DNA of 64,000 bases from contig JBBACQ010000001.1 in assembly GCA_041656935.1 (NCBI GenBank), forward strand, positions 29,459 to 93,458, written 5' to 3'. Made by a program: the position numbers and the translations under genes. Source of the stretch: Patescibacteria group bacterium (GTDB lineage: Bacteria > Patescibacteriota > Patescibacteriia > Patescibacteriales > UBA12465). The notes under the pieces were generated by a model, which saw only the letters and a list, made by a program, of their open reading frames with translations, had not been told where the DNA came from and did no database searches. Positions 1 to 64,000 of this stretch are shown here, piece by piece. Position 1 is the first letter of the stretch, and each line of letters begins with the position of its first letter.

Positions 1-104
1 GAAACAGTCGCCAGGGAACTAATTAAGGCAATAATAAAAATAACAACTAACAATTCTGTTAAGCTAAATCCTTCCCCGTTTTTATTCTTTCTTCCTAAAA
101 ACAT
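1..104 (-). CDS. Type IV pilin-like protein, N-terminal fragment (gene runs off the window start)
   Basis: Reverse complement of 1-104 starts ATG and reads MFLGRKNKNGEGFSLTELLVVIFIIALISSLATV. This is a prepilin G|FSLxE cleavage/methylation motif plus a hydrophobic helix. It is truncated by the window edge and so is absent from the ORF track. Confidence 0.6.
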   Translation of the reverse strand, partial: MFLGRKNKNGEGFSLTELLVVIFIIALISSLATV

Positions 105-123
105 AATTACTAATTAGAAATTA

Positions 124-1233
124 TTATAATGGCGGGAGCCCCTGCATTAATCTCACAATATTGGGTTGCGATAAAACTTCCTCAAAAATATATATTTCAT
201 CTAAAATTCCCTTGAAATAACGCGGATCAGCTGGGTCAGATAAAGATCCGATACTTGTAAAATCAGCTCCGAAAGAACCAAAAGTATTATTAGAAGTAGC
301 GACCTCAACCCCATCATAATAAACCTTGGAAACCGAACCACTATGAGTTACAGCCATATGATGCCAACTATTATCATAATAATAAGTAGAGGGAGTATCA
401 TAATAATTTAATCTCCAAGTTGAGCCGTCATTATAACCAAACTGAATTCTTTTAGTTGTTTCTCCTAATATCATTGTGGCTCCCGAAAGTCTAGCCCCAG
501 AATCAGATCGAACCATGGTTATAATTCTACCCTGAGCTGTAAACGCCCCAGTATGATCTTTATCAGTTTTAAACCAAGCTCCAATAGTAAAAGGGGCTCC
601 TGACAACATGGAGTTAGATGATGGTAATTGAATATAATCGCTGGTACCGTTTAAAATATACCCCTGACCATATTTTCCAGTAGTTAAAACTGCTCCATGA
701 ACTGTTCCATCAAAATCGTTCCCTGAGGAATCATCAGCGTTGCCTTCGAAACTATATCTAGCTATTAACCCCTCCCAAGAAAGACAATCTGAATTTAAAA
801 TACCGGTCGGAGTAGCGCATTTAACACCGGCTGTATAGCTCTCAACCGCTTCTTCTAAACAAAAGGCAATACCGTAAGAATCATTAACATCATCGTAAAC
901 ATAATCATAAGCACTATAACTACAGACATAATTATAGTAAGGTGAATTTTCTGGAATTTCATCTAAAAAAGTTATTCCCGTAGTCGGGCCTGTTAAAGAT
1001 TCACCCGCCGTTAAGGTATCAGGATAAACTCCCTCTAAACGATGATAGTTTTCTAAAGCGATCTGAACTTGATTAATATCAGACACCCTTTTAAAATCTC
1101 TGCCTTTTTGACGAGAATTAAAAACCGAAACTACAAATAAAGAACTAATAATAACTATTATAAAAATAGCTACCAATAATTCTGTTAGAGTGAAGGCTGT
1201 TTTTTTAGTTTTTATAAATATCTTTAAAAACAT
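124..1233 (-). CDS. Type IV pilin-like protein with C-terminal LamG/concanavalin-like domain
   Basis: N-terminus KKTAFTLTELLVAIFIIVII is a class III signal. It is followed by the RDxKRxxDxxQxQxALExY pilin core. The C-terminal half (WEGLIARYSFEGNADDSSGN...LDEIYIFEEVLS) resembles a LamG jelly-roll. Confidence 0.75.
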   Translation of the reverse strand: MFLKIFIKTKKTAFTLTELLVAIFIIVIISSLFVVSVFNSRQKGRDFKRVSDINQVQIALENYHRLEGVYPDTLTAGESLTGPTTGITFLDEIPENSPYYNYVCSYSAYDYVYDDVNDSYGIAFCLEEAVESYTAGVKCATPTGILNSDCLSWEGLIARYSFEGNADDSSGNDFDGTVHGAVLTTGKYGQGYILNGTSDYIQLPSSNSMLSGAPFTIGAWFKTDKDHTGAFTAQGRIITMVRSDSGARLSGATMILGETTKRIQFGYNDGSTWRLNYYDTPSTYYYDNSWHHMAVTHSGSVSKVYYDGVEVATSNNTFGSFGADFTSIGSLSDPADPRYFKGILDEIYIFEEVLSQPNIVRLMQGLPPL

Positions 1234-1330
1234 AAGATGATTCTAATATTAAATATTATATCATAAAAAAAAATATTAGAAAATAAAAAAAATAGGCCTA
1301 AGCCTATTTTTATAAAATATAGAAAATAAA

Positions 1331-3409
1331 TTATTTACCACTCTTTTCTTTTATCTGCTCTAAAATATTTCGTGGTACTTCATTATAATGAGAAAATTCC
1401 ATAACATAATTAGCTCGGCCCTGGCTCATAGAACGAAGCGAAGTAGCATAACCAAACATTTCAGCTAAAGGCACCTTAGATAAAACTACCTTGGCATTCC
1501 CTCTTTCAGTCATTTCTTCAATTTGACCTCTCTTAGCATTTAAATCTCCAATAATATTACCCATATATTCTTCCGGAGTAGTAACCTCAACTTTCATAAT
1601 TGGTTCTAATAATACTGGACTTCCCTTTTGACAAGCCTCTTTAAAAGCAAAAATAGCCGCCATTTTAAAGGCAATTTCAGAAGAGTCAACTTCATGGTAA
1701 GATCCATCATAAACTGTTGTTTTAACATCAACCATCGGATAACCAGCCAAAATACCGCTTTGCATAGCCTCTTTAACTCCTTTTTCTACAGCCGGAATAT
1801 ATTCTTTAGGAATAGAACCACCCTTAACTTCATCAACGAACTCATAGCCCTTACCAACCTCTTGGGGCTCAACTCTTAAATAACAATGACCATACTGACC
1901 ACGACCACCAGATTGCTTGGCATATTTATGTTCAGCCTCAGCTTTTTGTTTTATGGTCTCACGATAAGAAACTTGAGGGTTACCAACATTAGCTTCAACA
2001 CCAAATTCTCGTTTCATTCTATCTACAATAATATCTAAATGAAGCTCACCCATTCCTGATATTAGAACTTGACCATTTTCCTCATCAGTTTCTACTCTGA
2101 AAGTTGGATCTTCTTCGGCTAGACGATTTAAAGCTACTCCCATCTTTTCTTGATCAGCCTTAGTTTTCGGTTCTACAGCAATTTTAATAACTGGTTCTGG
2201 GAAGATTATAGATTCTAATAAAATTGGTCTTTTTTCATCACATAAGGTATTACCAGTAGTTGTATCTTTTAATCCAATAACAGCGGCGATATCTCCAGCT
2301 TTAATTTCTTTAATCTCTTCGCGATGATTAGCGTGCATTCGGACCAAACGACCAATTCTTTCTTTATTGCCACTAGAAGAGTTGATAATATAAGAACCAG
2401 AGGCTAAAACTCCGCTATAAACACGAACGAAACAAAGTTTTCCAACAAAAGGATCGGTAGCAATTTTAAAAGCTAAACCAGAAAAAGGTTCTTTAATATC
2501 AGCCTTAACAATTATTTTTTTAGATTCATCTTTTACATCGCTAGCTTCCAATTCCGGAACATCTAAGGGAGATGGTAAATATTCACAAACGGCATCTAAA
2601 ACTAATTGAATACCAATATTTTGTAGAGCTGTCCCACACATTACCGGATAAATACCATTAGCAATAACGCCTTTTCTTAAGGCTTTCTTTAAATCTTCCA
2701 AGCTCATTTCTTCTCCGTTTAAATATTTTTCAGTTAAAATATCATCAAATTCAGCTATTTTTTCTAATAATTCATTATGATATTTATCTACTTCGGCTGT
2801 CATATTTTCTGGAATTGGAATCTCTGTAATTTGTTCACCAAAGTTTCCTTCAAATTTAAAAGCTTTTTTTTCTAAAACATTTATTATTCCAGAAAAACTA
2901 TTTTCAGCTCCAATCGGCAATTGATAAGCTACCGCCTTAGAATTTAATCTCTTTTTAATAGAATTTAAGCTCATGTAAAAATCAGCTCCAGTTTTATCCA
3001 TTTTATTAATAAAACAAATTCTAGGAACGTTATATTTATCAGCTTGGCGCCAAACAGTTTCGGATTGAGGTTCTACTCCTTGAGAAGCATCAAAAACAGC
3101 TATTGCTCCATCTAAAACTCGAAGTGATCTTTCTACTTCTACTGTAAAATCAACGTGACCAGGAGTATCAATAATATTAATTTTATTATCTTTCCAAAAA
3201 CAAGTAGTCGCCGCTGAAGTAATGGTTATGCCTCGCTCTTTTTCCTGTTCCATCCAATCCATATCAGCTGCTCCGTCATGAGTCTCGCCAATCTTATGTT
3301 TTTTTCCAGTGTAAAATAAAACACGCTCAGTAAAAGTAGTTTTACCGGCGTCAATATGAGCCATGATTCCAATATTACGAAATTTATCTAATGTATAATC
3401 TTGCGACAT
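1331..3409 (-). CDS. fusA: Translation elongation factor G
   Basis: 692 aa with GTPase motifs AHIDAGKTT and DTPGHVDF. Full-length EF-G architecture, downstream of rpsL-rpsG. Confidence 0.97.
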
Positions 3410-3494
3410 AATTATTTATTAAGACTTTTAAGAGTATTGAAGATCTTAAGAGTCTTGGGAGTTTATTTTAATTAATTTATTATTTTTTTTACCT

Positions 3495-3634
3495 GCCAGC
3501 TTCGAAAAATTTCAGAATAGATATGAGCGTAAAAAGCGTGTAAAATTTAGCTGTCTGAGGATGAGCGGAGCTCATCCGAGTTCTAAATTTTACTAGCTTT
3601 TATAGCGAATATCCTGAAATTTTGAGTTGCTGGC
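3495..3634. repeat. About 140-nt nested imperfect palindrome in the rpsG-fusA spacer
   Basis: Outer arms are GCCAGC (3495-3500) and GCTGGC (3629-3634). Nested arms are AAAATTTCAG/CTGAAATTTT and GTAAAATTTAG/CTAAATTTTAC. The apex is GGATGAGC-gga-GCTCATCC (3559-3577). Confidence 0.65.
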
Positions 3635-3635
3635 G

Positions 3636-3664
3636 ATTTTTGGGCCACTTTTTCTAAAAAAGTG
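3636..3664. repeat. 28-nt repeated hairpin element, copy 1 (TTTTTGGGCCACTTTTTCTAAAAAAGTG)
   Basis: Hairpin GCCACTTTTT-ct-AAAAAGTGGC. The same 28-mer, with one substitution, recurs at 40602-40629. Confidence 0.7.
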
Positions 3665-3700
3665 GCATGAAAAAAAAATTCACAAAAATTTAAACTTTTA

Positions 3701-4168
3701 CTATCGGGAAAAGTGGGCAAAAGCCTTATTAGACTCGGCCATCTTATGAACAGTCTCTCTTTTCTTAACAGCATTACCTTCACCATTAGAAGCATCCAAA
3801 ATTTCTCCAGCCAACTTTTCTGACATTGACTTCCCTTTTCTAGCCTTAGCCGCATCTATAATCCAATGGCAACCTAAATAAAAACGACGTTCGCCTCTAA
3901 CTTGAAAAGGAACTTGATAATTAGCTCCACCAACTCTTTTACCACGAACCTCTAATAAAGGTGAAACTCTTTTTAAAGCTTTATTAAAAATATGGCGAGG
4001 ATCATGTTTAGTCTCTTGTCTAATAATATCAAAAGTATCATAGACAATATTTTGAGCGACCGATCTCTTACCATCAACCATTAAATAATTTATAAACTTA
4101 GCGACGCTTTTGTCGCCGTATTTCAAATCACTTTCTATATCTCTTTTAGGGGCTTGTTTACCTCTCAT
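3701..4168 (-). CDS. rpsG: 30S ribosomal protein S7
   Basis: 155 aa with typical S7 sequence (VAKFINYLMVDGKRSVAQ...EVRGKRVGGANYQVP). Sits in str operon order. Confidence 0.97.
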   Translation of the reverse strand: MRGKQAPKRDIESDLKYGDKSVAKFINYLMVDGKRSVAQNIVYDTFDIIRQETKHDPRHIFNKALKRVSPLLEVRGKRVGGANYQVPFQVRGERRFYLGCHWIIDAAKARKGKSMSEKLAGEILDASNGEGNAVKKRETVHKMAESNKAFAHFSR

Positions 4169-4227
4169 ATTTTTTAAAATTGCCAGCTATAGCAACTTAT
4201 TATAAATTTATTAAATACTTAACTTAT

Positions 4228-4290
4228 CCCAGCCTTCGCTGGGAAAACAAACAAATGAAAATCTTATTTCTTACTCCAGCTTTCGCCGGA
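4228..4290 (-). promoter_or_regulatory. Twin tetraloop hairpins in the rpsL-rpsG intercistronic spacer (candidate S7 autoregulatory site)
   Basis: On the transcribed minus strand the hairpins are CCCAGC-GAAG-GCUGGG (4243-4228) and UCCGGC-GAAA-GCUGGA (4290-4275). The second needs a G.U pair that would be an A.C mismatch on the other strand. Confidence 0.35.
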
Positions 4291-4311
4291 ATAACAAGCG
4301 AGTAAAAAATC

Positions 4312-4731
4312 CTATTCCTTCGGTTTTTTAGCTCCATAACAACTTCTTCCTTGACGACGTTTTTCAACTCCTTGAGAATCATAAACTCCTCTAACCACCT
4401 TATATCTAACACCTGGTAAATCTTTAGTTTTACCACCTTTTATTAAAATAATAGAGTGCTCTTGCAAATTATGTCCCATTCCCGGAATATAGGCTGTTAC
4501 CTCCATGCCATTAGACAATCGAACACGAGCTATTTTACGTAAGGCTGAGTTCGGCTTTTTAGGAGTCATGGTAGTAACTTTAATACAAACCCCTTGTTTA
4601 AAAGGAGCTCCTTTTTTAGAAACTTTTTTCTTACGATGCAAAGAATCCAAGCTGGTTCTTAGAGCTAAATTTTTCTTTCTTTTAGTAGATGACTTTCGTC
4701 CTTTTCTAACCAATTGATTAATTGTTGGCAT
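4312..4731 (-). CDS. rpsL: 30S ribosomal protein S12
   Basis: [12 protein letters not shown]...[10 protein letters not shown]. The ORF track starts two codons earlier (MFM), and the conserved MPTINQL start is preferred. Confidence 0.97.
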
Positions 4732-4784
4732 AAACAAATATTAATTAAAAACATAAAGACCTATTAAGTCCTTACTATAAAATA

Positions 4785-4813
4785 AATCTAACAAAATTAT
4801 AAAAATAAGTCAA
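4785..4813 (-). promoter_or_regulatory. Candidate sigma70-type promoter of the str operon
   Basis: Minus strand TTGACT (4813-4808), 17-nt spacer, TAGATT (4790-4785), about 50 nt upstream of the rpsL start. Confidence 0.4.
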
Positions 4814-4815
4814 GG

Positions 4816-4847
4816 AAAAAAGGGACAAGTAGAGACTCGCCCCTTTA
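4816..4847 (-). terminator. Rho-independent terminator after the zinc-ribbon ORF
   Basis: Minus-strand RNA GGGGCGAG-ucucua-CUUGUCCC (includes G.U pairs) followed by UUUUUU. Confidence 0.45.
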
Positions 4848-4870
4848 AAACAAAGGAGGGTTGTTTATCT

Positions 4871-5101
4871 TTATTTACTATTACTATTAGTAAATTTTTG
4901 AATATCGTCAAAATGTACCGTACACTTGGCACAAATATAATAATCACAAATAGGAACGAGGTCCGCTGATTTTATTCCCTCTCTATCAATCGGATCGAAA
5001 ACAATTTTCTCATCTTTTCTTTTGTAAATGGGGATATATCGGTTACATCCACAAATTGGGCAACAAAAATTTATCTCAGAAATTGGCCTTTTTTTCGCCA
5101 T
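4871..5101 (-). CDS. Small zinc-ribbon protein (two CxxC pairs)
   Basis: 76 aa with CCPICGC...CDYYICAKC. No recognisable family. Confidence 0.5.
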   Translation of the reverse strand: MAKKRPISEINFCCPICGCNRYIPIYKRKDEKIVFDPIDREGIKSADLVPICDYYICAKCTVHFDDIQKFTNSNSK

Positions 5102-5143
5102 AATTAAATCCTCCCTAATTTAAAAACACATTAAAAGAACAAA

Positions 5144-5575
5144 TTATAATAACACAAACATTGTAAACAAAAATAAACTAAAAATCAACTCCTGCCGAGA
5201 ATAGTATGGAATAAAGCCCCTAATATTGATTTTTTTAAAAGGATAAAAAGGGTAAAAATCAGAATTATCTAGAGCATCTAATAAAAAATGACCTAAATAA
5301 GCCAGTGAAAAAACCAAGCCGAATCTAAAATTAATCAACATTATGACCAAAGAAAAAAAGGCCCAAGAAAAAAAACTATGAAAATAACTACGAGAGCTAT
5401 CTTTAGAACTTTTGCTCTTTAACCAAATTTTCTTAAAATTAAAAATATTATTTTGCCTAATAGCTGGGATTAGATGATCAATATCGATTGCTAACGACCC
5501 AATTAAGGAAGCCGTATAATCACCGGTAATCTCCCCGATTATTAACCCCAGAGCTAAATGAGTAGTGGAATACAT
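5144..5575 (-). CDS. Membrane-bound metal-dependent hydrolase, YdjM/DUF457-like
   Basis: 143 aa, polytopic, with DIDH and HFLLD histidine/aspartate motifs typical of DUF457. Confidence 0.55.
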   Translation of the reverse strand: MYSTTHLALGLIIGEITGDYTASLIGSLAIDIDHLIPAIRQNNIFNFKKIWLKSKSSKDSSRSYFHSFFSWAFFSLVIMLINFRFGLVFSLAYLGHFLLDALDNSDFYPFYPFKKINIRGFIPYYSRQELIFSLFLFTMFVLL

Positions 5576-5603
5576 ATTCTAATAAAGTTAAAATAAAAAA
5601 TAA

Positions 5604-6308
5604 TTAAATACCTGTTAAAAAGTACAAAGAATACAAGATGGGAAAAAACAATAATCTAAAAAAACCAAACACTAAAAGAAATAAGACAATTAAAAGACCA
5701 TAACGCTCGATTGCTAACACCTTGTACTTATATTTATCAGGTAAAAAGTTTAATAGAATTTTAGAGCCATCTAGGGGTGGAACCGGAATTAAATTAAATA
5801 TGGCTAATAGTAAATTCAAAAAACAAAAGATAATGGACATTAAAAAAATCGTTACCCATAAATTACCCGCCATCTGAGACACCAAAAAAGGAAAATCTCC
5901 AGTTAAATAAGCCGACAATAAAGAAACCTTTAATTCTGCTAATATTGGTAAAAATCTGGCCATTAAACCAAAAAAGACAGCTAATATAATATTGGCCCCC
6001 GGTCCAGCAATGGCGACCTTTAGATCTCCGTATTTTTTATCCCTAATATTAAAAGGATTATAAGGTACCGGTTTAGCCCAGGCTAAAATAAAACCAGTTC
6101 CGGAAAAAATAAAAAATAAAGGCAATAAAATAGAACCAAAAAGATCAATGTGAGGAATTGGATTTAAAGTTAATCGACCCAAATCTTTAGCGGTAGAATC
6201 GCCCAATTTATTGGCCATCCAAGCATGACCATACTCATGAACTATTATAGAAAATATTAAAATTATAATAGACAAAATCATTATCGACATAAAAAACAAA
6301 TTAGGCAA
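5604..6308 (-). CDS. Site-2 protease family (peptidase M50) membrane metalloprotease
   Basis: HEYGHAW (HExxH) in the first TM region and a later PLDGS motif. Polytopic. Confidence 0.8.
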   Translation of the reverse strand: MPNLFFMSIMILSIIILIFSIIVHEYGHAWMANKLGDSTAKDLGRLTLNPIPHIDLFGSILLPLFFIFSGTGFILAWAKPVPYNPFNIRDKKYGDLKVAIAGPGANIILAVFFGLMARFLPILAELKVSLLSAYLTGDFPFLVSQMAGNLWVTIFLMSIIFCFLNLLLAIFNLIPVPPLDGSKILLNFLPDKYKYKVLAIERYGLLIVLFLLVFGFFRLLFFPILYSLYFLTGI

Positions 6309-6404
6309 ACTAACTTAAGTTTAGCCTAATAAAATAAAAATTTAATAATTTTAGTATAACAAATTATATTTTTTTTAGCAAAAAAATGTTTTTATCTTTA
6401 AGTA

Positions 6405-6432
6405 TTGATTATTTTAAAAATTATGCTACAAT
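6405..6432 (+). promoter_or_regulatory. Candidate promoter for rpmB
   Basis: TTGATT (6405-6410), 16-nt spacer, extended -10 TGcTACAAT (6424-6432). A leader of about 115 nt containing CTCTAAA...TTTAGAG pairing precedes the ATG. Confidence 0.5.
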
Positions 6433-6555
6433 TAAAGAGAAAAAATAAAAATAAAGCTAACTCTTGTTAAAGTGCCTCTCTAAAAGACCAGTTAATCCTG
6501 AAAATCTCGGGAATTTAGAGAAAAAACAGTTTAATAGAAAAGCTATAAAAAAAAT

Positions 6556-6738
6556 ATGGGAAAGAAATGTGATGTTTGTGGCCGAAGTTCAACTAAGGGT
6601 GTCAGCCGATCTCATTCTAATATTAAAACTTTGAAAAGGCAAAATATAAATTTGCAAAGTAAAAATATTATGGGAATCAAAACCAAAGTTTGTACCAAGT
6701 GTCTAAAAACAATGAAAAAGAACGAAGAAAAAAAATAA
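6556..6738 (+). CDS. rpmB: 50S ribosomal protein L28
   Basis: 60 aa, MGKKCDVCGRSSTKGVSRSHSNIKTLKRQNINLQ, matching the L28 N-terminal pattern. Confidence 0.9.
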   Translation: MGKKCDVCGRSSTKGVSRSHSNIKTLKRQNINLQSKNIMGIKTKVCTKCLKTMKKNEEKK

Positions 6739-6797
6739 AGACAAAAAATGAGAATAAAAAATAGAGATGTTATCCATCTCTGTTTTTTTTATAAAAA

Positions 6798-8345
6798 CTA
6801 TTTTCTTTTTCTATATTTATAAAAAAAATAAAACAACAAAAAATAATAAATAATACTCAAAAACAAAGACCAATTGGCTATATTAATTGAAGCCCCGGGA
6901 ATTTTGATGCTCCAAACAGCAACTAAATAAATATATCTTAGAAACAGTTCAATAAAAAAATATACGAACTGAGCTAAAAAAGGAATAAGAAAAGAGATAA
7001 TCAGGGCGATGATAGATAAGGAAATAATGATTGGTAAAAGAAATAAAACTAGCAAATTAGAAATTGGAGCTATTAAAGAAAATTGTTCGAAATTAGAAAT
7101 TAAAATTGGAGCGGTTATTAATTGAACAGAAATTGTTAAACTTATTATATCAATAATAGATTCCCTAATTTTTATTTTCATATTAATTTTTGACAGAATA
7201 GCATCTTTAACTAGAGGATGAAAATAAATTATTCCTAAAACCGCCAAAAAAGAAAGTTGAAAACCGATGTCAACAAAAACCAAATAAGGATTAACTAATA
7301 ATAAAATCAAAAGAGTTAAAAACAAAGCATTAACTAAGTTCCCAACTCGCCCCATATAAATAGCCAAAAAAGAAAAGAAACCCATAATCGAAGCCCTAAT
7401 AGCCGAAGCCGGAAAACCAATTAAAATTAAATAAAGAAACAAAAACAAAACACTTAAATAAAAAGAACTTTTTCTAGATAAGCCAATAAACAACAATAGG
7501 CTTAATAATAAAGAACATAATAGGCTAATATGCAAACCAGAAATAGCAATAATATGACTGAGTCCCGCCCGAGAAAAGATTTCTCGATTTTCAGTTGTTA
7601 AATCGCTCTTATCACCTAAAATCATCCCTTTTAAAATAGCCGAAGAATCAACACTTAAGAAGAGATTAAATTTCTCAGCTGTTTTAGATTTAAAATCATA
7701 AATATAATTTAAAAAATAAATTCTTAACTTAGTAAAAAAATTGTTGCTAAAACAAATGGAAGGCAGACTATCGTTAGAAAAATTTTGGAGTTCAAGCAAA
7801 TCAATCTTCTTAATTTTAGGATAATAAGCAACGGCTGTAATTTTATATCTTTTTAAATACAAAGAATAATTAAAATCATCAATAAGTCCTGGTTCTAAAT
7901 ATTGTCCCTCAACTTCTAAATAATCACCATAGCTATAAGTTGGATAAAGAAAGCTACTCAATAAAATATTACCTTCCAATTTAAAAAAATTAGCCAAATT
8001 ATCCTGGCCACAAATAATTTTTAGCTTTATTTTTTGTTTATCATTTTTTATCTCTGGGTCATTAATAACTCCGCCAAATATCTTAAATTCATAATCATAA
8101 TAATTCTCAATTTTACCGGAAAGATCGTCCCCTAACAAAAAAGAATAACGCCAAATAGCTAAAAATATAAAAAATAAGATTAAATAAATTTTAGAATTAA
8201 ATTTTATTAAAAAAAATAGAAAAATTAATAAAAAAGAAAAATAAAATAAACTAGGAAGATTTTGAATAAAAAATAAATAGTGGGCTAAAAATAAACCCAC
8301 CACGAAAGATACCCCAGCTATTAAAAAGAAATTATTTTTACTCAT
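6798..8345 (-). CDS. comEC: ComEC/Rec2 DNA internalisation channel (no beta-lactamase-fold domain)
   Basis: 515 aa, polytopic, with the competence-domain motif FSRAGLSHIIAISGLHISLL. Confidence 0.85.
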   Translation of the reverse strand: MSKNNFFLIAGVSFVVGLFLAHYLFFIQNLPSLFYFSFLLIFLFFLIKFNSKIYLILFFIFLAIWRYSFLLGDDLSGKIENYYDYEFKIFGGVINDPEIKNDKQKIKLKIICGQDNLANFFKLEGNILLSSFLYPTYSYGDYLEVEGQYLEPGLIDDFNYSLYLKRYKITAVAYYPKIKKIDLLELQNFSNDSLPSICFSNNFFTKLRIYFLNYIYDFKSKTAEKFNLFLSVDSSAILKGMILGDKSDLTTENREIFSRAGLSHIIAISGLHISLLCSLLLSLLLFIGLSRKSSFYLSVLFLFLYLILIGFPASAIRASIMGFFSFLAIYMGRVGNLVNALFLTLLILLLVNPYLVFVDIGFQLSFLAVLGIIYFHPLVKDAILSKINMKIKIRESIIDIISLTISVQLITAPILISNFEQFSLIAPISNLLVLFLLPIIISLSIIALIISFLIPFLAQFVYFFIELFLRYIYLVAVWSIKIPGASINIANWSLFLSIIYYFLLFYFFYKYRKRK

Positions 8346-8424
8346 AAAAACTAATAAATTAATATTAGTATTTTATAAAAAGTAAAATAAATTCTAACTT
8401 AAAAGATAATTAAATAAAAATAAA

Positions 8425-9531
8425 TTAATTATTCTTATTTTTTAATAAATATTTTAGGTAAGACTCAATAAATTCATCTAAATCACCATTAATTACCTCA
8501 TCTAACTTATTAGAGGAAAAACCGGTGCGATGGTCTTTAACCATTTGATAAGGTTGAAAAACATAAGATCTAATTTGTTTTCCCCAAGTCCCCTGCCCAG
8601 CACTACCCTTTATTTTTTGGAGATCAGCTTGATTTTTTTCTTCTTGTAATTGATAAAGTTTAGCCCGTAAAATTTGAAAAGCTTTTTCCTTATTTTGATG
8701 TTGTGATCTCTCACTTTGGCAACTTACACTAACGTTAGTTGGTAGATGAACAATCCTAACAGCTGAATCTGTGGTGTTTACTCCCTGTCCCCCCGGACCC
8801 GAAGATTTATAGACATCAATCCTAATATCTTTTTCTTCAATTTTTATCGCCCCGTCATCTTCAATCTGTGGAATAACCTCTACCCCCGCAAAAGAAGTAT
8901 GACGTAAATCCTCCGAATCAAAAGGAGAAATCCTGACTAAACGATGAACTCCATTTTCACTTCTCAAATTTCCATAAACATACAACCCATTAACTTTTAA
9001 AATTGAGTTTTTAATACCAGCCTCATTGGCTGGGACTCTATCTAAAATTTCCACTTGGAATCCTTTTTTCTCAAAATATCTTAAATACATTCTTTCTAAA
9101 ATCTCAGCCCAATCTTGAGCATCAACTCCACCACTACCAGCATGAATAGATAAAATAGCCCCCTTGTCATCATCTTTCCCAGAAAATAATAAAAAGAATT
9201 CTAATTTTTCAAACTCTTTTTCTAAATCAATTAATTTAATTTCAATATCATTATAAATATTGTCTCCCTCGTTTTCACCTGACAAAACCGCCAACTCTTC
9301 TAAATTTCTAATTTCTTTCTCTAAATTTTCAAAACGATCTATTTCTGTTTTAAAAAATTCAGCCTCTTGGCTAACTTTAACAGCTTGGTCATTATTTTTC
9401 CAAAAATCATCTTTAGCCATTAAAAAATTAAGTTCATTTAACTGAACTTTTTTTCTCTCAATTCCTAAAACCTCTTTAGTCTTTACCACCTTTTCTCGTA
9501 AATCATTTATTTTTTTGATTAAATTTTCCAT
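8425..9531 (-). CDS. prfB: Peptide chain release factor 2
   Basis: SPF tripeptide (RISPFDS) and GGQ (SGPGGQGVNTTDSAVR) motifs. It is a single uninterrupted frame with no +1 frameshift site. The start is placed at MENLIKK (ATG 9531) rather than the GTG at 9561 that overlaps murF. Confidence 0.93.
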   Translation of the reverse strand: MENLIKKINDLREKVVKTKEVLGIERKKVQLNELNFLMAKDDFWKNNDQAVKVSQEAEFFKTEIDRFENLEKEIRNLEELAVLSGENEGDNIYNDIEIKLIDLEKEFEKLEFFLLFSGKDDDKGAILSIHAGSGGVDAQDWAEILERMYLRYFEKKGFQVEILDRVPANEAGIKNSILKVNGLYVYGNLRSENGVHRLVRISPFDSEDLRHTSFAGVEVIPQIEDDGAIKIEEKDIRIDVYKSSGPGGQGVNTTDSAVRIVHLPTNVSVSCQSERSQHQNKEKAFQILRAKLYQLQEEKNQADLQKIKGSAGQGTWGKQIRSYVFQPYQMVKDHRTGFSSNKLDEVINGDLDEFIESYLKYLLKNKNN

Positions 9532-9551
9532 TATATTTTTAGTTTTAAAAA

Positions 9552-10835
9552 TTAACTCCACTGAGAATCTTGTCGCACTAATAATTCTTCGGCTTGACTC
9601 GAATTATTCATAATTTCTTTTACTAATTTCTCTAAACGCACCCCTTGAGAAGCTTTTAATAAAACAATGTCATTAGAAGAGATTCTGTCTTTAACAAAAT
9701 CTTTAGAGGACGAGACATTAGGAAAGACAAAAATATTATCGGGATTAAATCCTTTTTCTTTGGCTCCTCGGCCAATATCTCTGGCCCGTTCTCCAATTAA
9801 AACTAAGAGATCAGCTTTAATTTCGGCTACTTTTTGACCCACCAATTGATGCCCCTCTTCCGTGTAGTGGCCCAACTCTAACATATCACCTAATATAACT
9901 ATTTTCCTATTTTTGGTAGAAATGTTTTTTAAGGTCTCTAGAGCACTTAAAGCTGATTCCGGCGAAGAATTATAAGTATCATCTATCAAAACACTATTTT
10001 TCAGACCCAATAAGATATTCATCCTACCTGGAAGAGGATATATTTTATTTAAATATCCAGCCATTTCAATAAGGTTCAAGCCCAAATGAAACCCAACAAC
10101 TAAGGCTGCTAAAGATGAATAAATTGAAGAAAAACTAATAGCTCGAGGCAAAATAATAGGCACCACCGATCCTCCATGTTCTAATTTAAAATTAATTCCG
10201 CAAAAACTATCAGACAACAAATCACCTGACAGAGAAAAAGAAATATCTTTAGCTAAAAAATCGGCTCCGTCATTTGTCCCGTAATAAAAAGCCTTACTTT
10301 TCAATTCTGGAGAGGCATCTTTTAAATATTTATTATCAAAGTTTAAAACTGCCAAGCCATCTTTTTTCAAATTTTTAACCAATTTTATTTTTTCTTTTTT
10401 TATCTTTTCTAAACTACCGAAATATTCAACATGAGAATGAGAAATATTGGTGATTACTCCAATATCTGGTTTAACAATAGATAATAAATAATCCATATCA
10501 CCACTACGATCAATCCCCATTTCTAAAACTAGAATTTCGGGATAATTTCTATCCTTAAAAAGTAATAGTCTTTTAGCTTCATAAAAAACCTTCAACCAAC
10601 CCCAAAAATTCTTCCCAGGAGACTCTCGGCCAATAATAGATAAGGGCAAACCAAACTCATTATTATAATTTTTAATACTAGATCTAACCCTAAATCTATT
10701 CGACAAAACTAAGGTAATAAATTCTTTAGTACCAGTTTTACCAACACTACCAGTAATACCTACTATTTTAGGTTTATATTTTTTAATAATGGCTCTAGCA
10801 AAAATAGCCAATATTTTTAAGATTATTTTCTTCAT
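9552..10835 (-). CDS. murF: UDP-N-acetylmuramoyl-tripeptide--D-alanyl-D-alanine ligase
   Basis: Mur ligase P-loop GITGSVGKTGTKE and the MurF-type DDTYNSSPES motif. dcw cluster context. Confidence 0.85.
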   Translation of the reverse strand: MKKIILKILAIFARAIIKKYKPKIVGITGSVGKTGTKEFITLVLSNRFRVRSSIKNYNNEFGLPLSIIGRESPGKNFWGWLKVFYEAKRLLLFKDRNYPEILVLEMGIDRSGDMDYLLSIVKPDIGVITNISHSHVEYFGSLEKIKKEKIKLVKNLKKDGLAVLNFDNKYLKDASPELKSKAFYYGTNDGADFLAKDISFSLSGDLLSDSFCGINFKLEHGGSVVPIILPRAISFSSIYSSLAALVVGFHLGLNLIEMAGYLNKIYPLPGRMNILLGLKNSVLIDDTYNSSPESALSALETLKNISTKNRKIVILGDMLELGHYTEEGHQLVGQKVAEIKADLLVLIGERARDIGRGAKEKGFNPDNIFVFPNVSSSKDFVKDRISSNDIVLLKASQGVRLEKLVKEIMNNSSQAEELLVRQDSQWS

Positions 10836-10844
10836 ATTTTTAGA

Positions 10845-12932
10845 TTATTTCCTCTCTTTAGGAATCTGATAATATTTTAGCAGAAAATCAGTAATTTCGC
10901 CAAAGACCGGCACAACTGTCCCCTCGGCAAAAACCGAAGTTTTAGGTTTATCAAATTTTACCAACATTACAAATTTAGGATCATTGATTGGACCATAACC
11001 AACAAAGTTATGAATATATTGATTGGCTAGATAAGCTCCAGAAGGAGATGGAATTTGAGCCGTACCGGTTTTACCCCCAATATAATATCCCTCAATTTTA
11101 GATTTTTTAGCATGCCCCTCTTCAACGACATTAACTAACATGGCTGAGACCGCTTCAGCCGTCTCGGCTGATATCACCTGTCTAACTACTTGAGGCTCAA
11201 CCTTTTTTATTAATTCTCCTTGTTCATCTCTAATTTCATCAACTAAATAGGGTTTCATTAATACTCCTTTATTTGCTATAACCGCATAAGAAGCTAACAT
11301 TTGCAAAGGAGTCACCGCTATCCCCTGGCCGAAAGAAGCCGTAGAAAAATCGATCTCCTTAACTTTATCAGATAATAGGGTTTGTATATTCCCCGGACTC
11401 TCGGAGCTAAGTTCAATCCCGGTTTTTTCTCCGAAACCAAATTTTTGTAAATATTCAGAAAAAACTTTTGCCCCCACCTGATTAGCCGCGAAGATAGCTC
11501 CGGTATTTAAAGAATTTTCTAAAACATAATTCATATCTACCCAACCATGACCGCCACCCTTAGTAGAAAAATCAGAGTTTTTAATCGGCTTAGGCCAGCC
11601 CTTAATATTAACTTGTCCTCGATCTTCATAGTAAGTATTAGGAGTAATCTTCCCTTGGTCAATAGAAATGGCCATAGTGATAGTTTTAAAAACCGATCCC
11701 GGCTCATACTGATAAGAAACAACTTGATTATCAAAAATATTAGGGTCTTCAATAGCTTGATAATTATTAGGATCAAAATTAGGCCAAGTACACATAGCTA
11801 TTATTTTTCCAGTTTGAGGCTCCATAATAGTTATACTCCCACTCTCAAACTTATGTTTATTATAGGCCTCCTCTAGTTTTTGACAAACATACAGTTGAAC
11901 GGCGTAATCAATGGTCAAAACCAAGCTCTGACCTTCTGTCGGAGCTTGATACTCTCTTTTATCAATTACTATTTTAGTGCCACGATAGCTTCCTTTATCG
12001 CCTAGTAAAAAACCATCATCGCCCTTAAGCTCATAATCAAAAAAACCTTCTAAACCATAATTTCCAACATTTTCTAAATTAGAGAAACCTAGGACATTTG
12101 ATAAAAAATTTTTCTCAGGATAATATCGTAAAGACTCCCATTCATAATAGAACCCTGTTATTTCGTTAGAAACATCGCGATCATCAGATAATAATATTTT
12201 TTTATTCTTTATAAGTAAATCAGAAGAAGTACTTAAGGAAAAATCGTCTTTTAAAATATTAAAATAAAGTTCTATTAAATCGTCTTTTTCTATTTTTCTT
12301 CGAACCAAACGGGAATATTTATCAGATACATTAACCTTAAGAAAATATTCATTAATAATATTTTGCTCCCGCTCTTTTATTTCTAAATCCCTTTTCATAT
12401 TACGAAATTCCAACCATTCGGGGTTAAGTTTTAAATCATTATACTTATTCAAAACTTCTTGTTTTCGAATGACCTTATCTTCTTCACCTAAGGACAAAGA
12501 ATCAATATAACCTAAATCATTTTCTATTTCTTTTTTCTCTTCTTCCTCTAAAAATTTATCTACCTCGGCTATGACTGTTTCTCGGTGAAAGACATTAAAA
12601 ACCTCGCCTAAAATAGATAAAATATCCTCTTCACTCAAAGCTCGAGGATTAATATAGATCGAAGCATAGTCTTTGTTCAGGGCTACTGGATAAAGATCAG
12701 AACTATTTTGTTTTAAATAAATTTCTCCTCGGCTCGCCTTTAACTCATTAAAGATTCTATGCTGAGAATCAGCTTTAGCTAAATACTTATCATGATTAGT
12801 AATTTGAACTGAATATAATTTTCCAATCATTGATAAAAAAAATAAAAAAATAATCGCTATTAAGGTATAAAGGCGATTATTTTTAAATTTTATCTCTGAT
12901 GGTTCTTTTCTTTTTGGAATAATCGAAGCCAT
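10845..12932 (-). CDS. ftsI: Penicillin-binding protein 2 / FtsI-type transpeptidase
   Basis: SVFK (SxxK), SLN (SxN) and KTGT motifs with an N-terminal TM anchor. Located between ftsL-like and murF. Confidence 0.88.
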   Translation of the reverse strand: MASIIPKRKEPSEIKFKNNRLYTLIAIIFLFFLSMIGKLYSVQITNHDKYLAKADSQHRIFNELKASRGEIYLKQNSSDLYPVALNKDYASIYINPRALSEEDILSILGEVFNVFHRETVIAEVDKFLEEEEKKEIENDLGYIDSLSLGEEDKVIRKQEVLNKYNDLKLNPEWLEFRNMKRDLEIKEREQNIINEYFLKVNVSDKYSRLVRRKIEKDDLIELYFNILKDDFSLSTSSDLLIKNKKILLSDDRDVSNEITGFYYEWESLRYYPEKNFLSNVLGFSNLENVGNYGLEGFFDYELKGDDGFLLGDKGSYRGTKIVIDKREYQAPTEGQSLVLTIDYAVQLYVCQKLEEAYNKHKFESGSITIMEPQTGKIIAMCTWPNFDPNNYQAIEDPNIFDNQVVSYQYEPGSVFKTITMAISIDQGKITPNTYYEDRGQVNIKGWPKPIKNSDFSTKGGGHGWVDMNYVLENSLNTGAIFAANQVGAKVFSEYLQKFGFGEKTGIELSSESPGNIQTLLSDKVKEIDFSTASFGQGIAVTPLQMLASYAVIANKGVLMKPYLVDEIRDEQGELIKKVEPQVVRQVISAETAEAVSAMLVNVVEEGHAKKSKIEGYYIGGKTGTAQIPSPSGAYLANQYIHNFVGYGPINDPKFVMLVKFDKPKTSVFAEGTVVPVFGEITDFLLKYYQIPKERK

Positions 12933-12959
12933 GGTAATTTTTTATTTAATCTAATCTAA

Positions 12960-13268
12960 TTATTTTTTAGCTAAAGAATCTTCACCGATATTAATATAAT
13001 CAACACTGGCAATTTTAACCATATTTAATTTGTCTAACCTAGCACTAATATTTTCATAAGATTCTAAGGTATTCTTCTTTAATTCCATTTCCGCTTTTTC
13101 TTCTTGTAATAAATTTAAATCAGCTTTTAATTGTTCTAACTCTATATTTTTAATCATCACGTCATCCATGCTTTTCAAAAAATAAAGTCCCCCTAGAATA
13201 AATAAGGTTATTAAACATAAGTTAAAGGCCCCCCATATTTTGCTTTTTCTATTTTTTTCAGCTGACAT
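12960..13268 (-). CDS. FtsL-like cell division protein
   Basis: 102 aa with a single TM followed by a coiled coil. Position between rsmH and ftsI is canonical for ftsL. Confidence 0.5.
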   Translation of the reverse strand: MSAEKNRKSKIWGAFNLCLITLFILGGLYFLKSMDDVMIKNIELEQLKADLNLLQEEKAEMELKKNTLESYENISARLDKLNMVKIASVDYINIGEDSLAKK

Positions 13269-13286
13269 AATTTTATTTTTAATTTA

Positions 13287-14219
13287 TTATAATTTTTCAA
13301 TGGCTCTTAATTTGGCGCTACGAGATCTGAAATTTTCTTCTATTTCCTTAGCTTGAGGAACGAGCGGCTTAGGAGTTAAAATTTTTATAATTCCTTCTTT
13401 CTTCGGACCTAATTCTTTAAAAAAATTCTTTACTATCCGGTCCTCTAAACTATGGAAAGACACTATTACTAAACGCCCTCCTGGTTTCAAATATTTTATC
13501 GCTACTGGTAAAAATTTCTTTAAATTATTTAATTCATCATTGGTTTCTATTCTTAAAGCTTGGAAAGTTTTAGTGGCTGGATGAATCTTTCTTGACCAAA
13601 ATTTTCTAGGAATCGCTTGGGCAATTATTTCGGCCAATTGTTCACTTTTTTCAATCTTCTTTTTCTTTCTCTCCAAAACTATCGCTTGCGCTATTTTTCT
13701 AGCCCAAGACTCTTCTCCGTAGTTTTTAATGATATCCTCTAGGTCTCTCTGAGAATAACTATTAACTATATAATAAGTAGTTTCTGAGATATTAGGACCG
13801 AAAGACATATCTAATGGTCCAGGTTTATGGAAAGAAAACCCCCGATCGCTATCATCTAATTGAGCTGATGATAAACCAAGGTCTAAAACCATACCGGAAA
13901 AAAGGGCTTCTCCTTTTTTATAGTTTTTCTTTTTACAAAATTCAGAAATGATTTTATTTTCAAGAACAATATTTTCTAAATTGGAAAAATTATCATTAAC
14001 AACTACTATATTTTTAAATTTCTTTAAAGCAAAATTATCTATCGCCCAAGGATCTAAATCAACTGATAACAGTAAACCGGACTTCCCTATTTTTTCAAGA
14101 ATTTTTTGGGAATAACTTCCCCCGCCTAAAGTTCCGTCAAAATATAACTCCCCTTCTTTTATATTTAAAAAATCTATCGCTTCTGAGAGCATTACTGGAA
14201 AATGAGAATATTTTTTCAT
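13287..14219 (-). CDS. rsmH: 16S rRNA (cytosine1402-N4)-methyltransferase
   Basis: HFPVMLSE...DGTLGGGSYS...DLGLSSAQLD...SFHSLEDR, the characteristic MraW/RsmH motifs. Confidence 0.93.
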   Translation of the reverse strand: MKKYSHFPVMLSEAIDFLNIKEGELYFDGTLGGGSYSQKILEKIGKSGLLLSVDLDPWAIDNFALKKFKNIVVVNDNFSNLENIVLENKIISEFCKKKNYKKGEALFSGMVLDLGLSSAQLDDSDRGFSFHKPGPLDMSFGPNISETTYYIVNSYSQRDLEDIIKNYGEESWARKIAQAIVLERKKKKIEKSEQLAEIIAQAIPRKFWSRKIHPATKTFQALRIETNDELNNLKKFLPVAIKYLKPGGRLVIVSFHSLEDRIVKNFFKELGPKKEGIIKILTPKPLVPQAKEIEENFRSRSAKLRAIEKL

Positions 14220-14231
14220 ATTATCAAAAAA

Positions 14232-14663
14232 CTAAATTCCTAAATCACCTAATTCTTCGGCAATAGCATTAGTATTCTTTTCTGATTCTTTTTTATAATT
14301 ATCCCAAGAATTTTTATCCCAAATTTCTAAATGATTATACAAGCCCGCAATAATCACACTCTTATTCAAATTAGAAAATTGTCTTAAATATTCTGGTAAT
14401 GTTACCCTCCCCTGATTATCAAATTCTAAATCCATCGCTCCAGCTAATAAGTGCCGGGCAAAAGCTCTGGCTTTAGCTTGGCTTATTGGTAAGGTTGATA
14501 ATTTTTGAGCAATTTTTGTCCACTGATCTTTTGTATATAAAAACAAGCAGTTATCTAGTCCCTTAGTAACAACCCCGCCCCTCTTTAATAAAGAGCGGAA
14601 TTTAGCTGGAATAGCTAATCTGCCTTTGTCGTCTAAATTATGATTATATTCTCCAATAAACAT
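14232..14663 (-). CDS. mraZ: Transcriptional regulator MraZ
   Basis: 143 aa with duplicated SpoVT-AbrB-like halves (DDKGRLAIPAKFR and DNQGRVTLPEYLR). Confidence 0.93.
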   Translation of the reverse strand: MFIGEYNHNLDDKGRLAIPAKFRSLLKRGGVVTKGLDNCLFLYTKDQWTKIAQKLSTLPISQAKARAFARHLLAGAMDLEFDNQGRVTLPEYLRQFSNLNKSVIIAGLYNHLEIWDKNSWDNYKKESEKNTNAIAEELGDLGI

Positions 14664-14711
14664 ATATTCGATAATTAATAAATTGGGGTTAAGAGATTAA
14701 TCACCTCTGTT

Positions 14712-14756
14712 CCCCACTTTTCACCTTATAACTACAATTATACACCACTTTTCCCC
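14712..14756 (-). promoter_or_regulatory. Candidate MraZ operator repeats upstream of mraZ
   Basis: CCCCACTTTTCACC (14712-14725) and CACCACTTTTCCCC (14743-14756). On the minus strand both contain AAAAGTGG(G/T)G, resembling the GTGGG-type MraZ boxes described in other bacteria. Confidence 0.3.
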
Positions 14757-14813
14757 TAAGGTCAATAATAACAAAAGCCTTATAAAATAAGGCTTAGAGT
14801 AAAAACATAAAAT

Positions 14814-14844
14814 AAAGACCTGAGTTATACACACTCAGGTCTTT
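14814..14844 (-). terminator. Terminator hairpin downstream of the superoxide dismutase gene
   Basis: AAAGACCTGAGT-N7-ACTCAGGTCTTT, a 12-bp stem with a U-rich tail on the minus strand. A second hairpin, AAGCCTTA-N-TAAGGCTT, lies at 14775-14797. Confidence 0.55.
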
Positions 14845-14904
14845 ATTTAGGAGAAAATTACTTCTTTTCTATCAACAATCTGTTAACAGTTAATCCCCAG
14901 ATAG

Positions 14905-15501
14905 CTATATATTTTCTTTTAAGTTTTCTTCGAAAAAATTCCAATTTATAGAATTATTTATTAACATCTCTAGATATTCGGCTCTGTTATTACGATAATC
15001 AATATAATAAGCGTGCTCCCAAACATCAATACATAAAAGAGGTTTCTGATTATTAATAAGTGGAGAATCAGCATTAGGAAGAGAAGTTATTTTTATTTTA
15101 TCATCTTCCAGAATCACCCACACCCAACCACTGCCAAATTGGCTTAGGCCGGTACTTTTTAAATTTAATTTAAATTCATCTAAAGATGAAAAGCTCTCAA
15201 TTATCTTTTCTTTTAAAAAATTAGAGATTTCTAGTTTATCGGGTGATAAACTCTGCCAATAAAAATCATGATTAAAAACCTGGGCGGAATTATTATAAAT
15301 ACTTTTCAATTGGGGGTTATTATACGAAGCTTTTATTATTTCTACTAGACTCTTCCCTTCGAGCTCGGTCCCTGAAATTAATTTTATTAAATTATCGAAA
15401 TAGGTTTTATGATGTTTATCATAGTGATAAGAAAAAGTTTCAGCCGAAATAAAACCGTTAAAGCTACTAGGATTGTAAGGTAATTTGAAAAAATCTAACA
15501 T
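14905..15501 (-). CDS. Fe/Mn superoxide dismutase
   Basis: 198 aa with HHxKHHxxY near the N-terminus and the C-terminal DVWEHAYYIDYRN metal-ligand motif. Confidence 0.92.
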   Translation of the reverse strand: MLDFFKLPYNPSSFNGFISAETFSYHYDKHHKTYFDNLIKLISGTELEGKSLVEIIKASYNNPQLKSIYNNSAQVFNHDFYWQSLSPDKLEISNFLKEKIIESFSSLDEFKLNLKSTGLSQFGSGWVWVILEDDKIKITSLPNADSPLINNQKPLLCIDVWEHAYYIDYRNNRAEYLEMLINNSINWNFFEENLKENI

Positions 15502-15511
15502 CTAATTAAAA

Positions 15512-16411
15512 TTATTGATATTTAATATAATTATCATTATCTAAAATATTTAAGTTGGGCACTATTTCAGCTTGATCAACCGATCTAACTGAGTTAGACC
15601 AAAAAAGCTCAATGTTCTTATCGGTTAAAGACATAAATTCCGAAACAAGATATTTATTAACTCCAACAATAGAACCCTGACTATACAGAATTATTGATAG
15701 GGGGACCTCCCAATAATTATAAGGGCTGTTATTTTTAATATTAAAGGATAAATTATTAACGCTCTTCATATATATGTCAGTTGATTGAGAAATATTAAAA
15801 ACAATATTAGAAACGTCAAAATTAACTCTTTCTGAATAATAATTTTTCCAGTTAGAATATTTTTTAGCATCAACCCTCTCCCAACTAAGGTTTTTAATCA
15901 TAAATCTAAGATTATTCGGAGCAGAATCTAATTCCACCGATAAAACTACTAGATATTTGTTTTCCTCAGGAAAGACGATATCATTTTGACATAGTAATTC
16001 TTCATCGCCATCAAGAAAACAATAATTAATGCTAGCAAAAAAGTTGAGATTAGGATTTTTTACCCGAGCAACAAAATCATAGCTATCATTATGAAAGAAA
16101 ACAAGCGGTCGTTCATTTTGTAAGGGTTCAGCTACCCGAGAAGATCCTAAATTTACTCCAATAATTGACAACTCTTCTAGGGCCATTTTATCATCAGGCG
16201 AATATTTTAAATAATCATAAACATTATAAAAAAGGTAGATATACAAAATAATTAAAGAAAGAAACAAAAGAGAGATTAGGCTAATAAAAAAATTACGGCG
16301 GTTTTTTAAAAACCACAAACCAAAAATAAACTTTTTCAAAGCCCCCTTTTCTTTCTCATTATAATTGGCTAAATTTATATTAGTATCTCTTTTTTCTTTT
16401 TTATTGTCCAT
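15512..16411 (-). CDS. Hypothetical membrane-anchored protein
   Basis: 299 aa with one N-terminal TM (FFISLISLLFLSLIILYIYLF). No recognisable domain. Confidence 0.5.
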   Translation of the reverse strand: MDNKKEKRDTNINLANYNEKEKGALKKFIFGLWFLKNRRNFFISLISLLFLSLIILYIYLFYNVYDYLKYSPDDKMALEELSIIGVNLGSSRVAEPLQNERPLVFFHNDSYDFVARVKNPNLNFFASINYCFLDGDEELLCQNDIVFPEENKYLVVLSVELDSAPNNLRFMIKNLSWERVDAKKYSNWKNYYSERVNFDVSNIVFNISQSTDIYMKSVNNLSFNIKNNSPYNYWEVPLSIILYSQGSIVGVNKYLVSEFMSLTDKNIELFWSNSVRSVDQAEIVPNLNILDNDNYIKYQ

Positions 16412-16477
16412 ATTCTTTAAAAATGTTATAATTTAGATGTCCTTAATATTATAACATAATTTAATAATAAAAAAAAT

Positions 16478-17329
16478 ATGACAATTAATGTTCCCTTGGC
16501 CGTGCCTAAGAAATATTATAAGACCTACAAAAAGAACTTTAAAAAAGCTACTCACAATACGGGTAATTTATTTCTTTTCGCCGGTGATCAAAAAATAGAA
16601 CATCTTAATGAAGATTTTGCTGTTAAATCTAAAAACAACAATAGCGACCCGGAGCATCTTTTCCAAATTGCTCTAAAATCCCCCATCGGAGTTTTTGCCG
16701 TTCATTTGGGATTAGTTTCTCGTTATGGAAAAAAATATAAAAAGATACCTTACTTAATAAAATTAAATGGTAAAAGTAATCTAGTAAAAACATCGGATCC
16801 CTTGAGTAAAGCTTTGTGGACGGTTGAAGATGTGGTTAAATTTAAAAAGGACTCGGGCTTAGATATTTTAGGTGTTGGTTATACTCTTTATCTAGGTAGC
16901 GAATATGAAGCAAAAATGATGAAAGAGGCCAGTCAAATAATTTGGCAAGCTCATCAAAACGGACTACTCGCAGTTTTATGGATTTACCCTCGAGGAAAAA
17001 ATGTTAAAAACGAAAAATCGTTGGAAATTTTGAGTGGGTCGGCTGGAGTTGGTTTATGTTTAGGAGCTGATTTTATAAAACTAAACTATCCTTTCGGAGA
17101 AAAAGAAGAAGATGCTAAAAAATTTAAAGAAGTAATTATCGCTGGAGGAAATAGCGGGATAATTTGTTCAGGCGGAAAAAAAATTGACTCTAAAAAATTA
17201 TTAAAAATTATTAAAAATCAAATTAAGATAACCGGAGCTCGAGGTTGTGCTATTGGCCGAAATCTTCATCAAAAAGATTTAAGTTCGGCTATTAAATTGG
17301 CTACGGAAATAAATAAGAACTTAAAATAG
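16478..17329 (+). CDS. Class I fructose-bisphosphate aldolase, DhnA/FbaB (archaeal-type) family
   Basis: 283 aa TIM-barrel-like sequence with DFIKLNYP (Schiff-base Lys context) and a GRNLHQ C-terminal motif, as in DhnA-type aldolases. Confidence 0.72.
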   Translation: MTINVPLAVPKKYYKTYKKNFKKATHNTGNLFLFAGDQKIEHLNEDFAVKSKNNNSDPEHLFQIALKSPIGVFAVHLGLVSRYGKKYKKIPYLIKLNGKSNLVKTSDPLSKALWTVEDVVKFKKDSGLDILGVGYTLYLGSEYEAKMMKEASQIIWQAHQNGLLAVLWIYPRGKNVKNEKSLEILSGSAGVGLCLGADFIKLNYPFGEKEEDAKKFKEVIIAGGNSGIICSGGKKIDSKKLLKIIKNQIKITGARGCAIGRNLHQKDLSSAIKLATEINKNLK

Positions 17330-17341
17330 AAACTATAACAA

Positions 17342-17371
17342 AAAAGAGCTAATAAATTTAGCTCTTTTTTG
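17342..17371. terminator. Bidirectional terminator between the aldolase and pilin genes
   Basis: AAGAGCTAA-taaat-TTAGCTCTT with T-runs on both strands. The flanking genes are convergent. Confidence 0.6.
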
Positions 17372-17398
17372 TTTTTATAGAAAATATTTTGAATAAAA

Positions 17399-19120
17399 TT
17401 ATTGACCTAGCAAATATAACTCCTCTATTTCTTCCTGCGATAATATTCTATTATAAACACGGAAGTCAGCCATAGACCCATCTAAAAATAAGCTATACAG
17501 ATTAGGATCATTCGAATCATTTCTGGCACCAATAATAAAAGGAAATGAATTAGTATAAGAACCAATACTATCGTTACCGGCAGTTATCGATTGTAATTCA
17601 GTGTTAATATATAATTTTAAACCACTTGTCGCTGCCGGGATTGTTAATGTATAAAAAAACCAGCCTTCACCTAAATAATTAGAAACCGAATATTGAGCTG
17701 ACGATCCCCCAACTTGAACAACTATTTCCGATAAACTAAAGGCAAATCTGTATTGTGAGTTCGCTTGTAGGTTATTTGCGGTTTTGGCCCATAAATAAGA
17801 AACCCCTGAATCCACCCTAGACCACCAAGTAAAAGTCATATTATCCACTCTTGGTACTAAATTTATATTATTGCTAAAGTCTATCACATCATCTATATTA
17901 TCAAAGCTAGTTGCTCTACCACTTCTCCCTAAATAATCAGTTGCTCCGCCAATAGTTATTCCACCTTTGGCGGTCCCGTTATTACCATTACCACTCTTGT
18001 CATTTAGACCATCAACATTATCTAAAGCCCACCAAGCAACAAGACCATCAGTAAGCGTTGGCTTAGAGCTTTCGTATAATAGTGCTACTTCATCTGAAGA
18101 TAAGGTACGATTGTAAATACGAACATCGGAAATTTCCCCGCTAACATAATTTAAAACGGTCCAAGACCTAGCACCTATTCTGATAATTGGATTTGCAACA
18201 ACATTACTGGCGCTAATGTTCTGACTCTCGACTACCCCATTAACATATAATTTTTGAGTAGCAGTGTCATAACTCATGACAATATGCCTCCAGCTATTAA
18301 TATAATCAGTATCAGTAAATAATAAATCATGCCCTTCTAGTCTAAATGTAAAACCAGATGAAGATTGGAATAATGTGAAACCAGAAGAAACACCATCTCT
18401 AGCGTCAATAATATTATCAGATCCTACTGAATCTAATCTAACCCATAAAGAAATAGTGAAATTATTTACTCCATTCAAAGACATTGGAACATCAATATAA
18501 TCATTGCTTCCGTCAAAACTCGTAGCTCCACCAGCCTGTATATATCTATCTATAGAACTACCAATAGTAATACCACCAAAACCTGTTCCGTCATTACCAC
18601 TTGAAGATTTATCTTTTAGACCATCAATGTTATCCAAAGCCCAATGACCCACTAGCCCCCTTTGTAAGCCTACTAAGGGACCATGCTCAATTCCCGTTGG
18701 ATTAGCAATGGCTAAGCCAGCAGATAAATTAGAATTTTCTTCTCCTAAACAAAAATAAATTGAATATGATTCATTATTTTCTCCTAGCTCGCTATAAACA
18801 TATTGATTATCACTAACCGTGCAATCTCCATCCGGCGGAGTCGGAGCTTGGGGTAATCTATCCATATAAACGGTGTCGCCAAAATATATTGAGCTAGTAA
18901 CCGTGCTGGAGGACGGATAATATCCCTGATCACTAAAATACAATCTTAGAGCAACCTGCATTTGTTTGATATCAGATATTCTTTGAGAATCCCTAGCTTT
19001 GGCTCGAGTATCCCCTAAAGAAACAACAACCAAAGTTGCTAAAATTCCAATAATAGCAACCACAACCAAAATCTCTACCAAAGTAAAACCAGATTTTTTA
19101 AGCCTTGTGCTTTTAAACAT
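17399..19120 (-). CDS. Type IV pilin-like protein with two LamG-like domains
   Basis: The KKSGFTLVEILVVVAIIGILATL prepilin motif is followed by two repeats of the LVxxWALDNxDGLxDKSxxGNxGT...SFD LamG-like module, each ending in RxYNRxLSxxE. Confidence 0.8.
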   Translation of the reverse strand: MFKSTRLKKSGFTLVEILVVVAIIGILATLVVVSLGDTRAKARDSQRISDIKQMQVALRLYFSDQGYYPSSSTVTSSIYFGDTVYMDRLPQAPTPPDGDCTVSDNQYVYSELGENNESYSIYFCLGEENSNLSAGLAIANPTGIEHGPLVGLQRGLVGHWALDNIDGLKDKSSSGNDGTGFGGITIGSSIDRYIQAGGATSFDGSNDYIDVPMSLNGVNNFTISLWVRLDSVGSDNIIDARDGVSSGFTLFQSSSGFTFRLEGHDLLFTDTDYINSWRHIVMSYDTATQKLYVNGVVESQNISASNVVANPIIRIGARSWTVLNYVSGEISDVRIYNRTLSSDEVALLYESSKPTLTDGLVAWWALDNVDGLNDKSGNGNNGTAKGGITIGGATDYLGRSGRATSFDNIDDVIDFSNNINLVPRVDNMTFTWWSRVDSGVSYLWAKTANNLQANSQYRFAFSLSEIVVQVGGSSAQYSVSNYLGEGWFFYTLTIPAATSGLKLYINTELQSITAGNDSIGSYTNSFPFIIGARNDSNDPNLYSLFLDGSMADFRVYNRILSQEEIEELYLLGQ

Positions 19121-19189
19121 AGCTTTTATTTTTTATAATTATTTAAAACTTAGCAGAAATATGCTTAATAATTAAAGAATGATATAAAA

Positions 19190-20941
19190 TTATTTTTTAG
19201 CAAAAATTTCTTTTTGTAAATTCTTGAAAAAAATATCTTTCTTAACTTCTTCAATTTTTTGTTCACCTCTTTTTCTAACAGCTAAAATCTTACCCTTAGC
19301 TTCTTTATCTCCAACAACAATAATATAGGGGACCCTTTCTCCAACCGCTTTTCTAATTTTATTAGCTACAGTTTCATTATCAATATCTAATTCTGATCTT
19401 AAGTCTAAATCTAAAAATTCTTTTTTCAATTCTTGACAATAATCAATATGCTTTTCTCCGACCGAAATTATTTTAACCTGAACTGGGGCCATCCAAACTG
19501 GGAAAGCTCCACCATAATGTTCAATTAAAACTCCAAAAAATCTTTCTAACGATCCTAATAAGGCTCGATGAATCATAATGGGACGCTCTTCTTTTTCTGG
19601 CCCTTGATAAGTCATATTAAATTTCTCTGGTAAATTAAAATCTAATTGGATGGTTGTTAATTGCCATTCTCGACCAATAGAGTCTTTGGCTTTAATATCT
19701 AATGATGGACCATAAAATTTAGCTCCACCCTCTTCTACTTCGTAAGGCATATTAAATTCACTCACTAACTCTTTAATAGTTTTCTCAGCTAAATCCCAAA
19801 TTTTATTATCCCCCATATAGTTCTTAATGTTCTTAGGATCACGCACCGCTACATATCCCTTTAAATCAGTAAAACCAAAAACTTTAAACATATCAAAGCT
19901 GAACTTTAGAACTTCACGATATTCATCAACAAATTGATCAGGCCGACAGATAACATGGGCATCGTCTTGAGTAAGACCTCTAACTCTTAACATCCCATTT
20001 AATTCCCCACTCTTTTCATAACGATAAACTGCCCCTAATTCATTCCATCTAAAAGGAAAATCTCGCCACGAACGTGGTTTGGATTTATAAATTTCAACAT
20101 GAAAAGGGCAATTCATTGGTTTAACAAAATATTTATCACCATCAACTTCTATCGGTGAATACATAGAATCTTTAAAAAATCCTAAATGACCACTAGTCTC
20201 CCATAATAAAGACCGACCAATATGTGGAGTATAGACAGTGTCGTAACCTCTTTGGCGATGAAATTGACGCCAAAAAGATTCAACCGCTTCCCTAACTTTA
20301 GCCAACTTAGGATGCCATAATATTAAACCAGGGCCAACTTTTTCACTAATAGAAAAAAGATCTAACTCCTTCCCCAAACGACGATGATCTCTTTTTTCAG
20401 CTTCTTTTAATAAATTTAAATAATCTTTTAAATCTTCGGCCTCAGGAAAAGCAAAGCCATAAATACGAGTTAACATCTTATTCTTTTCATCTCCCCGCCA
20501 ATAAGCTCCGGCAATTTTATTTAACTTAAAAGATCCCTCTTTTACCTTTCCCGAAGATTCTATATGAGGACCACGACATAAATCAGAAAACTCCCCTAAC
20601 TCATAATAGCTCACTTTAGTTTCTCCCTTCTCTTGGAGTTCTTCTAAAATTTCTAATTTATAAACATCTTGCCCAGACCGAGCTTCTTTAATGGCCTCAA
20701 CAATGTCTTTTTCTTTTCTAACAAATTTTAAATTTTGTTTAATAATGTGCTTCATCTTTTTTTCGATAATTAACAAATCAGCTTCGCTGATTTTTTTATC
20801 AAAAAAATCGATGTCATAATAGAAACCATTATCAACATCAGGCCCAATAGCAAACTTAACATCAGGATATGTTCTTAAAACTGCTAAAGCTAAAATATGA
20901 GCTAAAGAATGACGAACCATAATTAAATTTTCTTTTTCCAT
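19190..20941 (-). CDS. thrS: Threonyl-tRNA synthetase (no TGS domain)
   Basis: 583 aa. It begins in the editing domain (RHSLAHILA) and has a class II core and anticodon-binding domain. It is preceded by a Thr-specific T-box leader. Confidence 0.95.
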   Translation of the reverse strand: MEKENLIMVRHSLAHILALAVLRTYPDVKFAIGPDVDNGFYYDIDFFDKKISEADLLIIEKKMKHIIKQNLKFVRKEKDIVEAIKEARSGQDVYKLEILEELQEKGETKVSYYELGEFSDLCRGPHIESSGKVKEGSFKLNKIAGAYWRGDEKNKMLTRIYGFAFPEAEDLKDYLNLLKEAEKRDHRRLGKELDLFSISEKVGPGLILWHPKLAKVREAVESFWRQFHRQRGYDTVYTPHIGRSLLWETSGHLGFFKDSMYSPIEVDGDKYFVKPMNCPFHVEIYKSKPRSWRDFPFRWNELGAVYRYEKSGELNGMLRVRGLTQDDAHVICRPDQFVDEYREVLKFSFDMFKVFGFTDLKGYVAVRDPKNIKNYMGDNKIWDLAEKTIKELVSEFNMPYEVEEGGAKFYGPSLDIKAKDSIGREWQLTTIQLDFNLPEKFNMTYQGPEKEERPIMIHRALLGSLERFFGVLIEHYGGAFPVWMAPVQVKIISVGEKHIDYCQELKKEFLDLDLRSELDIDNETVANKIRKAVGERVPYIIVVGDKEAKGKILAVRKRGEQKIEEVKKDIFFKNLQKEIFAKK

Positions 20942-21165
20942 AGTTTTATTTTAATATATTTATATTATAAAAAATCCCGTTCCAATAATTCAAAGATTAC
21001 AAAAAAGTAAAAAATTGAATTACTAGAACGGGATTTCCCGCGGTTCCATCTAGTTTTCTCTTAACAAAAAGAGACTCCTTGATTATACTAATAAAAACTT
21101 AGTTTCTAATGAAATTGCCCTAAGGCAACTATAGTTGGTGACTACAGCAATCATTTTTAATTAGT
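20942..21165 (-). promoter_or_regulatory. T-box riboswitch leader (Thr specifier) with terminator/antiterminator
   Basis: The minus-strand antiterminator is CUAGA-[UGGAACC]-GCGGG-AAAU-CCCGU-UCUAG (21053-21023), with the canonical 7-nt UGGNACC bulge. The competing terminator pairs AAAUCCCGUUC (21037-21027) with GGAACGGGAUUU (20983-20972), followed by a U-run. The candidate specifier is GAA-ACU-A (ACU at 21103-21101). Confidence 0.8.
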
Positions 21166-21171
21166 ATTTAT

Positions 21172-21200
21172 ATTATACTATTATTTTTTAGAGAGGTCAA
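21172..21200 (-). promoter_or_regulatory. Promoter of the thrS leader
   Basis: Minus strand TTGACC (21200-21195), 17-nt spacer, TATAAT (21177-21172). Confidence 0.65.
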
Positions 21201-21214
21201 ATAGAAAGGTTAAA

Positions 21215-21786
21215 ATACGACGAACGAGCGTCGCAGTTTTTGACGAAAAAATTTCCTAAAATTTAGATCTCAAGAGTAAAAGCTTAAATTTTGGAGAAAG
21301 TTTGAGGAAAAAACGAGAAGCGAAGTGAGTCGTATTGAAAATACGACGAACGAGCATCGCAGTTTTTGACGAAAAAATTTCCTAAAATTTATTTTAGACC
21401 AAAGAGTAAAAGCTTAAATTTTGGAGAAAGTTTGAGGAAAAAACGAGAAGCGAAGTGAGTCGTATTAAAAATACGACGAACGAGCATCGCAGTTTTTGAC
21501 GAAAAAATTTCCTAAAATTTATTTTAGACCAAAGAGTAAAAGCTTAAATTTTGGAGAAAGTTTGAGGAAAAAACGAGAAGCGAAGTGAGTCGTATTAAAA
21601 ATACGACGAACGAGCATCGCAGTTTTTGACGAAAAAATTTCCCAAAATTTATTTTAGACCAAAGAGTAAAAGCTTAAATTTTGGAGAAAGTTTGAGGAAA
21701 AAACGAGAAGCGAAGTGAGTCGTATTGAAAATACGACGAACGAGCATCGCAGTTTTTGACGAAAAAATTTCCCAAAATTTAAGCTT
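21215..21786. repeat. Tandem repeat array, about 130-bp unit x 4.4 copies
   Basis: Unit starts (ATACGACGAA) lie at 21215, 21341, 21471, 21601 and 21731, giving periods of 126, 130, 130 and 130. Units 2-4 are near-identical. Each junction is the palindrome GTCGTATT-N4-AATACGAC. No ORF is present. Confidence 0.95.
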
Positions 21787-22800
21787 TTACATAGTGCGCA
21801 TTTGATTGGTGGCCTGTAAATCCAAAATAGTTTTCTTTAAACCATTTTCTAAAGTAACTACTGGCATCCAATCTAAATCATTCCGAATCTTATAAGTATC
21901 AGGGATATTTAATTGAGTCATAAAAATCTTATTAGGTTGAAAAACTATTTTCGATTTAGAAGAACTTAATTCAATAACTTTTTGGGCGACATCATAAAGT
22001 TTGATATCCTCTTCTGAACCAACATTAAAGGGGCCAGAAAAATCTGATCTAATAACTTTAACGGCCGCATCAATAACATCATCAACATAACAAAGAGAAG
22101 ACGAAAAATTCTCATCACCAAAAATAACGATATCTTCATTATTCAAAGCACTATTAATAAAATCTGGCAACATCTGATCATCTTTCAAGGCCATTCTAGG
22201 TCCATAAGTTCTAAATAATCGGATAATTTTAGCATCTATATTAAAAACCTGGCGATAATTACTAACTAAGGTTTCAGCAAAACGCTTTCCCTCATCATAG
22301 CAACTTCTTTCATTTAAAAAATCAACTTCTCCATTATAATCCTCTTTAGTTTTTAAATTTGGCGACGATTCCTTTCTTAAGCCATAAACCACTGAAGAAG
22401 AAAATTGCAAAAATTTAGACTTATATTTAACGGCTATGTCTAAGGCATTTTTTACCACATAAGAATTAGCTAAAAGAATCTTTTCTTTATTATCAATAAA
22501 ACTTCGCGCCGACATTGGACAGGCTAAATTATAAATCTCCTGGATGCCCTGAAAAGAAATTTTAAATTTATTTAACTCTACCAATTCCTCTAAATCTAAA
22601 GGAGAGCTTAAATCATGATTAATAAAAACAAAATTAGGATTTGATAATAAATGATCGATATTTTTGTGATTGCTACTAGAAAAATTATCAATACAAATAA
22701 CCTTATTTTCTTTAATAAGTTCATCACATAAATTAGAACCGATAAAACCAGCTCCTCCAATTACTAAAATGTTTTTTTTATCAAAAATTACTGGAGACAT
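21787..22800 (-). CDS. NAD-dependent epimerase/dehydratase, UDP-glucuronate decarboxylase (UXS)-like
   Basis: GGAGFIGSNL Rossmann motif and YDEGKRFAETL (YxxxK context typical of UXS). Confidence 0.82.
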   Translation of the reverse strand: MSPVIFDKKNILVIGGAGFIGSNLCDELIKENKVICIDNFSSSNHKNIDHLLSNPNFVFINHDLSSPLDLEELVELNKFKISFQGIQEIYNLACPMSARSFIDNKEKILLANSYVVKNALDIAVKYKSKFLQFSSSVVYGLRKESSPNLKTKEDYNGEVDFLNERSCYDEGKRFAETLVSNYRQVFNIDAKIIRLFRTYGPRMALKDDQMLPDFINSALNNEDIVIFGDENFSSSLCYVDDVIDAAVKVIRSDFSGPFNVGSEEDIKLYDVAQKVIELSSSKSKIVFQPNKIFMTQLNIPDTYKIRNDLDWMPVVTLENGLKKTILDLQATNQMRTM

Positions 22801-22936
22801 ATGTTTAATAAGATTCCTAAGATATTTATAATTCTTGAAACCTTCTAAATTATTTAAAGTTTATAAATAAATATTAATTTTCTTAATATATATTAACACA
22901 AAAATCAATTCTCTCCAATATCGGTTATTTTTTCGA

Positions 22937-24991
22937 CTACTCTTTGATTTCAATAAAATCAACCACTACTCCTCCGGTATAAGAACTTTCTAAACCATAA
23001 AAAGAATCTACCAATTCACCTTTTCCGTTAAAAGCCCTAACATGAGGGGCTCCTCCGGGGCCAGCTCCGGTAATTACTTCATCTAAACCATCTTTATCTA
23101 AATCACCGACGGACAAATTAACCCCATTTCTGAAATTACTGGAATAAGCCAAAAAGCTTTTTATTTTTTGCCCATAAATATCAAAAATTCTTATTTCTGG
23201 TTCCCTATTAGCACCGGGAGAAACTACAATGTCTTTGTTCCCCTTGTTATCCTTGCCATAAATATTAGCCGTTTTAATTTTAACACCACCAAAATAATCC
23301 TCTTCATAAGCGAAAAAATGCCCAGTTAAATTACCCTGCCCGTCAAAAATTTTAACATGAGGTCCACCATTAGAAGCTGGTACCGTTATAATTTCACTTT
23401 TATTATCGCCGTTTAAATCACCAACGGCCAGATTAACTCCCCCATTAAATTTAGCATCATAGGCAAAAAATTGCCCCTGTAAAATTCCCTGATTATCAAA
23501 AATTCTAATATGAGGTCCACCGCTAGGACCAGGCGAGGTAATTATTTCTGTTTTTCCATCACCATTAATATCTCCTAAGGCAACATTAACTCCGCCTCTA
23601 AATTTAGCATCATAAGCAAAAAATTGACCAATTAATTCTCCTTGGTTATTAAAAATTCTAACATGAGGACCACCACCTTCACCCGCTCCAACAACTATCT
23701 CTTCGGAACCATCATTATCTAAATCTCCGCTGGTAATACTTATTGTCCCATTAAAGTCCGGACTATAGGCAAAAAAGCGCCCGGCCTCCTTACCTTTTTT
23801 TCTAACAAAACGAATGGTATTAAAAAGTTCAAACTCATTTTTATATTTTTGAATATTAGATTGAGGGAAAAGTAAAAAATAACCACCCAAGTTTTCCCAT
23901 TTTTCCAAAGCCCAATTAACTGAATTTAACAAATTCACTCGACCACTGCCCAAAGAGGAACCATAATCAGGATTTAAAGAATTAATATTATCAGAACTTT
24001 TTAAAAGCACCTCTAAAACTTGGTCATTATTTAGTTTAGGATTGACTCCTTTAATAACAGCTAAAGATCCACTAACCACCGCCGTTGACATAGAAGTTCC
24101 CGACCAATAGCCATCATAATATTTATTTCTTTGATTATCAATATCGTAAAAATAAGTGGAAAAAAAACTTATTCCTGGGGCTGAAATATCTACACATTTT
24201 TGCCCATAAGATGAAAAAGTAGCTTTCTGATCTAAAGTGTCAGTTCCGGCTACCCCTAAAACAATATTTTTATCTCCTGAACCGGTAAAACAAGCTGGGT
24301 ATAAAGGATTAGTGTCTAAGTTTCCCCCATTATTACCAGCGGCCGCCACTACAATAACACCGGCCCGATGAGCCCTTTCAATCGCCTCTTTAAATCCTTG
24401 ATTATAGCTTAAACCTGAAAAACTAAGATTAATAATGTCTGCTCCATTATTTATAGCATAATCCATAGCTCTAATAACATCATTTATTTTACCCTCACCC
24501 CATTCATTTAAGGCTCGTAGAGGCATTATTCTGGCATTAGAAGCAATTCCGCTAACTCCAATCCCATTATTACTTTTAGCGGAAATTATTCCAGCAATAA
24601 TAGTTCCATGATTTAAACCATCAGAACTACTAAGAGCTCCCTTCTTAGGACTAGGATCAAAATCATTAAGAACAAAATCCCAACCATTAACATCATCAAT
24701 AAAACCATTATTATCATCGTCAATACCATTATCTGAAATTTCAAACTTATTAAGCCAAATTCTTTCTTCTAAATCAGGGTGGTTTATATTTACCCCCGAA
24801 TCAATAACGGCCACAACAATTTTTTCGCCTAATAAAACCTTATCCCAAACAAAATTATAACCAATTTTATTTAGATACCATTGATTATTATAATACTGAT
24901 CGTTAGGCTTATTTTGAGCATTAACATTATTAGCTAAATATAAATTTACCAATAAAAAAAATGCTAAAATTAAAACAGTTTTCTTGTTCAT
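22937..24991 (-). CDS. Secreted subtilisin-like serine protease (S8) with C-terminal FG-GAP/VCBS-like repeats
   Basis: Catalytic triad contexts are VAVIDSGV (D), HGTIIAG (H) and GTSMSTAVVSG (S). There are about five repeats of FFAYDxxFxGGVNxAxGDxNGDGxxEII...GGPHxRIF. The start is set at the MNKKTVLILAFF signal peptide. Confidence 0.85.
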   Translation of the reverse strand: MNKKTVLILAFFLLVNLYLANNVNAQNKPNDQYYNNQWYLNKIGYNFVWDKVLLGEKIVVAVIDSGVNINHPDLEERIWLNKFEISDNGIDDDNNGFIDDVNGWDFVLNDFDPSPKKGALSSSDGLNHGTIIAGIISAKSNNGIGVSGIASNARIMPLRALNEWGEGKINDVIRAMDYAINNGADIINLSFSGLSYNQGFKEAIERAHRAGVIVVAAAGNNGGNLDTNPLYPACFTGSGDKNIVLGVAGTDTLDQKATFSSYGQKCVDISAPGISFFSTYFYDIDNQRNKYYDGYWSGTSMSTAVVSGSLAVIKGVNPKLNNDQVLEVLLKSSDNINSLNPDYGSSLGSGRVNLLNSVNWALEKWENLGGYFLLFPQSNIQKYKNEFELFNTIRFVRKKGKEAGRFFAYSPDFNGTISITSGDLDNDGSEEIVVGAGEGGGPHVRIFNNQGELIGQFFAYDAKFRGGVNVALGDINGDGKTEIITSPGPSGGPHIRIFDNQGILQGQFFAYDAKFNGGVNLAVGDLNGDNKSEIITVPASNGGPHVKIFDGQGNLTGHFFAYEEDYFGGVKIKTANIYGKDNKGNKDIVVSPGANREPEIRIFDIYGQKIKSFLAYSSNFRNGVNLSVGDLDKDGLDEVITGAGPGGAPHVRAFNGKGELVDSFYGLESSYTGGVVVDFIEIKE

Positions 24992-25032
24992 ACTGGTAAA
25001 TTTTAGCATAATTTTATAAAAAGGCAAAATGA

Positions 25033-25677
25033 TTAAGCTTTGTTTTCTTTAGTGTTTTTAGAATCGTCACTATCTTTATTTTTGTTAACTTCTTCACTGA
25101 TCGGTAGCTCTTCAACTTTAACTTCAGGCGCTTCTTCTTTTTGTTGTTCTATAATAGTCGCCACTGAATCTTCTAGATTATTTAAAACCTTCATACCCTT
25201 AGGTAAGTTGATATCACTAATTTTAATAATATCTCCAACTTCTTCTAAGACAGAAATATTAATATCAATATGATCAACTAAATCACTTGGTAAACATTCC
25301 ACCAAAATTTCGTTTATATTCTTAACTAACATCGCTCCTGACTCTTTAACAGCCTTAGACTCTCCTATAAACTCAAGTGGAATTTCAGTAGTTATCTCTT
25401 TATCCATATCAACTTTATAAAAATCAACATGGTTAATAAAATCCTTAATTGGATTCCTCTGGACCTCTTTAACTAAAACATTTATTTTACCTTTATCACC
25501 AAGTTCTAATTCAATTAAATTAGACTCACCAGCCAAATCATAAACTTTTATGAAATCATTTAATTTTAAAGACAAAGAAGTACTCTCCAAGCCTGATCCA
25601 TAAACGACAGCCGGAATAAAATCTTTCTCTAATTTTTCTTTCTGGTCTCTGATTTGAGACTTTAAATTAATAGTCAT
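25033..25677 (-). CDS. rplY: 50S ribosomal protein L25/general stress protein Ctc
   Basis: The N-terminal RDQKEKLEKDFIPAVVYG pattern, a two-domain Ctc-type length and an acidic/lysine tail. The start is placed at MTINLK, although the ORF track begins 6 codons earlier. Confidence 0.82.
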   Translation of the reverse strand: MTINLKSQIRDQKEKLEKDFIPAVVYGSGLESTSLSLKLNDFIKVYDLAGESNLIELELGDKGKINVLVKEVQRNPIKDFINHVDFYKVDMDKEITTEIPLEFIGESKAVKESGAMLVKNINEILVECLPSDLVDHIDINISVLEEVGDIIKISDINLPKGMKVLNNLEDSVATIIEQQKEEAPEVKVEELPISEEVNKNKDSDDSKNTKENKA

Positions 25678-25705
25678 AGTTTTAAAATATATCAAAAATT
25701 ATAGA

Positions 25706-26806
25706 TTATATTTTTGATTTAATTATAATATTTTGAATAATTCCAATTAAGGTAAACTTAGCTAAAAGAGCACTTCCTCCATAACTAATAAAAGGTAGGG
25801 ATATTCCTACCACTGGAATTATTCCGACGTTCATACCAATATTAATAAACATTTCAATAAAAATCAAGACCATGGCCCCTAAGACGAAGAATATAGCGAA
25901 ATCATCCTTCATTTTGCTAACATTTGATAATAAGCGCCAAAAAAGAACAAAATAAATAAACAATAAAAGAGACACCCCCAGAAATCCCAATTCTTCAGAA
26001 ATAACTGAAAAAATAAAGTCATTTTGCGCTTCCGGCAAGAATTTTAATTGTGATTGCGAACCAAATCCGACTCCCCGCCCCATTATTCCACCCGAACCAA
26101 CGGCGATTAAAGCTTGATTGACATTATAACTACCGCTTAAAGAATTCTGCCCCGGATTTAACAAGGTTGAAATTCTGGTTTTTTGGTAAGGTTCAAAATA
26201 AAAATTCCAAACTAAGAAGGCTCCTAAAATTAAAGGTATTATAATCAATAAAAAATAACGACGCTCAAAACCAACTAAAATTAATATAACAAACCAAATT
26301 GAAAATAAAATAATAGCTGGACCAAAATCGGGTTGGAGCAAAACTAAAAAGACAAAACCAAAGGTCCCTAAAAAAGATAAAATTAATGATTTTAAAGGTC
26401 GCATTTTAACAGCCGAGTTAGAAAAGAAACGAGCTAAAAATATTATTAAAATTATTTTAACAAATTCTACCGGTTGAAAACTAAATCCAAAAATTTCAAA
26501 CCAACCAGTTGTTCCCCGAACAGTCTTACCTAAAAATAAAACTAAAATTAATAAAAAAATACCAAAACCATAAATAATTCTATTAAAACTTTTAAAAAAA
26601 TTATAATCGATAAAAGAAAAAGTAAAAAAAGAAATCAAGGCTAGAACAATAGCAATAATTTGTTTTCTGAAATTTAATAAACTAACAGTCTCCTGCCCTA
26701 AAGCAATACTATATATTTCAATCAAACCAAAAAGCGACAATAATAAAATTGCGGAAAAAATAATCCAGTCAAAATTAAGAAAATAATATTTAAGTTTGTT
26801 TAACAT
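25706..26806 (-). CDS. FtsW/RodA/SpoVE (SEDS) family peptidoglycan polymerase
   Basis: 366 aa with about 10 TM segments and conserved QPxEFxK (FQPVEFVKI) and SQLKFLPEAQNDFIF motifs. Confidence 0.88.
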   Translation of the reverse strand: MLNKLKYYFLNFDWIIFSAILLLSLFGLIEIYSIALGQETVSLLNFRKQIIAIVLALISFFTFSFIDYNFFKSFNRIIYGFGIFLLILVLFLGKTVRGTTGWFEIFGFSFQPVEFVKIILIIFLARFFSNSAVKMRPLKSLILSFLGTFGFVFLVLLQPDFGPAIILFSIWFVILILVGFERRYFLLIIIPLILGAFLVWNFYFEPYQKTRISTLLNPGQNSLSGSYNVNQALIAVGSGGIMGRGVGFGSQSQLKFLPEAQNDFIFSVISEELGFLGVSLLLFIYFVLFWRLLSNVSKMKDDFAIFFVLGAMVLIFIEMFINIGMNVGIIPVVGISLPFISYGGSALLAKFTLIGIIQNIIIKSKI

Positions 26807-26853
26807 TTTTTATTTCTAATTTTATTAATTGAATATTACCAAGGTTTTGTCCT

Positions 26854-27615
26854 TTAATTGGAATGAAAAAATAAATTAAGAAAGATCATTAAACTTAAGC
26901 CAATAAAAATTCCTAATAATTGTTTTAGCGACTCCTTTATTTTATAATCCTTTTTCAACTCCGGAATTAAATCAGAGGAAGCAATGTAAATAAAGCCTCC
27001 AGCGGTTATAGGAATGATAATTTCGATAAAACCATCTAGATAACTACCTAAAACCATCATAACGATAGCTCCCAAGATTGAAAAAGAGGCTGAAATAAAA
27101 TTATAAAATAAAGCTTTTTTAACTTTATAGCCAGCATGTATTAAAACACCGAAATCTCCAATCTCTTGCGGAACCTCATGACTGATAACGGCAATAGTGG
27201 TAAAAACTCCTAACCGAACATCAATTAAAAATGCTCCGGCAATAACCATACCATCAATTAAATTATGCAAACCATCACCGACTAAGTTCATCGGACCAAT
27301 AGGATGAGGATGATCGTCGCAAGTAGGGACATGACAATGTCGCCAATGAATTATTTTTTCTAATATAAAAAATAAAACAATTCCTCCTAACACTCCAAGC
27401 CAAACCCCATTATCATGGTGATCTGACATCTCAACGGCTTCTGGAATTAAATGTAAAAAAGCATTCCCTAACAAGGCTCCAGTCGACAAACTAACTAAAA
27501 ACATTATAATCTTTTTTAATCTCTTGATGGAAAAACTTAAGAAAAAAACACCCACTAGAGAAATTAGTGAAGTTAAGAGTGAAGCCAATAAAATATAAAG
27601 ATAAACTTTAGGCAT
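26854..27615 (-). CDS. ZIP family divalent metal (zinc) transporter
   Basis: Polytopic with His-rich loops (HWRHCHVPTCDDHPHP) and HEVPQEIGDF, the ZupT/ZIP signature. Confidence 0.8.
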   Translation of the reverse strand: MPKVYLYILLASLLTSLISLVGVFFLSFSIKRLKKIIMFLVSLSTGALLGNAFLHLIPEAVEMSDHHDNGVWLGVLGGIVLFFILEKIIHWRHCHVPTCDDHPHPIGPMNLVGDGLHNLIDGMVIAGAFLIDVRLGVFTTIAVISHEVPQEIGDFGVLIHAGYKVKKALFYNFISASFSILGAIVMMVLGSYLDGFIEIIIPITAGGFIYIASSDLIPELKKDYKIKESLKQLLGIFIGLSLMIFLNLFFHSN

Positions 27616-27653
27616 ATTATTTAATTTTAGATACTAGCTAAATTATTTGGGAA

Positions 27654-28037
27654 TTATTTTTCATCTTTTTTCTTCTCGTATTCGGAAATTACTTTTTTTA
27701 ACCCTTCTACTGCTAAAACCGAACAATGAACTTTCTGCTGAGGCAGACCATCAAGTTTTTTAACTATTTTATTCCAATCAAATTTTTTGGCCTCTTCTAG
27801 AGTCATCCCCTTAACCATTTCGGTCATAACTGAAGCGGTGGCAATATTAGAAGCACAACCAAATGATAAAAATTTAATATCTTTAACTTTATCATCTTTA
27901 ACTTTAAGAGTAAAAGATAATTGATCTCCACAAACCATGTTCCCTACTTCGGCTCGAGCATCGGGTTTTTTTATTTCTCCGATATTTTTAGGATAACGGA
28001 AATGTTGCATGGTTTTTTTGCTATAATTTAAGGCCAT
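27654..28037 (-). CDS. iscU: Fe-S cluster scaffold protein, IscU/NifU N-terminal type
   Basis: 127 aa with three conserved Cys contexts: VCGDQL, GCASNIAT and VHCSVLA. Confidence 0.88.
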   Translation of the reverse strand: MALNYSKKTMQHFRYPKNIGEIKKPDARAEVGNMVCGDQLSFTLKVKDDKVKDIKFLSFGCASNIATASVMTEMVKGMTLEEAKKFDWNKIVKKLDGLPQQKVHCSVLAVEGLKKVISEYEKKKDEK

Positions 28038-28047
28038 ATATTTTAGA

Positions 28048-28935
28048 TTAATTCTTAAAAAAATTATTTGTTATTTTCCGAGCTTGTAAGGCACTCCGCT
28101 CCTTATCTTTTATTTCTAACATGATATCGAAATCTATTCCTCGAGTTTCCTCTAAATACCGTCTGAAATCACTCACTACTAAGCTTTGGGTGTGTTTCCC
28201 CTCTTTAGCCCCTTTTTCTTGGCTACTATAATCAGACATGATTATTCCATCCTTTTTACTCCAAGTTTTTTGAACAAGTTTTAAGGATTGATAAAAGCTC
28301 TCTCCATTATTTAAACAAAAATGATGAAAAGAGTCAAAAATAACTGGAATAGCTATTTTCTTAGAAATTGCTAAACAGTCTTTCAACGAATAGGATCGAT
28401 CGTCGTTTTCAATGACCAATCTTTTTTTTATTGACGACGGTAATTTTAAATAATTTTTAATAAACCGATCTATGGCTGAAACTTTATCTCCGTACACTCC
28501 CCCCACATGAATTTGAACTTTATGCTCAGGGTTTAAATTCATTAAATCTAGAACCTGACAATGCCACTTTAATTCAGCAATACTATTTCTCACAATTTCC
28601 TCTTGTGGAGAATTAATTACAGTAAATTGGCTAGGATGCATGGAAATCCTAAAATTATTATCCTTAATAAATTTTCCTAATTTCTGAAATCTTTTTTTAA
28701 AAAAAGACGGCCAATCGAAAGTGCAAATTGGATGGCTAGCAAAAGGAACTAGATTAGATCCAATTCTAAAAAATAAGAGATCGTTTTGGAGATTAAACTT
28801 TAAAATTTTCTCTAAACAATCTAAATTGTCATTAACTTTTTTTATTAAATTTTCCTCCGAATAATTAGCTAGTCTAAAAGTAGTATTAGAAGTGCAATTT
28901 ATTCTGGTGTTAATACAGGGATAACCTATTTTCAT
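28048..28935 (-). CDS. uvdE: UV damage endonuclease UvdE/UvsE
   Basis: MKIGYPCIN...TFRLANY N-terminus, with HPSQF and IHVGG motifs of the UvdE TIM-barrel family. Confidence 0.85.
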   Translation of the reverse strand: MKIGYPCINTRINCTSNTTFRLANYSEENLIKKVNDNLDCLEKILKFNLQNDLLFFRIGSNLVPFASHPICTFDWPSFFKKRFQKLGKFIKDNNFRISMHPSQFTVINSPQEEIVRNSIAELKWHCQVLDLMNLNPEHKVQIHVGGVYGDKVSAIDRFIKNYLKLPSSIKKRLVIENDDRSYSLKDCLAISKKIAIPVIFDSFHHFCLNNGESFYQSLKLVQKTWSKKDGIIMSDYSSQEKGAKEGKHTQSLVVSDFRRYLEETRGIDFDIMLEIKDKERSALQARKITNNFFKN

Positions 28936-29031
28936 TTTTGTAAATAAAAAATAATACTCTTATTATATACTTTTTTTCATAAAAAAACAAAGCCAAAGAT
29001 TTAGCTTTTTTAAAAAATACTTTAAAGATTA

Positions 29032-29772
29032 TTAGCGTAAAGTCCAGCCACCATCTACTACTAATACTTGGCCGGTAATATAATTAGCTTTATCAGAAGC
29101 TAAAAAAACAACCGCTTGAGCAATATCATCAGGAGTGCCCATTTTTTTCCAAGGGATAAGGGCTAAAAATCCTTTTTTAGCTTCTTCTGTCATTGTTTTA
29201 GTTGCTCCGGGGGTTTCAATAGCTCCGGGGGCTACAACATTTACATTTATTTTTTTATCAGCTAATTCTAAAGCCAAAGCTCTAGTTAATCCGTTTACCC
29301 CGCCCTTAGAAGCACAATAATGGACCAATCCTTCGAAACCAACTATTGAGGCAATTGATGAAATATTCACAATTTTGCCACCAGCCTTCATTTTTTTAAC
29401 CGCCGTTTGAGAACATAAAAAGATACTCTTTAAGTTGACATTAATTACTTCTTCCCAATTAGCTTCAGTCATCTCTGAAAAAGGGGTAAATGGAAAAATA
29501 CCAGCATTATTTACTAAGATGTCTAGCTTACCAAATTTTTTTATTGTTTTGGCTATCAAATTGTCGACCTCACCTTTTTTGGCGACATCACAGGCCACGG
29601 CTAATACTTTTACACCAAATTTTTTTAATTTTTCAGCTGTTTTTTCACAGTCCTTCTGTGTGATATCACTTACAACAACATTACAGCCCTCTTTAGCAAA
29701 AGCTAAGGCAATTCCTAGACCAATTCCCTGTTTGGCACCGGTTACTATAGCGACTTTATTTTTAAATTGCAT
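29032..29772 (-). CDS. Short-chain dehydrogenase/reductase (FabG-like)
   Basis: TGAKQGIGLG cofactor motif, NNAG, and the catalytic YCASK (YxxxK). Confidence 0.85.
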   Translation of the reverse strand: MQFKNKVAIVTGAKQGIGLGIALAFAKEGCNVVVSDITQKDCEKTAEKLKKFGVKVLAVACDVAKKGEVDNLIAKTIKKFGKLDILVNNAGIFPFTPFSEMTEANWEEVINVNLKSIFLCSQTAVKKMKAGGKIVNISSIASIVGFEGLVHYCASKGGVNGLTRALALELADKKINVNVVAPGAIETPGATKTMTEEAKKGFLALIPWKKMGTPDDIAQAVVFLASDKANYITGQVLVVDGGWTLR

Positions 29773-29845
29773 ATTTTTATTGTTAATTATGAGATTTAAT
29801 TAGATAGAATAACGAATTCCAAAAAAGTTAAAAAAAGAAGAATAT

Positions 29846-30319
29846 TTAACTTAATGTCGCTAGCCAAACTCCGATATAATGAGTTAAGATAATTACTATA
29901 ATAGTGATTAATAAATGTTCTAATACTACTGGATAAGGATTTATTTTTTGTTTTTTGGCCAGATAATAACTAAATATTATTATTAAAAATAAGCCCCAGA
30001 CAACACAAAAAATAATGGCTGTAGAAAGTTCTAAAAATAAAATAGGGATAACAAACATTAAAGCAAAAACAAATTTAGATAAAAAAGTGGCAATTGTTGA
30101 CTCCCAAACTTCTTTGGTTGTATTTTTGTTATCAACTTCTTCTGACATATGAATTCCTAACGCATCTGACATGGCATCAGCTATTGCTATTACCAGTATG
30201 CCACTAATAATAACAATATCAGAGCTAGTACTAGAATGTAACCCGATGATCAAACCTAAGGTTGTTATTACACCGGATGTTAAGCCGAAACTAAAGCCTT
30301 TTTTTATTGAAATTTTCAT
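29846..30319 (-). CDS. Small VIT1/CCC1-like membrane protein (possible Fe/Mn transporter)
   Basis: 157 aa, polytopic, with an AIADAMSDALGIHMSEE acidic motif reminiscent of short VIT-family proteins. Weak assignment. Confidence 0.5.
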   Translation of the reverse strand: MKISIKKGFSFGLTSGVITTLGLIIGLHSSTSSDIVIISGILVIAIADAMSDALGIHMSEEVDNKNTTKEVWESTIATFLSKFVFALMFVIPILFLELSTAIIFCVVWGLFLIIIFSYYLAKKQKINPYPVVLEHLLITIIVIILTHYIGVWLATLS

Positions 30320-30426
30320 AAATAATAGTCAAAGTTAATTTATTTGGTCTAAAATTTATTTTAGCTAACATCCACCGATATCTGATATTTTGTTGAAATA
30401 CCAATTAGCCGACGGACAAATAGAAA

Positions 30427-31182
30427 TTATTTGGTTGCTTCAATCTTTAAACTTTCAAGGGGAATGCCTTGGTATTGTCTTTTACTGATATCTTTATCTT
30501 CTGACAAAATTTTTATTTTAAATCCAGCATCTTCAATAATTTTTAAATATTCATCTTTTAATAAAGCTCCACCTACACATCCAGCAATTAATTCATCGTT
30601 ACTTTTCTGTTCGTCAGAGATGTCTCCTAGTAAAACAATATCTGAATTATAAATTTTACCACCTTTTTTAAGTACCCGGAATGCTTCTTTGAAGACTTTA
30701 GACTTATCTGGTGCTAGATTAATAACACAGTTACTTATAATCACATCAATAGAATCACTTTCCACGGGTAGTTTTTCTATATCTCCCAATCGAAATTCAA
30801 CATTATTATAATTAAATTTTTCAGCATTTTTCTTTGCTTTAGCAATCATCTCTGGCGTTATATCTATTCCGATTACTCGTCCAAGTTTACCTACTTTTTT
30901 AACAGCAAGAAAACAATCGAAACCAGCTCCTGAGCCTAAATCTAAGACAACATCGCCCTCCTTGATATTTCCCATCCCCGTTGGATTACCACAACCAAGA
31001 CCAAGATTAGATTCGGAAATAGCTTCTATTTCCTGATCAGAATAGCCAATACTTTTGGCAATTTGTTTATTGACATTTTTATCGTTACAACCACAACTAT
31101 TACTACAACATCCAGCACCGTTTTGAGTTGCAATTTTGCTATAATGCTTTTTAACGATTTGTTTAATATTATTTTTTTTCAT
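30427..31182 (-). CDS. arsM: Arsenite S-adenosylmethionine methyltransferase-like (ArsM family)
   Basis: Cys-rich N-terminus (GCCSNSCGC), the LGLGCGNP motif, and the SAM-binding VLDLGSGAGFD. Confidence 0.78.
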   Translation of the reverse strand: MKKNNIKQIVKKHYSKIATQNGAGCCSNSCGCNDKNVNKQIAKSIGYSDQEIEAISESNLGLGCGNPTGMGNIKEGDVVLDLGSGAGFDCFLAVKKVGKLGRVIGIDITPEMIAKAKKNAEKFNYNNVEFRLGDIEKLPVESDSIDVIISNCVINLAPDKSKVFKEAFRVLKKGGKIYNSDIVLLGDISDEQKSNDELIAGCVGGALLKDEYLKIIEDAGFKIKILSEDKDISKRQYQGIPLESLKIEATK

Positions 31183-31195
31183 AAGTTTGTTTGAT

Positions 31196-32143
31196 TTAAA
31201 ATTTTCGTTGTCTGGTTCGGTTTTCTAGATATCTCTCAATGGCTTCTTTGGAGGTTAACCAATCCCGGCCCTCTTTATACGCCTCCAGCTTTCCTTGTCT
31301 GGCAAGTAAATTAAGATATTTGGCAGAAAAAGGAGCGGTTTTAGCTATTTCCGCAAGCCTCAAAAATTTTTCCTGTTTTTGTGTTGACGGAGTTAATGTC
31401 TTTAGATAAATATCCAATGAACGCTCGATGGACTGAGCAATAAATTTTACCAGTGGTTCAAACTTACCCTTATCCGATTTATCCAAAACATCATAATATT
31501 TTTTTCGGTCAGTTTTCATGATCGTGACCAATGGATATCCAGCTTGCATCAAAAATAGATTCATCGTTAAGCGTGCCGTTCTACCATTGCCGTCAAAAAA
31601 CGGATGAATATAGACTAATTTATGATGCAATAAAGCAGAAAGTTCAATAATATTCAGTTTGTTTTTTTGTGAGTTTAACCAAATAATTAATTCTCTCATT
31701 TTATTTGGTACTTGTAGCGCATTTGGTGGAATATGGTCTGCGCCACCAATAATTACATTAGCATTTCTATATCGGCCGGCCCATTCCTTATCCGTTTCCT
31801 GCAAAATAATTTGATGTAAGTTTTTAATAAGCATTTCGGAAACAGTGTGTTTTTTGTCTTTATCTATTAAGTCATACAAATATTCTAGTGCGGCATGGTG
31901 GTCTTTCGCTTCCAAATGGTCTTTCAAAGGCTTACCTTTCACTGTCAGGCCTTCATTAATAACTAAAAAGGTCTCTTTTAAAGTTAAAGAGTTGCCTTCA
32001 ATAGCATTTGAGTTATAGGTCATTTCAATTTGGAATTTTTCTCGAAGTTTTTGCACTGCAGACTTAGGTAAGGGGCGCAGTTTGTTGAGTTTGGACAGTT
32101 TTTCTTCCAAACGATTTTTTACGATTGATGATAAGTAAGTCAT
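31196..32143 (-). CDS. fic: Fic family protein (class II, autoinhibited) with C-terminal HTH-like domain
   Basis: Canonical Fic motif HPFFDGNGRTARL. N-terminal inhibitory motif S-N-A-I-E-G ([S/T]xxxE[G/N]). The C-terminus (AKYLNLLARQGKLEAYKEGRDWL) looks like a DNA-binding fold. Confidence 0.9.
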   Translation of the reverse strand: MTYLSSIVKNRLEEKLSKLNKLRPLPKSAVQKLREKFQIEMTYNSNAIEGNSLTLKETFLVINEGLTVKGKPLKDHLEAKDHHAALEYLYDLIDKDKKHTVSEMLIKNLHQIILQETDKEWAGRYRNANVIIGGADHIPPNALQVPNKMRELIIWLNSQKNKLNIIELSALLHHKLVYIHPFFDGNGRTARLTMNLFLMQAGYPLVTIMKTDRKKYYDVLDKSDKGKFEPLVKFIAQSIERSLDIYLKTLTPSTQKQEKFLRLAEIAKTAPFSAKYLNLLARQGKLEAYKEGRDWLTSKEAIERYLENRTRQRKF

Positions 32144-32176
32144 AAAATGCTTAATATGGTTTAGTTAATTATTTAC

Positions 32177-32204
32177 ATTATACCATATTAAGGAATTTGG
32201 TCAA
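32177..32204 (-). promoter_or_regulatory. Strong sigma70-type promoter for fic
   Basis: Minus strand TTGACC (32204-32199), 16-nt spacer, extended -10 TGgTATAAT (32185-32177), about 30 nt upstream of the fic ATG. Confidence 0.65.
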
Positions 32205-32295
32205 GACTGTATATTCAGCTTAGTTTTTGAATAATTCAATGCTTCAAGCGCCGTTTGATCTCTTGCCAGATTAAACAATTTTTTACTCACGCTCA

Positions 32296-32378
32296 GATCA
32301 ACGTTTGCGTATATCTGATGTGCGAAGCATGTGGGCGGAATGACCGCAGGGAGTGGAGCCAGATATACGCTGTTAGGC
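32296..32378 (-). other. attC-like recombination site C (3' end of cassette C)
   Basis: The minus strand reads GCCTAAC-a-GCGTATATCTGG...loop...CAGATATACGC-aaac-GTTGATC. It begins 10 nt after the stop codon of the 264-aa ORF. Confidence 0.65.
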
Positions 32379-32404
32379 GATGTAAATTTTAGACTTTTTT
32401 AAAT
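32372..32404. repeat. Terminal inverted repeat of cassette C, distal arm
   Basis: GTTAGGCGATGTAAATTTTAGACTTTTTTAAAT matches the reverse complement of 33190-33222 at 31 of 33 positions. It overlaps the last 5 codons and the stop of the ORF. Confidence 0.85.
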
Positions 32405-33183
32405 CTCGCGACAAATTCATCTCTTGTCATCACAACTTGTCTTACTTCCGGCTTCTCTCCCGTTGTTAGATATTTTTCCAGAGATCTCTTGTTGTATTGC
32501 AATGCTAAATGTTGAACGGCGGTAACGTCACTATCTTCAGGTGAAATGTCCTGTATTGAAATTTCATCACCCAATAGCATTCTAGCTTTCGCCTCCATTT
32601 TTTGATTAAGTAACCAAGATTTCATAACAATTTTATCTGCTGTGATTTCACCCGCTTCTAATTTAGCCCCTATGGACTGAAAGCCATCTATGATTTTAGA
32701 AATTAGTTCTGCGCTTTCCACGCCCGTTGGCCTGATGTGTAATGAAATTTCATTATTGTTGTCTTTTTTATATGCGATAACATCATTGACATGCACCATG
32801 CCAGACCCTTCTTCCACCTCATCTCTTTTTCTATTCCATTCAGTGAGTAATAGATTGGCGATCGGTGAAGTAGCTAATCTGTCGGCAAAGCTATCTCTGG
32901 AAAAATTATTTTCTTGACATTCCTGTAAAGAGGAATTAATTATTTGATACAATTCTTGTTTTGCTTTGGACTGTTGAGTTTCTTCGCTGGAGCCACTTAA
33001 TCTAGAAACGTAAAGATCAACCATTCTTTCTGTAATTGCATTCGTATCTTCAGCACCTTCGGTATGGAGTAAATTTTGATATAGTTCAAATCCACCAACA
33101 AATCTAATAAACGCAGGATTTGTTAAGATCATATCCCTTGTTCCTTCTTGATGAATTTGTCGCGATTGTTCACCTTCTATCAT
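32389..33183 (-). CDS. Hypothetical protein (cassette C ORF)
   Basis: 264 aa with no recognisable motif. By eye it is richer in G+C and poorer in Lys/Asn/Ile than its neighbours. Confidence 0.6.
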   Translation of the reverse strand: MIEGEQSRQIHQEGTRDMILTNPAFIRFVGGFELYQNLLHTEGAEDTNAITERMVDLYVSRLSGSSEETQQSKAKQELYQIINSSLQECQENNFSRDSFADRLATSPIANLLLTEWNRKRDEVEEGSGMVHVNDVIAYKKDNNNEISLHIRPTGVESAELISKIIDGFQSIGAKLEAGEITADKIVMKSWLLNQKMEAKARMLLGDEISIQDISPEDSDVTAVQHLALQYNKRSLEKYLTTGEKPEVRQVVMTRDEFVARFKKV

Positions 33184-33189
33184 ATTGGT

Positions 33190-33222
33190 ATTTAAAAAAG
33201 TCTAAAATTTATTTCGCCTAAC
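33190..33222. repeat. Terminal inverted repeat of cassette C, proximal arm
   Basis: ATTTAAAAAAGTCTAAAATTTATTTCGCCTAAC, the partner of 32372-32404. It ends 6 nt upstream of the ORF ATG. Confidence 0.85.
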
Positions 33223-33367
33223 ATCGGGCTTAAGGGAAGTTTGATTTTTTCAGAGCTGGAACGCAGATTTTTTGAGGCAACCCACAAAAAATCAAGTGAC
33301 CTCGAAAAAATCAAATTTGGGTCGGAGAAACCTGCAAGGTTTCGGAGCCCTTTAAGCCCTGTTCTAT
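33216..33367 (-). other. attC-like recombination site B (3' end of cassette B)
   Basis: The minus strand reads ATAGAAC-a-GGGCTTAAAGGG...about 110-nt structured loop...CCCTTAAGCCC-gat-GTTAGGC. There is one extra A in the 5' arm. The loop contains nested TTTGATTTTTTC/GAAAAAATCAAA and GATTTTTTG/CAAAAAATC pairings. Confidence 0.65.
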
Positions 33368-33516
33368 TCGTCCGTTAGGACTTGATTTTTAGTGCAACGA
33401 TGCCGAAGGCAAAAAATCAAAGTAATTTCAGGGGCGTATTCAATCAAGCGAACACAGTGAGCCATCAAGAATAAGTATCAAGGGGCAATTTTCAGTCCGT
33501 CGTAGGGGGAATTCCG
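33361..33516. repeat. Terminal inverted repeat of cassette B, distal arm (with inserted hairpins)
   Basis: Its blocks GTTCTATTC, GTAATTTCAGGGG, GGGGCAATTTTC and GGGGGAATTC are the complement of blocks in 34106-34175, in the same order. Confidence 0.7.
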
Positions 33517-33557
33517 TTTATTTTTTGCTTTTTTTTCTCTAAAAAAGAAGATTTGTT

Positions 33558-34049
33558 TTAAATTTCTATTTGAAATATTGCAATAATTAACATAAGAACA
33601 CATGTCAAGGCAAGCGTATAATAATAAAGCCAAGATTGTTTTTTATTATACAGATAATAAATAATTCCAAGAGTCAACATTGTAATTATTATTCCAGCAA
33701 TCCAAGGTGTTTGATATAAAAATAGACCTATTGTAATGAACAAGGTCATTAATGGAACTGTCATAAAAGTTGACTTGTAAATATCCTTTAATTTTAATCG
33801 AAAGAAAAAATAAGAGATTGCCATAATAATAACAAGAAATGAAATATGTAACAATGGTGGAAGCCAGAATAATTGCGAATCAGGATTAAAAGGCATAAAT
33901 AACCCAATAATCCTTCGAATTGTATTTTGATAAAGAGCATCAAAAAGGAATGTTAGAATTAGCAAAATATATCCGAAAACCGCTATGGCTAAAGCTGATA
34001 AAAAACCTTTAATCAAAGGATTCCTAAAAAAGTGCTTTAATTTTCTCAT
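33558..34049 (-). CDS. Hypothetical polytopic membrane protein (cassette B ORF)
   Basis: 163 aa with 4-5 predicted TM helices. No family recognised. Confidence 0.6.
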   Translation of the reverse strand: MRKLKHFFRNPLIKGFLSALAIAVFGYILLILTFLFDALYQNTIRRIIGLFMPFNPDSQLFWLPPLLHISFLVIIMAISYFFFRLKLKDIYKSTFMTVPLMTLFITIGLFLYQTPWIAGIIITMLTLGIIYYLYNKKQSWLYYYTLALTCVLMLIIAIFQIEI

Positions 34050-34105
34050 ATATTGAATGGTTTAGTATAAATAATTTCCTATCTATATTTTTTATTATAT
34101 TTTGA

Positions 34106-34175
34106 ATTCTCCCCAGTCGTTTTTGTTTTTAGAAAATTGCCCCCGTCGTTAGCCCCTGAAATTATTGAATAGAAC
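34106..34175. repeat. Terminal inverted repeat of cassette B, proximal arm
   Basis: GAATTCTCCCC...GAAAATTGCCCC...CCCCTGAAATTATTGAATAGAAC, the partner of 33361-33516. Confidence 0.7.
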
Positions 34176-34270
34176 GTTTCGGCATATCTGATGTTTGCCG
34201 TAGCGTAGCGGAGGCAAATATGGGTGGAGGCTTTTGTATAAAAGCCGTAACCAGATATGCCGTGTTATGT
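34169..34270 (-). other. attC-like recombination site A (3' end of cassette A)
   Basis: The minus strand reads ACATAAC-ac-GGCATATCTGG...loop with TTTGCC/GGCAAA and GGCTTTT/AAAAGCC sub-hairpins...CAGATATGCC-gaaac-GTTCTAT. Confidence 0.65.
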
Positions 34271-34385
34271 GATGTGCATGTTTTACTTTAATCCCGATAG
34301 CAATCGGGATTGCTCTAAAAAAGAATTTTAATTTTGTTTTTTTGTTTTGAAAAAATGAAAGAGGGGTTAGGGGTGAATTTCATTT
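34262..34385. repeat. Terminal inverted repeat of cassette A, distal arm (about 120 nt)
   Basis: GTTATGTGATGTGCATGTTTTACTTT, then a hairpin, then CTCTAAAAAAGAATTTTAATTTTGTTTTTT and AAAGAGGGGTTAGGGGTG. These match the reverse complement of 37265-37390 block by block. The internal hairpin is replaced by a different hairpin of similar form. Confidence 0.8.
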
Positions 34386-34411
34386 TTTCAAAACTCCTTA
34401 TTTTTTAATGA

Positions 34412-34849
34412 TTATCTATCAGCATCCTTTGCTGCTTTTTCGATCCAGTTTCCCATATTATTATATCCGTCATCATTATTCCATAAATAAAAATCATATC
34501 CGCTTGGGATTCTTCCACATCTTTCAGAAGTATTGCCTTGGAGATCTTTTATTTTGCTTACATCTATTCCTAAAAGTCCATTTCCTATTTCTTTGCTTTT
34601 TTCTATTTCATATTTTACCCACCTGCTGCTACAAGTTTTTTCTCCCACAAGCACAACCGTAACAGATGTTCCTTTTAATTGATTATCAATCCAATTTTTA
34701 ATTGCTTGATCACCTTGTTTTTTTATCTTTTCAAAATCAGCTGCGTCTATAAAGCCCGCAGCTTCTTTTCCTTGTGTTACCCAGCTGTTTCTAACGACCA
34801 TAGCTCGAGAGACATCTTTATATTTGAAACTAAAAAATACTTTTCTCAT
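34412..34849 (-). CDS. TIR-like domain protein (DUF1863 / ThsB-like)
   Basis: 145 aa. The N-terminal KVFFSFKYKDV strand, VVLVGEKTCSSRWVKYEIEKS (SxWVxxEI) and GNGLLGIDVSKIKD match the MTH538/DUF1863 TIR-like pattern as I know it. Confidence 0.78.
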   Translation of the reverse strand: MRKVFFSFKYKDVSRAMVVRNSWVTQGKEAAGFIDAADFEKIKKQGDQAIKNWIDNQLKGTSVTVVLVGEKTCSSRWVKYEIEKSKEIGNGLLGIDVSKIKDLQGNTSERCGRIPSGYDFYLWNNDDGYNNMGNWIEKAAKDADR

Positions 34850-34859
34850 AATTTTAAAT

Positions 34860-35264
34860 TTAATTTATTAAATATATTATAAATAGGGCGGCACTGATTA
34901 AAGGTAAATAAAAAATTAAAAGAGTTGGTGAAAACATAGAGTAGATTTGAGTATTTTTCTTTAATTTTTTATATTCTTCTACATCCATAGAAAAATCTAT
35001 TTCTTCCTCTTTTAGTTTTCTAACATGATTATATAAATCTCTAAACAATCTTTCTTGCGAAAGAAAGTATCCGTCCAAAATCCAAAAAACCAAGGTAATA
35101 ACTATAAGAAAATAAATGACATAATCAGAATTATTTGCCTTTGAAAACAAAGCAAGAAGTGCGCCAATCAAAGTAATAGTCCATCCTCTTAGAAAAAACA
35201 AATTTCCAGCCATTCGGCTAATTATATTTTGTATAAATTCAAGATGTTTGCGTTTATTTTCCAT
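34860..35264 (-). CDS. Small multi-TM protein, candidate membrane effector partner of the TIR-like protein
   Basis: 134 aa. Two adjacent TM helices (WTITLIGALLALF and VIYFLIVITLVFWILDGYF), a charged helix (ERLFRDLYNHVRKLKEEE) and a C-terminal TM. A 10-nt gap separates it from the TIR-like gene. Confidence 0.6.
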   Translation of the reverse strand: MENKRKHLEFIQNIISRMAGNLFFLRGWTITLIGALLALFSKANNSDYVIYFLIVITLVFWILDGYFLSQERLFRDLYNHVRKLKEEEIDFSMDVEEYKKLKKNTQIYSMFSPTLLIFYLPLISAALFIIYLIN

Positions 35265-35267
35265 AGT

Positions 35268-36245
35268 TTATTTTAAATCAGCCATTATTTTTTTTGCTAA
35301 ATGATGAGCAAAATTTACAGCAACAGCATTTCCGATCATTTTATATCCGTCAGCGATATCACGATATTTGAAAATAAAATCATCAGGGAATGTTTGAATC
35401 CTTGCACATTCACGAACAGACAAGCGACGATATAAATGTTCTTTTCCGGGAACAAAAATTCTTTTATTTTGACTGATGAATTTCATTTTCGGAGCTTGCG
35501 GATGAATTGGGGCGTGGCGACCACCAGCTTGAATAGTAAAAGAAGGTTCATCCCATGAGCGGACACGATTTCGTGACATATAAATTGAAGAAAAACCGCC
35601 ATTCATGTATTCGTGATTTGGAATTTTTAACATATCACCATTTGTTTTATTTTTATCTAACGCAGGTTTTGCTAAACGCAAATCATAAATAGCGTCTTTT
35701 AATACGGGTTTATATTTTTGCGGTTCTGGAAATTCAAATTTTTTCTTTAGTTTTTTATTATATCCCACAATAATGACACGCAATCTATCTTCAGGAACAT
35801 CATAATCATTTGCATTCAATAATTTGCAAGAAATATTATATCCAGCATTTTCAAATTCCTTTATTATATTTTCAAAAGCTTCCTTATGTTTTGGATGAAG
35901 GATTCCCGACACATTTTCTGCAAGAAAAAATTTAGGTTGTTTTTCTTTTAACAAACGAATATAATCATAAAATAATTTTCCTCGCTTGTCATTTATCCCA
36001 CGCCCAGCTCCAGCTTCACTCCAACTTTGGCAAGGTGGTCCGCCAATAATTCCGTCAACATCAGGAATTTCAGAAGCGGGAACATCAACAATACTTCTTT
36101 TATCAAGTTTTGTTTTTGGAAAATTATGTTCAAAAGTTTCCCAAATTGTGGGGTCATATTCATTTGCCCAGACGACATGAAAACCAGCTTTTTCAAAGCC
36201 TAGATCAAGTCCTCCTGCACCTGTAAACAATGAAGCTATTTTCAT
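35268..36245 (-). CDS. DNA (cytosine-5)-methyltransferase, M.HaeIII-like (probably GGCC-specific)
   Basis: C5-MTase motifs are FTGAGGLDLGF (I), GGPPCQSWS (IV), ENV (VI) and GNAV (X). The variable region (ALDKNKTNG, PNHEY, MSRNRVR, EHLYRRLSVRECARIQ) is collinear with M.HaeIII as I recall that sequence. Confidence 0.92.
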   Translation of the reverse strand: MKIASLFTGAGGLDLGFEKAGFHVVWANEYDPTIWETFEHNFPKTKLDKRSIVDVPASEIPDVDGIIGGPPCQSWSEAGAGRGINDKRGKLFYDYIRLLKEKQPKFFLAENVSGILHPKHKEAFENIIKEFENAGYNISCKLLNANDYDVPEDRLRVIIVGYNKKLKKKFEFPEPQKYKPVLKDAIYDLRLAKPALDKNKTNGDMLKIPNHEYMNGGFSSIYMSRNRVRSWDEPSFTIQAGGRHAPIHPQAPKMKFISQNKRIFVPGKEHLYRRLSVRECARIQTFPDDFIFKYRDIADGYKMIGNAVAVNFAHHLAKKIMADLK

Positions 36246-36247
36246 AA

Positions 36248-37228
36248 TTATTCGTGACTAATATTTAGTGTATTTTTAAATAATTTTTTCGGCGATTTCA
36301 AAAGGTTTATATCAAATTTCAATGACGATTCAACCCTTGAACTTGCATTATGAATACGAAAAGAAAGAGTCCAATCATTATTCATGGTTACTATCGCAGT
36401 TGTTTGGCTATCGGTTTTGAAACAAATATCAATAATTTCTGTTGGTAGTGGTACTTTGGGGGTTTTATATTTCGGAAGAATGTCGTCAAAAGGCAAATTT
36501 AATGTTCCATTCAAATTGTAGGCGTGTATTTCTACACTATTTTTGCCTTTAATAACTTTGTAAAAATCTTTATTTCCAACGAGGTATGCGACTAAATTGG
36601 ACGCTACTTTTTTAGAATCTTTTTTATATAGATTTTTCAGTTCTTTAATAAAGGCTTTTAAAATTGGAATGTAGATTGATGAATGATAATCACCAAGCTC
36701 ACTCCACTTTTTCTTTGCACCACTTTCTTTTCTAATTTTTTCCAAATTGTTAAAAATAGGTGTAACTGTTTCAAAATATTCTTTTGATGTTTTTATTCCA
36801 AGCCACTTTTCGCCAAAATCAATATTTGAAGATAGTCGGGAATGTTTTACTGCATGATGATTATTTTTTGCAGATACTCCAATTTCCCATTTTTGCAATA
36901 AACGAATTGCTAAAACGTCTCTGACATCGCCTGATTTTCCATGTTGATCTGATAAAATTTCAAGTTGCAGAATATCATCTTTGCCAATATCGTTTGTGAG
37001 GCGTGGCTCTATATCCATTAAAAAATTAACCGCAAAACTAGCGGTGAGCAAATAATCGCTCTTTTCTGTTTCGCTAACATTTTCAAAACAACCTTTTGCA
37101 ATTTCAAAAGAAGAATTTTTGATAACTTCAAGATTTGTTTTGTCTTTCAATTTTTCTTCAAATTGAACAAGCAAAGCATACTCAAAAGATTTTCCAGTTG
37201 TCATTTGTCTTGATGCAGTAGTAGTCAT
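36248..37228 (-). CDS. Putative type II restriction endonuclease cognate to the M.HaeIII-like methylase
   Basis: 326 aa, co-oriented, with a 2-nt gap to the methylase gene. The assignment rests on context and size, and no catalytic motif was identified with confidence. Confidence 0.6.
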   Translation of the reverse strand: MTTTASRQMTTGKSFEYALLVQFEEKLKDKTNLEVIKNSSFEIAKGCFENVSETEKSDYLLTASFAVNFLMDIEPRLTNDIGKDDILQLEILSDQHGKSGDVRDVLAIRLLQKWEIGVSAKNNHHAVKHSRLSSNIDFGEKWLGIKTSKEYFETVTPIFNNLEKIRKESGAKKKWSELGDYHSSIYIPILKAFIKELKNLYKKDSKKVASNLVAYLVGNKDFYKVIKGKNSVEIHAYNLNGTLNLPFDDILPKYKTPKVPLPTEIIDICFKTDSQTTAIVTMNNDWTLSFRIHNASSRVESSLKFDINLLKSPKKLFKNTLNISHE

Positions 37229-37264
37229 ATTTTTATTATTACATTTTTCCCCTTATAAATAAAT

Positions 37265-37390
37265 CGTTTTCGTAGCGGAGCGGAGAAAACACCTTATACC
37301 CCCTTTTAATAAATAAAAAACAAAATTCAAATTCTTTTTTAAAGCTGGGCGATAGCCCAAAAGTAAAACATGCATTTCACATAACTGGTT
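37265..37390. repeat. Terminal inverted repeat of cassette A, proximal arm
   Basis: Partner of 34262-34385. It starts at the attI crossover (ACATAAC, 37379-37385). Confidence 0.8.
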
Positions 37391-37500
37391 ATTATACGAA
37401 CAATACTTAAAAAATACATTAATTTAAGCATTGTTTATTTAAGATATGCTATAATAATCAAAGTTAAAACTATTAATATTTTAATATAATTCAAATAAAT
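37379..37500 (-). other. attI-like region with crossover site GTTATGT
   Basis: Minus-strand GTTATGT (37385-37379) forms the first G|TT junction. A TATAAT (37396-37391, minus) lies 5 nt upstream of it and points into the cassettes. The motif ATTTAAG occurs twice (37422-37428 and 37436-37442). Confidence 0.5.
37447..37455 (+). promoter_or_regulatory. Extended -10 element for the recombinase gene
   Basis: TGcTATAAT lies about 45 nt upstream of the ATG at 37501. No good -35 is present. Confidence 0.4.
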
Positions 37501-38310
37501 ATGCAAACTCAATTAAATCTCCTTGAAAGAGAGTTAAAAATTAGAAATTATAGCCCTAAAACCATTAAGGCCTATCTTTATGGTTTAAAAGAGTATCTAA
37601 TATTTAAAAAGGTAAATTTAGATAATTTTGATGAAAATATCATTAAGAATTTTCTTTTAACTTCTCGAATCAAAGCTTCTCCTCAAAGCCAAAATATATA
37701 TCTCGGAGGGATAAAATTTTATTATTACAATATCATTAAAATTAATAAAAAAATAGACATAAAATCAATCAAAAAGACCAAAAAGCTCCCCGTTGTTCTA
37801 TCTCGCCAAGAAATTAAAGAAATATTAAATTCAATTTCAAATGAAAAACATAAATTATTAATAGCAGTATCTTATGGAGCTGGATTAAGAGTAAGTGAAG
37901 CTATTTCTCTGAAAGTCAAAGATATTGATCTAGAGGAGCTGACTATACACATTAAAAACGCTAAGGGGCAAAAAGATCGCATCAGCGTATTACCAGAAAA
38001 ATTAATAAAAAATTTAGAAAAAATAATTAAATTTAAATCTTTAAATGAATATGTTTTTGAGAGTGAGAGAGGCGGGAAATTAACCTCTCGAACTGCTCAA
38101 AAAATTTTTGAAAATAACTTAAAAAAGGCCAAAATAAAAAAAGACGCCACCTTCCATAGCTTACGTCATAGCTTTGCCACTCATCTATTAGAAAACGGCG
38201 TTGATGTTCGTTATGTTCAAGAATTACTTGGTCACCAAAATATCAGAACAACACAAATTTATACTCAAGTCACTAATCCTAAATTAAAAAACATTAAAAG
38301 CCCCTTATAA
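37501..38310 (+). CDS. IntI-like tyrosine recombinase lacking the integron-integrase-specific insertion
   Basis: 269 aa. Catalytic residues are R (GLRVSE), K (KGQKDR), HxxR (HSLRHSF), H (LLGHQN) and Y (IYTQV). It has a SAM-like N-domain (IRNYSPKTIKAY). The blocks KLPVVLSRQEI...GLRVSEAISLKVKDID...KGQKDRISVLPEKL and the C-terminal ..IKSPL are collinear with IntI1 as recalled. Confidence 0.88.
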   Translation: MQTQLNLLERELKIRNYSPKTIKAYLYGLKEYLIFKKVNLDNFDENIIKNFLLTSRIKASPQSQNIYLGGIKFYYYNIIKINKKIDIKSIKKTKKLPVVLSRQEIKEILNSISNEKHKLLIAVSYGAGLRVSEAISLKVKDIDLEELTIHIKNAKGQKDRISVLPEKLIKNLEKIIKFKSLNEYVFESERGGKLTSRTAQKIFENNLKKAKIKKDATFHSLRHSFATHLLENGVDVRYVQELLGHQNIRTTQIYTQVTNPKLKNIKSPL

Positions 38311-38313
38311 CGA

Positions 38314-39465
38314 CTATCTAATCACACTAAACTTCCTCAACCGCTCCACCGTCTTAACTAATTTATTAATCACATAATCAATTTCTTTCTTATTATTATA
38401 TCTCCCCCAAGAAAACCGAACATTACTGTTCATATATTTCGGATCAATCCCCATAGCAGTGATAACCGAAGAAACTTTTAAATTTTGAGCTGAACAAGCC
38501 GAACCCGTAGAAACACAAATACCATTTAATGATAAATCAATTAAAATCGCCTCTCCCTCTATTCCCTTAAACATAATATTCAAATTATTAGGTGCTCTAT
38601 TTTTAAAATCTCCATTAAGACGAATATTTTTTATTTTTTTCTGTACCTCCTGCCAAAAATAATCACGCAGTCCTTTAACTTTTTTTAAATAATCATTTCT
38701 CTCTAGATAAGATAATTTTAAAGCCTCAGTTAAACCAACAATCCCAGCCAAATTATGAGTCCCGGCCCGTAATCCCTTTTCCTGTCCCCCACCAACAATT
38801 AATGGTTTTACCTTTATCTCCTTGTTTATATAAGCCAAACCAACACCCTGTGGCCCATAGAACTTATGAGCTGATAATGACAAAAAATCAATCCCCCATT
38901 TTTTGATATCAATTTTTAAATACGGCACCGCTTGGACAGCATCAGTATGAAAAAATATCTTCTTGGCCCGAGCAATTTTCCCAATTTCCTCTATCGGCTG
39001 AATACTACCAATTTCGTTATTTATTGCCATAACTGAAATCAAAACTGTGTCTGGTCGAATCTTTTTCTTTAACTCCTCTAAAATTACTACACCATTTTTA
39101 TCTACTGGAATATAATCAAATTCAAAACCTTCATCTAATAACTCTCGAGCCGATGATAAAATACAAGGGTGCTCAATAGCCGAAACTAAAAAATGCTTGC
39201 CCTTATCAGAGTTAGCCCGCAGTACCCCTTTGATAATCAAATTATTAGCTTCCGTAGCCGAAGAGGTAAAAATAATATTATCAGCTTGACCACCTAAAAC
39301 TTTGGCAATATCTTTTCTACACTGGGCAACTTTAATATCATTTTCCTGCCCCATAAAATGAATAGAAGAGGCATTACCATATTTAACAGCAAAATATGGC
39401 ATCATTTTTTTTAATACCCTTTTATCAATTTTAGTAGTAGCTGAATTATCTAAATATACTTGCAT
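38314..39465 (-). CDS. nifS: Cysteine desulfurase NifS/IscS
   Basis: Class V aminotransferase with the PLP lysine context SLSAHKFYGPQG and the active-site loop STGSACS. Confidence 0.92.
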   Translation of the reverse strand: MQVYLDNSATTKIDKRVLKKMMPYFAVKYGNASSIHFMGQENDIKVAQCRKDIAKVLGGQADNIIFTSSATEANNLIIKGVLRANSDKGKHFLVSAIEHPCILSSARELLDEGFEFDYIPVDKNGVVILEELKKKIRPDTVLISVMAINNEIGSIQPIEEIGKIARAKKIFFHTDAVQAVPYLKIDIKKWGIDFLSLSAHKFYGPQGVGLAYINKEIKVKPLIVGGGQEKGLRAGTHNLAGIVGLTEALKLSYLERNDYLKKVKGLRDYFWQEVQKKIKNIRLNGDFKNRAPNNLNIMFKGIEGEAILIDLSLNGICVSTGSACSAQNLKVSSVITAMGIDPKYMNSNVRFSWGRYNNKKEIDYVINKLVKTVERLRKFSVIR

Positions 39466-39527
39466 AAATTATTAAATTAAAACTTCTTTTATTTTTTAAC
39501 AACCATCTTGAGACGAAACCTCTAGAC

Positions 39528-40232
39528 TTATTTTAAACTTATTTTATTAATTACCACTGGAGTCTCGGGCCGATCATTTAATTCCGTTTTAACTTTAGAA
39601 ATTTTATCAACCACATCCATTCCACTAACAACTCTACCAAAAACTGGGTGCTTGCTAGATAAAGGTTCTTTGTCAAAATCTAAATAAATATTATCAGCTA
39701 GATTAATAAAAAACTGAGAACCACCAGTATTAGGACCAGAATTAGCCATAGAGATTGTTCCGGAAACATTACTTAAGCCCTCAGTAAACTCATCTTGAAT
39801 CTTATAACCTGGGCCTCCCATTCCCCAAATGTCTTTCATGGAATTATCCTTACTTAATGGATCTCCCGCCTGAATCATAAAGCCTTTTATAACTCGATGA
39901 AATTTAATTCCATCATAAAAGCCACTATCAGCTAGATTTAAAAAATTAGCCACCGTAATTGGCATTTTTTCATTATAAAATTCAATAGTAAAGTTTCCTA
40001 AACTAGTTTGAAATTCAGCTTTGGAATATTTTTTTAAAATTTCTTGATTCATATTTTTTTCTAAATTATTTTCTAAATTATTAGTATCAACCACTAAATC
40101 ACTAGGGTCTTCGGTCGAAAAACCATAACCCAAGCCATTAGAATGATCAAAAGATATTTGTTTTTTAGTACAACCCGACAAAGTAATTATTAAAAAAGAA
40201 ATTGAAATTAAAAATAATATTTTTTTATTCAT
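39528..40232 (-). CDS. Peptidyl-prolyl cis-trans isomerase (cyclophilin type), lipoprotein
   Basis: Lipobox LSGC after a signal peptide. Cyclophilin motifs FHRVIKGFMIQAGDP and GSQFFI. The start is placed at MNKKILFL. Confidence 0.88.
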   Translation of the reverse strand: MNKKILFLISISFLIITLSGCTKKQISFDHSNGLGYGFSTEDPSDLVVDTNNLENNLEKNMNQEILKKYSKAEFQTSLGNFTIEFYNEKMPITVANFLNLADSGFYDGIKFHRVIKGFMIQAGDPLSKDNSMKDIWGMGGPGYKIQDEFTEGLSNVSGTISMANSGPNTGGSQFFINLADNIYLDFDKEPLSSKHPVFGRVVSGMDVVDKISKVKTELNDRPETPVVINKISLK

Positions 40233-40286
40233 AAGCTTTATATTCTGTAACACCATTAAAAATTGGCTTCCAGATAATTAATTATT

Positions 40287-40577
40287 TTATTCTTTAATAT
40301 AAATAAGAATTCTGCTCCAAGAATGCCCCTTTATTTTTTCTCCATTTTCATCTTGATCGGTATGATAAATATCACATTTTTTACCATCCAAAGTAATATC
40401 ATTTAGAACTAAATGATAACCTGACCCAGGATGAGGTGGTATTTTTTCGGTCACAACATCATTGAAAAATACTAACCTTTCAAAAACTCCAGCTTTTTTA
40501 ATTTCTGCTTGCCAAAAAGAAAGGCCTTTCCAAATCGCTTCTTTATTGTCTTCTAATTTAAAATTATCACTTTTCAT
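40287..40577 (-). CDS. Hypothetical protein
   Basis: 96-aa ORF in the operon direction. No recognisable motif. Confidence 0.45.
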   Translation of the reverse strand: MKSDNFKLEDNKEAIWKGLSFWQAEIKKAGVFERLVFFNDVVTEKIPPHPGSGYHLVLNDITLDGKKCDIYHTDQDENGEKIKGHSWSRILIYIKE

Positions 40578-40601
40578 ATTTTTTGATTTAAATACTAGTA
40601 A

Positions 40602-40629
40602 TTTTTAGGCCACTTTTTCTAAAAAAGTG
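40602..40629. repeat. 28-nt repeated hairpin element, copy 2 (TTTTTAGGCCACTTTTTCTAAAAAAGTG)
   Basis: Matches 3636-3664 apart from one G/A change. Both copies lie in intergenic spacers of minus-strand operons. Confidence 0.7.
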
Positions 40630-40639
40630 TTTTAATAGT

Positions 40640-42124
40640 CTATACTTTAAACTTCCTCTTAATATCCTTATCCTCCTCTTCCCGCTTTTCTTCAATAACC
40701 TCCTTGGCCTTAAATCGAAGTTCTTCTATATTTAGTTTATCTAATTCCTTCACTCTTTTCAAGAGTGTTTTTTTGTCATTTAATTGAGGCTCCTCTAACA
40801 CCTCCGCCAACAAAACATCTAAAATAGCCCCCATTTTAGGACCAGCCGTCATTTTTAATTCCGAAATTAAAATATCACCATTAACTTTTAACATTTTAAC
40901 TGAAACCGGATCATTTTGCACCTTCTCCATCATATATTGCAAATGACGTAATTTATATGGCATGGCCTTGGGCGTACCCGAACCCAAACGATCAGCCACC
41001 CGCAAATCAATCAAATCTTTTAAATTTTCTCGACCAGTTTTGGCAATCAAACGTCGAACCGAGGAAGCCGTCACCTCGCCGACATTATAATAAAACATGT
41101 GATTTCGAACCAAATTAACCACCATATCAATATCTTGATTTGAAAATTTCAACCGCGTCATTATTTTTCTGGTAATTTTAGCCCCAATATATTCATGATT
41201 ATAAAAAGTAGTTTGGCTGTCAATAATTTTCATTGATTGCGGTTTTCCAATATCATGCAAGAGCGAAGCTAAGCGTACCTGCCATTTAGGACTGGGGCAA
41301 TATTTTAAAGATAATAAATTATGCTTTAAAACCGTATAAATATGATGATGATTCTGCTTCATGTCAGAGCCAATTAATAATTCTGGTAAAATATATTGCA
41401 ATAATTTAGTTTTCTGTAAAAGAACAAACCCCTCATAGGCCTTATCTGATTTTAAAATTTTTACCAATTCATCTTTAATTCTTTCTTTGGCGATAAATTT
41501 CAGACTGCCGGCCATTTTAGAAATTGCTCGTTCAGTTTTAGGTTCTAAACTAAAACCTAACTGAGATAAAAACCGAATAGCTCGCATCATTCGTAAGGCA
41601 TCCTCCTTGAAACGATCAATCGGCTCCCCAACCGCCCTAATTACTTTTAAATTCAAATCTTTCAATCCACCAAATAAATCAACTAAATAGAAATCCATCT
41701 TAGCTACCTCAATCTTTTCAGAATTGTATTTTTCTCTATTTTTACTACTAGCCAAACATAAGGCCATGGCATTAACCGTAAAATCACGTCGCCTTAAATC
41801 TTTTTCTAATTCCTTCTCAAAAACAACTTCATCGGGACGACGATGGTCATGATAACCACTTTCACTACGATAAGTAGTAATCTCTAAAACTAACAAAACA
41901 TTATCAAACTCATCTTTCACTGGAAAAATAACCGTACCAAAATCATTTTCATATTTGGCATCAGGAAAAATTTTTAAAATTTGCTCTGGCAAAGCTGTCG
42001 TAGTAATATCAAAATCAATTGGTGTCTTCCCCATTAATAAATCTCTAACGCACCCGCCAACCAAATAAGCTTCAAAGCCATTTTTCTCTATTTCTTTAAT
42101 CTTGTCTAACGCTATTTTTAACAT
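40640..42124 (-). CDS. cca: CCA-adding tRNA nucleotidyltransferase with HD domain
   Basis: Pol-beta NTase motif GGCVRDLL...DFDITT, RRDFTVNA, and the HD motif LLHDIGK. Confidence 0.88.
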   Translation of the reverse strand: MLKIALDKIKEIEKNGFEAYLVGGCVRDLLMGKTPIDFDITTTALPEQILKIFPDAKYENDFGTVIFPVKDEFDNVLLVLEITTYRSESGYHDHRRPDEVVFEKELEKDLRRRDFTVNAMALCLASSKNREKYNSEKIEVAKMDFYLVDLFGGLKDLNLKVIRAVGEPIDRFKEDALRMMRAIRFLSQLGFSLEPKTERAISKMAGSLKFIAKERIKDELVKILKSDKAYEGFVLLQKTKLLQYILPELLIGSDMKQNHHHIYTVLKHNLLSLKYCPSPKWQVRLASLLHDIGKPQSMKIIDSQTTFYNHEYIGAKITRKIMTRLKFSNQDIDMVVNLVRNHMFYYNVGEVTASSVRRLIAKTGRENLKDLIDLRVADRLGSGTPKAMPYKLRHLQYMMEKVQNDPVSVKMLKVNGDILISELKMTAGPKMGAILDVLLAEVLEEPQLNDKKTLLKRVKELDKLNIEELRFKAKEVIEEKREEEDKDIKRKFKV

Positions 42125-42199
42125 ATTTAATTCGATAAAAATTTTAAAAATTAAGAAGCTCTGGGGCTCCTTGATTAATACTAAATTTTTTCTAAAAAA

Positions 42200-43078
42200 C
42201 TAGTTCTCATTATTCATTAAATTAATTTTATCTTCAATAATCTTAAATGATTCTTTAAATTTATCTAAATTATCAAGCAACTTCCGATACTTAATATTCT
42301 GATCTGATTTTTCTAATAAATCTTCAGCTGTTCTCTGCTGTTTTTTTATAGAAATTAAAATCTGATTTAAAATTTTCTTAGTCACTCCGCTAGAATCAGA
42401 ATTATTCTTTAAATCTAACAATAAATCCGATAAATCTTTTTTAGTTATTGCCAGAAAAAAAGCCGGGATATTACCTATTCTACCTCTCTTAATTTTTTTA
42501 TCTTCATCTAAAATAACACCATATTCTAATATAGCTCCACCCCGCAAAAGCATCTTCTCCATTTTCTCTTTCTTCTTATTATCCTCCTCGTCTTGCCCCA
42601 TCACTAAAACTTGGTCAAAACCACAAATAACCGAACCAGTCTCCTTATCTAATAAGACATTATCCATCCCATATTCATAATCATCATAGGCCGAAGCTCG
42701 AGCGACTAAAAATCGATCCTTTAAAAATCTATGTAATAAAGTTACTACTGCCATTTCAGCAATTATAGAAGGATTTTTCTCTCTTTTTCTTTTCCATTCC
42801 TCCACTCCTAAGCCAATATTGCTCGCCCAGTTTTTTTCTTTATCTCTGATTATATTCTGATGACTTTCAGCTTCTGGTCCCTCCATAGTTAATAACCCTT
42901 CAGAATCCAAAATATTTCCATAGAGAAGATTAGTTTCTTTGCTCATAGAAGAAAGTTCCTCCCCTAAAAAACCAAGATATTTTTCCGGAAGAATAGCTTC
43001 TTTTTTAAGATCAAATTTAGATAAATCAATTTTACCTACTATTTTAAATTCAGCCATAAAAATATTAAAAAGTTTCAT
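42200..43078 (-). CDS. Hypothetical protein
   Basis: 292 aa with no recognisable domain. Overlaps the upstream gene by 14 nt. Confidence 0.5.
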   Translation of the reverse strand: MKLFNIFMAEFKIVGKIDLSKFDLKKEAILPEKYLGFLGEELSSMSKETNLLYGNILDSEGLLTMEGPEAESHQNIIRDKEKNWASNIGLGVEEWKRKREKNPSIIAEMAVVTLLHRFLKDRFLVARASAYDDYEYGMDNVLLDKETGSVICGFDQVLVMGQDEEDNKKKEKMEKMLLRGGAILEYGVILDEDKKIKRGRIGNIPAFFLAITKKDLSDLLLDLKNNSDSSGVTKKILNQILISIKKQQRTAEDLLEKSDQNIKYRKLLDNLDKFKESFKIIEDKINLMNNEN

Positions 43079-43328
43079 TAAAGAAACAAATTTTAACGCT
43101 TGTTTCTGAAATCTTTTCTAATTCAGTAAATAACCCCTTTATTTTTTCTTCTTCCCCTTTTAAAGATAACAAAATCATTCCGGGACAATTTTCTGAACAA
43201 TTTTTTTGTACATTAACTCCCATTCGAGCCATAATTAAACTTCCATTTTGAGTTAACAGATTATTTATTTCACTAGAAACCTTTTGTCTATTGGTGGTTA
43301 AAATTGTAATACTAGCTAATTTTTCCAT
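43065..43328 (-). CDS. Putative iron-only hydrogenase system regulator (TM1266-like)
   Basis: 87 aa ACT/NikR-C-like sequence (ITILTTNRQKVSSEINNLLTQNGSLIMARMGV) immediately downstream of hydA. Confidence 0.62.
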   Translation of the reverse strand: MEKLASITILTTNRQKVSSEINNLLTQNGSLIMARMGVNVQKNCSENCPGMILLSLKGEEEKIKGLFTELEKISETSVKICFFNETF

Positions 43329-43353
43329 ATTTTTAAAATTAATAATTTTATTT

Positions 43354-45075
43354 TTATTTTCTTGTTTTTCGAGAAAATTTAGTATGTAAAACCCCGGAAG
43401 CTAATTTATTATCCTTAATCCACTTCACTGCTTCTACTGCCCCCTTATTATCATGGGCGGTTCTTATTTTACCCTTTTTATCCTCTTTATACAAGCCTTT
43501 AGTTCTTTGGGCGACAATTTCCATAGAACTAGGGATAGGTTGGCCTCCTCCGCCAATACAACCCCCTGGACAAGCCATTACCTCAACATAGTCATATTTA
43601 TCTAAATTTTTTAATAACTCACCAATATTACCAATCCCATTAACCACTGCAATATTTAACTTTTTACCAGACAGATTAATCCGAGCCTCTTTAATTCCCT
43701 CTTTTCCTCTGACCTCCCGAAATTCTATTCGAGAATTACAAATTTTAGCTTGAGGAGAATTACAAATAGAATAATGAGCGGTTCTCAAAGCTGACTCCAT
43801 AACCCCACCGCTAGCCCCATAAATCAAACCAGCACTACTACCATCATTTATTAAATCGTTAGACTTGGTCGGCTTTAAATTCTTAAAATCAATATTATTC
43901 TTCTTTATTAAAAAAGCCAATTCTCTGACCGTTAAAACTTCATCAACCGGATAATTTTTACCAATTTTTAATTCTGTTTTTTTAGCCTCTACTTTTTTAG
44001 CCGTACAAGGCATAATAGAAACTACTACGATATTTTCTGGCTTAATCTTTTTCTTTTGGGCCCAATAGGTTTTAATTATTCCACCCAAATGAATCTGAGG
44101 AGATCTCGAGGTTGTTAAATTAGGGATTAAATCTGGTCGATAAAACTCGACATATTTTACCCAGGCCGGACAACAAGAGGTCAGCATTGGTAATTTAGGT
44201 TTTTTTTCACCTAATCTTTCTAATAATTCCTCAGCCTCTACTAAAGTAGTAATATCGGCTCCAAAAACCACATCAATCACCTGATCAAACCCGAGTTTCT
44301 TTAAAGCTGAAACCATTTTACCACTATTATTCTGTCCGTAGGGTAAACCAAACTCCTCTCCAATAGTTATTCTAGAAGATGGTGCTATTATGGCTACTAA
44401 AGTTTTATTTTTTTTATCTCTGAGAATTCTCTCAATTTTAGACCAATCATATTGTTCTTGAGCTGAAGCTACCGGACATTTGAGCGTACACTGACCACAA
44501 TAAATACAATCAATCTTTTTATTTTCGGTTGGGACTATCTCTTGTTTAGCTCCCTTACCTTTTATCTCTAAATAATTTATTTTCTGAACATTAGAACAAA
44601 CATCTACACAATTCTGACAATCAATACATTGAGTTCCATCGATTTCTACTGAATTAGAAAATTTATATGTCTTCCTATCTCCCTTTCTATCCTTAAAATT
44701 GGTTATTTTAATATTATATCGTTTAGCTAAATTTAATAACGTACAATTATATTTAAGAGTACAATCAAAACACTTTTCAATATGTTCTGCAAAAATTAAT
44801 TTCAAATTAGTATCTCGGGCTATTTTAACTTTTTTAGAATTAGTAAAAACCTCAATACCATTCTCAGCTATAACTGAACAAGATGTCATTAATTTATTGC
44901 AACCCTTAACCTCAACCACACAAACACGACAATTGGCTTTAGTTTTTAAATCGGGATGATGACATAATGCGGGAATAAAAATTTTATTTTTCTGAGCAAT
45001 CTCTAAAATAGTTTGACCACTTTGACCAAAATATTCTTTTCCATCTATTTTTATTTTTATTTTTTTATTTAACAT
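43354..45075 (-). CDS. hydA: [FeFe] hydrogenase catalytic subunit (group A)
   Basis: H-cluster motifs are TSCCPAW (L1), MPCTAKK (L2) and EVMACPGGCIGGGGQP (L3). It has an N-terminal 2Fe-2S domain and two 4Fe-4S ferredoxin motifs. Confidence 0.92.
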   Translation of the reverse strand: MLNKKIKIKIDGKEYFGQSGQTILEIAQKNKIFIPALCHHPDLKTKANCRVCVVEVKGCNKLMTSCSVIAENGIEVFTNSKKVKIARDTNLKLIFAEHIEKCFDCTLKYNCTLLNLAKRYNIKITNFKDRKGDRKTYKFSNSVEIDGTQCIDCQNCVDVCSNVQKINYLEIKGKGAKQEIVPTENKKIDCIYCGQCTLKCPVASAQEQYDWSKIERILRDKKNKTLVAIIAPSSRITIGEEFGLPYGQNNSGKMVSALKKLGFDQVIDVVFGADITTLVEAEELLERLGEKKPKLPMLTSCCPAWVKYVEFYRPDLIPNLTTSRSPQIHLGGIIKTYWAQKKKIKPENIVVVSIMPCTAKKVEAKKTELKIGKNYPVDEVLTVRELAFLIKKNNIDFKNLKPTKSNDLINDGSSAGLIYGASGGVMESALRTAHYSICNSPQAKICNSRIEFREVRGKEGIKEARINLSGKKLNIAVVNGIGNIGELLKNLDKYDYVEVMACPGGCIGGGGQPIPSSMEIVAQRTKGLYKEDKKGKIRTAHDNKGAVEAVKWIKDNKLASGVLHTKFSRKTRK

Positions 45076-46090
45076 AAATATTTTTTAAATAACTAGAAAC
45101 CGCAATTGGAGCCGAAGCGCCCAAAGCACAAAAGGACGACAGGGTTAAATTAGCGCAAATCTCCAAAAATTGTTTATTTTTTTCCAAAGAACGAAGCGAA
45201 TTATTTTTTTTAGAAACATAATTATTTTGAAAAAGTTCTAATAATCGATAAGTTCCCTCTCGACAAGGAGTACATTGCCCACAGGTATGATCAACAAAAA
45301 AACTTAACCAGTATCGGATTAATTCTATGGGTTTATGTTTGGCTAGATTATAAATAGTGATAGAACCAGCGCCTGATACTTTTTTCCCTAACTGTTTTTC
45401 ATTTAGAACCTCACCCGAAGCATCGCCACCGATCTGAACGAAAAATTTATATTTAGGATAATTACCAGATTTTTGTAAAACCTCTCTAATGCTCAAATTG
45501 TCAGCTAAACAATAGACTCCGATATTTTTCCGTTCTAAGTTTATAGAATAAAACCGTTCCCTTTTAAATTTATTTTCGCTAACCAAATAAACATTATACA
45601 GGGTCTCAATATTATTTATAAGCGTCGGGAAACCAAATAATCCTTCCTCGGTTGGAAAAGGTGGTTTTAAACGAGGCTCAATCCTATTACCCTCAATAAT
45701 ATTTAAAATGGTACTTTCCTCTCCCCCAATATACCCAGCTTCTCGAGGTTTTTCTATTAAAATAAATTTCCCTTTAAGACCAACCGAATCGAAGGCCCTA
45801 ATAATATTTTTTTTATAAGCTTGAAAATATTTACTATTCAAATAAAAATATATTTTTTCGGCTTTAATAAAATCAGAGGCTATCTTTACGCCTCCAGAAA
45901 ATTCCTTTAAAAAATTCTTAATAATAAAACCATCTTTAAAAACCCCCGGTTCGCCTTCGGCCCCATTTATTACTAAATATTTCTTTTGGGATGATTTTTT
46001 TTTGACCGCCTGCCATTTAACATGGGTTGGAAAATTAGCTCCACCACGACCAACCAAACAAAAATCTTCTATTTTTTTTATTATTGACAT
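45065..46090 (-). CDS. NuoF/HydB-like flavoprotein subunit (short form)
   Basis: GRGGANFPT and GAEGEPG (FMN/NADH site) and the CGQCTPCREG cluster motif. It is only 341 aa and overlaps hydA by 11 nt. Confidence 0.78.
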   Translation of the reverse strand: MSIIKKIEDFCLVGRGGANFPTHVKWQAVKKKSSQKKYLVINGAEGEPGVFKDGFIIKNFLKEFSGGVKIASDFIKAEKIYFYLNSKYFQAYKKNIIRAFDSVGLKGKFILIEKPREAGYIGGEESTILNIIEGNRIEPRLKPPFPTEEGLFGFPTLINNIETLYNVYLVSENKFKRERFYSINLERKNIGVYCLADNLSIREVLQKSGNYPKYKFFVQIGGDASGEVLNEKQLGKKVSGAGSITIYNLAKHKPIELIRYWLSFFVDHTCGQCTPCREGTYRLLELFQNNYVSKKNNSLRSLEKNKQFLEICANLTLSSFCALGASAPIAVSSYLKNIYVK

Positions 46091-46138
46091 GTTGTGTAAT
46101 TAATAATATTTTTATCCCTCGCCGACCGCATGAATCTT

Positions 46139-46333
46139 TTATTTATCTCCTTTGTTCCCTTTATGCTTCTCCTTGCGACTATACTTTTTTTTATTCTTAT
46201 GTGGTCCGCCCTTAACGGTAAAAGCTCCGACTCCAGTTTCAATATCATTTTCTCGGCTCCCCTTCTTTAATCCCTTAGCTAAAGCTTTTTTCTTCTCTTC
46301 CTCTGACAAATTAAAAAAGATTTTTTCCTTCAT
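46139..46333 (-). CDS. Small lysine-rich hypothetical protein
   Basis: 64-aa ORF, co-oriented. Coding status is uncertain. Confidence 0.3.
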   Translation of the reverse strand: MKEKIFFNLSEEEKKKALAKGLKKGSRENDIETGVGAFTVKGGPHKNKKKYSRKEKHKGNKGDK

Positions 46334-46342
46334 ATAAAAAAA

Positions 46343-47353
46343 TTAAAATAAATATTTAATTAAATCAGCTAAACGGCAAGAATAACCCCATTCGTTATCA
46401 TACCAAGAGATAACCTTAATCATATTGCCACCGACTACTTTAGTTAAAGATAAGTCCACGATAGCGCTATGACTGTTCTTAATAATATCCGAAGAAACTA
46501 AAGGCTCATAAGAAGCCTCAACTAAGTTTTTGTACTTAGTTGTCTTAGTAATTTTTATAAAATGATTATTAATTTCTTCTATACTAGTTTTTTTCTTTGT
46601 TAAAAAAACAATATCACACATTGAGCCAACAACAACTGGAACACGAACCGCCAAACCATCAAAAACTCCCTTAAGAGACGGAATAGTCTGATTAATAGCA
46701 ATAGCGGCTCCGGTAGTAGTTGGAATCATATTAACTCCAGCCGAACGAGCTCGACGTAAATCCTTATGTGGACCATCAACTAAATTTTGATCAGCCGTGT
46801 AAGCATGAATTGTGGTCATTAAAGCATTTTTTATACCAAACTTCTGTCTAATAATATCAGTAACCGGAGCTAAACAATTAGTAGTGCAGGAAGCACAAGA
46901 TAGAACTTGGTCTTTCTTGCCTATCTTATTTTCATTTACTCCCAAAACAATAGTTTTCACTTCAGACTCACCCTTAACTGGGGCCGACAATATCACTTTT
47001 TTAGCACCAGCTTTAATATGCATCAATAAGCCCTCTTTAGTAGTAAATCTGCCAGTACATTCTAAGACTAAGTCAACCTTCATTTTCCCCCAAGGAAGAA
47101 GGCTCGGGTCTTTTTCCGACAACACTGGAATTTTTTTGTTTCCAATGATTAAATTTTTGCTATCACTGGAAATTTTTTTATCATAAATTCCATAAGCCGA
47201 ATCATACTTCAAAAGATGCGCTAAGGTCTTAGTATCAGTTAAATCATTAATAGCGATAATCTCATAAGAAGGATATTTTTCTAAAATAACTTTTAGAACT
47301 GCTCGGCCAATTCGGCCAAAGCCATTAATAGCAATGTTTATTTTTTTTGACAT
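46343..47353 (-). CDS. gap: Glyceraldehyde-3-phosphate dehydrogenase
   Basis: INGFGRIGR NAD motif, active site SCTTNCLAP, and WYDNEWGYS. The start is placed at MSKKINIAING. Confidence 0.95.
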   Translation of the reverse strand: MSKKINIAINGFGRIGRAVLKVILEKYPSYEIIAINDLTDTKTLAHLLKYDSAYGIYDKKISSDSKNLIIGNKKIPVLSEKDPSLLPWGKMKVDLVLECTGRFTTKEGLLMHIKAGAKKVILSAPVKGESEVKTIVLGVNENKIGKKDQVLSCASCTTNCLAPVTDIIRQKFGIKNALMTTIHAYTADQNLVDGPHKDLRRARSAGVNMIPTTTGAAIAINQTIPSLKGVFDGLAVRVPVVVGSMCDIVFLTKKKTSIEEINNHFIKITKTTKYKNLVEASYEPLVSSDIIKNSHSAIVDLSLTKVVGGNMIKVISWYDNEWGYSCRLADLIKYLF

Positions 47354-47443
47354 AATTTTAATTTTTAGTTTCTCTAAAAACAAAACTAAAAAATAATTAA
47401 TAAATAATTAATATAGATAAATTATACCATAATTTTTAAAAAA

Positions 47444-47470
47444 CAAAAAATCGCCCCAAACGGCGATTTT
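47444..47470 (-). terminator. Rho-independent terminator after the PSP1-domain gene
   Basis: Minus-strand AAAATCGCC-guuugg-GGCGAUUUUUUGUUUUUU. Confidence 0.6.
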
Positions 47471-47500
47471 ATAATATTTAAATCTAAAAAGGTTGAAAAA

Positions 47501-48322
47501 TTACCCCTTTTTTTTATGTCGATTAAGATCTACTTCTATTACCACGTTGTTTTCTCCCTCCTTCTCTCCTCTAAATAAAACATCAACCGATTGTTTTAAA
47601 ACATGATGACCCAGCACTTCGCCTCTTCGACCATCAACATTAACCTTAGCTCCAATAGCTGGAAGTTTTTTGTATAATTCTAAATAACCTTCATATTCAT
47701 AAGATAAGCAACACATCAATTTACCACACATTCCCGAAACTCTATCACTACCACGATGAACAACCTGTTGTACTTCGGCCATTTCTGAAGTAATAGAAGA
47801 AAAATCTTTAATAGAACCACGACAACATAAACCTCGGCCACAATGACCAAAATCTCCATCCAATCGAGCCTCATCTCGGCTACCAATCTGAGTTAAACGG
47901 ATAATCCCCTTAAAATGGCCAGTTAAATCCTTAACTAAAACTCTAAAATCTACTCGATTATCAGAATAAAAAGCAAAATTAATTCTGTTTTTATCTAAGG
48001 AAAAATGCACATCAACCAACTTCATGGGGAGATCATATTTTTTTATAATTTCCCGACAATAATCTAAGGCCTCTTTTTTCTCGTCATTACTAATTACTTT
48101 TTTTAAATCACTATCATTAGCCAAACGAATAACCGGTTTAATACTTTTGCGATCTTCCTCATCTTTGATATCAGACAAATCTTTAAAAGAAGAAATCTGC
48201 CCAATCTCTTGACCAAACTCTGTTTCCACTATAACAACATCACCAACGCTTAAATTAAGATCATTGATGCTAAAATTATATTTTTTATCCCAAGAAGCAA
48301 ATTGTATTTGAGCAATTTTCAT
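47501..48322 (-). CDS. PSP1 domain protein (RicT/YaaT-like)
   Basis: 273 aa with a PSP1 C-terminal-type Cys cluster (HCGRGLCCRG...GMCGKLMCCLSYE). Confidence 0.8.
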   Translation of the reverse strand: MKIAQIQFASWDKKYNFSINDLNLSVGDVVIVETEFGQEIGQISSFKDLSDIKDEEDRKSIKPVIRLANDSDLKKVISNDEKKEALDYCREIIKKYDLPMKLVDVHFSLDKNRINFAFYSDNRVDFRVLVKDLTGHFKGIIRLTQIGSRDEARLDGDFGHCGRGLCCRGSIKDFSSITSEMAEVQQVVHRGSDRVSGMCGKLMCCLSYEYEGYLELYKKLPAIGAKVNVDGRRGEVLGHHVLKQSVDVLFRGEKEGENNVVIEVDLNRHKKKG

Positions 48323-48324
48323 TT

Positions 48325-49119
48325 TTATAAAGAGAATCTAATGAATTTTAAAATGTTTGTTCCACCTAAAATATCCTTAACTGTTTTTTTATCGTCCTTA
48401 ATATATTCTTGATCAACTAAGCAAACCTCGGAATAATACTTTTTAACCTTACCTTGCATAATATTATCAATAATATTTTCTGGTTTTCCTTCTTTCGAAA
48501 GTTGAGCTCGATAAACCTCTTTTTCTTTTTCTAGCTCTTCCGCTGGAACCTCAGAACTTTCTAAATAACGAGGATTAGAAGCGGTAATCTGCATAGCAAT
48601 TTCTCCAGCTATTTCTTCTTGATTAGATTGATCTAAAGAGACCAAAACTCCAATTTTACCACCTAAATGTGAGTAAGCTGAAACTGTTTGACCAGAAACA
48701 AAAGCTATTCTCCCTAAGGCCAATTTTTCACCAATAACACCACTTAAACCATTTATTTGGTCTTCAACAGTTGATCCATTTAATTCGGCGGATAATAAAT
48801 CATCCCTATTATCTGATTTTACCTTTTTAAGTGTTTCTAAAATTTTTTGGGCTAATTCTTGAAATTTTTCATTTCGAGCAACAAAGTCAGTTTCTGAATT
48901 CAACTCGACAAGATAACCCTCATTTTTATCACCATTAACGCCAACTAGAATAAGCCCCTCGCTAGCTTCGCGCTCGCTTCTCTTAGCCGCCTTAGCGATT
49001 CCTTTTTTTCTTAGAATCTCGATGGCTTTTTCTATATCACCACTAGCTTCATCTAAGGCCTTTTTGCAATCAACCATTCCAGCCCCAGTTCTCTCTCTTA
49101 ATTTTTTTATCTCTTCCAT
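48325..49119 (-). CDS. tsf: Translation elongation factor Ts
   Basis: N-terminal UBA-like IKKLRERTGAGMVDCKKAL, downstream of rpsB. Confidence 0.95.
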   Translation of the reverse strand: MEEIKKLRERTGAGMVDCKKALDEASGDIEKAIEILRKKGIAKAAKRSEREASEGLILVGVNGDKNEGYLVELNSETDFVARNEKFQELAQKILETLKKVKSDNRDDLLSAELNGSTVEDQINGLSGVIGEKLALGRIAFVSGQTVSAYSHLGGKIGVLVSLDQSNQEEIAGEIAMQITASNPRYLESSEVPAEELEKEKEVYRAQLSKEGKPENIIDNIMQGKVKKYYSEVCLVDQEYIKDDKKTVKDILGGTNILKFIRFSL

Positions 49120-49201
49120 ATTTTTAAAACACTAGGCCATCCTATTTAATCTAAAACTAATTTAAATAATATTAAGATGACCGAGAGCAAATAATTAATA
49201 A

Positions 49202-49894
49202 TTACTTTAAAACGATATTTTTAGCATCTAATAAGTTTTCTTTAATTGACCCTAAAATTAATTCTACTGTCTTACTAGCATCATCATTTCCAGGAATAGG
49301 ATAATCAGCCAAACTTGGATCAACGTTGGTATCGCAGATAGCAATTATCGGGATATTTTTTTTCTGAGCTTCAGCAACAGCTGTTTTCTCTTCTTTTAAA
49401 TCCCAAATGAAAATGGCATCGGGCAACTTTATTAACCCCACCAATCCCCCAACTCTTTCTTCTAGTCTTTTTATCTCTCTATCAAAATCTAATTTTTCTT
49501 TTTTGGTATATTTATTTAATTTTCCAGTTTCTCGGTCAGTTAACAAATCCTGATATTTTTTGATTGATTTTTTAATAATCGCAAAATTAGTTAATAAACC
49601 ACCCAACCATTTACCAGTGATATAGGGCATTTTTATTTCTTGCGCCATGCTCTTCATTATTTCTTTAACCTGTTTCTTGGTACCAACAAAAAGAATATTT
49701 TTGTCTTCTTTTTTTAATCGGATCATAAAATCCAAAGCTTCTTTAAGCTTTTCCTGAGATTTTTCTAGATTAATAACATAAACACCATTTTTTTTAGTAA
49801 AAATAAATGGTTCCATTTTAGGATGCCAACGATTGGTACGATGACCAAAGTGCATTCCCGCCTTCATCATTTCCTCTAATTTAGGAATGTTCAT
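49202..49894 (-). CDS. rpsB: 30S ribosomal protein S2
   Basis: LMKAGMHFGHRTNRWHPKM N-terminus, typical S2 length, in an rpsB-tsf pair. Confidence 0.96.
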   Translation of the reverse strand: MNIPKLEEMMKAGMHFGHRTNRWHPKMEPFIFTKKNGVYVINLEKSQEKLKEALDFMIRLKKEDKNILFVGTKKQVKEIMKSMAQEIKMPYITGKWLGGLLTNFAIIKKSIKKYQDLLTDRETGKLNKYTKKEKLDFDREIKRLEERVGGLVGLIKLPDAIFIWDLKEEKTAVAEAQKKNIPIIAICDTNVDPSLADYPIPGNDDASKTVELILGSIKENLLDAKNIVLK

Positions 49895-50077
49895 AGTTTT
49901 CTTTTTTATCTCATTTTATTTAAAAATGAGCGACTGCTTACAAAATTTATATTTGTTTTAATATAAACAAGAAAATTGGAGTAAGCATGTTTTATGATTA
50001 ATAAAAAGCTTAAATAGCTGAGTTATTTAAGCTTTTCATATAATACCGATATTTTGTGAAAAAGTCAATATTAAAAA

Positions 50078-51562
50078 CTAATTCTGATAAAAATCCTTAA
50101 CCATTTTATTCAATAAGGCCAAATTATCATTATAAACCCTAGTTTTTAGATTATATTCATCTAAAGTGCTATTATATTCAGCTACTTTAATATTGTATTG
50201 AGCGACACTTAAATTATAATTATAATAATCTTTATTCTGATTATACTCATTTATTTTAACTAGCAATTGATCTAATTCATCGCTTAGAGCGTCTAATCTT
50301 TGTTGGACAAGATTTAATTCCGTCTCTTTTTGATCAACAGCCGTTTCCATTTTAGAAATAGCACTTACCATATTAACAACATCGGTCATACCCCCATAAA
50401 TTCTTCCATTTCCTTGTTGGTAAACTTCTAACAAACCTAAATATTGACCATCAAAAACATCTTCCCAAGAGAAATCACCTAATCTAGCCTGACCGCCAGA
50501 TAATTCTCCCGGAAAAACTCCAACTGGAAAATAATTAGTTGTTTCTATAAAACAATAACCAGAATTATAAGAAGATTGCCCCGAGCAAGCTACGGCCACC
50601 GCCGAATGTTTAGAGTTAGGATAATCAAAAATAGCTCCACCATAACCCATTTTTCTGAGCATTAGGAGAGCCAAGAAAGCCTTATCAGAACAGATACCCG
50701 AATTTTTATAAAGAGTTTCATAAGGAAAATTTTGCGGACTGGTTTCTAACTTAGAGGAATCGTAAGGAATATATTGAACAAAAGACATAACAAATTCTAA
50801 AAACTCATCATCATCGAAACCATCTCGATCAGCTATTTTTTTTAAACTTATTAATAATTTCTCAACATAATCATCACTACTCTTTAAAGTTAAAAAAATA
50901 CCATAATAACTATCTCTTAAATTTTCCGGTGGATTATCACCTGAATAATAAAAAGTTTTACTCGAATTTTTATATTCATTATAAATATTAGTATTTAAAA
51001 CCTGATCTAAAGTATATTGTTTGTTTTTATATTTCCAAGAGAATTTAACCAATTTTTCTTCTGGCCCAACTTTTATCGTTTCTGGAATATCTAAATCATA
51101 ACCCGCTAAATATCCCAAAGGTATTTGGCTTAGATCAGAGTTACTTATTCCTAACCCCAACTGACGCATGATATTAAAAGCATCGGCTGGTCGGCCTAAA
51201 TAATAAAGGTTAAGATTTGTCGGATTAATATAATAAGCCTGCCCCTTGTCCTCTACCTGAAGAAGTATTCTCCCAGCTAAATTAGGCCGAGCTTTATTTT
51301 TAATAAAATTTAATAAATCACTGTTAGAAACTCCCAAACCGAAAGAGCGCATGATGTTGAAAGCATCATTAGGTCTTCCTAGATAATACTTTTTCTTATC
51401 AATCGGATTAATATAATAAGCCTCACCATAACTTTCTACCTGAAGCAATATTCTACCTGAAAGTCGATCTGATATGGCCGAAGCCTCTACTCTAAAAATA
51501 GGTAGTAAACAGAAAAACAATAAACTTACTAAAAATAACTTTTTCTTCTGACTAATAAACAT
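50078..51562 (-). CDS. Secreted hypothetical protein with duplicated N-terminal module and C-terminal coiled coil
   Basis: It has a signal peptide and two copies of GRILLQVExxGxAYYINPxxxxxYYLGRPxDAFNIMRxxGLGxSNSDL. The central region has a Cys context (NSGICSDKAFLAL) that could be transglutaminase-like. Confidence 0.55.
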   Translation of the reverse strand: MFISQKKKLFLVSLLFFCLLPIFRVEASAISDRLSGRILLQVESYGEAYYINPIDKKKYYLGRPNDAFNIMRSFGLGVSNSDLLNFIKNKARPNLAGRILLQVEDKGQAYYINPTNLNLYYLGRPADAFNIMRQLGLGISNSDLSQIPLGYLAGYDLDIPETIKVGPEEKLVKFSWKYKNKQYTLDQVLNTNIYNEYKNSSKTFYYSGDNPPENLRDSYYGIFLTLKSSDDYVEKLLISLKKIADRDGFDDDEFLEFVMSFVQYIPYDSSKLETSPQNFPYETLYKNSGICSDKAFLALLMLRKMGYGGAIFDYPNSKHSAVAVACSGQSSYNSGYCFIETTNYFPVGVFPGELSGGQARLGDFSWEDVFDGQYLGLLEVYQQGNGRIYGGMTDVVNMVSAISKMETAVDQKETELNLVQQRLDALSDELDQLLVKINEYNQNKDYYNYNLSVAQYNIKVAEYNSTLDEYNLKTRVYNDNLALLNKMVKDFYQN

Positions 51563-51569
51563 TTTTTTA

Positions 51570-51941
51570 TTATGAATTATATTTTATATCTAAATCTCTA
51601 TTGTAATCAGGAATTACAATGTTAAAATTTTTAAAAGATTTAATTTTCTTCTGATCTTTTTCAATCGTCTCTACTGGAATTTTCAAAGCATAAGCTAAGG
51701 CATTGGCCGTTAAGATACCAATGCGCAAAGCGGTAAAACTACCACCTCGATGAGCCACCTTTATTTTCTTGATACCACTAAATTTAATTTTAGAAACTTT
51801 AACTAGAGCTTCAATAGCCGGTAAAAGTTTTTCCGCCTGAGAACGATAAGCTCTTATTCTCTTAGATTTAAAAATAGAACCATCCTTTTCTAGCGCTAAT
51901 TTTATCTCTTCATTATTAGAAGTATCAATTATTAAAATCAT
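51570..51941 (-). CDS. Short TsaB/YeaZ-like protein (N-terminal domain only)
   Basis: 123 aa. MILIIDTSNNE...GSFTALRIGILTANALA resembles the first ASKHA half of TsaB. The second half is absent. Confidence 0.5.
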   Translation of the reverse strand: MILIIDTSNNEEIKLALEKDGSIFKSKRIRAYRSQAEKLLPAIEALVKVSKIKFSGIKKIKVAHRGGSFTALRIGILTANALAYALKIPVETIEKDQKKIKSFKNFNIVIPDYNRDLDIKYNS

Positions 51942-52054
51942 AAAAAAATTAAGAAATTATAATAATCATTATATCATATTTCTATATTTTAAAAAGTGTT
52001 GACAAAAAGATGTTTTTGTACTTAAATATTAAGAAGTACCTAAAAAATTAGATT

Positions 52055-52390
52055 ATGAAATATGTAACGATATTGTTTTTTTCAATAATTATGATTATTT
52101 CTTGTCGTCCCGTTAGAGAATTAACTCTAAGCAAAAAAAGTTTCTTCCTAGAGATTGAAAATCGCAGTAAATACGATTTAATTATAACAATCAACGAAAA
52201 GGAAAAAACAAAACTTGGAGCTCGAAAAAAAATGGTGCTATCGGAAAAATATTTTGACCAAGGAGATGAAGTTCGTTTCGAAATTTATTATAACAAAAGG
52301 AAAAAAATTGAAAGACAATATTTTGTTATAATATTTTCCTCCCAGGCCAATAGGAAAAATAAGGTTGTAATAAGAAATCGAAACCTCTAA
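52055..52390 (+). CDS. Hypothetical small lipoprotein
   Basis: Signal peptide ending IISC (lipobox-like). 111 aa, and one of the few plus-strand genes. Confidence 0.45.
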   Translation: MKYVTILFFSIIMIISCRPVRELTLSKKSFFLEIENRSKYDLIITINEKEKTKLGARKKMVLSEKYFDQGDEVRFEIYYNKRKKIERQYFVIIFSSQANRKNKVVIRNRNL

Positions 52391-52429
52391 ATTAAAAGCG
52401 TTTTAAACGCTTTTTTTATTTATAGAAGA

Positions 52430-53380
52430 TTAATTTATTTTTTTTAATAATTTAATAATTTCTGAATAGGTTTTTGCTAACATAACTTCATTTCTCAAAA
52501 CTGAGGCCTCGGGAAAATTTTTTAAGTAATGCGCTAAATGACCTTTTAACTCTCCCAGTCCTAATTTCCCTTTGTTAATCTGGACTAATTTTAAATGCTC
52601 TAAACTAGTTTCCCTTATTAATATTTTTCTATCGTCTAAATCTAAATTATCTAATTTTTCTGAAAAGATCCACGGCCTACCCAAGGCTCCGCGACCAATA
52701 CCGACACCATCAACTCCAGTCGCTTGGATAATCTTATTAACCTCAGATAAATTATTTATCCCACCATTAGCTAAAATGATACCAGAAAAATATTTTTTAC
52801 TCTCTTTTATTAATTTTAAATCAATCGGACCGGAAAATAATTGTTTAAGAGTTCTTCCATGAATCATTAAGGCTGAAATTGGCAAATCAGAAATATTTTT
52901 TAAAAAAGGAATTAAACCAACTGAAAAAGCAGAAGTTCGAACCTTTATTGATAAGGGTAATTTAGTATTGTTTAGTATAGTTTCAATAATTTCGCGACTT
53001 AATTTTAAATCGCTCATTAATTTAGCACCAGCTCCTTGTTTTAAGACTTTTCTAACTGGACACCCAAGATTTAAATCAAAACCGTCTGGTTTTATTTCTT
53101 CAGAAATTATTTTTATAGCTTTAGCGAAGTGATCTTTATTTTGACCAAAAATTTGTACAACATAAGGTCGCTCTCGAGAACTAAACTTTAACAACTCCAA
53201 AGTTTTTTTAGGGTTAAAATTTAAAGCTGACACTGAAGCCATCTCACTATAAACAACGTCAGCCCCAAACTTTTTACATAATAAACGAAAAGCCGAATCT
53301 GTATATCCGGCTAATGGAGCTAAGGCCAAAATTGGTTTCCCATTCTTTTCTTTTTTTAATTTTTGCCAAAAATTAGTCAT
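52430..53380 (-). CDS. dus: tRNA dihydrouridine synthase
   Basis: LAPLAGYTDSAFR, LNLGCP (catalytic Cys) and HGRT motifs of the Dus family. Confidence 0.88.
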   Translation of the reverse strand: MTNFWQKLKKEKNGKPILALAPLAGYTDSAFRLLCKKFGADVVYSEMASVSALNFNPKKTLELLKFSSRERPYVVQIFGQNKDHFAKAIKIISEEIKPDGFDLNLGCPVRKVLKQGAGAKLMSDLKLSREIIETILNNTKLPLSIKVRTSAFSVGLIPFLKNISDLPISALMIHGRTLKQLFSGPIDLKLIKESKKYFSGIILANGGINNLSEVNKIIQATGVDGVGIGRGALGRPWIFSEKLDNLDLDDRKILIRETSLEHLKLVQINKGKLGLGELKGHLAHYLKNFPEASVLRNEVMLAKTYSEIIKLLKKIN

Positions 53381-53444
53381 AAATCTTATCGGAATAATTT
53401 TAAAAAATTATTAATTACAATCAACCATAGATAAATTACAAAAA

Positions 53445-54512
53445 TTAATCTTCAATACACCTAATAGAACTACCATAAATACGATAATGGCTGTAGATAT
53501 CGGCTCCACTGGACCACCAACCTAAATATTTAGTATTAGTACTATCAACGGTAGATGACCAAACGTAGGCACCAACCCCCACATTAGATAAATTGGCATT
53601 ATTAATTCTAACCCCGGCCACCGGCCACTTAAGAGCTGAACCAAAAGCACCAGCAGTGTTTTGCGACGCCCAACTTAATCTTTCGTTATTAAGTTCAGTA
53701 TAGGTAGGAATCCTGAAACCAGTCGGACAAGGATTATTAGTTCCACTAATTCCCTGCCAAAGATTAGCACTTTGAGGGTTCCTCCAATCATAAGGGGCTG
53801 AAGCATAAGTAATAAAATTACTATGACCAGGTGTATCAGTAGAGCTTCTAGTAACGGTAGTACCGCTAGTCCTTACTTGATGGCCATCGTCATCTCTTCC
53901 CCATTGGAATAAATGACCATAACAATTAGTATCAACGGCTGAAGCGCAAACTTGAGTTGCCCCTAAATTACGATCCAACCAACAATCACCGGTAGTCTCA
54001 TTTATCACCGTTTCATAAATTACTGGAGCCCCATTATAAATAAATGGAACAGTATATCCAGCATCACCACACTGCAGTGGAGGATTGGTTATCCCTATTG
54101 GACTAGCCTCTTTAACCCCTGAAGATAAACTAGCCACTGAGCCACCTAGACAAAAAGAAAGTACATAAGAACCATTATCTGTTCCTGTCTCACTATAAAC
54201 ATATTGATTACTATTTTCATCGCAACTACCGTCAGGGGGAGTCGGAGCTTGAGGAAATATTTCCATGTAAGCCCTAGCTCCAGAACGAATAGAACTGGTA
54301 ACCGAAGAAGAGACCGGATAAAAACCATTATCATTGAAATACCACTCTAAAGAAGTTTGAATTTGTCTAACATCGGCTATTCTCTTAGTATCTCGAGCGC
54401 TTTTTCGAGCATTTTGTAGGGCTACTACGGCTAAAGTAGCTAATATTCCAATAATAGCGATTACGACTAATAACTCTACTAGAGTAAAAGCTTTTTCTTT
54501 TAATTTAAACAT
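53445..54512 (-). CDS. Type IV pilin-like protein with C-terminal Fib_succ_major-type domain
   Basis: EKAFTLVELLVVIAIIGILATL prepilin motif. The N-terminal about 140 aa is paralogous to 17399-19120. The C-terminus has YGHLFQWGR, CPTGFRIPT and SIRC, typical of the Fibrobacter succinogenes major paralogous domain. Confidence 0.8.
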   Translation of the reverse strand: MFKLKEKAFTLVELLVVIAIIGILATLAVVALQNARKSARDTKRIADVRQIQTSLEWYFNDNGFYPVSSSVTSSIRSGARAYMEIFPQAPTPPDGSCDENSNQYVYSETGTDNGSYVLSFCLGGSVASLSSGVKEASPIGITNPPLQCGDAGYTVPFIYNGAPVIYETVINETTGDCWLDRNLGATQVCASAVDTNCYGHLFQWGRDDDGHQVRTSGTTVTRSSTDTPGHSNFITYASAPYDWRNPQSANLWQGISGTNNPCPTGFRIPTYTELNNERLSWASQNTAGAFGSALKWPVAGVRINNANLSNVGVGAYVWSSTVDSTNTKYLGWWSSGADIYSHYRIYGSSIRCIED

Positions 54513-55937
54513 TTATTTTTTCTTTAAGTTAATCTTTCCATTAATTAAATCTTCGACACTATAACCTAAGCTATCTAATTTCTCTCTTAACTCATCTGAC
54601 TTAGAAAAATTTTTATTTTTTCTCGCCTCAATCCGCTCTTCTAAAATTTTTTTAACTTTGTCTGGCAAAACAACCAAGTCCTCCGCCTCTTCTTCTGCTT
54701 TTTTATCTAACCTAAGGCCCCAAACTAAATCAAAATCTAAAATCGTAGCTAATTTATCTCTATTGGATAAATCAGATTTAAATATTTCTGAAATTAAAGA
54801 TAAGGTTTTCGGAATATTAAAATCATCTAATAAATACTCTAAAAATTTGTCTTTAAATTTTTTATCAACCACCCCAATATCTTCACCAAGTTTTTCCATT
54901 TTACTAACCAAAGAACTCAAACCTTTTTGCGACGCCTTTAAAGACTCAAAAGTGAAGTTTTGTTTTGATCTATAATGCGCCTGAGAGAAGAAAAATCTCA
55001 AGGACATTGCTGAAAAACCCTTACCTAAAATATCTGCTAAACTAAAACTGGTTCCCTCTGATTTAGCCATTTTACCATCGTTTACTAATAAATGTTCATT
55101 ATGTACCCAATAATTAGCCAGCTGGACCCCAGTAACGGCCTCACTCTGAGCTATCTCGTTGCTGTGATGGACACTAACATGCTCTATTCCACCCATGTGA
55201 ATATCAATCGTATCACCCAAGAATCTCCGAATCATAGCGGAACACTCTAGATGCCAACCAGGAAATCCCTGGCCATCTTTAACCAAGGGAGAAAAGAAAG
55301 GTGATGACCAAAACTGTAAAGCATTTTTATGAGTTCCAGCTTTAAAAAACCATAGAGCAAAATCATTTTGATTTTTCTTTTGCGAATCATTAACGCTTCC
55401 CTGCCCAGCTCCACTTTTATTTTTTTCTAACTTACGACGGGAAAGTTTATTATAATTTTTAAATTTATCTATTTCAAAATAAATAGCCAAATCGGTAACA
55501 TAAGCATATCCTTTAGCAATTAATAATTGTATAATATCAATCATTTCATCGATATTTTCCGTAGCTCGAGGCTTAAAATTAGGCTCTAAAATATTAATCG
55601 CCGAAACATCAGTTTCATAAATTTCAATAAATTTATCAGCCACACTATTAGGTTTTAAATTCTCCTTTTTAGCTGTTATTTCTATTTTGTCTTCACCATC
55701 ATCTTCATCTGACACCAAATGACCAACATCGGTATAATTTCTCACCATAGAAACATCATAATTTAAATATTTAAAAGTTCGGTGAATAATATCAGCACAA
55801 TAAGAACCCCTTAAATTACCAATATGTTGCGTCCAATAAACAGTCGGACCACAGTAATAAAAAGACAACCGGCCGGCTTTAATGGGCTTAAATTCCTCTT
55901 TTTTCCTGGTTAAAGTATTATACAAAAATATCTTCAT
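54513..55937 (-). CDS. cysS: Cysteinyl-tRNA synthetase
   Basis: HIGNLR (HIGH) and KMAKS (KMSKS) motifs with Zn-site Cys contexts (CGPTVY, HLECS). Confidence 0.95.
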   Translation of the reverse strand: MKIFLYNTLTRKKEEFKPIKAGRLSFYYCGPTVYWTQHIGNLRGSYCADIIHRTFKYLNYDVSMVRNYTDVGHLVSDEDDGEDKIEITAKKENLKPNSVADKFIEIYETDVSAINILEPNFKPRATENIDEMIDIIQLLIAKGYAYVTDLAIYFEIDKFKNYNKLSRRKLEKNKSGAGQGSVNDSQKKNQNDFALWFFKAGTHKNALQFWSSPFFSPLVKDGQGFPGWHLECSAMIRRFLGDTIDIHMGGIEHVSVHHSNEIAQSEAVTGVQLANYWVHNEHLLVNDGKMAKSEGTSFSLADILGKGFSAMSLRFFFSQAHYRSKQNFTFESLKASQKGLSSLVSKMEKLGEDIGVVDKKFKDKFLEYLLDDFNIPKTLSLISEIFKSDLSNRDKLATILDFDLVWGLRLDKKAEEEAEDLVVLPDKVKKILEERIEARKNKNFSKSDELREKLDSLGYSVEDLINGKINLKKK

Positions 55938-55938
55938 A

Positions 55939-57048
55939 TTATGATTTATTTAGCTTTTTCATTAATTTAGCATAAAATTCCAAATTATTCAAAGTGGCTA
56001 ACTTTTGTCCTAAACCCTCATTCACTTTGAAAAGATAATTTAAAAAAGCCAAAGAATATTCTTTTAAATCATCTAGGTCAGACTTTGGATTAATTTTACC
56101 TAAATTTTTGCTCCAAACAAAATTTTTAATATTGGTTTCTTTATAAAAATTAACTGAATTAATTTTATCATTTTTAAAATTATAAAGTTTTCCATGCCGA
56201 CCTTCACGTGTCGGGATGACACAATCGAACATATTCCAGCCCATCTTATAGCACCGATAAATGTCCGCTGGAGTCCCAATGCCTAAAGCGAACTTTATTT
56301 TATCATCGGGAATAATTTTAGCTGTATAATCTAAAATATCAAATAAAAAATCTCCTTTTTCATCTACCGGTCGAGCTCCGAATCCATAACCAGCAAAAGG
56401 AATTTTCATCCCCAAAAACTCACTTTCGGAAATTTCCAATAAACCATCTAAACATTTTTTTCTTAAATTTTTATTCTCTCCCCCCTGAATAACTGCAATT
56501 AACTTCGGAATTTGGTTTTCTTTTAATTTTCTTTTTTTAATTTGCCGTATATATTCCTGATGACAACGCTTGGCCCAAGAAATTGTTCTATCAACTGCCA
56601 AAGATATCTTCTGGTCAGAAAAACTATTCGGCGGGCAATCATCAAAACAAACCATAAAATCAACGCCTAAATCAAATTGAATTTTAATCGATTTTTCTGG
56701 AGTAATTTCATGCCGGGATCCATCTAGGGGAGATTTGAAAATAACTCCATTATCATCAATTTTCCCCATTTTAGGATTATTATGAACTAAAGAAAAAATT
56801 TGAAAACCACCACTATCTGATAATAAGGGACCATCCCAATTCATAAATTTATGAATGCCCCCCGCTTTTTTAATAACATCAATCCCCGGTTGTAAATATA
56901 AATGAAAGGTATTAACAACTAGAGCCGAAATGCCAGTTGAGAGGATATCATTATTACTGCACATCTTTATAAATCCCCGAGTAGCATCGGGCATAAAAAT
57001 AGGCAATTTTAAATCTCCATGAATTGTTTTTATCTTTTTTATTTTCAT
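55939..57048 (-). CDS. tgt: tRNA-guanine transglycosylase (queuine tRNA-ribosyltransferase) lacking the zinc site
   Basis: LSDSGGFQ, FDDCPP, VIQGG, LGIGTPADI and FDCVIPTREGRHG are conserved. The CxCxxC...H zinc ligands are replaced (region KSDLDDLKEYSLAFLNYL...TLNN). Confidence 0.9.
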   Translation of the reverse strand: MKIKKIKTIHGDLKLPIFMPDATRGFIKMCSNNDILSTGISALVVNTFHLYLQPGIDVIKKAGGIHKFMNWDGPLLSDSGGFQIFSLVHNNPKMGKIDDNGVIFKSPLDGSRHEITPEKSIKIQFDLGVDFMVCFDDCPPNSFSDQKISLAVDRTISWAKRCHQEYIRQIKKRKLKENQIPKLIAVIQGGENKNLRKKCLDGLLEISESEFLGMKIPFAGYGFGARPVDEKGDFLFDILDYTAKIIPDDKIKFALGIGTPADIYRCYKMGWNMFDCVIPTREGRHGKLYNFKNDKINSVNFYKETNIKNFVWSKNLGKINPKSDLDDLKEYSLAFLNYLFKVNEGLGQKLATLNNLEFYAKLMKKLNKS

Positions 57049-57054
57049 AAAAAA

Positions 57055-59085
57055 TTATCTTACTCGACCATCATTACTAAAAACAGCAATATCGTCATCT
57101 TCTAGCTTGCTAGTTTTAGCCCCAGTTTTTTTAACAATTCGATCTTCAGTTTCAACATCAACTGCTTCTAAAGTAGAGCCCGAAGATAAGATGATAATTT
57201 TATTATATTCTGAATCTCCAGGAACTATACCAATAGCAAAATTAGCTTCAATTTTATCAATCCCTAAGGGCCAACGACTAATAGTCCAAACAACTCGATT
57301 CTCTAGGGGGTCAAAACTAAGATTTCCGGCACTAACCAAGAAATCATTTTCCCAAAAAATATAATCAGGCAAATCCAACTCCACCTTAACATCTCTTAAC
57401 TCATGCAAGGAATTTTTTAAAGTCCAATAGTATTTAAAAGTGGTCTTTTCACCAACGACTGGAGGCAAGGGTCCTGAGCCAACCGGAATATTATCCTCAT
57501 TAAAATAAAGAACCGCTTCATCTATAGATAAATTGCTGTTTATTTTATTAGAGATTGTATTACTACGATTATCGGTTAATCTTTCCGACTCATCTGAAAA
57601 GTCCTCTAAATTACCAATACTAAACTGGGCATAACTTTTTACCTCTAAATTTTGACCAAATTCTATTTTTTTAAAATCAGCCACATTAATAGAAAACCTT
57701 ATCTCTCCACTTTGGCCCGGATCTAGCTCTTTCAACTCCGATAATTCTCTAAAAGACCAACTAATAGTTTTACGACCAACATTCCCGCCAAAAGGATCGT
57801 CTACTTTGTTCCAATCCAAGAAAGCACTATCCAAGACAGCCATAATTACTAAATCTTTCATCTTCTTATCGCCTTTATTAGAATAACTGATGACATAATT
57901 TAATTTATCGCCAAAATTTACCGGCTTATCATTAGAAGAATCGTTAACCGAAATATTTAAATGTAAATCACTTTTAATAATTTCTAATTGATACTCTTTT
58001 TCAAAAAACGAAAATTCTTTTTCATTTTCATCAACATACTTTAAGCGCCAAGAAAAAGACTCTTGATCTGATGTTTTTTGAGAAATCTTATATTTAAAAA
58101 TAATATTGTCTATATTATTAGAAAGTAATTTTATTTTAAAATTGACATCATCAATTTTTTCGATTTCAAAATTAGCCGGTTCTTCACTAACAACCGGATC
58201 GGCTAATATTGAGAAAACATCGCTTGAGGTATTAAAAGAAATAATAACTTCATCTATTTCTTCAAATGGAAAATCTTTAAAAGATAATTTCAAAGGATAT
58301 TCTTCGCCCGCTAAAATTGTGGAAAAATATTCATCATTAATTTGAAAAGGTAAACTTCCAACCACCACCGAACATAAGGATTCTTTACTAAAATGAGAGG
58401 ACAAACCGCTAATCTCATAACTACTCTTAACTGAAAGCAGATTATTAGACCCCTCTTTATTTATTATCTTCCCTCTAATTTTTATTTTTCCACTAATTTT
58501 AGCCCCCAAGCTCTCTAATTCCCATACTTTATTATCAGAAAAAGAATCAATCGAATAAATCTCTGCTAAAACAAAATTCTCTGGATAGCTCACCTCTAAT
58601 TTTATATTATTCAAAGTGTAATTACTAGAATTACGATACTCAATTTCATAGACAAAGTCTTCTCCCCAAACAACCCGAGAAGGAGCTGAAACTTTTATTT
58701 CTAAAACCGAAGAAACATTCCTATTATTTTTTATATAATTAAAAACAAAATAAAAAAGTGAGCCGAGAAAAACAGAAAAGATTAAAAAATAAACAAAAAA
58801 GTGAAGAAAGCCTCTTTTCTTCTTTATTTGAATCGTCTTAAAATCGGGCATATTGCCTTCATCACTATAAATCTCTAATAAATTACTCTCTATTTCTTTT
58901 TCCGTTAACTCTGATTTCAACTTTTCCTCATAATCTAACCCAATATTATCTTCCTCTAGTTTTTCAACCTTAATTTCTTCTTTTTTGAGATTTTTCAAAG
59001 AATTTTTCTTTTCCTCTTCAGTTTTTTTAATCTTATGCTTTTTAAAAACCAAATCACTCTCCTTTTTATTCTTTTTTATTTTCAT
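57055..59085 (-). CDS. Large membrane-anchored hypothetical protein (beta-rich repeats)
   Basis: 676 aa with a charged N-terminus, one TM (FLHFFVYFLIFSVFLGSLFYFVF) and a long extracytoplasmic region with DUF11-like repeat character. Confidence 0.55.
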   Translation of the reverse strand: MKIKKNKKESDLVFKKHKIKKTEEEKKNSLKNLKKEEIKVEKLEEDNIGLDYEEKLKSELTEKEIESNLLEIYSDEGNMPDFKTIQIKKKRGFLHFFVYFLIFSVFLGSLFYFVFNYIKNNRNVSSVLEIKVSAPSRVVWGEDFVYEIEYRNSSNYTLNNIKLEVSYPENFVLAEIYSIDSFSDNKVWELESLGAKISGKIKIRGKIINKEGSNNLLSVKSSYEISGLSSHFSKESLCSVVVGSLPFQINDEYFSTILAGEEYPLKLSFKDFPFEEIDEVIISFNTSSDVFSILADPVVSEEPANFEIEKIDDVNFKIKLLSNNIDNIIFKYKISQKTSDQESFSWRLKYVDENEKEFSFFEKEYQLEIIKSDLHLNISVNDSSNDKPVNFGDKLNYVISYSNKGDKKMKDLVIMAVLDSAFLDWNKVDDPFGGNVGRKTISWSFRELSELKELDPGQSGEIRFSINVADFKKIEFGQNLEVKSYAQFSIGNLEDFSDESERLTDNRSNTISNKINSNLSIDEAVLYFNEDNIPVGSGPLPPVVGEKTTFKYYWTLKNSLHELRDVKVELDLPDYIFWENDFLVSAGNLSFDPLENRVVWTISRWPLGIDKIEANFAIGIVPGDSEYNKIIILSSGSTLEAVDVETEDRIVKKTGAKTSKLEDDDIAVFSNDGRVR

Positions 59086-59218
59086 ATTTTTATATTTTCA
59101 TATAATTAATAGTGCTACTTTGTTTTTTAGCTAAATGCAAGAAACAAGAAAGCCTAAACAAATTTAGATTTAATCTAATTTGTCCCAATTAATTTTATAT
59201 GAATTTAATTTATATTAA

Positions 59219-61939
59219 TTATTCTAAAATAGTGACCAAATATCTGTCTATATCTAAAATTTCAGAGAAAATAACGCTGTCCGAAGAATTACTAATATTT
59301 TCTGGATGAGACCAACTAGAAATTAAATTTAAATTATTCGTTATTTTTAAATCTAAATTGGAATCCAAGGCCCCCGGTTGTTTCTGCCATAGCAAAGAAT
59401 AATTTTTCTTTTTTTCTTTTCTAAATATGTCTAATAGCGAAAAGGGATTACTAGCTTGAAAACGATAATTAAAATTAAAAGGCAATTTATACTCTAACTC
59501 TAAAATTACTTCCTGCCCGGGATCAACCATGGTCCAATTAGCAAAGACTGTTTTATTTAGCTCTTGATATATTTTTGTCCCGCTTTCTAAATTAATCTCA
59601 GCTCGATTCTCACCACTCTCTAACAGACTATTTTTTTCATAAAAATCTTCAGTTTTTTTAAAATAAGAACTATCCGGCTGAGAAAATCCTGTCGAAGAGA
59701 TTAAGGTGCTACCCAAAGGAACATAAATTCGAAGCCAGTCGACATTTCTAACACCTGAAAATAGATCTCCTTTGGTTCCTAAATGTTTTCTTTTTATCGT
59801 CAATTTATTAATAATATTACCATCTTCATCTATTTTTACTTCTAAATCAAATTTATTCTCAATATAGAGATCGGTTTTTCCGCCGGCAATATTAGAATTA
59901 ACTATCATTAAATAATCAAAGGAAGAACCCTTAACCCGACCAGCCCAAGAACGATTTTCGACCTCAGTCTGTAAATTAGAATTATCGAAGTATAATAATA
60001 TATTTTTCTTATTTAAATTATTTTCTAAAATTTTAGAAGTTTTAACTAATAAATCTTTATCGAAATTATTAGAAAAATAACCTATAACCTCTGACATCAA
60101 ATCACCAATTATTTTTTTAGGTTCATTTTTTAAAAACCCATTCTCTTCTAAAAGATCAGACGAATCATTTTTTTCTTTCTCCGTTTCTTCAAGCAAGAGA
60201 TCAGCCGAATCACTCTCAACAGCTATATTATTTTCCAAATTATCAGCCAATTCTTTTTCTAACTCTACCCTACTTAGAATATCAGTTTTTAAAACTTTGT
60301 CCTGATAGACTTCTGGTTGGCCGACAACCTCAACAATTTCCTGAATTATCTCCCAAAAATTATTGGAATCAATAATCACTCCGTATTTATCAGTCATATT
60401 AATTGGACCAGTTATTTCTAAAATATCTCCCAAAACATCAGGGGTTATACCAATAACTCCATCAACACTGGAACCACCACTTTTATCATAAAACCAAGCT
60501 AAGTTTTGCGCCGACACCTTCCAATCTGGCCACCAATTAGCATCCCAAAAATGCCATAATGGTCGAACTAGATGAAGCGGTTTAGGAGATTGAACTAAAA
60601 CCTGCATTCCACCCTCAGTATCATAAGAGCCCCCTGCTGGAACCTCAATTTTTTTTATTTTTCCTCTACTCAAATCAACCAAGGCATAACTGCCTATAAA
60701 GCCACCAGTCGCTCTAATTTCATTATTATTTTGAAAAACCACCAAGTACCTTTTATCATTCTTGAATCCTAAAAAATTTTCCAAACCAGCTATAATTCGG
60801 GGTAAATTATCTAAATTTTTATTTAAAATATTAATCTTCTTCTCAATATCTAAAAATTGTTCTTGATATTCATCTGGAACAGAGCTTAATTTTATTTTTT
60901 TAAAATATTTACTAACCTTCTTAAAATCAGCTTCCGTTTTTTGAATATAAGTTATTAAATCAGTTAAATCATCTTCAGTTGAAGAATCAGAAAATGTTTT
61001 TATTAAACTGTTTAAAGCTAAACTAAAATTATCACCCGCTGAAGATAAATAGATTCCAACTTTGGCAATATTTTTAGACTCTGAGGCTAATTTCAAATCT
61101 TCCTTGCTAGAAAAAGAAGCTAAAAAGATAACAAATTGATCTATATTCTTAAGCTCCTCTTCAAATAATAGAAAATTCTGCCCAGCTTGAAAAAAATTAT
61201 TTTGGGCATTACTAAGATCTAAATTAGATACTCCCTCCGAGGCTAAAATAAAATTTTCTAAACCCTGCTGAGAATATTTTTCTAGATTACTTTTGATACT
61301 ATTGTTTTTAGCTAATTTATAATAACTAAAAACCTTGAAAGGAATTATTAATAAGAATAATAACAAAATAAATAGCCCGATAGTCTTTTTCCCTGACGGA
61401 ACCTTATAATCTAATACTTTAAAACTAATTTTAGGAGGATTAATTTTTGCTATTATTTTTTCTGGTTTTAATTCTAATAATGGTTTCTTCTTTTTTTTAC
61501 TAAAAACATTTTTTTTAACAAAGATAAAAAGGTTAAGAAAAATTTTCTTCAGAACTCTAGTTGAAAAAATTAAAAAAACAAAAAACAAATGAAATACTCT
61601 TCTAACAACTCCAAACTTTTGGAAGAATTTAAATATATCGATAATCCAATCAAGAAAAAAATAAAAAATTACTTTTATAATTTTAAAAAAGAATAAAAAC
61701 ACCTGAAAAATAAAAATTTGTTTTAATCTGGAAAAATTTAAATTATCTCCGTAATCTCTTATTTTCTGAAAAAAATTAAATCTTTTTTTATTTTTTTTTA
61801 CAAAAGGAAGTGGCAATGGTTTTATTCTAGATGATTCACTAATCTCTGGTTTAATTTCTGCCGGAGAACTTAAATCAACCACAAATTCAGAGGATTGATC
61901 ATTATCCGATATATCAATTCTATATTTTTTTATATTCAT
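59219..61939 (-). CDS. DUF4012 domain membrane protein
   Basis: 906 aa. RYLVVFQNNNEIRATGGFIGSYALVDL is the DUF4012 signature. N-terminal TMs. A 4-nt overlap with the upstream GT4 gene. Confidence 0.75.
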   Translation of the reverse strand: MNIKKYRIDISDNDQSSEFVVDLSSPAEIKPEISESSRIKPLPLPFVKKNKKRFNFFQKIRDYGDNLNFSRLKQIFIFQVFLFFFKIIKVIFYFFLDWIIDIFKFFQKFGVVRRVFHLFFVFLIFSTRVLKKIFLNLFIFVKKNVFSKKKKKPLLELKPEKIIAKINPPKISFKVLDYKVPSGKKTIGLFILLLFLLIIPFKVFSYYKLAKNNSIKSNLEKYSQQGLENFILASEGVSNLDLSNAQNNFFQAGQNFLLFEEELKNIDQFVIFLASFSSKEDLKLASESKNIAKVGIYLSSAGDNFSLALNSLIKTFSDSSTEDDLTDLITYIQKTEADFKKVSKYFKKIKLSSVPDEYQEQFLDIEKKINILNKNLDNLPRIIAGLENFLGFKNDKRYLVVFQNNNEIRATGGFIGSYALVDLSRGKIKKIEVPAGGSYDTEGGMQVLVQSPKPLHLVRPLWHFWDANWWPDWKVSAQNLAWFYDKSGGSSVDGVIGITPDVLGDILEITGPINMTDKYGVIIDSNNFWEIIQEIVEVVGQPEVYQDKVLKTDILSRVELEKELADNLENNIAVESDSADLLLEETEKEKNDSSDLLEENGFLKNEPKKIIGDLMSEVIGYFSNNFDKDLLVKTSKILENNLNKKNILLYFDNSNLQTEVENRSWAGRVKGSSFDYLMIVNSNIAGGKTDLYIENKFDLEVKIDEDGNIINKLTIKRKHLGTKGDLFSGVRNVDWLRIYVPLGSTLISSTGFSQPDSSYFKKTEDFYEKNSLLESGENRAEINLESGTKIYQELNKTVFANWTMVDPGQEVILELEYKLPFNFNYRFQASNPFSLLDIFRKEKKKNYSLLWQKQPGALDSNLDLKITNNLNLISSWSHPENISNSSDSVIFSEILDIDRYLVTILE

Positions 61940-63111
61940 AAAACGCTATCTAAATAAATTTTCCAAGTTTGAAAAGCACATTCCCACCAATTATATTTTT
62001 TTTGATGTTCCTTCCCCATTTTTATCATCTTAGAACGCAAATCAACATCACTAATAATAAGGTTAAATTTATCGAGGAAATCTTGTTTATCTCGAGGATC
62101 GAAATACAAAGCTGATTCTCCAAGAATTTCTGGCATACTACTCTCATTAGAACTTAATACTGGACAACCCTTAGCCATAGCTTCAAGCGGAGGCAAACCA
62201 AAGCCCTCATATAAAGAAGGAAAAACATAGACCAAGGCCTTTTGATAAAAAATTTCTAATTTCTCATCAGGGACATATCCGGCGAAAATAACTGGATTAT
62301 CTTTAAAATTAGAAAAAATTTTATTAGATAGATCTTTTAAATTTTTATAAAAATAGTCTTCTCGACCAACTAAAACCAACCTTAAACTATTATCTTTTTT
62401 ATAAATATCCAAAAAACAATCTAATAAAAAATCTAAATTTTTATGAGGATAAGCATTACCAACATATAATAAAAATTTATTATTAATATTATAGTCAACC
62501 AAAACTTCCCGATTGTCTAATTTGGAAACAAATAAAGAATCTCTTCCCTTAGCCAAATTGGCTACCCCCTCATAAATAACCTCTATTTTTTCTGGCTTAA
62601 TTTTAAATTGCTCAATAATATCGTCTTTAGTAAAATTAGAAACTGTTATTATTTTTCGAGCCGATTGAAGACCTTTTCTAATTATAATTCGATAGGCTAG
62701 GTTTTTTAATTGATAAATAAATGGATGCAAGGTAGTAGCTCGAATAGTTTTAAATTTTGTTAAGATCAAATCGTGAATAGTTATAACAAACTTTGTTGGA
62801 ACAAAAAAAGGAATATTAAAATGAGGAAAATGAATTAAATCTAATTTCTCTCGCCAAATATAAAAAGGGAAAAATATCTGTTCCTCCCAAGTATACCATC
62901 TAATATTAACTAAAACTTTCTTAACATTAGGATAATCGCTGATAATTAATTCATCAAAATTTTCCTTTACCAAAAAAATAACATAATCATTAGATTGATC
63001 TAGCTTAATAACATTATCTACTATTTCTTGTATATAACGCCCTAGCCCCTTACCAGTTGGACCATAAAAACGAGCATCAATGCCTATTCTTTTTTTCTTT
63101 ATATTTTTCAT
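61936..63111 (-). CDS. Glycosyltransferase family 4 (GT-B fold)
   Basis: C-terminal EGFGLPPLEAMAKGCPV (E-x7-E context) typical of GT4. Confidence 0.88.
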   Translation of the reverse strand: MKNIKKKRIGIDARFYGPTGKGLGRYIQEIVDNVIKLDQSNDYVIFLVKENFDELIISDYPNVKKVLVNIRWYTWEEQIFFPFYIWREKLDLIHFPHFNIPFFVPTKFVITIHDLILTKFKTIRATTLHPFIYQLKNLAYRIIIRKGLQSARKIITVSNFTKDDIIEQFKIKPEKIEVIYEGVANLAKGRDSLFVSKLDNREVLVDYNINNKFLLYVGNAYPHKNLDFLLDCFLDIYKKDNSLRLVLVGREDYFYKNLKDLSNKIFSNFKDNPVIFAGYVPDEKLEIFYQKALVYVFPSLYEGFGLPPLEAMAKGCPVLSSNESSMPEILGESALYFDPRDKQDFLDKFNLIISDVDLRSKMIKMGKEHQKKYNWWECAFQTWKIYLDSVL

Positions 63112-63126
63112 TTAGTTTTTAAGCTC

Positions 63127-64000
63127 TTAGGAAAAAGGCAGATTTCCAGGAGGAGAACCTTTGCCTGACCTTACATTTAGATTATTTTTGTCTTTTTCAA
63201 ACAAATTATCGTCTTCCTTATCTTCGGAAAAAATATTCTCATTGCCGTCACTAAAAGATTCTAGAGAATCTTCTTCGAGACTAACATTGTTTCGTTTTTT
63301 ACTCTTCTTCTTATTAGTATAGTCACCTTGCAATAACTCATCTTTCAAAGAATCAGAGCTTAAGACAGTATCTTCTAAAGATAGATTAGCTGGTGGTTTA
63401 TATTTTTTAGTAGTAGTTTTCTGAACCAAGGGAGCATTGGCAGTTATTTCAATTGGGAAATGCCAAATAGTGGCCAATTCCTCAATATTTAATAAAAAAG
63501 GAGTTCGGCCTGCCCAATCATCTCGCTCAATATAATTATTAATCATCTTATTCTTTTTATCGATTAATCTTTTATCTTTGTTAAAGTAAGCTGTTTTGGT
63601 AGCTGTTACATCTAAATCCGGTTTAAAACTATTTAAATCTAAGGCGGAAAATTGTTTTATAAAACCAATAAAACCACCGACGGCTTTAGATCTATTCATA
63701 ACCTCTTTTTTAGCTAGATAAACAACCCGAATCTTACATAGAAAACCAAGTTTAGAAGATTTTTTATCAATCCCTTCTATCCTCTTCATCTGTTTGGGTG
63801 TTAAGTCCATCATTGATGTTTTTTTGAAATCATCTTTAGAAGTATCTTTAACATCACCCCATAATGAATAAATAATTTCACTTAAATCAGAAATAATATC
63901 AACCACTAAATCAATAATTTTATTTATAAAAGTAGTCTCTTTCTTTCTTCCTAATATTTTATCAATCTCATCTTTTCCATCATTCATCCAATCAAAACCA
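63127..64000 (-). CDS. Hypothetical protein, probably 5'-truncated by the window end
   Basis: The reading frame stays open upstream of the listed Met (..GFDW-MNDGK), so the true start may lie beyond 64000. Low-complexity acidic C-terminus. Confidence 0.5.
   Translation of the reverse strand, partial: GFDWMNDGKDEIDKILGRKKETTFINKIIDLVVDIISDLSEIIYSLWGDVKDTSKDDFKKTSMMDLTPKQMKRIEGIDKKSSKLGFLCKIRVVYLAKKEVMNRSKAVGGFIGFIKQFSALDLNSFKPDLDVTATKTAYFNKDKRLIDKKNKMINNYIERDDWAGRTPFLLNIEELATIWHFPIEITANAPLVQKTTTKKYKPPANLSLEDTVLSSDSLKDELLQGDYTNKKKSKKRNNVSLEEDSLESFSDGNENIFSEDKEDDNLFEKDKNNLNVRSGKGSPPGNLPFS

Follow-up and report, generated by a model that had tools for sequence, protein, structure and literature searches.

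The window, which is the whole 64-kb stretch of DNA that was analyzed, carries four co-oriented genes on its minus strand at positions 34412 to 37228 (Table 1). ORF reading gave gaps of 2, 3, and 10 nt between them, in exact agreement with the initial annotation. The block is followed by an attC-like site and two smaller cassettes, and a putative attI region separates it from a tyrosine recombinase gene that is transcribed divergently. The ends first proposed for the block, 34175 and 37384, are the boundaries that integron convention gives, with the attI G at 37385 and the attC-A R' running from 34175 to 34169.

Table 1. Features of the cassette array and its recombinase, in window coordinates.
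Feature	Position	Strand	Description	Basis
Tyrosine recombinase	37501..38310	+	269 aa, IntI-like, divergent from the cassettes	Phage_integrase
Putative attI region	37385..37500	-	crossover G at 37385; TTCGTATAATAACCA ahead of the crossover	sequence read directly
Cassette 5' leader	37229..37384	-	starts with TTATGTGAAATGCATGTTTTACTTT; hairpins GGGCTATCGCCC and conserved GTTTTC-TCCGCTCCGCTAC-GAAAAC	
Type II restriction endonuclease	36248..37228	-	HaeIII family, 326 aa, predicted target GGCC	Pfam RE_HaeIII
C5 cytosine DNA methyltransferase	35268..36245	-	M.HaeIII-like, 325 aa	PDB 1DCT match
Membrane protein	34860..35264	-	134 aa, four predicted helices, putative effector of the TIR pair	PADLOC PDC-M50A
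TIR protein	34412..34849	-	ThsB-type, 145 aa	ThsB_TIR, PDC-M50B
Cassette 3' trailer	34271..34411	-	mirrors the 5' leader, runs to ...AAAGTAAAACATGCACATCACATAAC	two hairpins
attC-A	34169..34270	-	R'' ACATAAC (34270->34264), R' GTTCTAT (34175->34169)	two inner hairpins
Cassette 2	33222..34174	-	163-aa multi-pass membrane protein (33558-34049) and attC-B (33216-33367)	
Cassette 3	32302..33221	-	264-aa protein (32389-33183) and attC-C (32296-32378)	ORF read

The first two genes encode a restriction-modification (R-M) pair. The upstream ORF, previously a putative endonuclease, was identified by profile match as an RE_HaeIII-family nuclease (Pfam RE_HaeIII, E 7.1e-97, with 296 of the 298 profile positions covered; PADLOC REase_II, E 2.8e-100). 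No sequence-similar solved structure was found for it. The methyltransferase matches Pfam C5 DNA_methylase (E 2e-98) and M.HaeIII (PDB 1DCT; E 4.5e-128, residues 1-322), with M.HhaI as the second-best solved relative at just 6e-36. Its variable region had been described as collinear with that of M.HaeIII, and the two proteins are indeed 59% identical over 321 aa with 2 gaps, the variable region being aligned as well. Since the endonuclease is of the RE_HaeIII family and the methyltransferase is collinear through the target-recognition region, GGCC is the predicted target, and the pair probably shares the specificity of the HaeIII system (1DCT/3UBT; Pfam RE_HaeIII). Unlike that system, it is found in a CPR genome, within a cassette, and with membrane-protein and TIR genes downstream in the operon; a sister locus (L029) even couples the same kind of methyltransferase with an NgoPII-family endonuclease. 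The initial annotation had predicted that GGCC would be under-represented in the host. However, no depletion was seen in the 64-kb window, where 115 sites were counted and a second-order Markov model predicts 125. The ratio of 0.92 thus gives no evidence that an active GGCC endonuclease has been resident for long. The 4.8-kb stretch 32730-37568, the cassette zone, contains zero GGCC sites where about 8.7 are expected.

The other two genes had been called a TIR-like/TM pair, and the two were identified as a ThsB-type TIR protein by Pfam and PADLOC and as a membrane protein by PADLOC. The TIR protein matches Pfam ThsB_TIR (E 1.5e-23) and PADLOC ThsB1 (3.7e-56) and PDC-M50B (2.7e-47), and it aligns with Bacillus cereus ThsB (6LHY/9B7D) at E 3e-28 over 134 residues. 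The glutamate of the RWVxYE motif, presumably the catalytic residue of B. cereus ThsB, is kept as E81. The membrane protein matches PADLOC PDC-M50A (E 8e-47). Above threshold it has no Pfam family, the top match being 8xMP (5e-4, below cut-off), and it has no PDB relative by either sequence or fold. Its AF2 model is of low confidence (pLDDT 66). Among 52 homologues, F23, G27, W28, F60, W61, D64, E71, R72, V81, and S112 are invariant, and just 2 of the 52 match DUF2270 (E ~0.004). Neither a SLOG nor a Macro domain was found in the protein by Pfam search. Homologous membrane domains are fused elsewhere to SLOG, a nucleotide-sensor domain (P0297), and to 8xMP (P0293).

Each of the two component models gives a strong match and the genes lie side by side in the same orientation, 10 nt apart, which makes the pair an instance of PADLOC PDC-M50. 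This is a candidate system whose definition leaves out R-M linkage and integron context, and no published mention of it was found in the literature searched. The pair appears to be Thoeris-like, judging from comparison with type I (ThsB) and with the types that have membrane effectors, II (TM-Macro), V (ThsF/DUF2270), and VII (SLATT). Shared traits are the ThsB-type TIR protein with its glutamate, the arrangement of one or two variable TIR genes beside one conserved small effector of three or four helices, the conserved basic cytosolic residues of that effector, and the fusion of a homologous domain to SLOG in another protein. For type V, small effectors with three TM segments and a response to 3'cADPR have been described (bioRxiv 10.64898/2025.12.03.692087). 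The effector considered here differs in that, by sequence, it has a weak link to 8xMP and in the Pfam search fits none of the described types (SIR2-SLOG, Macro-TM, caspase-like, DUF2270, DUF6650, SLATT, and others). A further difference is the attachment of the pair to R-M operons in Patescibacteria, a linkage that the same preprint does not mention.

This attachment is recurrent. Of 38 Patescibacteria loci, about 30 have the membrane/TIR genes directly behind an R-M system or a DNA methyltransferase, and the R-M systems represent at least 10 endonuclease families. The TIR partner varies in type (145, 162, 167, or 193 aa) and is present once or twice, and the membrane protein is mostly 61-92% identical among loci of the Patescibacteria type. 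Thus, the description of the block as two unrelated modules was not borne out; the two are habitual partners in Patescibacteria and not a chance stack.

The sites that delimit the cassettes were located with a purpose-written scan of the whole window for AAC...GTT around a 10-bp stem. It returned exactly three attC-like sites (32296-32378, 33216-33367, and 34169-34270), every one of them in this array; in ten mononucleotide-shuffled versions of the window, the count was 0-2 per shuffle, with a mean of 0.3. As had been claimed, none lies inside 34271-37384 to separate the R-M genes from the membrane/TIR genes, where intergenic gaps of 2-10 nt would leave too little space for one. The three sites span 83-152 nt and have the attC layout (R'' RYYYAAC-L''...L'-R' GTTRRRY) with conserved structure; across 10 sites from 6 loci, L''/L' stems of 10-13 bp covary. 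In attC-A the stem is formed by ACGGCATATCTGGT and ATCAGATATGCCGA, the crossover lies within GTT, and the hairpin has a folding energy of -19 kcal/mol (z = -5.2). The fold of attC-B has z = -4.5 and that of attC-C z = -2.6, the expected stem being absent from the minimum-energy fold of attC-C. The recombinase would act on these sites as folded single strands.

Beside the recombinase gene, GTTATGT (37385->37379) places the crossover at G37385|T37384. The motif TTCGTATAA, which contains TATAAT, occurs at the same position in loci L001 and L082/L083, and the motif TTCGTATAAT is conserved. The region is a candidate attI and/or Pc promoter. A promoter search returned consensus matches at chance level only; the cassettes may be expressed from a promoter near attI.

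The four-gene cassette begins with (G)TTATGT, which is exactly complementary to the R'' of that cassette (ACATAAC). This relation also holds in cassette 2 (GTTCTAT and ATAGAAC) and cassette 3 (GTTAGGC and GCCTAAC), and thus in all three cassettes of the window, as well as in three of the four L001 cassettes whose 3' attC was read. The R'' is not complementary to the R' that follows it (three of three and three of four, respectively). The array ends with GTTGATC. Beyond these boxes, the 5' leader and the 3' trailer form an inverted repeat of about 130 nt (34265-34411 and 37229-37385; repeat I2, 86% complementary), and cassette 3 has a 37-nt terminal inverted repeat (I3, 92% complementary). Two hairpins lie within the trailer, one AT-rich and 17 bp long (34344-34394) and one of GC type (34290-34311), and its DNA fold has z = -6.1. 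The leader is 79-88% identical to the starts of cassettes with unrelated cargo in L001 (two), L030, L031, and L074. No family match was found for the cassette 2 protein in Pfam, PADLOC, or NCBIfam.

A copy of the block is present in another array. Window positions 34173-37090 are identical at 100% of nucleotides to 7803-4886 of L001, a 2.9-kb stretch that spans endonuclease codon 46 to attC-A, and identity to L001/L002 stops at 34173. In L001 the block is second in a different array, behind a glyoxalase cassette; the integrase gene there is only 68% nucleotide-identical, and the flanks are ATP synthase genes, a different chromosomal neighborhood. The attC of the glyoxalase cassette is joined to a GTT inside the endonuclease ORF (window 37090), which cuts the endonuclease to 256 aa. 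Such a junction is what secondary-site recombination would produce. The proposal that the block behaves as a single cassette thus has three independent supports: the complementary ends, the long inverted repeats, and the L001 copy. Its description as unusually large was overstated, as cassettes of about 3 kb with three genes, a DNA methyltransferase among them, likewise fill the first array position in the related platforms L080 and L083.

The recombinase matches Pfam Phage_integrase (1.1e-43) and SAM_4, and the R, HxxR, H, and Y motifs can be read in its sequence. Its best PDB match is VchIntIA (IntI4; 2A3V, 2.5e-40). Against this protein it aligns in two pieces, residues 7-177 and 196-269 with IntI4 7-182 and 244-317. 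About 43 aa that IntI4 has between these pieces are therefore absent, and with them, in this alignment, the IntI-specific additional domain around patch III (Messier and Roy, 2001, as cited in PMC9668308). That domain has been treated as defining and necessary (PMC9668308). The recombinase is a member of a very large Patescibacteria family; more than 6,800 homologues of 269-272 aa were found, and the 120 that were listed are of 266-319 aa, mostly 269-272.

The term integron, implied by the initial annotation, holds for the architecture and the att sites, but this domain is missing from the recombinase. An IntI-lineage tyrosine recombinase adjoins the array, and the cassettes are co-oriented, divergent from it, and inserted at attI. 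They are also independently mobile, as seen from the L001 copy, the complementary ends, and L082 and L083, which share the integrase and right flank and have different left-hand cargo. Divergent recombinase, adjoining attI, crossover at G|TT, cassettes each closed by an imperfect palindrome with RYYYAAC/GTTRRRY boxes, exchange between arrays, secondary-site events, and defense cargo are all as in chromosomal integrons. In contrast to these, the host is a member of Patescibacteria, the arrays are short (1-5 sites seen), and each end of a cassette has an inverted repeat that, at about 130-150 nt, goes far beyond a canonical attC. Anti-phage cassettes in Vibrio integrons hold small streamlined systems (bioRxiv 10.1101/2024.07.02.601686), whereas the cargo here is a four-gene operon of 3.2 kb.

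It is unlikely that the platform is instead a housekeeping Xer-type recombinase, with the cassettes as Xer-exploiting modules (IMEX/pdif-module-like) or a generic island and the palindromes as terminators or REP-like elements. The missing domain agrees with this, as do NCBIfam scores that are equal for archaeal XerA and IntI and below both cut-offs (XerA_Arch, 215 bits, cut-off 220; integrase_gron, 213 bits, cut-off 265). The size of the family, its 66-86% identity across CPR classes among the matches listed, and the conserved position of the gene among core genes are core-gene-like, and the L082 and L083 strains part at a point other than a simple G|TT junction, which counts against an integron. 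However, the sites have the attC layout, with spacers that are asymmetric (0-1 and 2-4 nt) and stems that covary, and are unlike the 28-31-bp cores of dif. They are also concentrated on the divergent side only of the recombinase gene. In 80 metagenomic loci, 64 attC-like sites were found in 201.6 kb upstream and 6 in 238 kb downstream, an enrichment of about 13-fold, and 31 of 41 loci had at least one site upstream, compared with 6 of 54 that had one downstream. The matched ends of each cassette, the occurrence of the same cassette at different array positions, and the GTT secondary-site junction in L001 likewise argue against an Xer system. Finally, nearly all genes of the 64 kb are on one strand and the cumulative GC skew is monotonic, so that the window is not the replication terminus, where dif would lie. 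The recombinase may also have a dual role, as both a housekeeping and an integron enzyme.

That the R-M and membrane/TIR genes are two separate cassettes, or independently acquired neighbors that happen to abut, is very improbable. Membrane/TIR pairs without R-M genes do occur, both in Bacteroidota and other phyla and at about 8 loci of Patescibacteria, and in PADLOC the PDC-M50 candidate consists of these two genes and nothing else. Within the block, however, only 3 nt separate the methyltransferase stop from the membrane-protein start, no attC-like site intervenes, and the outer ends pair with each other. The methyltransferase, membrane-protein, and TIR genes are together in L001/L002 with 281 of the 326 endonuclease codons, all at 100% identity, and HaeIII-type R-M genes are also joined to membrane-protein and TIR genes in L009/L021, L030, and L031. 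An invertible segment or non-autonomous transposon set by the terminal inverted repeats, which do lie beside a tyrosine recombinase, is hardly credible, as the inverted orientation was seen in no contig compared, neither target-site duplications nor a transposase were found, and the same leader and trailer elements surround unrelated cargo in other array cassettes, which is consistent with a long attC palindrome that insertion has divided.

The preferred reading, with a probability of roughly 0.8, is that 34175-37384 (about 3.2 kb) is one mobile cassette, the first of three positions in the array, of an integron-type platform on a Patescibacteria (CPR) chromosome, and that it carries a putative two-layer anti-phage operon. 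The gene identities, the cassette boundaries, the transfer between arrays, and the R-M linkage of the membrane/TIR pair are directly supported. As a mechanism, an IntI-like recombinase would insert and excise cassettes through recombination between attI and attC sites that form hairpins, with the conserved G|TT as crossover. In the first layer, the methyltransferase would protect host GGCC sites as GG(m5C)C and the endonuclease would cut incoming unmethylated DNA. In the second, infection would lead the ThsB-type TIR enzyme to make a cyclic-ADP-ribose-type signal from NAD+, and the small membrane protein, possibly as an oligomer, would answer by disrupting the membrane, resulting in abortive infection. 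The pair, habitually placed at the 3' end of Patescibacteria R-M operons, would have been captured with such an operon as one composite cassette. The host of this cassette is an ultra-small bacterium.

A bolder possibility, which is doubtful, is that the membrane/TIR pair guards its neighbor. The TIR protein would sense that the R-M system has failed or been inhibited, or else the DNA ends it makes, and trigger abortive infection through membrane disruption. This would explain why the pair is joined 3' of at least 10 unrelated R-M families. The platform, for its part, would be an integron lineage of its own, spread through the phylum and working without the IntI additional domain. On this reading, the membrane/TIR pair would not be an independent second layer of defense in Patescibacteria but would be wired to restriction-modification.

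The four genes of cassette 1 were confirmed at exactly the coordinates given by the initial annotation, all on the minus strand and with gaps of 2, 3, and 10 nt between them. The putative restriction enzyme (REase) found no relatives among PDB sequences in a sequence search. The C5 methyltransferase (MTase) has M.HaeIII as its top solved relative by far (1DCT, E 4.5e-128), followed by M.HhaI (6e-36). The MTase and M.HaeIII share 59% identity in an alignment of 321 residues that has only two gaps. Thus, the variable target-recognition region of the MTase is collinear with that of M.HaeIII, as had been proposed from the sequence alone. The predicted specificity of the restriction-modification (R-M) system, strongly inferred from sequence, is GGCC. 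The membrane protein reached no Pfam family threshold. The TIR protein was also identified by PADLOC as ThsB1 (3.7e-56) and PDC-M50B (2.7e-47), and it matches Bacillus cereus ThsB (6LHY/9B7D) at E 3e-28, with the glutamate of RWVxYE kept as E81. An Rfam search of 32000-37600 gave nothing near threshold, a tRNA search of the window found none, and a promoter and terminator scan gave counts at chance level. Just past the array end lie a Fic/DOC gene and a methyltransferase gene, and no attC-like site was found after them.

Coordinates of the cassette array and of other features in the window
Feature	Coordinates	Strand	Length	Assignment or property
Recombinase	37501-38310	+	269 aa	Tyrosine recombinase, divergent from the four ORFs
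attI region	37385-37500			
Cassette 1	37384 down to 34175	-		5' start GTTATGT; own R'' ACATAAC
REase	36248-37228	-	326 aa	Pfam RE_HaeIII, 296/298 profile positions, E 7e-97
C5 MTase	35268-36245	-	325 aa	M.HaeIII-like
Membrane protein	34860-35264	-	134 aa	PADLOC candidate PDC-M50A, 8e-47
TIR protein	34412-34849	-	145 aa	ThsB-type; Pfam ThsB_TIR, 1.5e-23
attC-A	34169-34270			
Cassette 2	33222-34174			5' start GTTCTAT; own R'' ATAGAAC
attC-B	33216-33367			
Cassette 3	32302-33221			5' start GTTAGGC; own R'' GCCTAAC
attC-C	32296-32378			
Fic/DOC protein	31196-32143			C-terminal HTH; PADLOC SoFic, 9e-38
SAM-dependent methyltransferase	30427-31182			13 nt downstream of the Fic/DOC gene
Tandem repeat	21212-21781		130 nt x 4.4 copies	97% matches; internal inverted repeats; flanked by threonyl-tRNA synthetase and NAD-dependent epimerase genes

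The whole window was scanned for AAC...GTT pairs, 45-190 nt apart, with a 10-bp stem adjoining each box. Exactly three sites were found in the 64 kb, all of them palindromic and all in the array next to the recombinase gene. Each of ten mononucleotide-shuffled versions of the window yielded 0-2 sites, with a mean of 0.3. When folded as single-stranded DNA and compared with shuffles, attC-A has a z of -5.2 and attC-B a z of -4.5. Read on the cassette strand, the sites consist of R'' (RYYYAAC), 0-1 nt, L'', a variable centre, L', 2-4 nt, and R' (GTTRRRY). A comparison of ten sites in six loci showed L''/L' stems of differing sequence that remain complementary over 10-13 pairs. For each of the three cassettes in the window, R'' is the exact complement of the cassette's own 5' start and not of the next R'. 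The same was found for three cassettes of L001, an array on another contig. This complementarity is the footprint of circular cassettes that were inserted singly, with the crossover at G|TT. Cassette 1 therefore runs from 37384 down to 34175, which matches the limits initially proposed. The scan also bore out the claim that the block has no internal attC-like site, as none was found within 34271-37384 and the gaps of 2-10 nt are too small to hold one. Past the 7-bp boxes, the two termini of cassette 1 form inverted repeats of about 130 nt. Another candidate for R'' of cassette 2, GTCCTAAC at 33373-33379, was dropped for the box at 33361-33367 according to the site scan.

Cassettes with unrelated cargo have a 5' leader in common. 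It was seen at 37229-37384 of the window and in L001:7803-7955 and 9690-9800, L030:212-347, L031:3666-3800, and L074:915-1024. The leader includes a GGGCTATCGCCC hairpin together with the motif AGAGGGG.AATAAGGTGTTTTC-TCCGCTCCGCTAC-GAAAACGATTTAT, and cassettes that bear it have a mirror-image trailer after the last gene. There are also 'empty' mini-cassettes that hold little beyond an attC-like palindrome (L001:9450-9628, L083:3440-3560, and L082:9700-9860). In L082 and L083, the mini-cassette element separates attI from the first coding cassette and is different in each strain.

An identical TIR protein was found on nine other contigs among those that were read. In L001 (11.7 kb), window positions 34173-37090 are reproduced with 100% nucleotide identity. 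The block is there in second position, after a glyoxalase cassette, beside an integrase gene that is only 68% identical at the nucleotide level and in a neighbourhood of ATP synthase genes. Past attC-A, L001 diverges from the window directly after GTT. Because the contigs L003 and L006 themselves end at the 34173 boundary, independent evidence for this junction comes from L001 and L002 alone. This recurrence in a different array and position upholds the view of the block as a single mobile unit, and the structural interpretation of the initial annotation is supported. On the opposite side, the identity ends at window 37090, within the REase ORF (L001:4700-4960). The glyoxalase attC (...CCCCGAT|GTTTTGA) is joined there to GTT in REase codon 46, and a REase of 256 aa is left. 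The junction looks like secondary-site recombination that would have disabled the REase and kept the MTase, membrane protein, and TIR genes at 100% identity. In L008, from another sample, the 5' end of the REase gene is intact. In L030 and L031, the shared 5' leader precedes a HaeIII-type R-M and the membrane-protein gene. L031 has a different TIR gene as well, and its flanking attC sites are decayed. In two other loci (L072:889-1130 and L074:2929-3170), the membrane-protein gene is truncated after codon 61, and the sequence that follows resembles window 34156-34223, that is, the 3' half of attC-A and the start of cassette 2. This truncation is possibly another secondary-site event.

The top solved relative of the recombinase is the Vibrio integron integrase IntI4. 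The alignment is split, with residues 177-196 of the query opposite IntI4 182-244. The approximately 43 residues that are missing coincide exactly with the place of the IntI-specific additional domain. In the literature, this domain is treated as defining for integron integrases and as necessary for attC recombination (PMC9668308). The recombinase family has more than 6,800 homologues. Most of the best 120 listed have 269-272 aa and share 66-86% identity with the query, and those with a named source are mostly from several classes of Patescibacteria. The divergent side of four other contexts likewise has an attC-like site with the geometry described above, placed after the first gene or genes. 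L080 has a cassette of about 3 kb that holds RE_ApaLI, MTase, and trypsin-like genes. L082 and L083 share an identical integrase and right flank and have different left cargo, an 87-aa ORF in L082 and a 256-aa protein, an N4/N6 MTase, and a DUF2130 protein in L083; their point of divergence shows no clean G|TT. Across 80 metagenomic loci, 64 attC-like sites were found in 201.6 kb upstream of the recombinase gene versus 6 in 238 kb downstream. Sites were present in 31 of 41 loci upstream (with at least 1 kb of upstream sequence) versus 6 of 54 downstream. Many metagenomic contigs (L086-L165) end 100-250 nt upstream of the integrase start, as would be expected if assemblies are broken there by strain-variable cassettes.

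The platform is integron-type by every architectural test and fails one protein-level feature that is deemed defining. The integron setting of the initial annotation was thus borne out in its architecture and att sites; the unqualified label was not, since the additional domain is absent. NCBIfam scores the recombinase equally as archaeal XerA and as integron integrase, both below cut-off. A dual role, in housekeeping and in the integron, is possible. It is unlikely that the recombinase and its sites are simply a housekeeping Xer/dif system, as the sites, at 80-150 nt, are structured hairpins and not dif cores, and neither strand nor skew switches along the window.

Close homologues of the membrane protein number about 1,950. 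Identity to it is 80-100% among the best 120, and all of those with a named source are from Patescibacteria or unclassified MAGs. On every other long contig examined, the membrane and TIR genes lie directly behind a type II R-M, of differing kinds. These were HaeIII with a C5 MTase (L009-11), TaqI with a LexA-S24-MTase fusion and a small GIY-YIG gene (L012-15), and MvaI/BcnI with the same accessory genes (L016-18). Of 61 species-level genomic loci, 38 are Patescibacteria-type with upstream sequence, and in about 30 of these an MTase or an entire R-M lies no more than about 1.5 kb upstream of the pair. The MTase stop often overlaps the start of the membrane-protein gene. The REase families include HaeIII, NgoPII, TaqI, MvaI/BcnI, TdeIII, EcoRV, AlwI, MamI, Eco57I-type, MutH-like, and HNH. 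In the Patescibacteria-type exceptions, the pair is beside other defence-type or unrelated genes. This linkage argues against the earlier description of the cassette as two unrelated modules. Outside the phylum (Bacteroidota and others), the arrangement is TIR, membrane protein, TIR, with no R-M. Such trios, with TIR genes of 188 and 193 aa in Bacteroidota, were seen in L069:7279-9660, L059, and L056/L057. In L069 and L059, the trio lies between classical attC-like sites, and because these are regularly spaced the L069 trio is integron cargo too. R-M as the typical cargo of recombinase-linked arrays was rejected, with an MTase match in only 1 of 31 metagenomic arrays against the reference set used. 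The picture is of a Patescibacteria-wide composite of R-M and membrane/TIR genes that is occasionally packaged as an integron cassette, as here.

Several accessory genes accompany these loci. N4/N6 MTases fused to LexA DNA-binding and peptidase S24 domains (L012:6068-7600, L016:5736-7601, L046:1836-3392, and others) belong to the TaqI-, MvaI-, and MamI-type R-M beside the pair. A conserved 98-aa GIY-YIG-like gene lies between such an MTase and the membrane-protein gene in L012, L016, L022, L027, and L050. About 2 kb from the pair, L012:11015-12424 (also L013 and L015) has a reverse transcriptase (RVT_1) and a bAvd-like accessory gene, which suggests a diversity-generating retroelement.

The TIR types are swapped across loci (145, 162, 167, 193, and 123 aa, in one or two copies) and the membrane protein is conserved. 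This is the same pattern of variable sensor and constant effector as in Thoeris. In type V Thoeris, a three-TM effector (DUF2270) is activated by 3'cADPR (bioRxiv 10.64898/2025.12.03.692087). By analogy, the TIR protein could produce a cADPR-type signal upon infection, and the membrane protein could then oligomerise and breach the membrane. The membrane family forms 4,438 clusters at 50% identity. Its basic N-terminus (MENKRKHLEFIQ) hardly varies, and an FWxLDGYFLSQER motif is conserved. The membrane domain is fused to a SLOG nucleotide-sensor (SLOG cluster-2) domain in P0297 (378 aa) and lies behind a bona fide 8xMP domain in P0293 (351 aa). Placement of the membrane protein in DUF2270, SLATT, or 8xMP was unsupported by sequence tests. 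A Pfam scan of 52 homologues gave only sub-threshold scatter (DUF3278, Ac76, 8xMP, DUF3784, and DUF2270), and a profile search against PDB sequences gave no match. The AF2 model has a pLDDT of 66 and a pTM of 0.43, and Foldseek found nothing in the PDB better than E = 2.6. For 8xMP, the literature searched, which was incomplete, gave unrelated matches only.

The initial annotation had raised GGCC under-representation as a check on specificity. In the 64 kb examined there is no depletion, as a second-order Markov model predicts 125 sites and 115 were observed, a ratio of 0.92. The region 32730-37568 (4.8 kb, three cassettes and attI) has zero GGCC versus about 8.7 expected (Poisson P about 2e-4), and elsewhere in the window GGCC occurs about every 520 nt. 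Taken with the 100% identity of the block to that of L001, this fits a recently acquired, GGCC-avoiding element in an unadapted host.

Defence genes in integron cassettes, HaeIII-type R-M, and TIR/Thoeris systems are already known kinds, and R-M enrichment in integrons has been reported (bioRxiv 10.1101/2024.07.02.601686). As far as searched, three things are undescribed. These are a Patescibacteria integron lineage with an integrase that lacks the additional domain, extended cassette-terminal repeats with a leader common to cassettes of unrelated cargo, and a systematic linkage of the PDC-M50 pair with R-M operons. In the literature searched, which was incomplete, there was no description of integrons in Patescibacteria/CPR and no mention of PDC-M50. 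If it holds, the cassette is a clear natural case of a complete multi-gene defence operon transferred horizontally between divergent platforms. That a putative Thoeris-like pair is attached to many different R-M systems in one phylum points, if true, to a functional coupling of innate restriction and abortive infection. Integron-type gene capture may take place across Patescibacteria by a recombinase without the supposedly necessary domain, and standard detectors that require this domain would presumably show such arrays only as integrase-less attC clusters. If true, this would widen the range of hosts in which to search for integrons and would provide a natural test of the purpose of the additional domain.

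Follow-up and report, generated by a model that had tools for sequence, protein, structure and literature searches.

A type V Thoeris gene pair, thsF and thsB, in a Patescibacteria genome

Two adjacent genes of a Patescibacteria genome, thsF and thsB, form a type V Thoeris anti-phage system, an ordinary further member of a type whose composition was already known, listed in PADLOC-DB (2023) as the candidate PDC-M50 and then described as type V Thoeris (Dec 2025). The genes are located in a 64,000-nt stretch of a metagenome-assembled genome (MAG) of a Patescibacteria group bacterium (GCA_041656935.1, JBBACQ010000001.1:29459-93458; referred to as the window; G+C content 31%). Both lie on the minus strand and start with ATG, and thsF (34860..35264), coding for a 134-aa effector, is followed after 10 nt by thsB (34412..34849), coding for a 145-aa stand-alone TIR-domain protein. 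An earlier note on this DNA had placed two reading frames at these positions, and both were confirmed on the minus strand; its statement that the composition could not be assigned to any named system does not hold, given the match to PDC-M50 and to type V Thoeris. Our assignment is based on the reading frames, their domains, the predicted catalytic residue, the homology to an experimentally validated pair, conserved adjacency and purifying selection. By analogy with the validated systems we consider the overall scheme, in which a TIR signal synthase is coupled to a membrane effector according to type V Thoeris logic, probable, with an estimated probability of about 85%. The value of the assignment lies in annotation, as it allows the names thsF and thsB to replace two 'hypothetical proteins' of a Patescibacteria genome.

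The 145-aa protein is a TIR-domain protein of the ThsB type. It matches the Pfam family ThsB_TIR (PF08937, the former DUF1863) with E=1.5e-23 and 83.5 bits (cutoff 21.2) and the solved ThsB of B. cereus MSX-D12 (PDB 6LHY, 9B7D) with E=3e-28 over residues 2-135, bearing out the MTH538/DUF1863 TIR-like layout proposed in the earlier note. Its proposed membership in the fold family of Thoeris ThsB proteins likewise stands, the best ThsB model of PADLOC (PDLC00431) giving E=3.7e-56 in addition to the match to the B. cereus structures; the model PDC-M50B matches with E=2.7e-47. Kyte-Doolittle analysis revealed no hydrophobic segments in the TIR protein. The motifs quoted previously, KVFFSFKYKDV, SSRWVKYEIEKS, GNGLLGIDV and ERLFRDLYNHVRKLKEEE, are all found in the two proteins, and SSRWVKYEIEKS, located in ThsB, carries Glu at residues 81 and 83. 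In the alignment Glu81, which lies in the motif RWVKYEIEKS (codon GAA, 34607..34609, minus strand, as read from the sequence), is matched by the Glu in the motif RWVRYEIMKS of B. cereus ThsB. As the substitution E85Q abolishes defence in B. cereus ThsB (Ofir et al., bioRxiv 10.1101/2021.01.06.425286), we predict that Glu81, aligned with B. cereus E85, is its counterpart and the catalytic residue of the TIR domain, giving the conserved Glu suspected earlier a defined position. The thsB product is presumed to act both as infection sensor and as signal synthase.

The 134-aa protein contains three hydrophobic segments (residues ~22-41, ~47-66 and ~110-133; Kyte-Doolittle). An AlphaFold2 model of the monomer, calculated with 96 diverse homologues as input, has a pLDDT of 95.9 and a pTM of 0.86 and comprises helices at residues 2-40, 46-83, 106-110 and 113-133. 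In this model helix 2-40 corresponds to an amphipathic N-terminus continuing into TM1, helix 46-83 to TM2 continuing into a charged segment and helix 113-133 to TM3, with residues 67-108 forming a charged helix and a structured loop that contains a conserved DFSM motif. Hydropathy and model thus agree on two adjacent TM helices, a charged segment and a third, C-terminal TM, the arrangement that had been read from the sequence before. All 96 homologues share R17 and E71, and K4, H7, Q12, K26, G27, W28, F60, W61, D64, Y78 and S112 are nearly invariant. Applying the positive-inside rule, we infer that the basic N-terminus (K4, R5, K6, H7, R17) and segment 67-108 both face the cytoplasm, so that the invariant or nearly invariant residues R17, K26, G27, W28, F60, W61, D64, E71, Y78 and S112 cluster at the cytoplasmic membrane interface.

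Although the four PDC-M50A models of PADLOC-DB match the 134-aa protein (best E=8e-47), the protein has no Pfam or NCBIfam name. The best hits in these databases, 8xMP (PF24838; E=5e-4) and DUF2270 (PF10028; E=0.064 and 13.3 bits in hmmscan, the cutoff being 25), reflect weak full-length similarity to ThsF and are below both gathering thresholds. Neither family rises above threshold when the 96 homologues are scanned, DUF2270 being touched by seven of them (best E=1.4e-5); hmmscan with Pfam-A does not recover ThsF as a family. Searching the PDB sequences with ThsF returned nothing, and a Foldseek search of the PDB with the ThsF model gave no match at E<=0.001, the top hit being 4DCI, a protein of unknown function, with E=1.1. 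Two natural fusions were found, one with a SLOG-cluster-2 domain (P0183) and one with an 8xMP domain (P0220), each followed by a ThsF-like module. The former supports a role of the 3TM module as output under nucleotide-sensing control. A literature search on 8xMP yielded nothing relevant.

Type V Thoeris consists of a TIR protein and a three-TM effector, ThsF, which is annotated as DUF2270 (Yirmiya et al., bioRxiv 10.64898/2025.12.03.692087). The type V system of B. thuringiensis DAR 81934 protects B. subtilis; its TIR protein produces 3'cADPR only once infection has occurred, cells carrying the system are arrested by added 3'cADPR though not by 2'cADPR or cADPR, these toxicity assays being performed with the whole two-gene system and not with the effector alone, and the 3'cADPR sponge Tad1 lowers defence (bioRxiv 10.64898/2025.12.03.692087). 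Another type V system synthesised 3'cADPR without responding to its addition, and a system from V. cholerae did not confer defence in E. coli (bioRxiv 10.64898/2025.12.03.692087).

Since the DUF2270 label was not reproduced by Pfam, the link between the effectors was tested directly by homology to the DAR 81934 locus. The DAR 81934 TIR sequence given in Table S1 of that study retrieved a protein with 100% identity (P0271), and the gene directly following it (L012:4773-5198) codes for a 141-aa effector that matches PDC-M50A with E=1.8e-48 and is 48% identical to the 134-aa protein of the window over 122 residues (E=1e-37). This validated B. thuringiensis ThsF does not match PF10028 in hmmscan either, which makes the DUF2270 label unusable as a HMMER criterion of membership; the label probably stems from a more sensitive method. 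The usable criterion is homology to ThsF, which the window protein exhibits. On the side of the TIR protein, the domains listed in Table S1 as 'DUF2270 - Type V' (IMG 2700869427, 2642724563 and 2265063291; cluster 2612507145) are ~85-90% identical to the window TIR as judged by eye. PDC-M50 of PADLOC-DB v2, of which A matches the 134-aa protein (8e-47) and B the TIR protein (2.7e-47), is a bioinformatic candidate label only; the validated ThsF also matches PDC-M50A, and no mention of PDC-M50 was found in the literature searched.

Of the elements of type V, the window contains a ThsB TIR protein with its Glu and an adjacent, co-oriented three-TM ThsF homologue, and the pairing of the two is conserved across genomes. 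Like the B. thuringiensis system, the pair is a two-gene operon in which a stand-alone TIR protein is combined with a three-TM effector of ~135-140 aa, but it differs in gene order (effector then TIR here, TIR then effector in B. thuringiensis), in the TIR protein (145 aa and cluster 2612507145 here, 252 aa and cluster 2734579397 in B. thuringiensis) and in the host, which is a Patescibacteria MAG.

Other known systems were considered and rejected. Type I Thoeris, represented by B. cereus MSX-D12, has a homologous TIR protein in which the catalytic Glu is kept, and the two systems probably have the messenger 3'cADPR in common; the type I effector, however, is the SIR2-SLOG protein ThsA, which acts on NAD+, whereas a membrane effector is present here. 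As no SIR2-SLOG ThsA was found near ThsB, type I was rejected. Neither SIR2 or SLOG domains nor a second TIR were found among the window ORFs (limited phmmer search; SIR2 and SLOG queries) or in the neighbouring genes (Pfam), in agreement with the earlier observation that a SIR2/SLOG ThsA partner is missing. Type II, whose effector ThsC combines TM helices with a Macro domain, and type VII, whose effector ThsH is a SLATT protein, were excluded as the Pfam scan lists neither domain in the 134-aa protein. These two types and the TM effectors of CBASS and Pycsar follow the same logic, a nucleotide-derived signal acting on an oligomerising membrane effector, but ThsF belongs to a different family and has no separate ligand-binding domain. 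The 2TM-1TM-TIR arrangement (Rst_2TM_1TM_TIR), to which the earlier note had drawn a parallel, does not apply as a classification: PADLOC returned only PDC-M50, ThsB, TIR-NLR and NsnC models, and the window contains two genes instead of three.

The pairing of thsF with a TIR gene recurs far beyond this locus, which answers the co-occurrence survey suggested in the earlier note. On contigs representing one genome per species, a TIR ORF on the same strand directly adjoins thsF in 74/80 loci. The distance is usually within ~30 nt if over-extension of start codons is allowed for, larger negative gaps being an artefact that arises when an ORF is extended to its first start codon. According to the per-locus list thsF precedes the TIR gene in 63 loci and follows it in 11, and the six exceptions comprise one truncated thsF, one contig that ends at the gene and four apparent orphan thsF genes. 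An identical copy of the 134-aa protein is known from Patescibacteria (CPR, candidate phyla radiation) MAGs, and on the contigs with identical ThsF the 145-aa TIR gene directly follows thsF in 6/6 cases. A tblastn search of plasmids gave 143 ThsF records, and in all four records examined (Priestia megaterium, Terribacillus goriensis, Klebsiella pneumoniae pCuAs and Vibrio chagasii, the latter with two pairs) a TIR gene abuts the ThsF homologue. These plasmid pairs span Bacillota and Gammaproteobacteria.

Relatives of the 134-aa protein form 1948 clusters at 90% identity (E<=1e-3) and 3984 clusters at 50% identity (E<=1e-3), 1984 of the latter with E<=1e-10. The ThsF family is hence very large (~4000 clusters at 50% identity) and strongly conserved in CPR, while lying outside Pfam. 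Within CPR the amino acid identity of ThsF is 80-92% despite a dS of ~0.9-1.7. Compared with CPR relatives dN/dS is 0.06-0.08 for thsF, with dS values (0.9-1.7) that are high and nearing saturation, and <=0.06 for thsB, with dS saturated in most pairs. These low ratios correspond to strong purifying selection, indicating that both genes are functional. Only eight distant ThsF homologues were detected on viral contigs, suggesting, as far as a pattern-limited scan can tell, that the system is not mainly phage-borne.

The two genes also occur in changing combinations. By best match the partner TIRs of the 80-locus set belong to at least six lineages, and ThsF proteins that are 84-92% identical to the one in the window adjoin TIRs that are only 26-45% identical to the window TIR (local alignment), whereas TIRs with 76-88% identity adjoin ThsF proteins with only 55-72% identity. 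This reshuffled pairing suggests a modular exchange of sensors on a common effector, which in turn would imply a common signal; one effector lineage combined with many TIR lineages argues for both.

By homology with validated systems we infer what triggers the system, which signal it uses, that ThsF oligomerises and that the membrane is disrupted. According to the mechanism thus proposed, ThsB would sense phage infection and its TIR domain, using Glu81, would convert NAD+ into an ADP-ribose-derived messenger, most likely 3'cADPR. ThsF is presumably a three-pass protein of the inner membrane that is predicted to assemble into a ring-shaped homo-oligomer, by analogy with the AF3 heptamer modelled for type V ThsF, a ring-shaped homo-oligomer with positively charged pockets between the protomers (bioRxiv 10.64898/2025.12.03.692087). 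The messenger may bind to oligomeric ThsF at its conserved, charged cytoplasmic face or in pockets between the protomers, and the ThsF assembly would then compromise the membrane, resulting in growth stop or cell death before phage progeny are released. The concept of the earlier note, in which a TIR protein generates a signal for a minimal membrane-disrupting effector in an abortive infection system, is supported, as this is how the validated type V Thoeris system, with its homologous ThsF (48% identity), is described. A proposal made from DNA sequence only agrees with a system for which independent validation came in late 2025.

For 3'cADPR as the specific signal our confidence is lower than for the overall scheme, and by analogy we favour it only slightly, because the window TIR belongs to a different cluster and one type V effector was unresponsive. 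The pair might instead use another messenger (2'cADPR, cADPR, His-ADPR, N7-cADPR or an undescribed ADPR derivative) and represent a signalling sub-variant of type V. The window TIR is a member of cluster 2612507145 and the characterised B. thuringiensis TIR of cluster 2734579397, closely related ThsF proteins are paired with TIRs of at least six lineages, one type V effector gave no response to 3'cADPR, and TIRs of the window's cluster also occur beside SLOG-patatin effectors and in type III Thoeris. However, the closest solved relative of the window TIR is ThsB of B. cereus MSX-D12 (E=3e-28), type I TIRs make 3'cADPR, and so did both type V TIRs tested (bioRxiv 10.64898/2025.12.03.692087); moreover, a conserved effector serving many TIR lineages is explained most simply by a shared signal. 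We regard a different messenger as rather unlikely.

The roles of the two proteins could also be reversed, with the TIR protein acting as an NAD+-depleting effector and the membrane protein as sensor, anchor or regulator, in which case no diffusible signal would be involved. NAD+-depleting TIRs are common, for instance in CBASS, Pycsar, TIR-pAgo and AVAST (bioRxiv 10.64898/2025.12.03.692087), and the sequence of the pair as such is compatible with this arrangement. Yet the homologous TIR alone made the signal upon infection, the signal was toxic to cells carrying both genes, and the sponge lowered defence. In addition, the SLOG-ThsF fusion places the 3TM module downstream of a nucleotide sensor, and the TIR of the window is of the ThsB type, which renders an NAD+-depleting role highly improbable compared with signal synthesis by ThsB.

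thsF and thsB are the last two genes in a run of four on the same strand, preceded by a HaeIII-family type II restriction endonuclease (36248..37228, minus strand; Pfam RE_HaeIII E=7e-97, PADLOC REase_II E=2.8e-100) and a C5 cytosine DNA methyltransferase (35268..36245, minus strand; Pfam DNA_methylase E=2e-98), which ends 3 nt upstream of thsF. The gaps between the four genes are 2, 3 and 10 nt. Both restriction-modification (R-M) genes are context outside the Thoeris system. A scan for promoters and terminators gave no excess over the shuffled expectation and is thus uninformative on operon structure. From the common strand and the short gaps one might conclude that the four genes constitute one functionally coupled system, particularly as the stretch that begins inside the endonuclease gene and extends through the attC-like site described below is 100% identical in a related locus (L001) and a dcm methyltransferase gene precedes thsF on the Priestia megaterium plasmid, too. 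Co-occurrence is rare, though, a related methyltransferase being present in only 4/80 ThsF loci and a HaeIII enzyme in only 2/80. Furthermore, two related loci (L022 and L023) contain the R-M pair with 99% protein identity, yet their thsF is different (81-82%) and their TIR is different or unrelated, and type V systems that have been validated function with two genes (bioRxiv 10.64898/2025.12.03.692087). Given this rarity and the module swap in L022 and L023 we rejected a functional coupling of R-M and Thoeris genes, which is very unlikely, and treat thsF and thsB as a two-gene system.

The block of four genes is bounded by a structured element. Downstream of thsB this element spans ~34165-34411, and its core (34165..34283, minus strand) is an attC-like imperfect palindrome that scores 140.9 bits with covariance model R1, a model built from five copies of the element and distinct from a canonical attC model. 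The core consists, in this order, of an R''-like ACATAAC, AC, a 12-bp stem, two variable hairpins, the return stem, GAAAC and GTT; its outer stem shows compensatory changes between copies, and the DNA fold of the element at 34165..34283 has a z of -4.9. The site marks the 3' boundary of the R-M and Thoeris block. A second attC-like site follows a 264-aa gene (32292..32391, minus strand; R1 74.9 bits, E=7e-16), and R1 identified a weak third copy (33224-33359) after a 163-aa gene. In related loci (L001, L022, L023, L059) R1 detected nine copies flanking gene groups. A search of the whole window against Rfam gave no match at gathering thresholds, and the intergenic element produced only matches at chance level.

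The L001 locus is 100% identical to the window from 37090, inside the endonuclease gene, to ...AAACGTT at 34173. Upstream of the restriction gene the window contains a leader (37259..37385, minus strand), which begins with GTTATGTG. In L001 sequence homologous to this leader comes after the attC-like sites, blastn giving 85% identity for L001 7090-7220 and 83% for 8979-9053. The break of identity at GTT, together with the leader-homologous sequence coming next in L001, is the pattern expected for an exchange of cassettes with the crossover at G|TT.

Divergent from the gene block a 269-aa tyrosine recombinase is encoded (37501..38310, plus strand; Pfam Phage_integrase and SAM_4). It reaches 215.2 bits with NCBIfam NF040815 'tyrosine recombinase/integron integrase' (cutoff 220) and 213 bits with the integron integrase model TIGR02249 (cutoff 265). 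The latter match is split into two stretches, suggesting that the IntI-specific insertion is missing; the integron-specific additional domain that characterises IntI was not found in the recombinase.

The locus resembles integron cassettes in that a divergent tyrosine recombinase is located beside same-strand gene groups, each of which is followed by an imperfect palindrome, in that these palindromes have RYYYAAC-like and GTT ends, and in that the identity breaks exactly at G|TT. It differs from integrons as the recombinase is XerA/IntI-like and scores below both NCBIfam cutoffs, as the R-L spacers are unequal and as the window contains two or three sites only, two of them strong and one weak. 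Judged by its sequence features the locus thus looks integron-like while falling short of the canonical features. We tentatively propose, leaning rather against than towards it at present, that in Patescibacteria the type V pair and the HaeIII-type R-M genes may travel as a multi-gene cassette between integron-like platforms, the cassette being bounded by attC-like palindromes and moved with a short XerA/IntI-like recombinase lacking the IntI insertion, with the TIR gene being swapped and thsF being kept. If true, the candidate phyla radiation would possess an integron-type 'defence biobank' operating with a non-canonical integrase. The surroundings of the gene pair suggest that defence cassettes of CPR genomes are mobilised in an integron-like manner and merit a study of their own. 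In the literature searched, publications naming integron, attC and Patescibacteria together are resistome or beta-lactamase surveys.

In the window, the sister locus L001 and the related loci L022, L023 and L059 gene groups are each trailed by a repeated, attC-like structured palindrome, which may be where recombination takes place in an array of cassettes of the integron-like kind. The element runs from an RYYYAAC-like box through a 12-bp stem, two variable hairpins and the return stem to a terminal GTT, with compensatory changes being found in the 12-bp stem. Copies are located on the minus strand of the window at 34165-34411, 32292-32391 and, in a weak form, 33224-33359, in L001 at 4074-4186, 6982-7100 and 8628-8747, in L023 at 1775-1888 and 5027-5133, in L022 at 20-135, and in L059 at 1525-1665, 3830-3903 and 6729-6808. 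The stretch in which window and L001 are 100% identical ends exactly at ...AAACGTT, and the block that follows opens with GTTATGTG. Rfam gave no match for the palindrome, and over all 64 kb of the window (1-64000) every family of that database, also those for tRNA, stayed below its gathering score.

Three genes at 31196-34049, all on the minus strand, are located downstream of the Thoeris pair in the window. They encode a multi-TM protein of 163 aa (33558-34049) and a 264-aa protein (32389-33183), both without Pfam or PADLOC match, as well as a Fic/DOC protein with an HTH (31196-32143). An attC-like site follows both the 163-aa gene (the weak copy) and the 264-aa gene, and these two genes may constitute additional cassettes. 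Besides the identical cassette, L001 carries a GmrSD-type (DUF262/DUF1524) restriction enzyme (9098-10966), preceded by another attC-like site, and a YafQ-like toxin (2204-2464) adjoining the recombinase; its array is therefore a defence island.

Divergent from the defence gene run of the window, a tyrosine recombinase of 269 aa is encoded on the plus strand (37501-38310). Its top NCBIfam models were 'recomb_XerA_Arch / integron integrase', with a score of 215.2 (cutoff 220), and the integron integrase model TIGR02249, with a split match and a score of 213 (cutoff 265). The protein apparently does not contain the IntI insertion. The recombinase of L001 is ~68% identical to that of the window at the DNA level, whereas the adjoining cassette is 100% identical.

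The HaeIII-type restriction enzyme and the methyltransferase of L022 and L023 share 99% protein identity with those of the window, but thsF downstream of this pair is merely 81-82% identical to its counterpart. The TIR of L023 is 57% identical to that of the window and the TIR of L022 comes from another lineage; in these loci the Thoeris module, or the sensor alone, has been exchanged behind an almost unaltered restriction-modification pair.

Across the 80 genome loci with thsF the TIR partners belong to at least six lineages and range from 115 to 265 aa, and how closely a ThsF resembles that of the window is uncoupled from how closely its TIR does, a sign that sensors are often shuffled. In four of these loci (L062, L071, L075 and L076) thsF is apparently without a TIR within 4 kb.

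On plasmid p1 of Vibrio chagasii two thsF-TIR pairs (L011 921-2533 and 4001-5132) are separated by ~1.5 kb, and plasmid p1 of Priestia megaterium (L007 2310-6647) carries a dcm methyltransferase, thsF and two TIR genes in succession; NCBI labels each thsF homologue 'hypothetical protein'. Distant ThsF homologues are found on eight viral contigs from IMG/VR, with 37-68% identity over the matched part. Finally, the ThsF-like module occurs C-terminally in three natural fusions, its N-terminal partner being a SLOG cluster-2 domain (PF18163, 1.7e-15) in P0183 (378 aa), an 8xMP domain (PF24838, 1.6e-27) in P0220 (351 aa), and 225 aa without annotation in P0190 (362 aa).

Follow-up and report, generated by a model that had tools for sequence, protein, structure and literature searches.

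Integron integrases (IntI) are recognized, in textbooks and in software alike, by an additional domain, I2, whose job is to hold the extrahelical bases of the attC site, to choose the strand, and to block the second strand exchange. Messier and Roy (2001; cited in PMC9668308) reported that IntI needs the domain for activity, and a functional integrase without it would contradict the expectation from that work. For archaeal cassette arrays, 6 IntIs have been reported for 75 genomes (PMC9668308). In CTXphi/IMEX integration, XerCD, which has no I2, integrates a folded single strand; the hairpin mimics a duplex, and one strand pair is exchanged (PMC4792948). Finally, a “Cand” subgroup of simple, Xer-related tyrosine recombinases of candidate phyla is presented in parts of Smyshlyaev et al. 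(2021, PMC8138268), and this subgroup is probably the same family as the recombinase described here.

The window analyzed in this study, the whole 64 kb stretch of DNA, contains a gene for an IntI-like recombinase without I2 that borders an array of cassettes. It is very likely, in our judgment, the integrase of a chromosomal integron specific to bacteria of the candidate phyla radiation (CPR, Patescibacteria). The anatomy of the locus, the orientation of its parts, the covariation and folding strand bias of its sites, and the reshuffling of cassettes at AAC| in close relatives were computed here; the linkage between gene and sites suggests that the recombinase acts on them. The features of the locus are collected in Table 1.

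Table 1. Recombinase gene, attI-like site, cassettes, and attC-like sites, with positions in the 64 kb window.
Feature	Position	Strand	Remarks
I2-less IntI-like tyrosine recombinase gene	37501..38310	+	ORF, 269 aa
Extended -10-like element TGcTATAAT	37447..37455	+	~45 nt 5' of ATG; read from sequence
attI-like core ATTTCACATAAC / TGG / TTATTATACGAAC	37374..37401	.	putative crossover at AAC 37383-37385
Cassette 1	34175..37384	-	3.2 kb, ends in attC1; Pfam hits for cargo
Cassette 1, conserved leader	37229-37384		
Cassette 1, HaeIII-type endonuclease	36248-37228		
Cassette 1, C5 cytosine methyltransferase	35268-36245		
Cassette 1, small membrane protein	34860-35264		
Cassette 1, ThsB-like TIR protein	34412-34849		
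Cassette 1, inverted copy of leader	34271-34411		
attC-like site 1, ATAGAAC-GTTT-CGGCATATCTG...CAGATATGCCG-T-GTTATGT	34161..34278	+	covariance model, 96.1 bits, E 7.5e-20 (in training set)
Cassette 2	33222..34174	-	163-aa predicted membrane protein (33558-34049), ends in attC2
attC-like site 2, longer inner region	33208..33375	+	covariance model, 44.2 bits, E 8.9e-8 (outside training set)
Cassette 3	32302..33221	-	264-aa protein (32389-33183), ends in attC3
attC-like site 3, last of array	32288..32386	+	covariance model, 69.1 bits, E 1.4e-13 (in training set)

The recombinase matches PF00589 (149 bits) and PF13495, the SAM_4 N-terminal domain, in a Pfam search. The initial annotation, made from the sequence, had credited it with a complete tyrosine-recombinase catalytic set, and all six residues (R130, K155, H219, R222, H245, and Y254) are indeed invariant in a 30-member family alignment. 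Its AF2 model (pLDDT 87.6) has a confident Xer/IntI-like fold, for which VchIntIA (2a3v) is the closest PDB entry by Foldseek (E 1.6e-16), with XerA structures a close second; VchIntIA is also the best sequence match in the PDB. No other tyrosine recombinase is encoded in the 64 kb window. Relatives number in the thousands across CPR bacteria, of which array linkage was counted in 80 loci, and they form a very large and unusually conserved family (66–86% identity across CPR lineages). Such wide spread and high conservation would also fit a housekeeping role. The extended -10-like element is a putative promoter of the gene, and ATGCTATAATA, from the putative promoter region, is kept when the upstream regions of related loci are aligned.

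The absence of I2 is evident in every comparison made. The KGQKDR and HSLRHSF blocks are 58 residues apart, as opposed to 100 in IntI1, just as had been estimated at the outset. VchIntIA (2a3v) aligns in two pieces (query 7–177 with residues 7–182, and query 196–269 with residues 244–317), its 61 residues 183–243 being replaced by 18 of the query. The multiple alignment places an insertion of ~42 columns at the I2 position in IntI1 only, the pairwise alignment with IntI1 opens 48 gap positions in the query, and the TIGR02249 profile likewise matches in two pieces, the first of which stops at profile position 179 of 315. Residues 177–195 of the AF2 model contain short strands only, in a block with pLDDT of 90–92. 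Thus, the claimed absence of the IntI-specific domain holds: a region of ~45 residues is absent relative to IntI1, to VchIntIA, and in the multiple alignment. A possible bridge to canonical IntI was also considered, namely a relative from Candidatus Peregrinibacteria (P0139, 324 aa) with ~45 residues inserted at the IntI position. The insertion is shared with a single full-length close relative, P0272 (326 aa), and with the partial P0273; all other neighbors are short, and the attC of the P0139 locus is of the same CPR type. We therefore rejected this candidate and treat the insertion as a rare nested one whose homology to I2 is uncertain.

The kinship of the remainder of the protein is less one-sided than had been proposed. 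BLASTP aligns query residues 5–269 with IntI1 (WP_000845048) at 141 bits (E 1e-44, 30% identity), whereas Escherichia coli XerD reaches 95.9 bits over residues 87–265 only, the catalytic domain, and XerC 102 bits (tblastn); collinearity with IntI1 is therefore better than that with XerC/D. The blocks RLPVVLTPDEVVRIL, GMRISEGLQLRVKDLD, KGSKDRALMLPESL, and VRSPL of IntI1 align with the query blocks to which the initial annotation had assigned them, and IntI was the only group to which the ..KSPL tail at the C-terminus aligned. Archaeal XerA, however, scores about as well. PDB 5hxy gives 138.8 bits as opposed to 142.2 for 2a3v, and the top NCBIfam match is NF040815 (XerA_Arch) at 215.2 bits, marginal against a cutoff of 220, followed by TIGR02249 at 213.2 bits, under its curated cutoff of 265. 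PRK15417 (131 bits, cutoff 435) and the other Xer equivalog models (XerC, 180.6 against 335; XerD, 178.3 against 330) are likewise below cutoff. Because the IntI and XerA scores are about equal, the proposed IntI-type blocks, although collinear with IntI1, are better described as IntI/XerA-type than as uniquely IntI. By these score comparisons, the recombinase appears about as similar to archaeal XerA as to IntI.

Three cassettes lie directly upstream of the integrase gene and divergent from it, each ending in an attC-like imperfect palindrome. The start of cassette 1 (GTTATGTGAAAT...) and the stretch beside attC1 (GTTATGTGATGT...) form inverted repeats of ~90 nt, and the leader of this cassette is also found in other loci with different cargo. 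In cassette 2, the start (GTTCTATTCAAT...) can pair with the sequence flanking attC2, and in cassette 3 a 37-nt inverted repeat, 92% complementary, links the start with its own attC flank. The cargo includes defense genes, namely the restriction-modification pair and the ThsB-like TIR protein of cassette 1; the 163-aa and 264-aa proteins of cassettes 2 and 3 have no Pfam match. Past attC3 the array is over, and genes for a Fic/DOC-HTH protein and a methyltransferase follow. A covariance model trained on sites of this kind has three matches in the 64 kb window and no other at E ≤ 1; all three are + strand matches immediately upstream of the integrase gene. attC1 in addition has a DNA fold z of -6.1. 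A pattern-scan match within the endonuclease gene (36550–36646) is absent from the covariance-model hits and was set aside as a chance match. An Rfam scan of the whole window gave no family at gathering score, so that the attC-like sites are not a known RNA family.

An attI-like site lies ~115 nt upstream of the integrase ATG. The motif is present in 72 of 81 loci, mostly 79–140 nt 5' of the ATG. Cassette junctions in relatives map precisely to AAC|, and several contigs begin 1–5 nt from the AAC of the core. We also considered the attI-like site as a dif. GC skew is negative across the entire window and has the same sign on both sides of the locus in 14 of 17 informative loci; the locus is thus not at a skew switch, and on this ground the candidate was rejected.

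The attC-like sites combine classical and unfamiliar elements. They have the classical R''/R' boxes (RYYYAAC / GTTRRRY) and paired L''/L' boxes. In the modal fold, a 4-bp R helix is followed by a one-sided bulge of 2–3 nt, an uninterrupted L helix of 10–11 bp, and a multiloop; this fold accounts for 41 of 82 sites in the four commonest classes and about 46 of 82 overall, a few having a 1-nt bulge. The bulge (GTTY) lies beside the AAC/GTT, and it is there that the asymmetry of the site is located. The modal fold of these 82 sites has neither the single extrahelical L-stem bases nor the two-sided unpaired spacer of classical attC. Other parts are conserved in sequence: the L helix carries a TAT..G-A(A/T)G motif resembling the attI arm TTATACGAAC, the three-way junction an A(T/A)TTGGG motif, and the outer stem past the R box a fixed T.T/G.T mismatch (GATGT opposite GAAAT). 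With arms of conserved sequence, recognition is probably partly sequence-specific. The ends of the cassettes lengthen the attC stem by 10–90 nt. Both in the window and in relatives' loci, a chromosomal site has an R box whose halves disagree with each other while each agrees with its own cassette, as in a hybrid R box.

Several results support folding of these palindromes. The L-stem and inner-hairpin sequences vary among sites, yet are complementary inside each site. Pairs are formed in 94.3% of alignment cells as opposed to 73.5% after shuffling, with none of 500 shuffles attaining 94.3%. These percentages are inflated, because L-stem pairing was itself a selection criterion of the pattern scan and the alignment was fitted to the model. 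The covariation score is 0.488 as opposed to 0.139 in shuffles, and slid controls are 36–44% paired. Compensatory changes occur in 18 of 26 pairs, among them inner hairpins that were never used for site selection. Moreover, the fold is more stable on the integrase-sense strand in 50 of 53 sites (p = 1.3e-9), and G.T pairs concentrate on one strand, the better-folding one in these 50 of 53. Together, covariation and folding strand bias suggest that the recombinase uses single-stranded DNA.

The association of gene and sites extends well beyond the window. Over 80 loci (989 kb), the covariance model gave 89 matches, 66 of them outside the training set; every one of the 89 has the sense of the integrase gene, and 88 lie on its upstream side. 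A site is present in 37 of the 44 loci whose upstream sequence spans 1 kb or more, and 5 of 33 loci with >2.5 kb have none. The spacing of the sites is typical of cassettes, the median body is 786 bp, and in 75 of 83 cassettes the longest body ORF is encoded opposite to the integrase, pointing away from its gene. An independent count comes from the pattern scan, which at 9 of 11 stem matches gave 102 forward and 42 reverse upstream matches; because this setting was too noisy in AT-rich DNA, the scan was tightened to 10 of 11 (57 forward against 11 reverse upstream; 7 forward and 6 reverse downstream) and then replaced by the covariance model. In 25 of 80 loci the contig stops within 350 nt of the gene on the upstream side, as opposed to 2 of 80 on the downstream side. 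In one locus, L087, two sites are in opposite orientation. The proposal that relatives of the recombinase are linked to attC-like arrays elsewhere is thus supported by the survey, as is the idea that the enzyme of such an array would recognize site and strand differently, given sites with a one-sided bulge and mostly without the classical extrahelical bases.

In two relatives, the cassettes can be seen to have moved. One integrase (P0047, 69% identical to the query) is encoded as an identical protein on eight contigs with one downstream flank, among which cassettes A and B exchange first and second position, every junction being at ...RYYYAAC|. The other (P0139) occurs on two contigs with different upstream genes. 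Cassette turnover is known from these relatives, 69% and 50% identical, the genome of the window being represented by a single contig.

These data are consistent with the following reaction. The integrase gene reads rightward, with the three cassettes stacked leftward on the opposite strand; a cassette begins with a leader on the promoter-proximal side, continues with one to four genes, and closes with its attC-like palindrome. Strand exchange would occur at the conserved AAC/GTT, attI x attC giving insertion and attC x attC excision. Exchange at this position would explain why each cassette has its own TTRRRY... start, which complements the outer end of the attC belonging to that cassette. 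The substrate is most likely a folded single-stranded attC, namely the integrase-sense strand, which for the cassette genes is the bottom strand, as in classical integrons. Exchange of single strands would then be followed by replicative resolution. For an enzyme without the I2 helix that engages extrahelical bases, the sites would be expected to differ accordingly; the bulge, the mismatches, and sequence-specific contacts to the arms may take over the choice of strand and site.

Two rival readings of the locus were weighed. One concerns the substrate: an integron-type integrase could carry out classical two-strand exchange on double-stranded half-sites, with no folded strands and no device for strand selection. 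The products would be identical, the enzyme has no I2 to block the second strand exchange as that domain does in IntI (PMC4792948), and the 5' half of attC (ATTTC-RYYYAAC-GTTY-..TAT..GAAG) resembles attI (ATTTC-RYYYAAC-TSG-TTATTATACGAAC). We nevertheless consider this rather unlikely. Stem sequences differ between sites while complementarity within each is kept, G.T pairs gather on one strand, the asymmetric bulge is fixed on one side only, and the stem is prolonged by the cassette ends, all of which are hard to explain if the site never folds. The other concerns the function of the enzyme, which might be the chromosome-dimer resolvase of CPR bacteria, a single Xer like XerA, XerS, or XerH, with the adjacent site as dif and the cassettes as IMEX-like elements that exploit Xer. 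On this view, the resemblance of the array to an integron would be a side effect, or one enzyme would serve both functions. The marginal top match to NF040815, the close second place of XerA structures in sequence and fold searches, the size and conservation of the family, its fixed chromosomal position in relatives, and its standing as sole tyrosine recombinase of the window would all suit a resolvase. CTXphi is a precedent for a folded hairpin lacking extrahelical bases as the substrate of Xer enzymes (PMC4792948), and the “Cand” subgroup comes up in PMC8138268 in a passage on class-specific recombinases that may stand in for Xer. Such a role appears quite improbable, however, at a locus with no GC-skew switch. 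Moreover, the cassette-side arm varies by cassette, only the AAC and a short GAAAT motif being kept, whereas the arms of dif sites are not known to vary in such a way, and ordered, co-oriented ORF-plus-hairpin units of ~0.8 kb are those of integron cassettes rather than of phage- or island-sized IMEX.

It could also be that gene and array are neighbors by accident, the palindromes being decayed attC clusters (CALIN) or other repeats and the enzyme either an invertase acting on the inverted repeats or some unrelated integrase of Xer-like or phage type. Inverted repeats do flank the cassettes, one locus has two oppositely oriented sites, and some loci with long upstream sequence are siteless. 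But chance adjacency would hardly place 88 of 89 sites upstream and all 89 in one orientation relative to the gene, nor an attI-like core at a fixed distance from it in 72 of 81 loci, nor assembly breaks on the upstream side only, nor exact AAC| swaps of cassettes beside an identical integrase; this reading is already disfavored, and we assign it very little likelihood. An invertase or shufflon acting on the flanking inverted repeats was rejected as well, because the orientation of sites and ORFs is uniform and each pair of repeats makes up the two halves of the extended attC stem of its own cassette.

If the integron reading of the locus is correct, then hairpin-type cassette capture does not need the domain that defines integrases, and a natural system working without that domain would show another route to its job. 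The “chicken-and-egg” problem of the co-evolution of I2 and attC (Escudero et al. 2016) would gain a living intermediate or a reduced derivative, and the system would offer a candidate, amenable to experiment, for how an Xer system became an integron. Surveys that demand the IntI-specific domain would class such arrays as integrase-less clusters, a misclassification that may also cover many archaeal arrays reported without IntI. Integrons would extend to a large, poorly studied part of bacterial diversity, and, with cassettes that carry defense genes, integron-style shuffling of defenses may matter for small-genome, probably episymbiotic bacteria. A compact enzyme with a partly sequence-defined hairpin site could also serve as a recombination tool. 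We found no description of CPR integrons or of an I2-less IntI in open-access papers and bioRxiv preprints, an absence that is no proof. On balance, we believe that CPR bacteria hold a large, seemingly undescribed lineage of functional integrons, with an integrase lacking I2 and attC sites mostly lacking extrahelical bases.

Against known systems, the locus most closely parallels classical integrons, such as those of IntI1 and of VchIntIA in the Vibrio cholerae superintegron. It shares with them a divergent integrase, an adjacent attI, and a co-oriented array of ORF-plus-palindrome units; the RYYYAAC / GTTRRRY boxes, exchange at AAC/GTT, and a hybrid R' box; a bottom strand that folds better; and cassettes that are reordered in populations and carry defense genes. 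The enzyme resembles IntI in its full-length alignment, SAM_4 N-terminal domain, ..SPL tail, and best fold match to VchIntIA. It differs in lacking I2 and in scoring below the TIGR02249 and PRK15417 cutoffs, and its sites differ from classical attC in having a one-sided 2–3 nt bulge rather than a two-sided unpaired spacer, an L helix that is usually uninterrupted and without single extrahelical bases, conserved arm and inner motifs, a three-way junction, and a stem that continues past the R boxes.

The single-recombinase Xer systems, namely archaeal XerA (PDB 4a8e, 5hxy), XerS/difSL, and XerH/difH, are similar in the size of the enzyme (~270–290 aa) and in the absence of the I2 insertion, and the sequence and profile similarity to archaeal XerA equals that to IntI. 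As the difSL site adjoins xerS, so the CPR site lies beside its recombinase gene. In contrast to these systems, the CPR locus is off the GC-skew switch and its site borders a variable cassette array; in contrast to archaeal XerA, the enzyme is under the NF040815 cutoff and has a KSPL tail aligned only with IntI. The “Cand” subgroup is mentioned in PMC8138268 in connection with class-specific recombinases that may replace Xer, and the passages concerned do not link it to attC-like cassette arrays. The closest mechanistic precedent for the proposed reaction is CTXphi, by analogy with which a Xer-like enzyme without I2 would use a hairpin. Unlike in CTXphi/IMEX, however, the CPR recombinase is dedicated and cis-linked to attI, what moves are small cassettes, promoter-proximal and stacked in an ordered array, and the hairpins keep a fixed asymmetric bulge.

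The window protein carries the full tyrosine-recombinase catalytic set that the initial annotation ascribed to it; R130, K155, H219, R222, H245, and Y254 are invariant in the family alignment (n=30). It matches PF00589 at 149 bits, and its N terminus also matches the SAM_4 domain PF13495. Against IntI1 (reference sequence from plasmid pNDM-BTR), the BLASTP alignment spans query residues 5-269 (141 bits, 30% identity) and pairs RLPVVLTPDEVVRIL, GMRISEGLQLRVKDLD, KGSKDRALMLPESL, and VRSPL of IntI1 with the query, reproducing every block that the annotation had listed as collinear. Collinearity is better than with E. coli XerD, which aligns over the catalytic domain only (95.9 bits). The shortened spacing was also read correctly: KGxKDR and HxLRHSF lie 58 residues apart in the query versus 100 in IntI1, with 48 gap positions between them in BLASTP. 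The match to the closest solved structure, VchIntIA (PDB 2a3v), is split in two pieces, VchIntIA 183-243 being replaced by query residues 178-195 in the PDB sequence match. In a multiple alignment, the insertion is present in IntI1 alone and is not found in the window protein, other homologues from the candidate phyla radiation (CPR), or XerC/D. The IntI-specific additional domain (I2) is thus missing, as had been proposed.

The likeness to IntI nevertheless needs qualification, because archaeal XerA is equally close. Among NCBIfam models, the window protein scores 215.2 bits with XerA_Arch (NF040815, cutoff 220), 213.2 bits in two stretches with TIGR02249 (cutoff 265), 180.6 with XerC, and 178.3 with XerD, and it does not reach the PRK15417 cutoff. 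An AlphaFold2 model (pLDDT 87.6) has VchIntIA as its top PDB fold match and XerA next. The protein is therefore equally near archaeal XerA and IntI and clearly more distant from XerC/D. Lacking the defining domain and missing both cutoffs (TIGR02249, PRK15417), it falls outside IntI by the current protein definition.

The genes to the left of the integrase gene all lie on the minus strand, and inspection by eye and then a search revealed three imperfect palindromes there (RYYYAAC ... GTTRRRY); these close three cassettes, numbered outward from the integrase. Every cassette start (TTRRRY...) complements the outer end of its own palindrome and not that of its neighbor. A covariance model trained on 23 sites gave exactly three matches at E<=1 in the whole window, all on the + strand, one of them outside the training set (44.2 bits, E 9e-8).

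Several features of this array deserve mention in their own right. Cassette 1 is a four-gene defense unit, 3.2 kb long and unusually big for a single cassette; its small membrane protein is 8xMP-like. A conserved non-coding leader of ~150 nt stands at the 5' end of some cassettes with unrelated cargo. It runs from GTTRRRYGAAATACATGTTTTACTTTT through a GGGCTATCGCCC hairpin, ..GGGGTATAAGGTG, and a TTTTCTCCGCTCCGCTACGAAAAC hairpin to an RBS-like AAGGGG; the copy at locus L069 is 95% identical to that in the window. The leader has no Rfam match and could be a promoter or 5' UTR element borne by cassettes. Directly past the last attC-like site lies a Fic/DOC-plus-HTH gene, after which the covariance model found no attC in the window. 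Fic/DOC genes are frequent integron cassette cargo, and this one may once have been a cassette that became fixed, or may simply mark the array boundary. An intergenic tandem array elsewhere in the window is unrelated to the integron.

Features of the window and of related loci (L-numbers, genomic loci fetched around homologues; P-numbers, homologous proteins)
Feature	Position	Strand	Remarks
Recombinase gene	37501..38310	+	269 residues; PF00589 + PF13495
attI-like sequence	115 nt upstream of ATG		ATTTCACATAAC-TGG-TTATTATACGAAC
Cassette 1	34175-37384	-	HaeIII-type endonuclease, C5 methyltransferase, small membrane protein, ThsB-like TIR protein
Cassette 2	33222-34174	-	163-aa membrane protein
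Cassette 3	32302-33221	-	264-aa protein
Leader in window	37229-37384	-	inverted partial copy at 34271-34411
Leader in relatives	L069:4345-4509, L047:7030-7200, L015:7910-8080		also L048, L006, L037, L046
Fic/DOC-plus-HTH gene	31196-32143		
Tandem array	21212-21781		4.4 copies of 130-nt unit, 97% identical; overlaps start of ORF 21787-22800; degenerate further copy to about 21911
Two attC-like sites	L087:672-888, 2750-2861		sites and cassette genes oriented against rule
P0139 integrase	L086:1339-2313		attC at L086:121-265
Relative altered at N terminus	L049:10001-10912		others: P0130, P0131, P0144, P0161-P0266
Short homologue (L082)	CP012852.1, 476711-477529		Persicobacter sp. JZB09

The same arrangement recurs among 80 genomic loci fetched around homologues. 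An attI-like core, RYYYAAC-TSG-TT(A/T)TTATRCGAA, is present in 72/81 loci, in most of which it precedes the ATG by 79-140 nt. In 25/80 loci the contig stops no more than 350 nt before the gene, and in 2/80 no more than 350 nt after it, as expected if a variable or repeated region begins just upstream; several contigs start 1-5 nt from the AAC of the core. A strict pattern scan recovered 57 upstream palindromes of one geometry and 11 of its mirror image; downstream, where the DNA scanned was twice as long, the counts were 7 and 6. With the covariance model, the loci (989 kb, both strands) gave 89 matches at E<=0.01, all on the integrase-sense strand, 88 of them upstream and 66 outside the training set. 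Where 1 kb or more of upstream sequence was available (44 loci), 37 loci have at least one site, and one locus (L078) has ten; homologues elsewhere are thus indeed linked to attC-like arrays. Cassette bodies have a median length of 786 bp, and in 75/83 cassettes the body's longest ORF runs opposite to the integrase. Two sites on one contig (L087) break this rule together with their cassette genes, which suggests that part of that array is inverted.

On the integrase-sense strand, the sites follow the consensus TATTTC-RYATAAC-GTTY-SSGNNTATSNG-AAGT ... GAAC-stem'-T-GTTRRRY-GATGTAAA, with a conserved A(T/A)TTGGG motif in the inner part and an L arm, TAT..G-A(A/T)G, similar to the attI arm TTATACGAAC. 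For a 23-site alignment, the structure predicted by RNAalifold has an outer stem plus two inner hairpins, with compensatory changes in 18/26 pairs; these include the inner hairpins, which had no role in choosing sites. An alignment of all 89 sites, fitted to the covariance model and so biased toward structure, has 94.3% of cells paired versus 73.5% in shuffles (0/500 as high), a covariation score of 0.488 versus a control of 0.139, and 36-44% of cells paired when partners are slid 1-3 columns. G.T pairs lie on the integrase-sense strand, which is the more stable in 50/53 sites with DNA parameters (mean -25.0 versus -22.4 kcal/mol, p = 1.3e-9). In constrained folds, about 46/82 sites (41/82 in the four commonest classes) take a modal form, in which a 4-bp R helix is followed by a one-sided 2-3 nt bulge, an uninterrupted 10-11 bp helix, and a multiloop. 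In the circular cassette form, the stem extends beyond the R boxes: the cassette start (GTTRRRY-GAAATA...) and its own attC flank (GTTRRRY-GATGTA...) have a fixed two-base difference and then 10-90 nt of further complementarity, and at 30/58 junctions the cognate pair lies above the 95th percentile of the non-cognate ones.

Cassette movement can be followed in relatives. Eight contigs from related samples encode one and the same protein, P0047 (69% identical to the window protein). These contigs have a common downstream flank (murD-like, mur ligase, ribosomal protein L19, pseudouridine synthase, ftsH) and differ upstream. Cassette A (1026 bp, 99.9% identical) is at position one in L088 and L094 and at position two in L091; cassette B (PALP enzyme) is at position one in L089-L093 and at position two in L088; and the first cassette of L087 is the second of L089. 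All junctions fall exactly at ...RYYYAAC|, after which comes either the arm of attI (TCGTTTTTATACGATG) or the interior of the attC of the proximal cassette; such junctions at the conserved triplet are the hallmark of integron recombination. P0139 likewise occurs on two contigs with differing upstream genes.

The family comprises >6,800 proteins at E<=1e-20, nearly all of ~270 aa, and 2,361 clusters at 50% identity (E<=1e-30). Members from Falkow-, Portnoy-, Gottesman-, Pace-, and Gracilibacteria and others are 66-86% identical, more than we would expect of an accessory recombinase in such divergent classes, which points to strong constraint, to a platform that spreads horizontally, or to an extra housekeeping role. 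P0139 and P0272, from a rare Peregrinibacteria sub-lineage, have a ~45-residue insertion exactly at the position of the IntI-specific domain, of uncertain homology to I2. Because these forms are nested among short ones and have bulge-type attC like the rest of the family, the insertion is compatible with an ancestral as well as with a reduced short form. Some other relatives have a ~35-residue insertion in the N-terminal domain, and many more distant ones (41-47% identity) have N-terminal extensions of 90-320 residues. A cultured Bacteroidota strain, Persicobacter sp. JZB09, has a short homologue without the I2 insertion (40% identical, same ..IKSPL tail, 234.5 bits, above the NF040815 cutoff). 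Loci L001, L005, L015, L022, L040, and others have non-CPR labels, such as uncultured Gammaproteobacteria or Bdellovibrionales, and a MAG labeled Candidatus Pacearchaeota, a DPANN archaeon, holds an integrase with two attC-like sites (L067, JADHVH010000026.1). The binning or labeling may be at fault here; otherwise, the system extends past CPR.

Other explanations have been weighed. Chance cannot account for the adjacency of recombinase and array, given the statistics on how the sites are oriented and placed. The window protein could instead be the CPR Xer, its adjacent site a dif exploited by mobile elements. The ubiquity, conservation, and XerA-like scores of the family are consistent with this, and Smyshlyaev et al. 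(PMC8138268) list an Xer-related 'Cand' subgroup from candidate phyla; but there is no GC-skew switch at the locus in the window or in 14/17 informative loci, and the arm on the cassette side differs among cassettes. That the protein also has a housekeeping function at a dif located elsewhere has a low probability. Finally, the enzyme would yield identical products by recombining double-stranded half-sites, although covariation, strand bias, and the fixed one-sided bulge favor folded strands. The locus has the architecture and, by inference, the mechanism of an integron, with the protein as its putative integrase.

Searches of open-access papers and bioRxiv preprints turned up neither CPR integrons nor an integron integrase lacking I2. 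The IntegronFinder 2.0 survey covered RefSeq complete genomes (PMC9024848). Ghaly et al. (PMC9668308) reported attC arrays in 75 archaeal genomes and only six IntIs, with a detector that needs the domain; the archaeal label of L067 bears on such reports. Classical integrons recombine the bottom strand, and here the better-folding strand is likewise the bottom one relative to the cassette genes. In those systems, I2 accommodates extrahelical bases, so that the second strand exchange is prevented (Escudero et al. 2016, PMC4792948). Here, in contrast, I2 is absent, and so too, from most sites, are the classical extrahelical bases, single ones in the L stem being exceptional. The closest mechanistic precedent is CTXphi integration by XerCD, in which an Xer-like enzyme without I2 acts on a bulge-poor hairpin.
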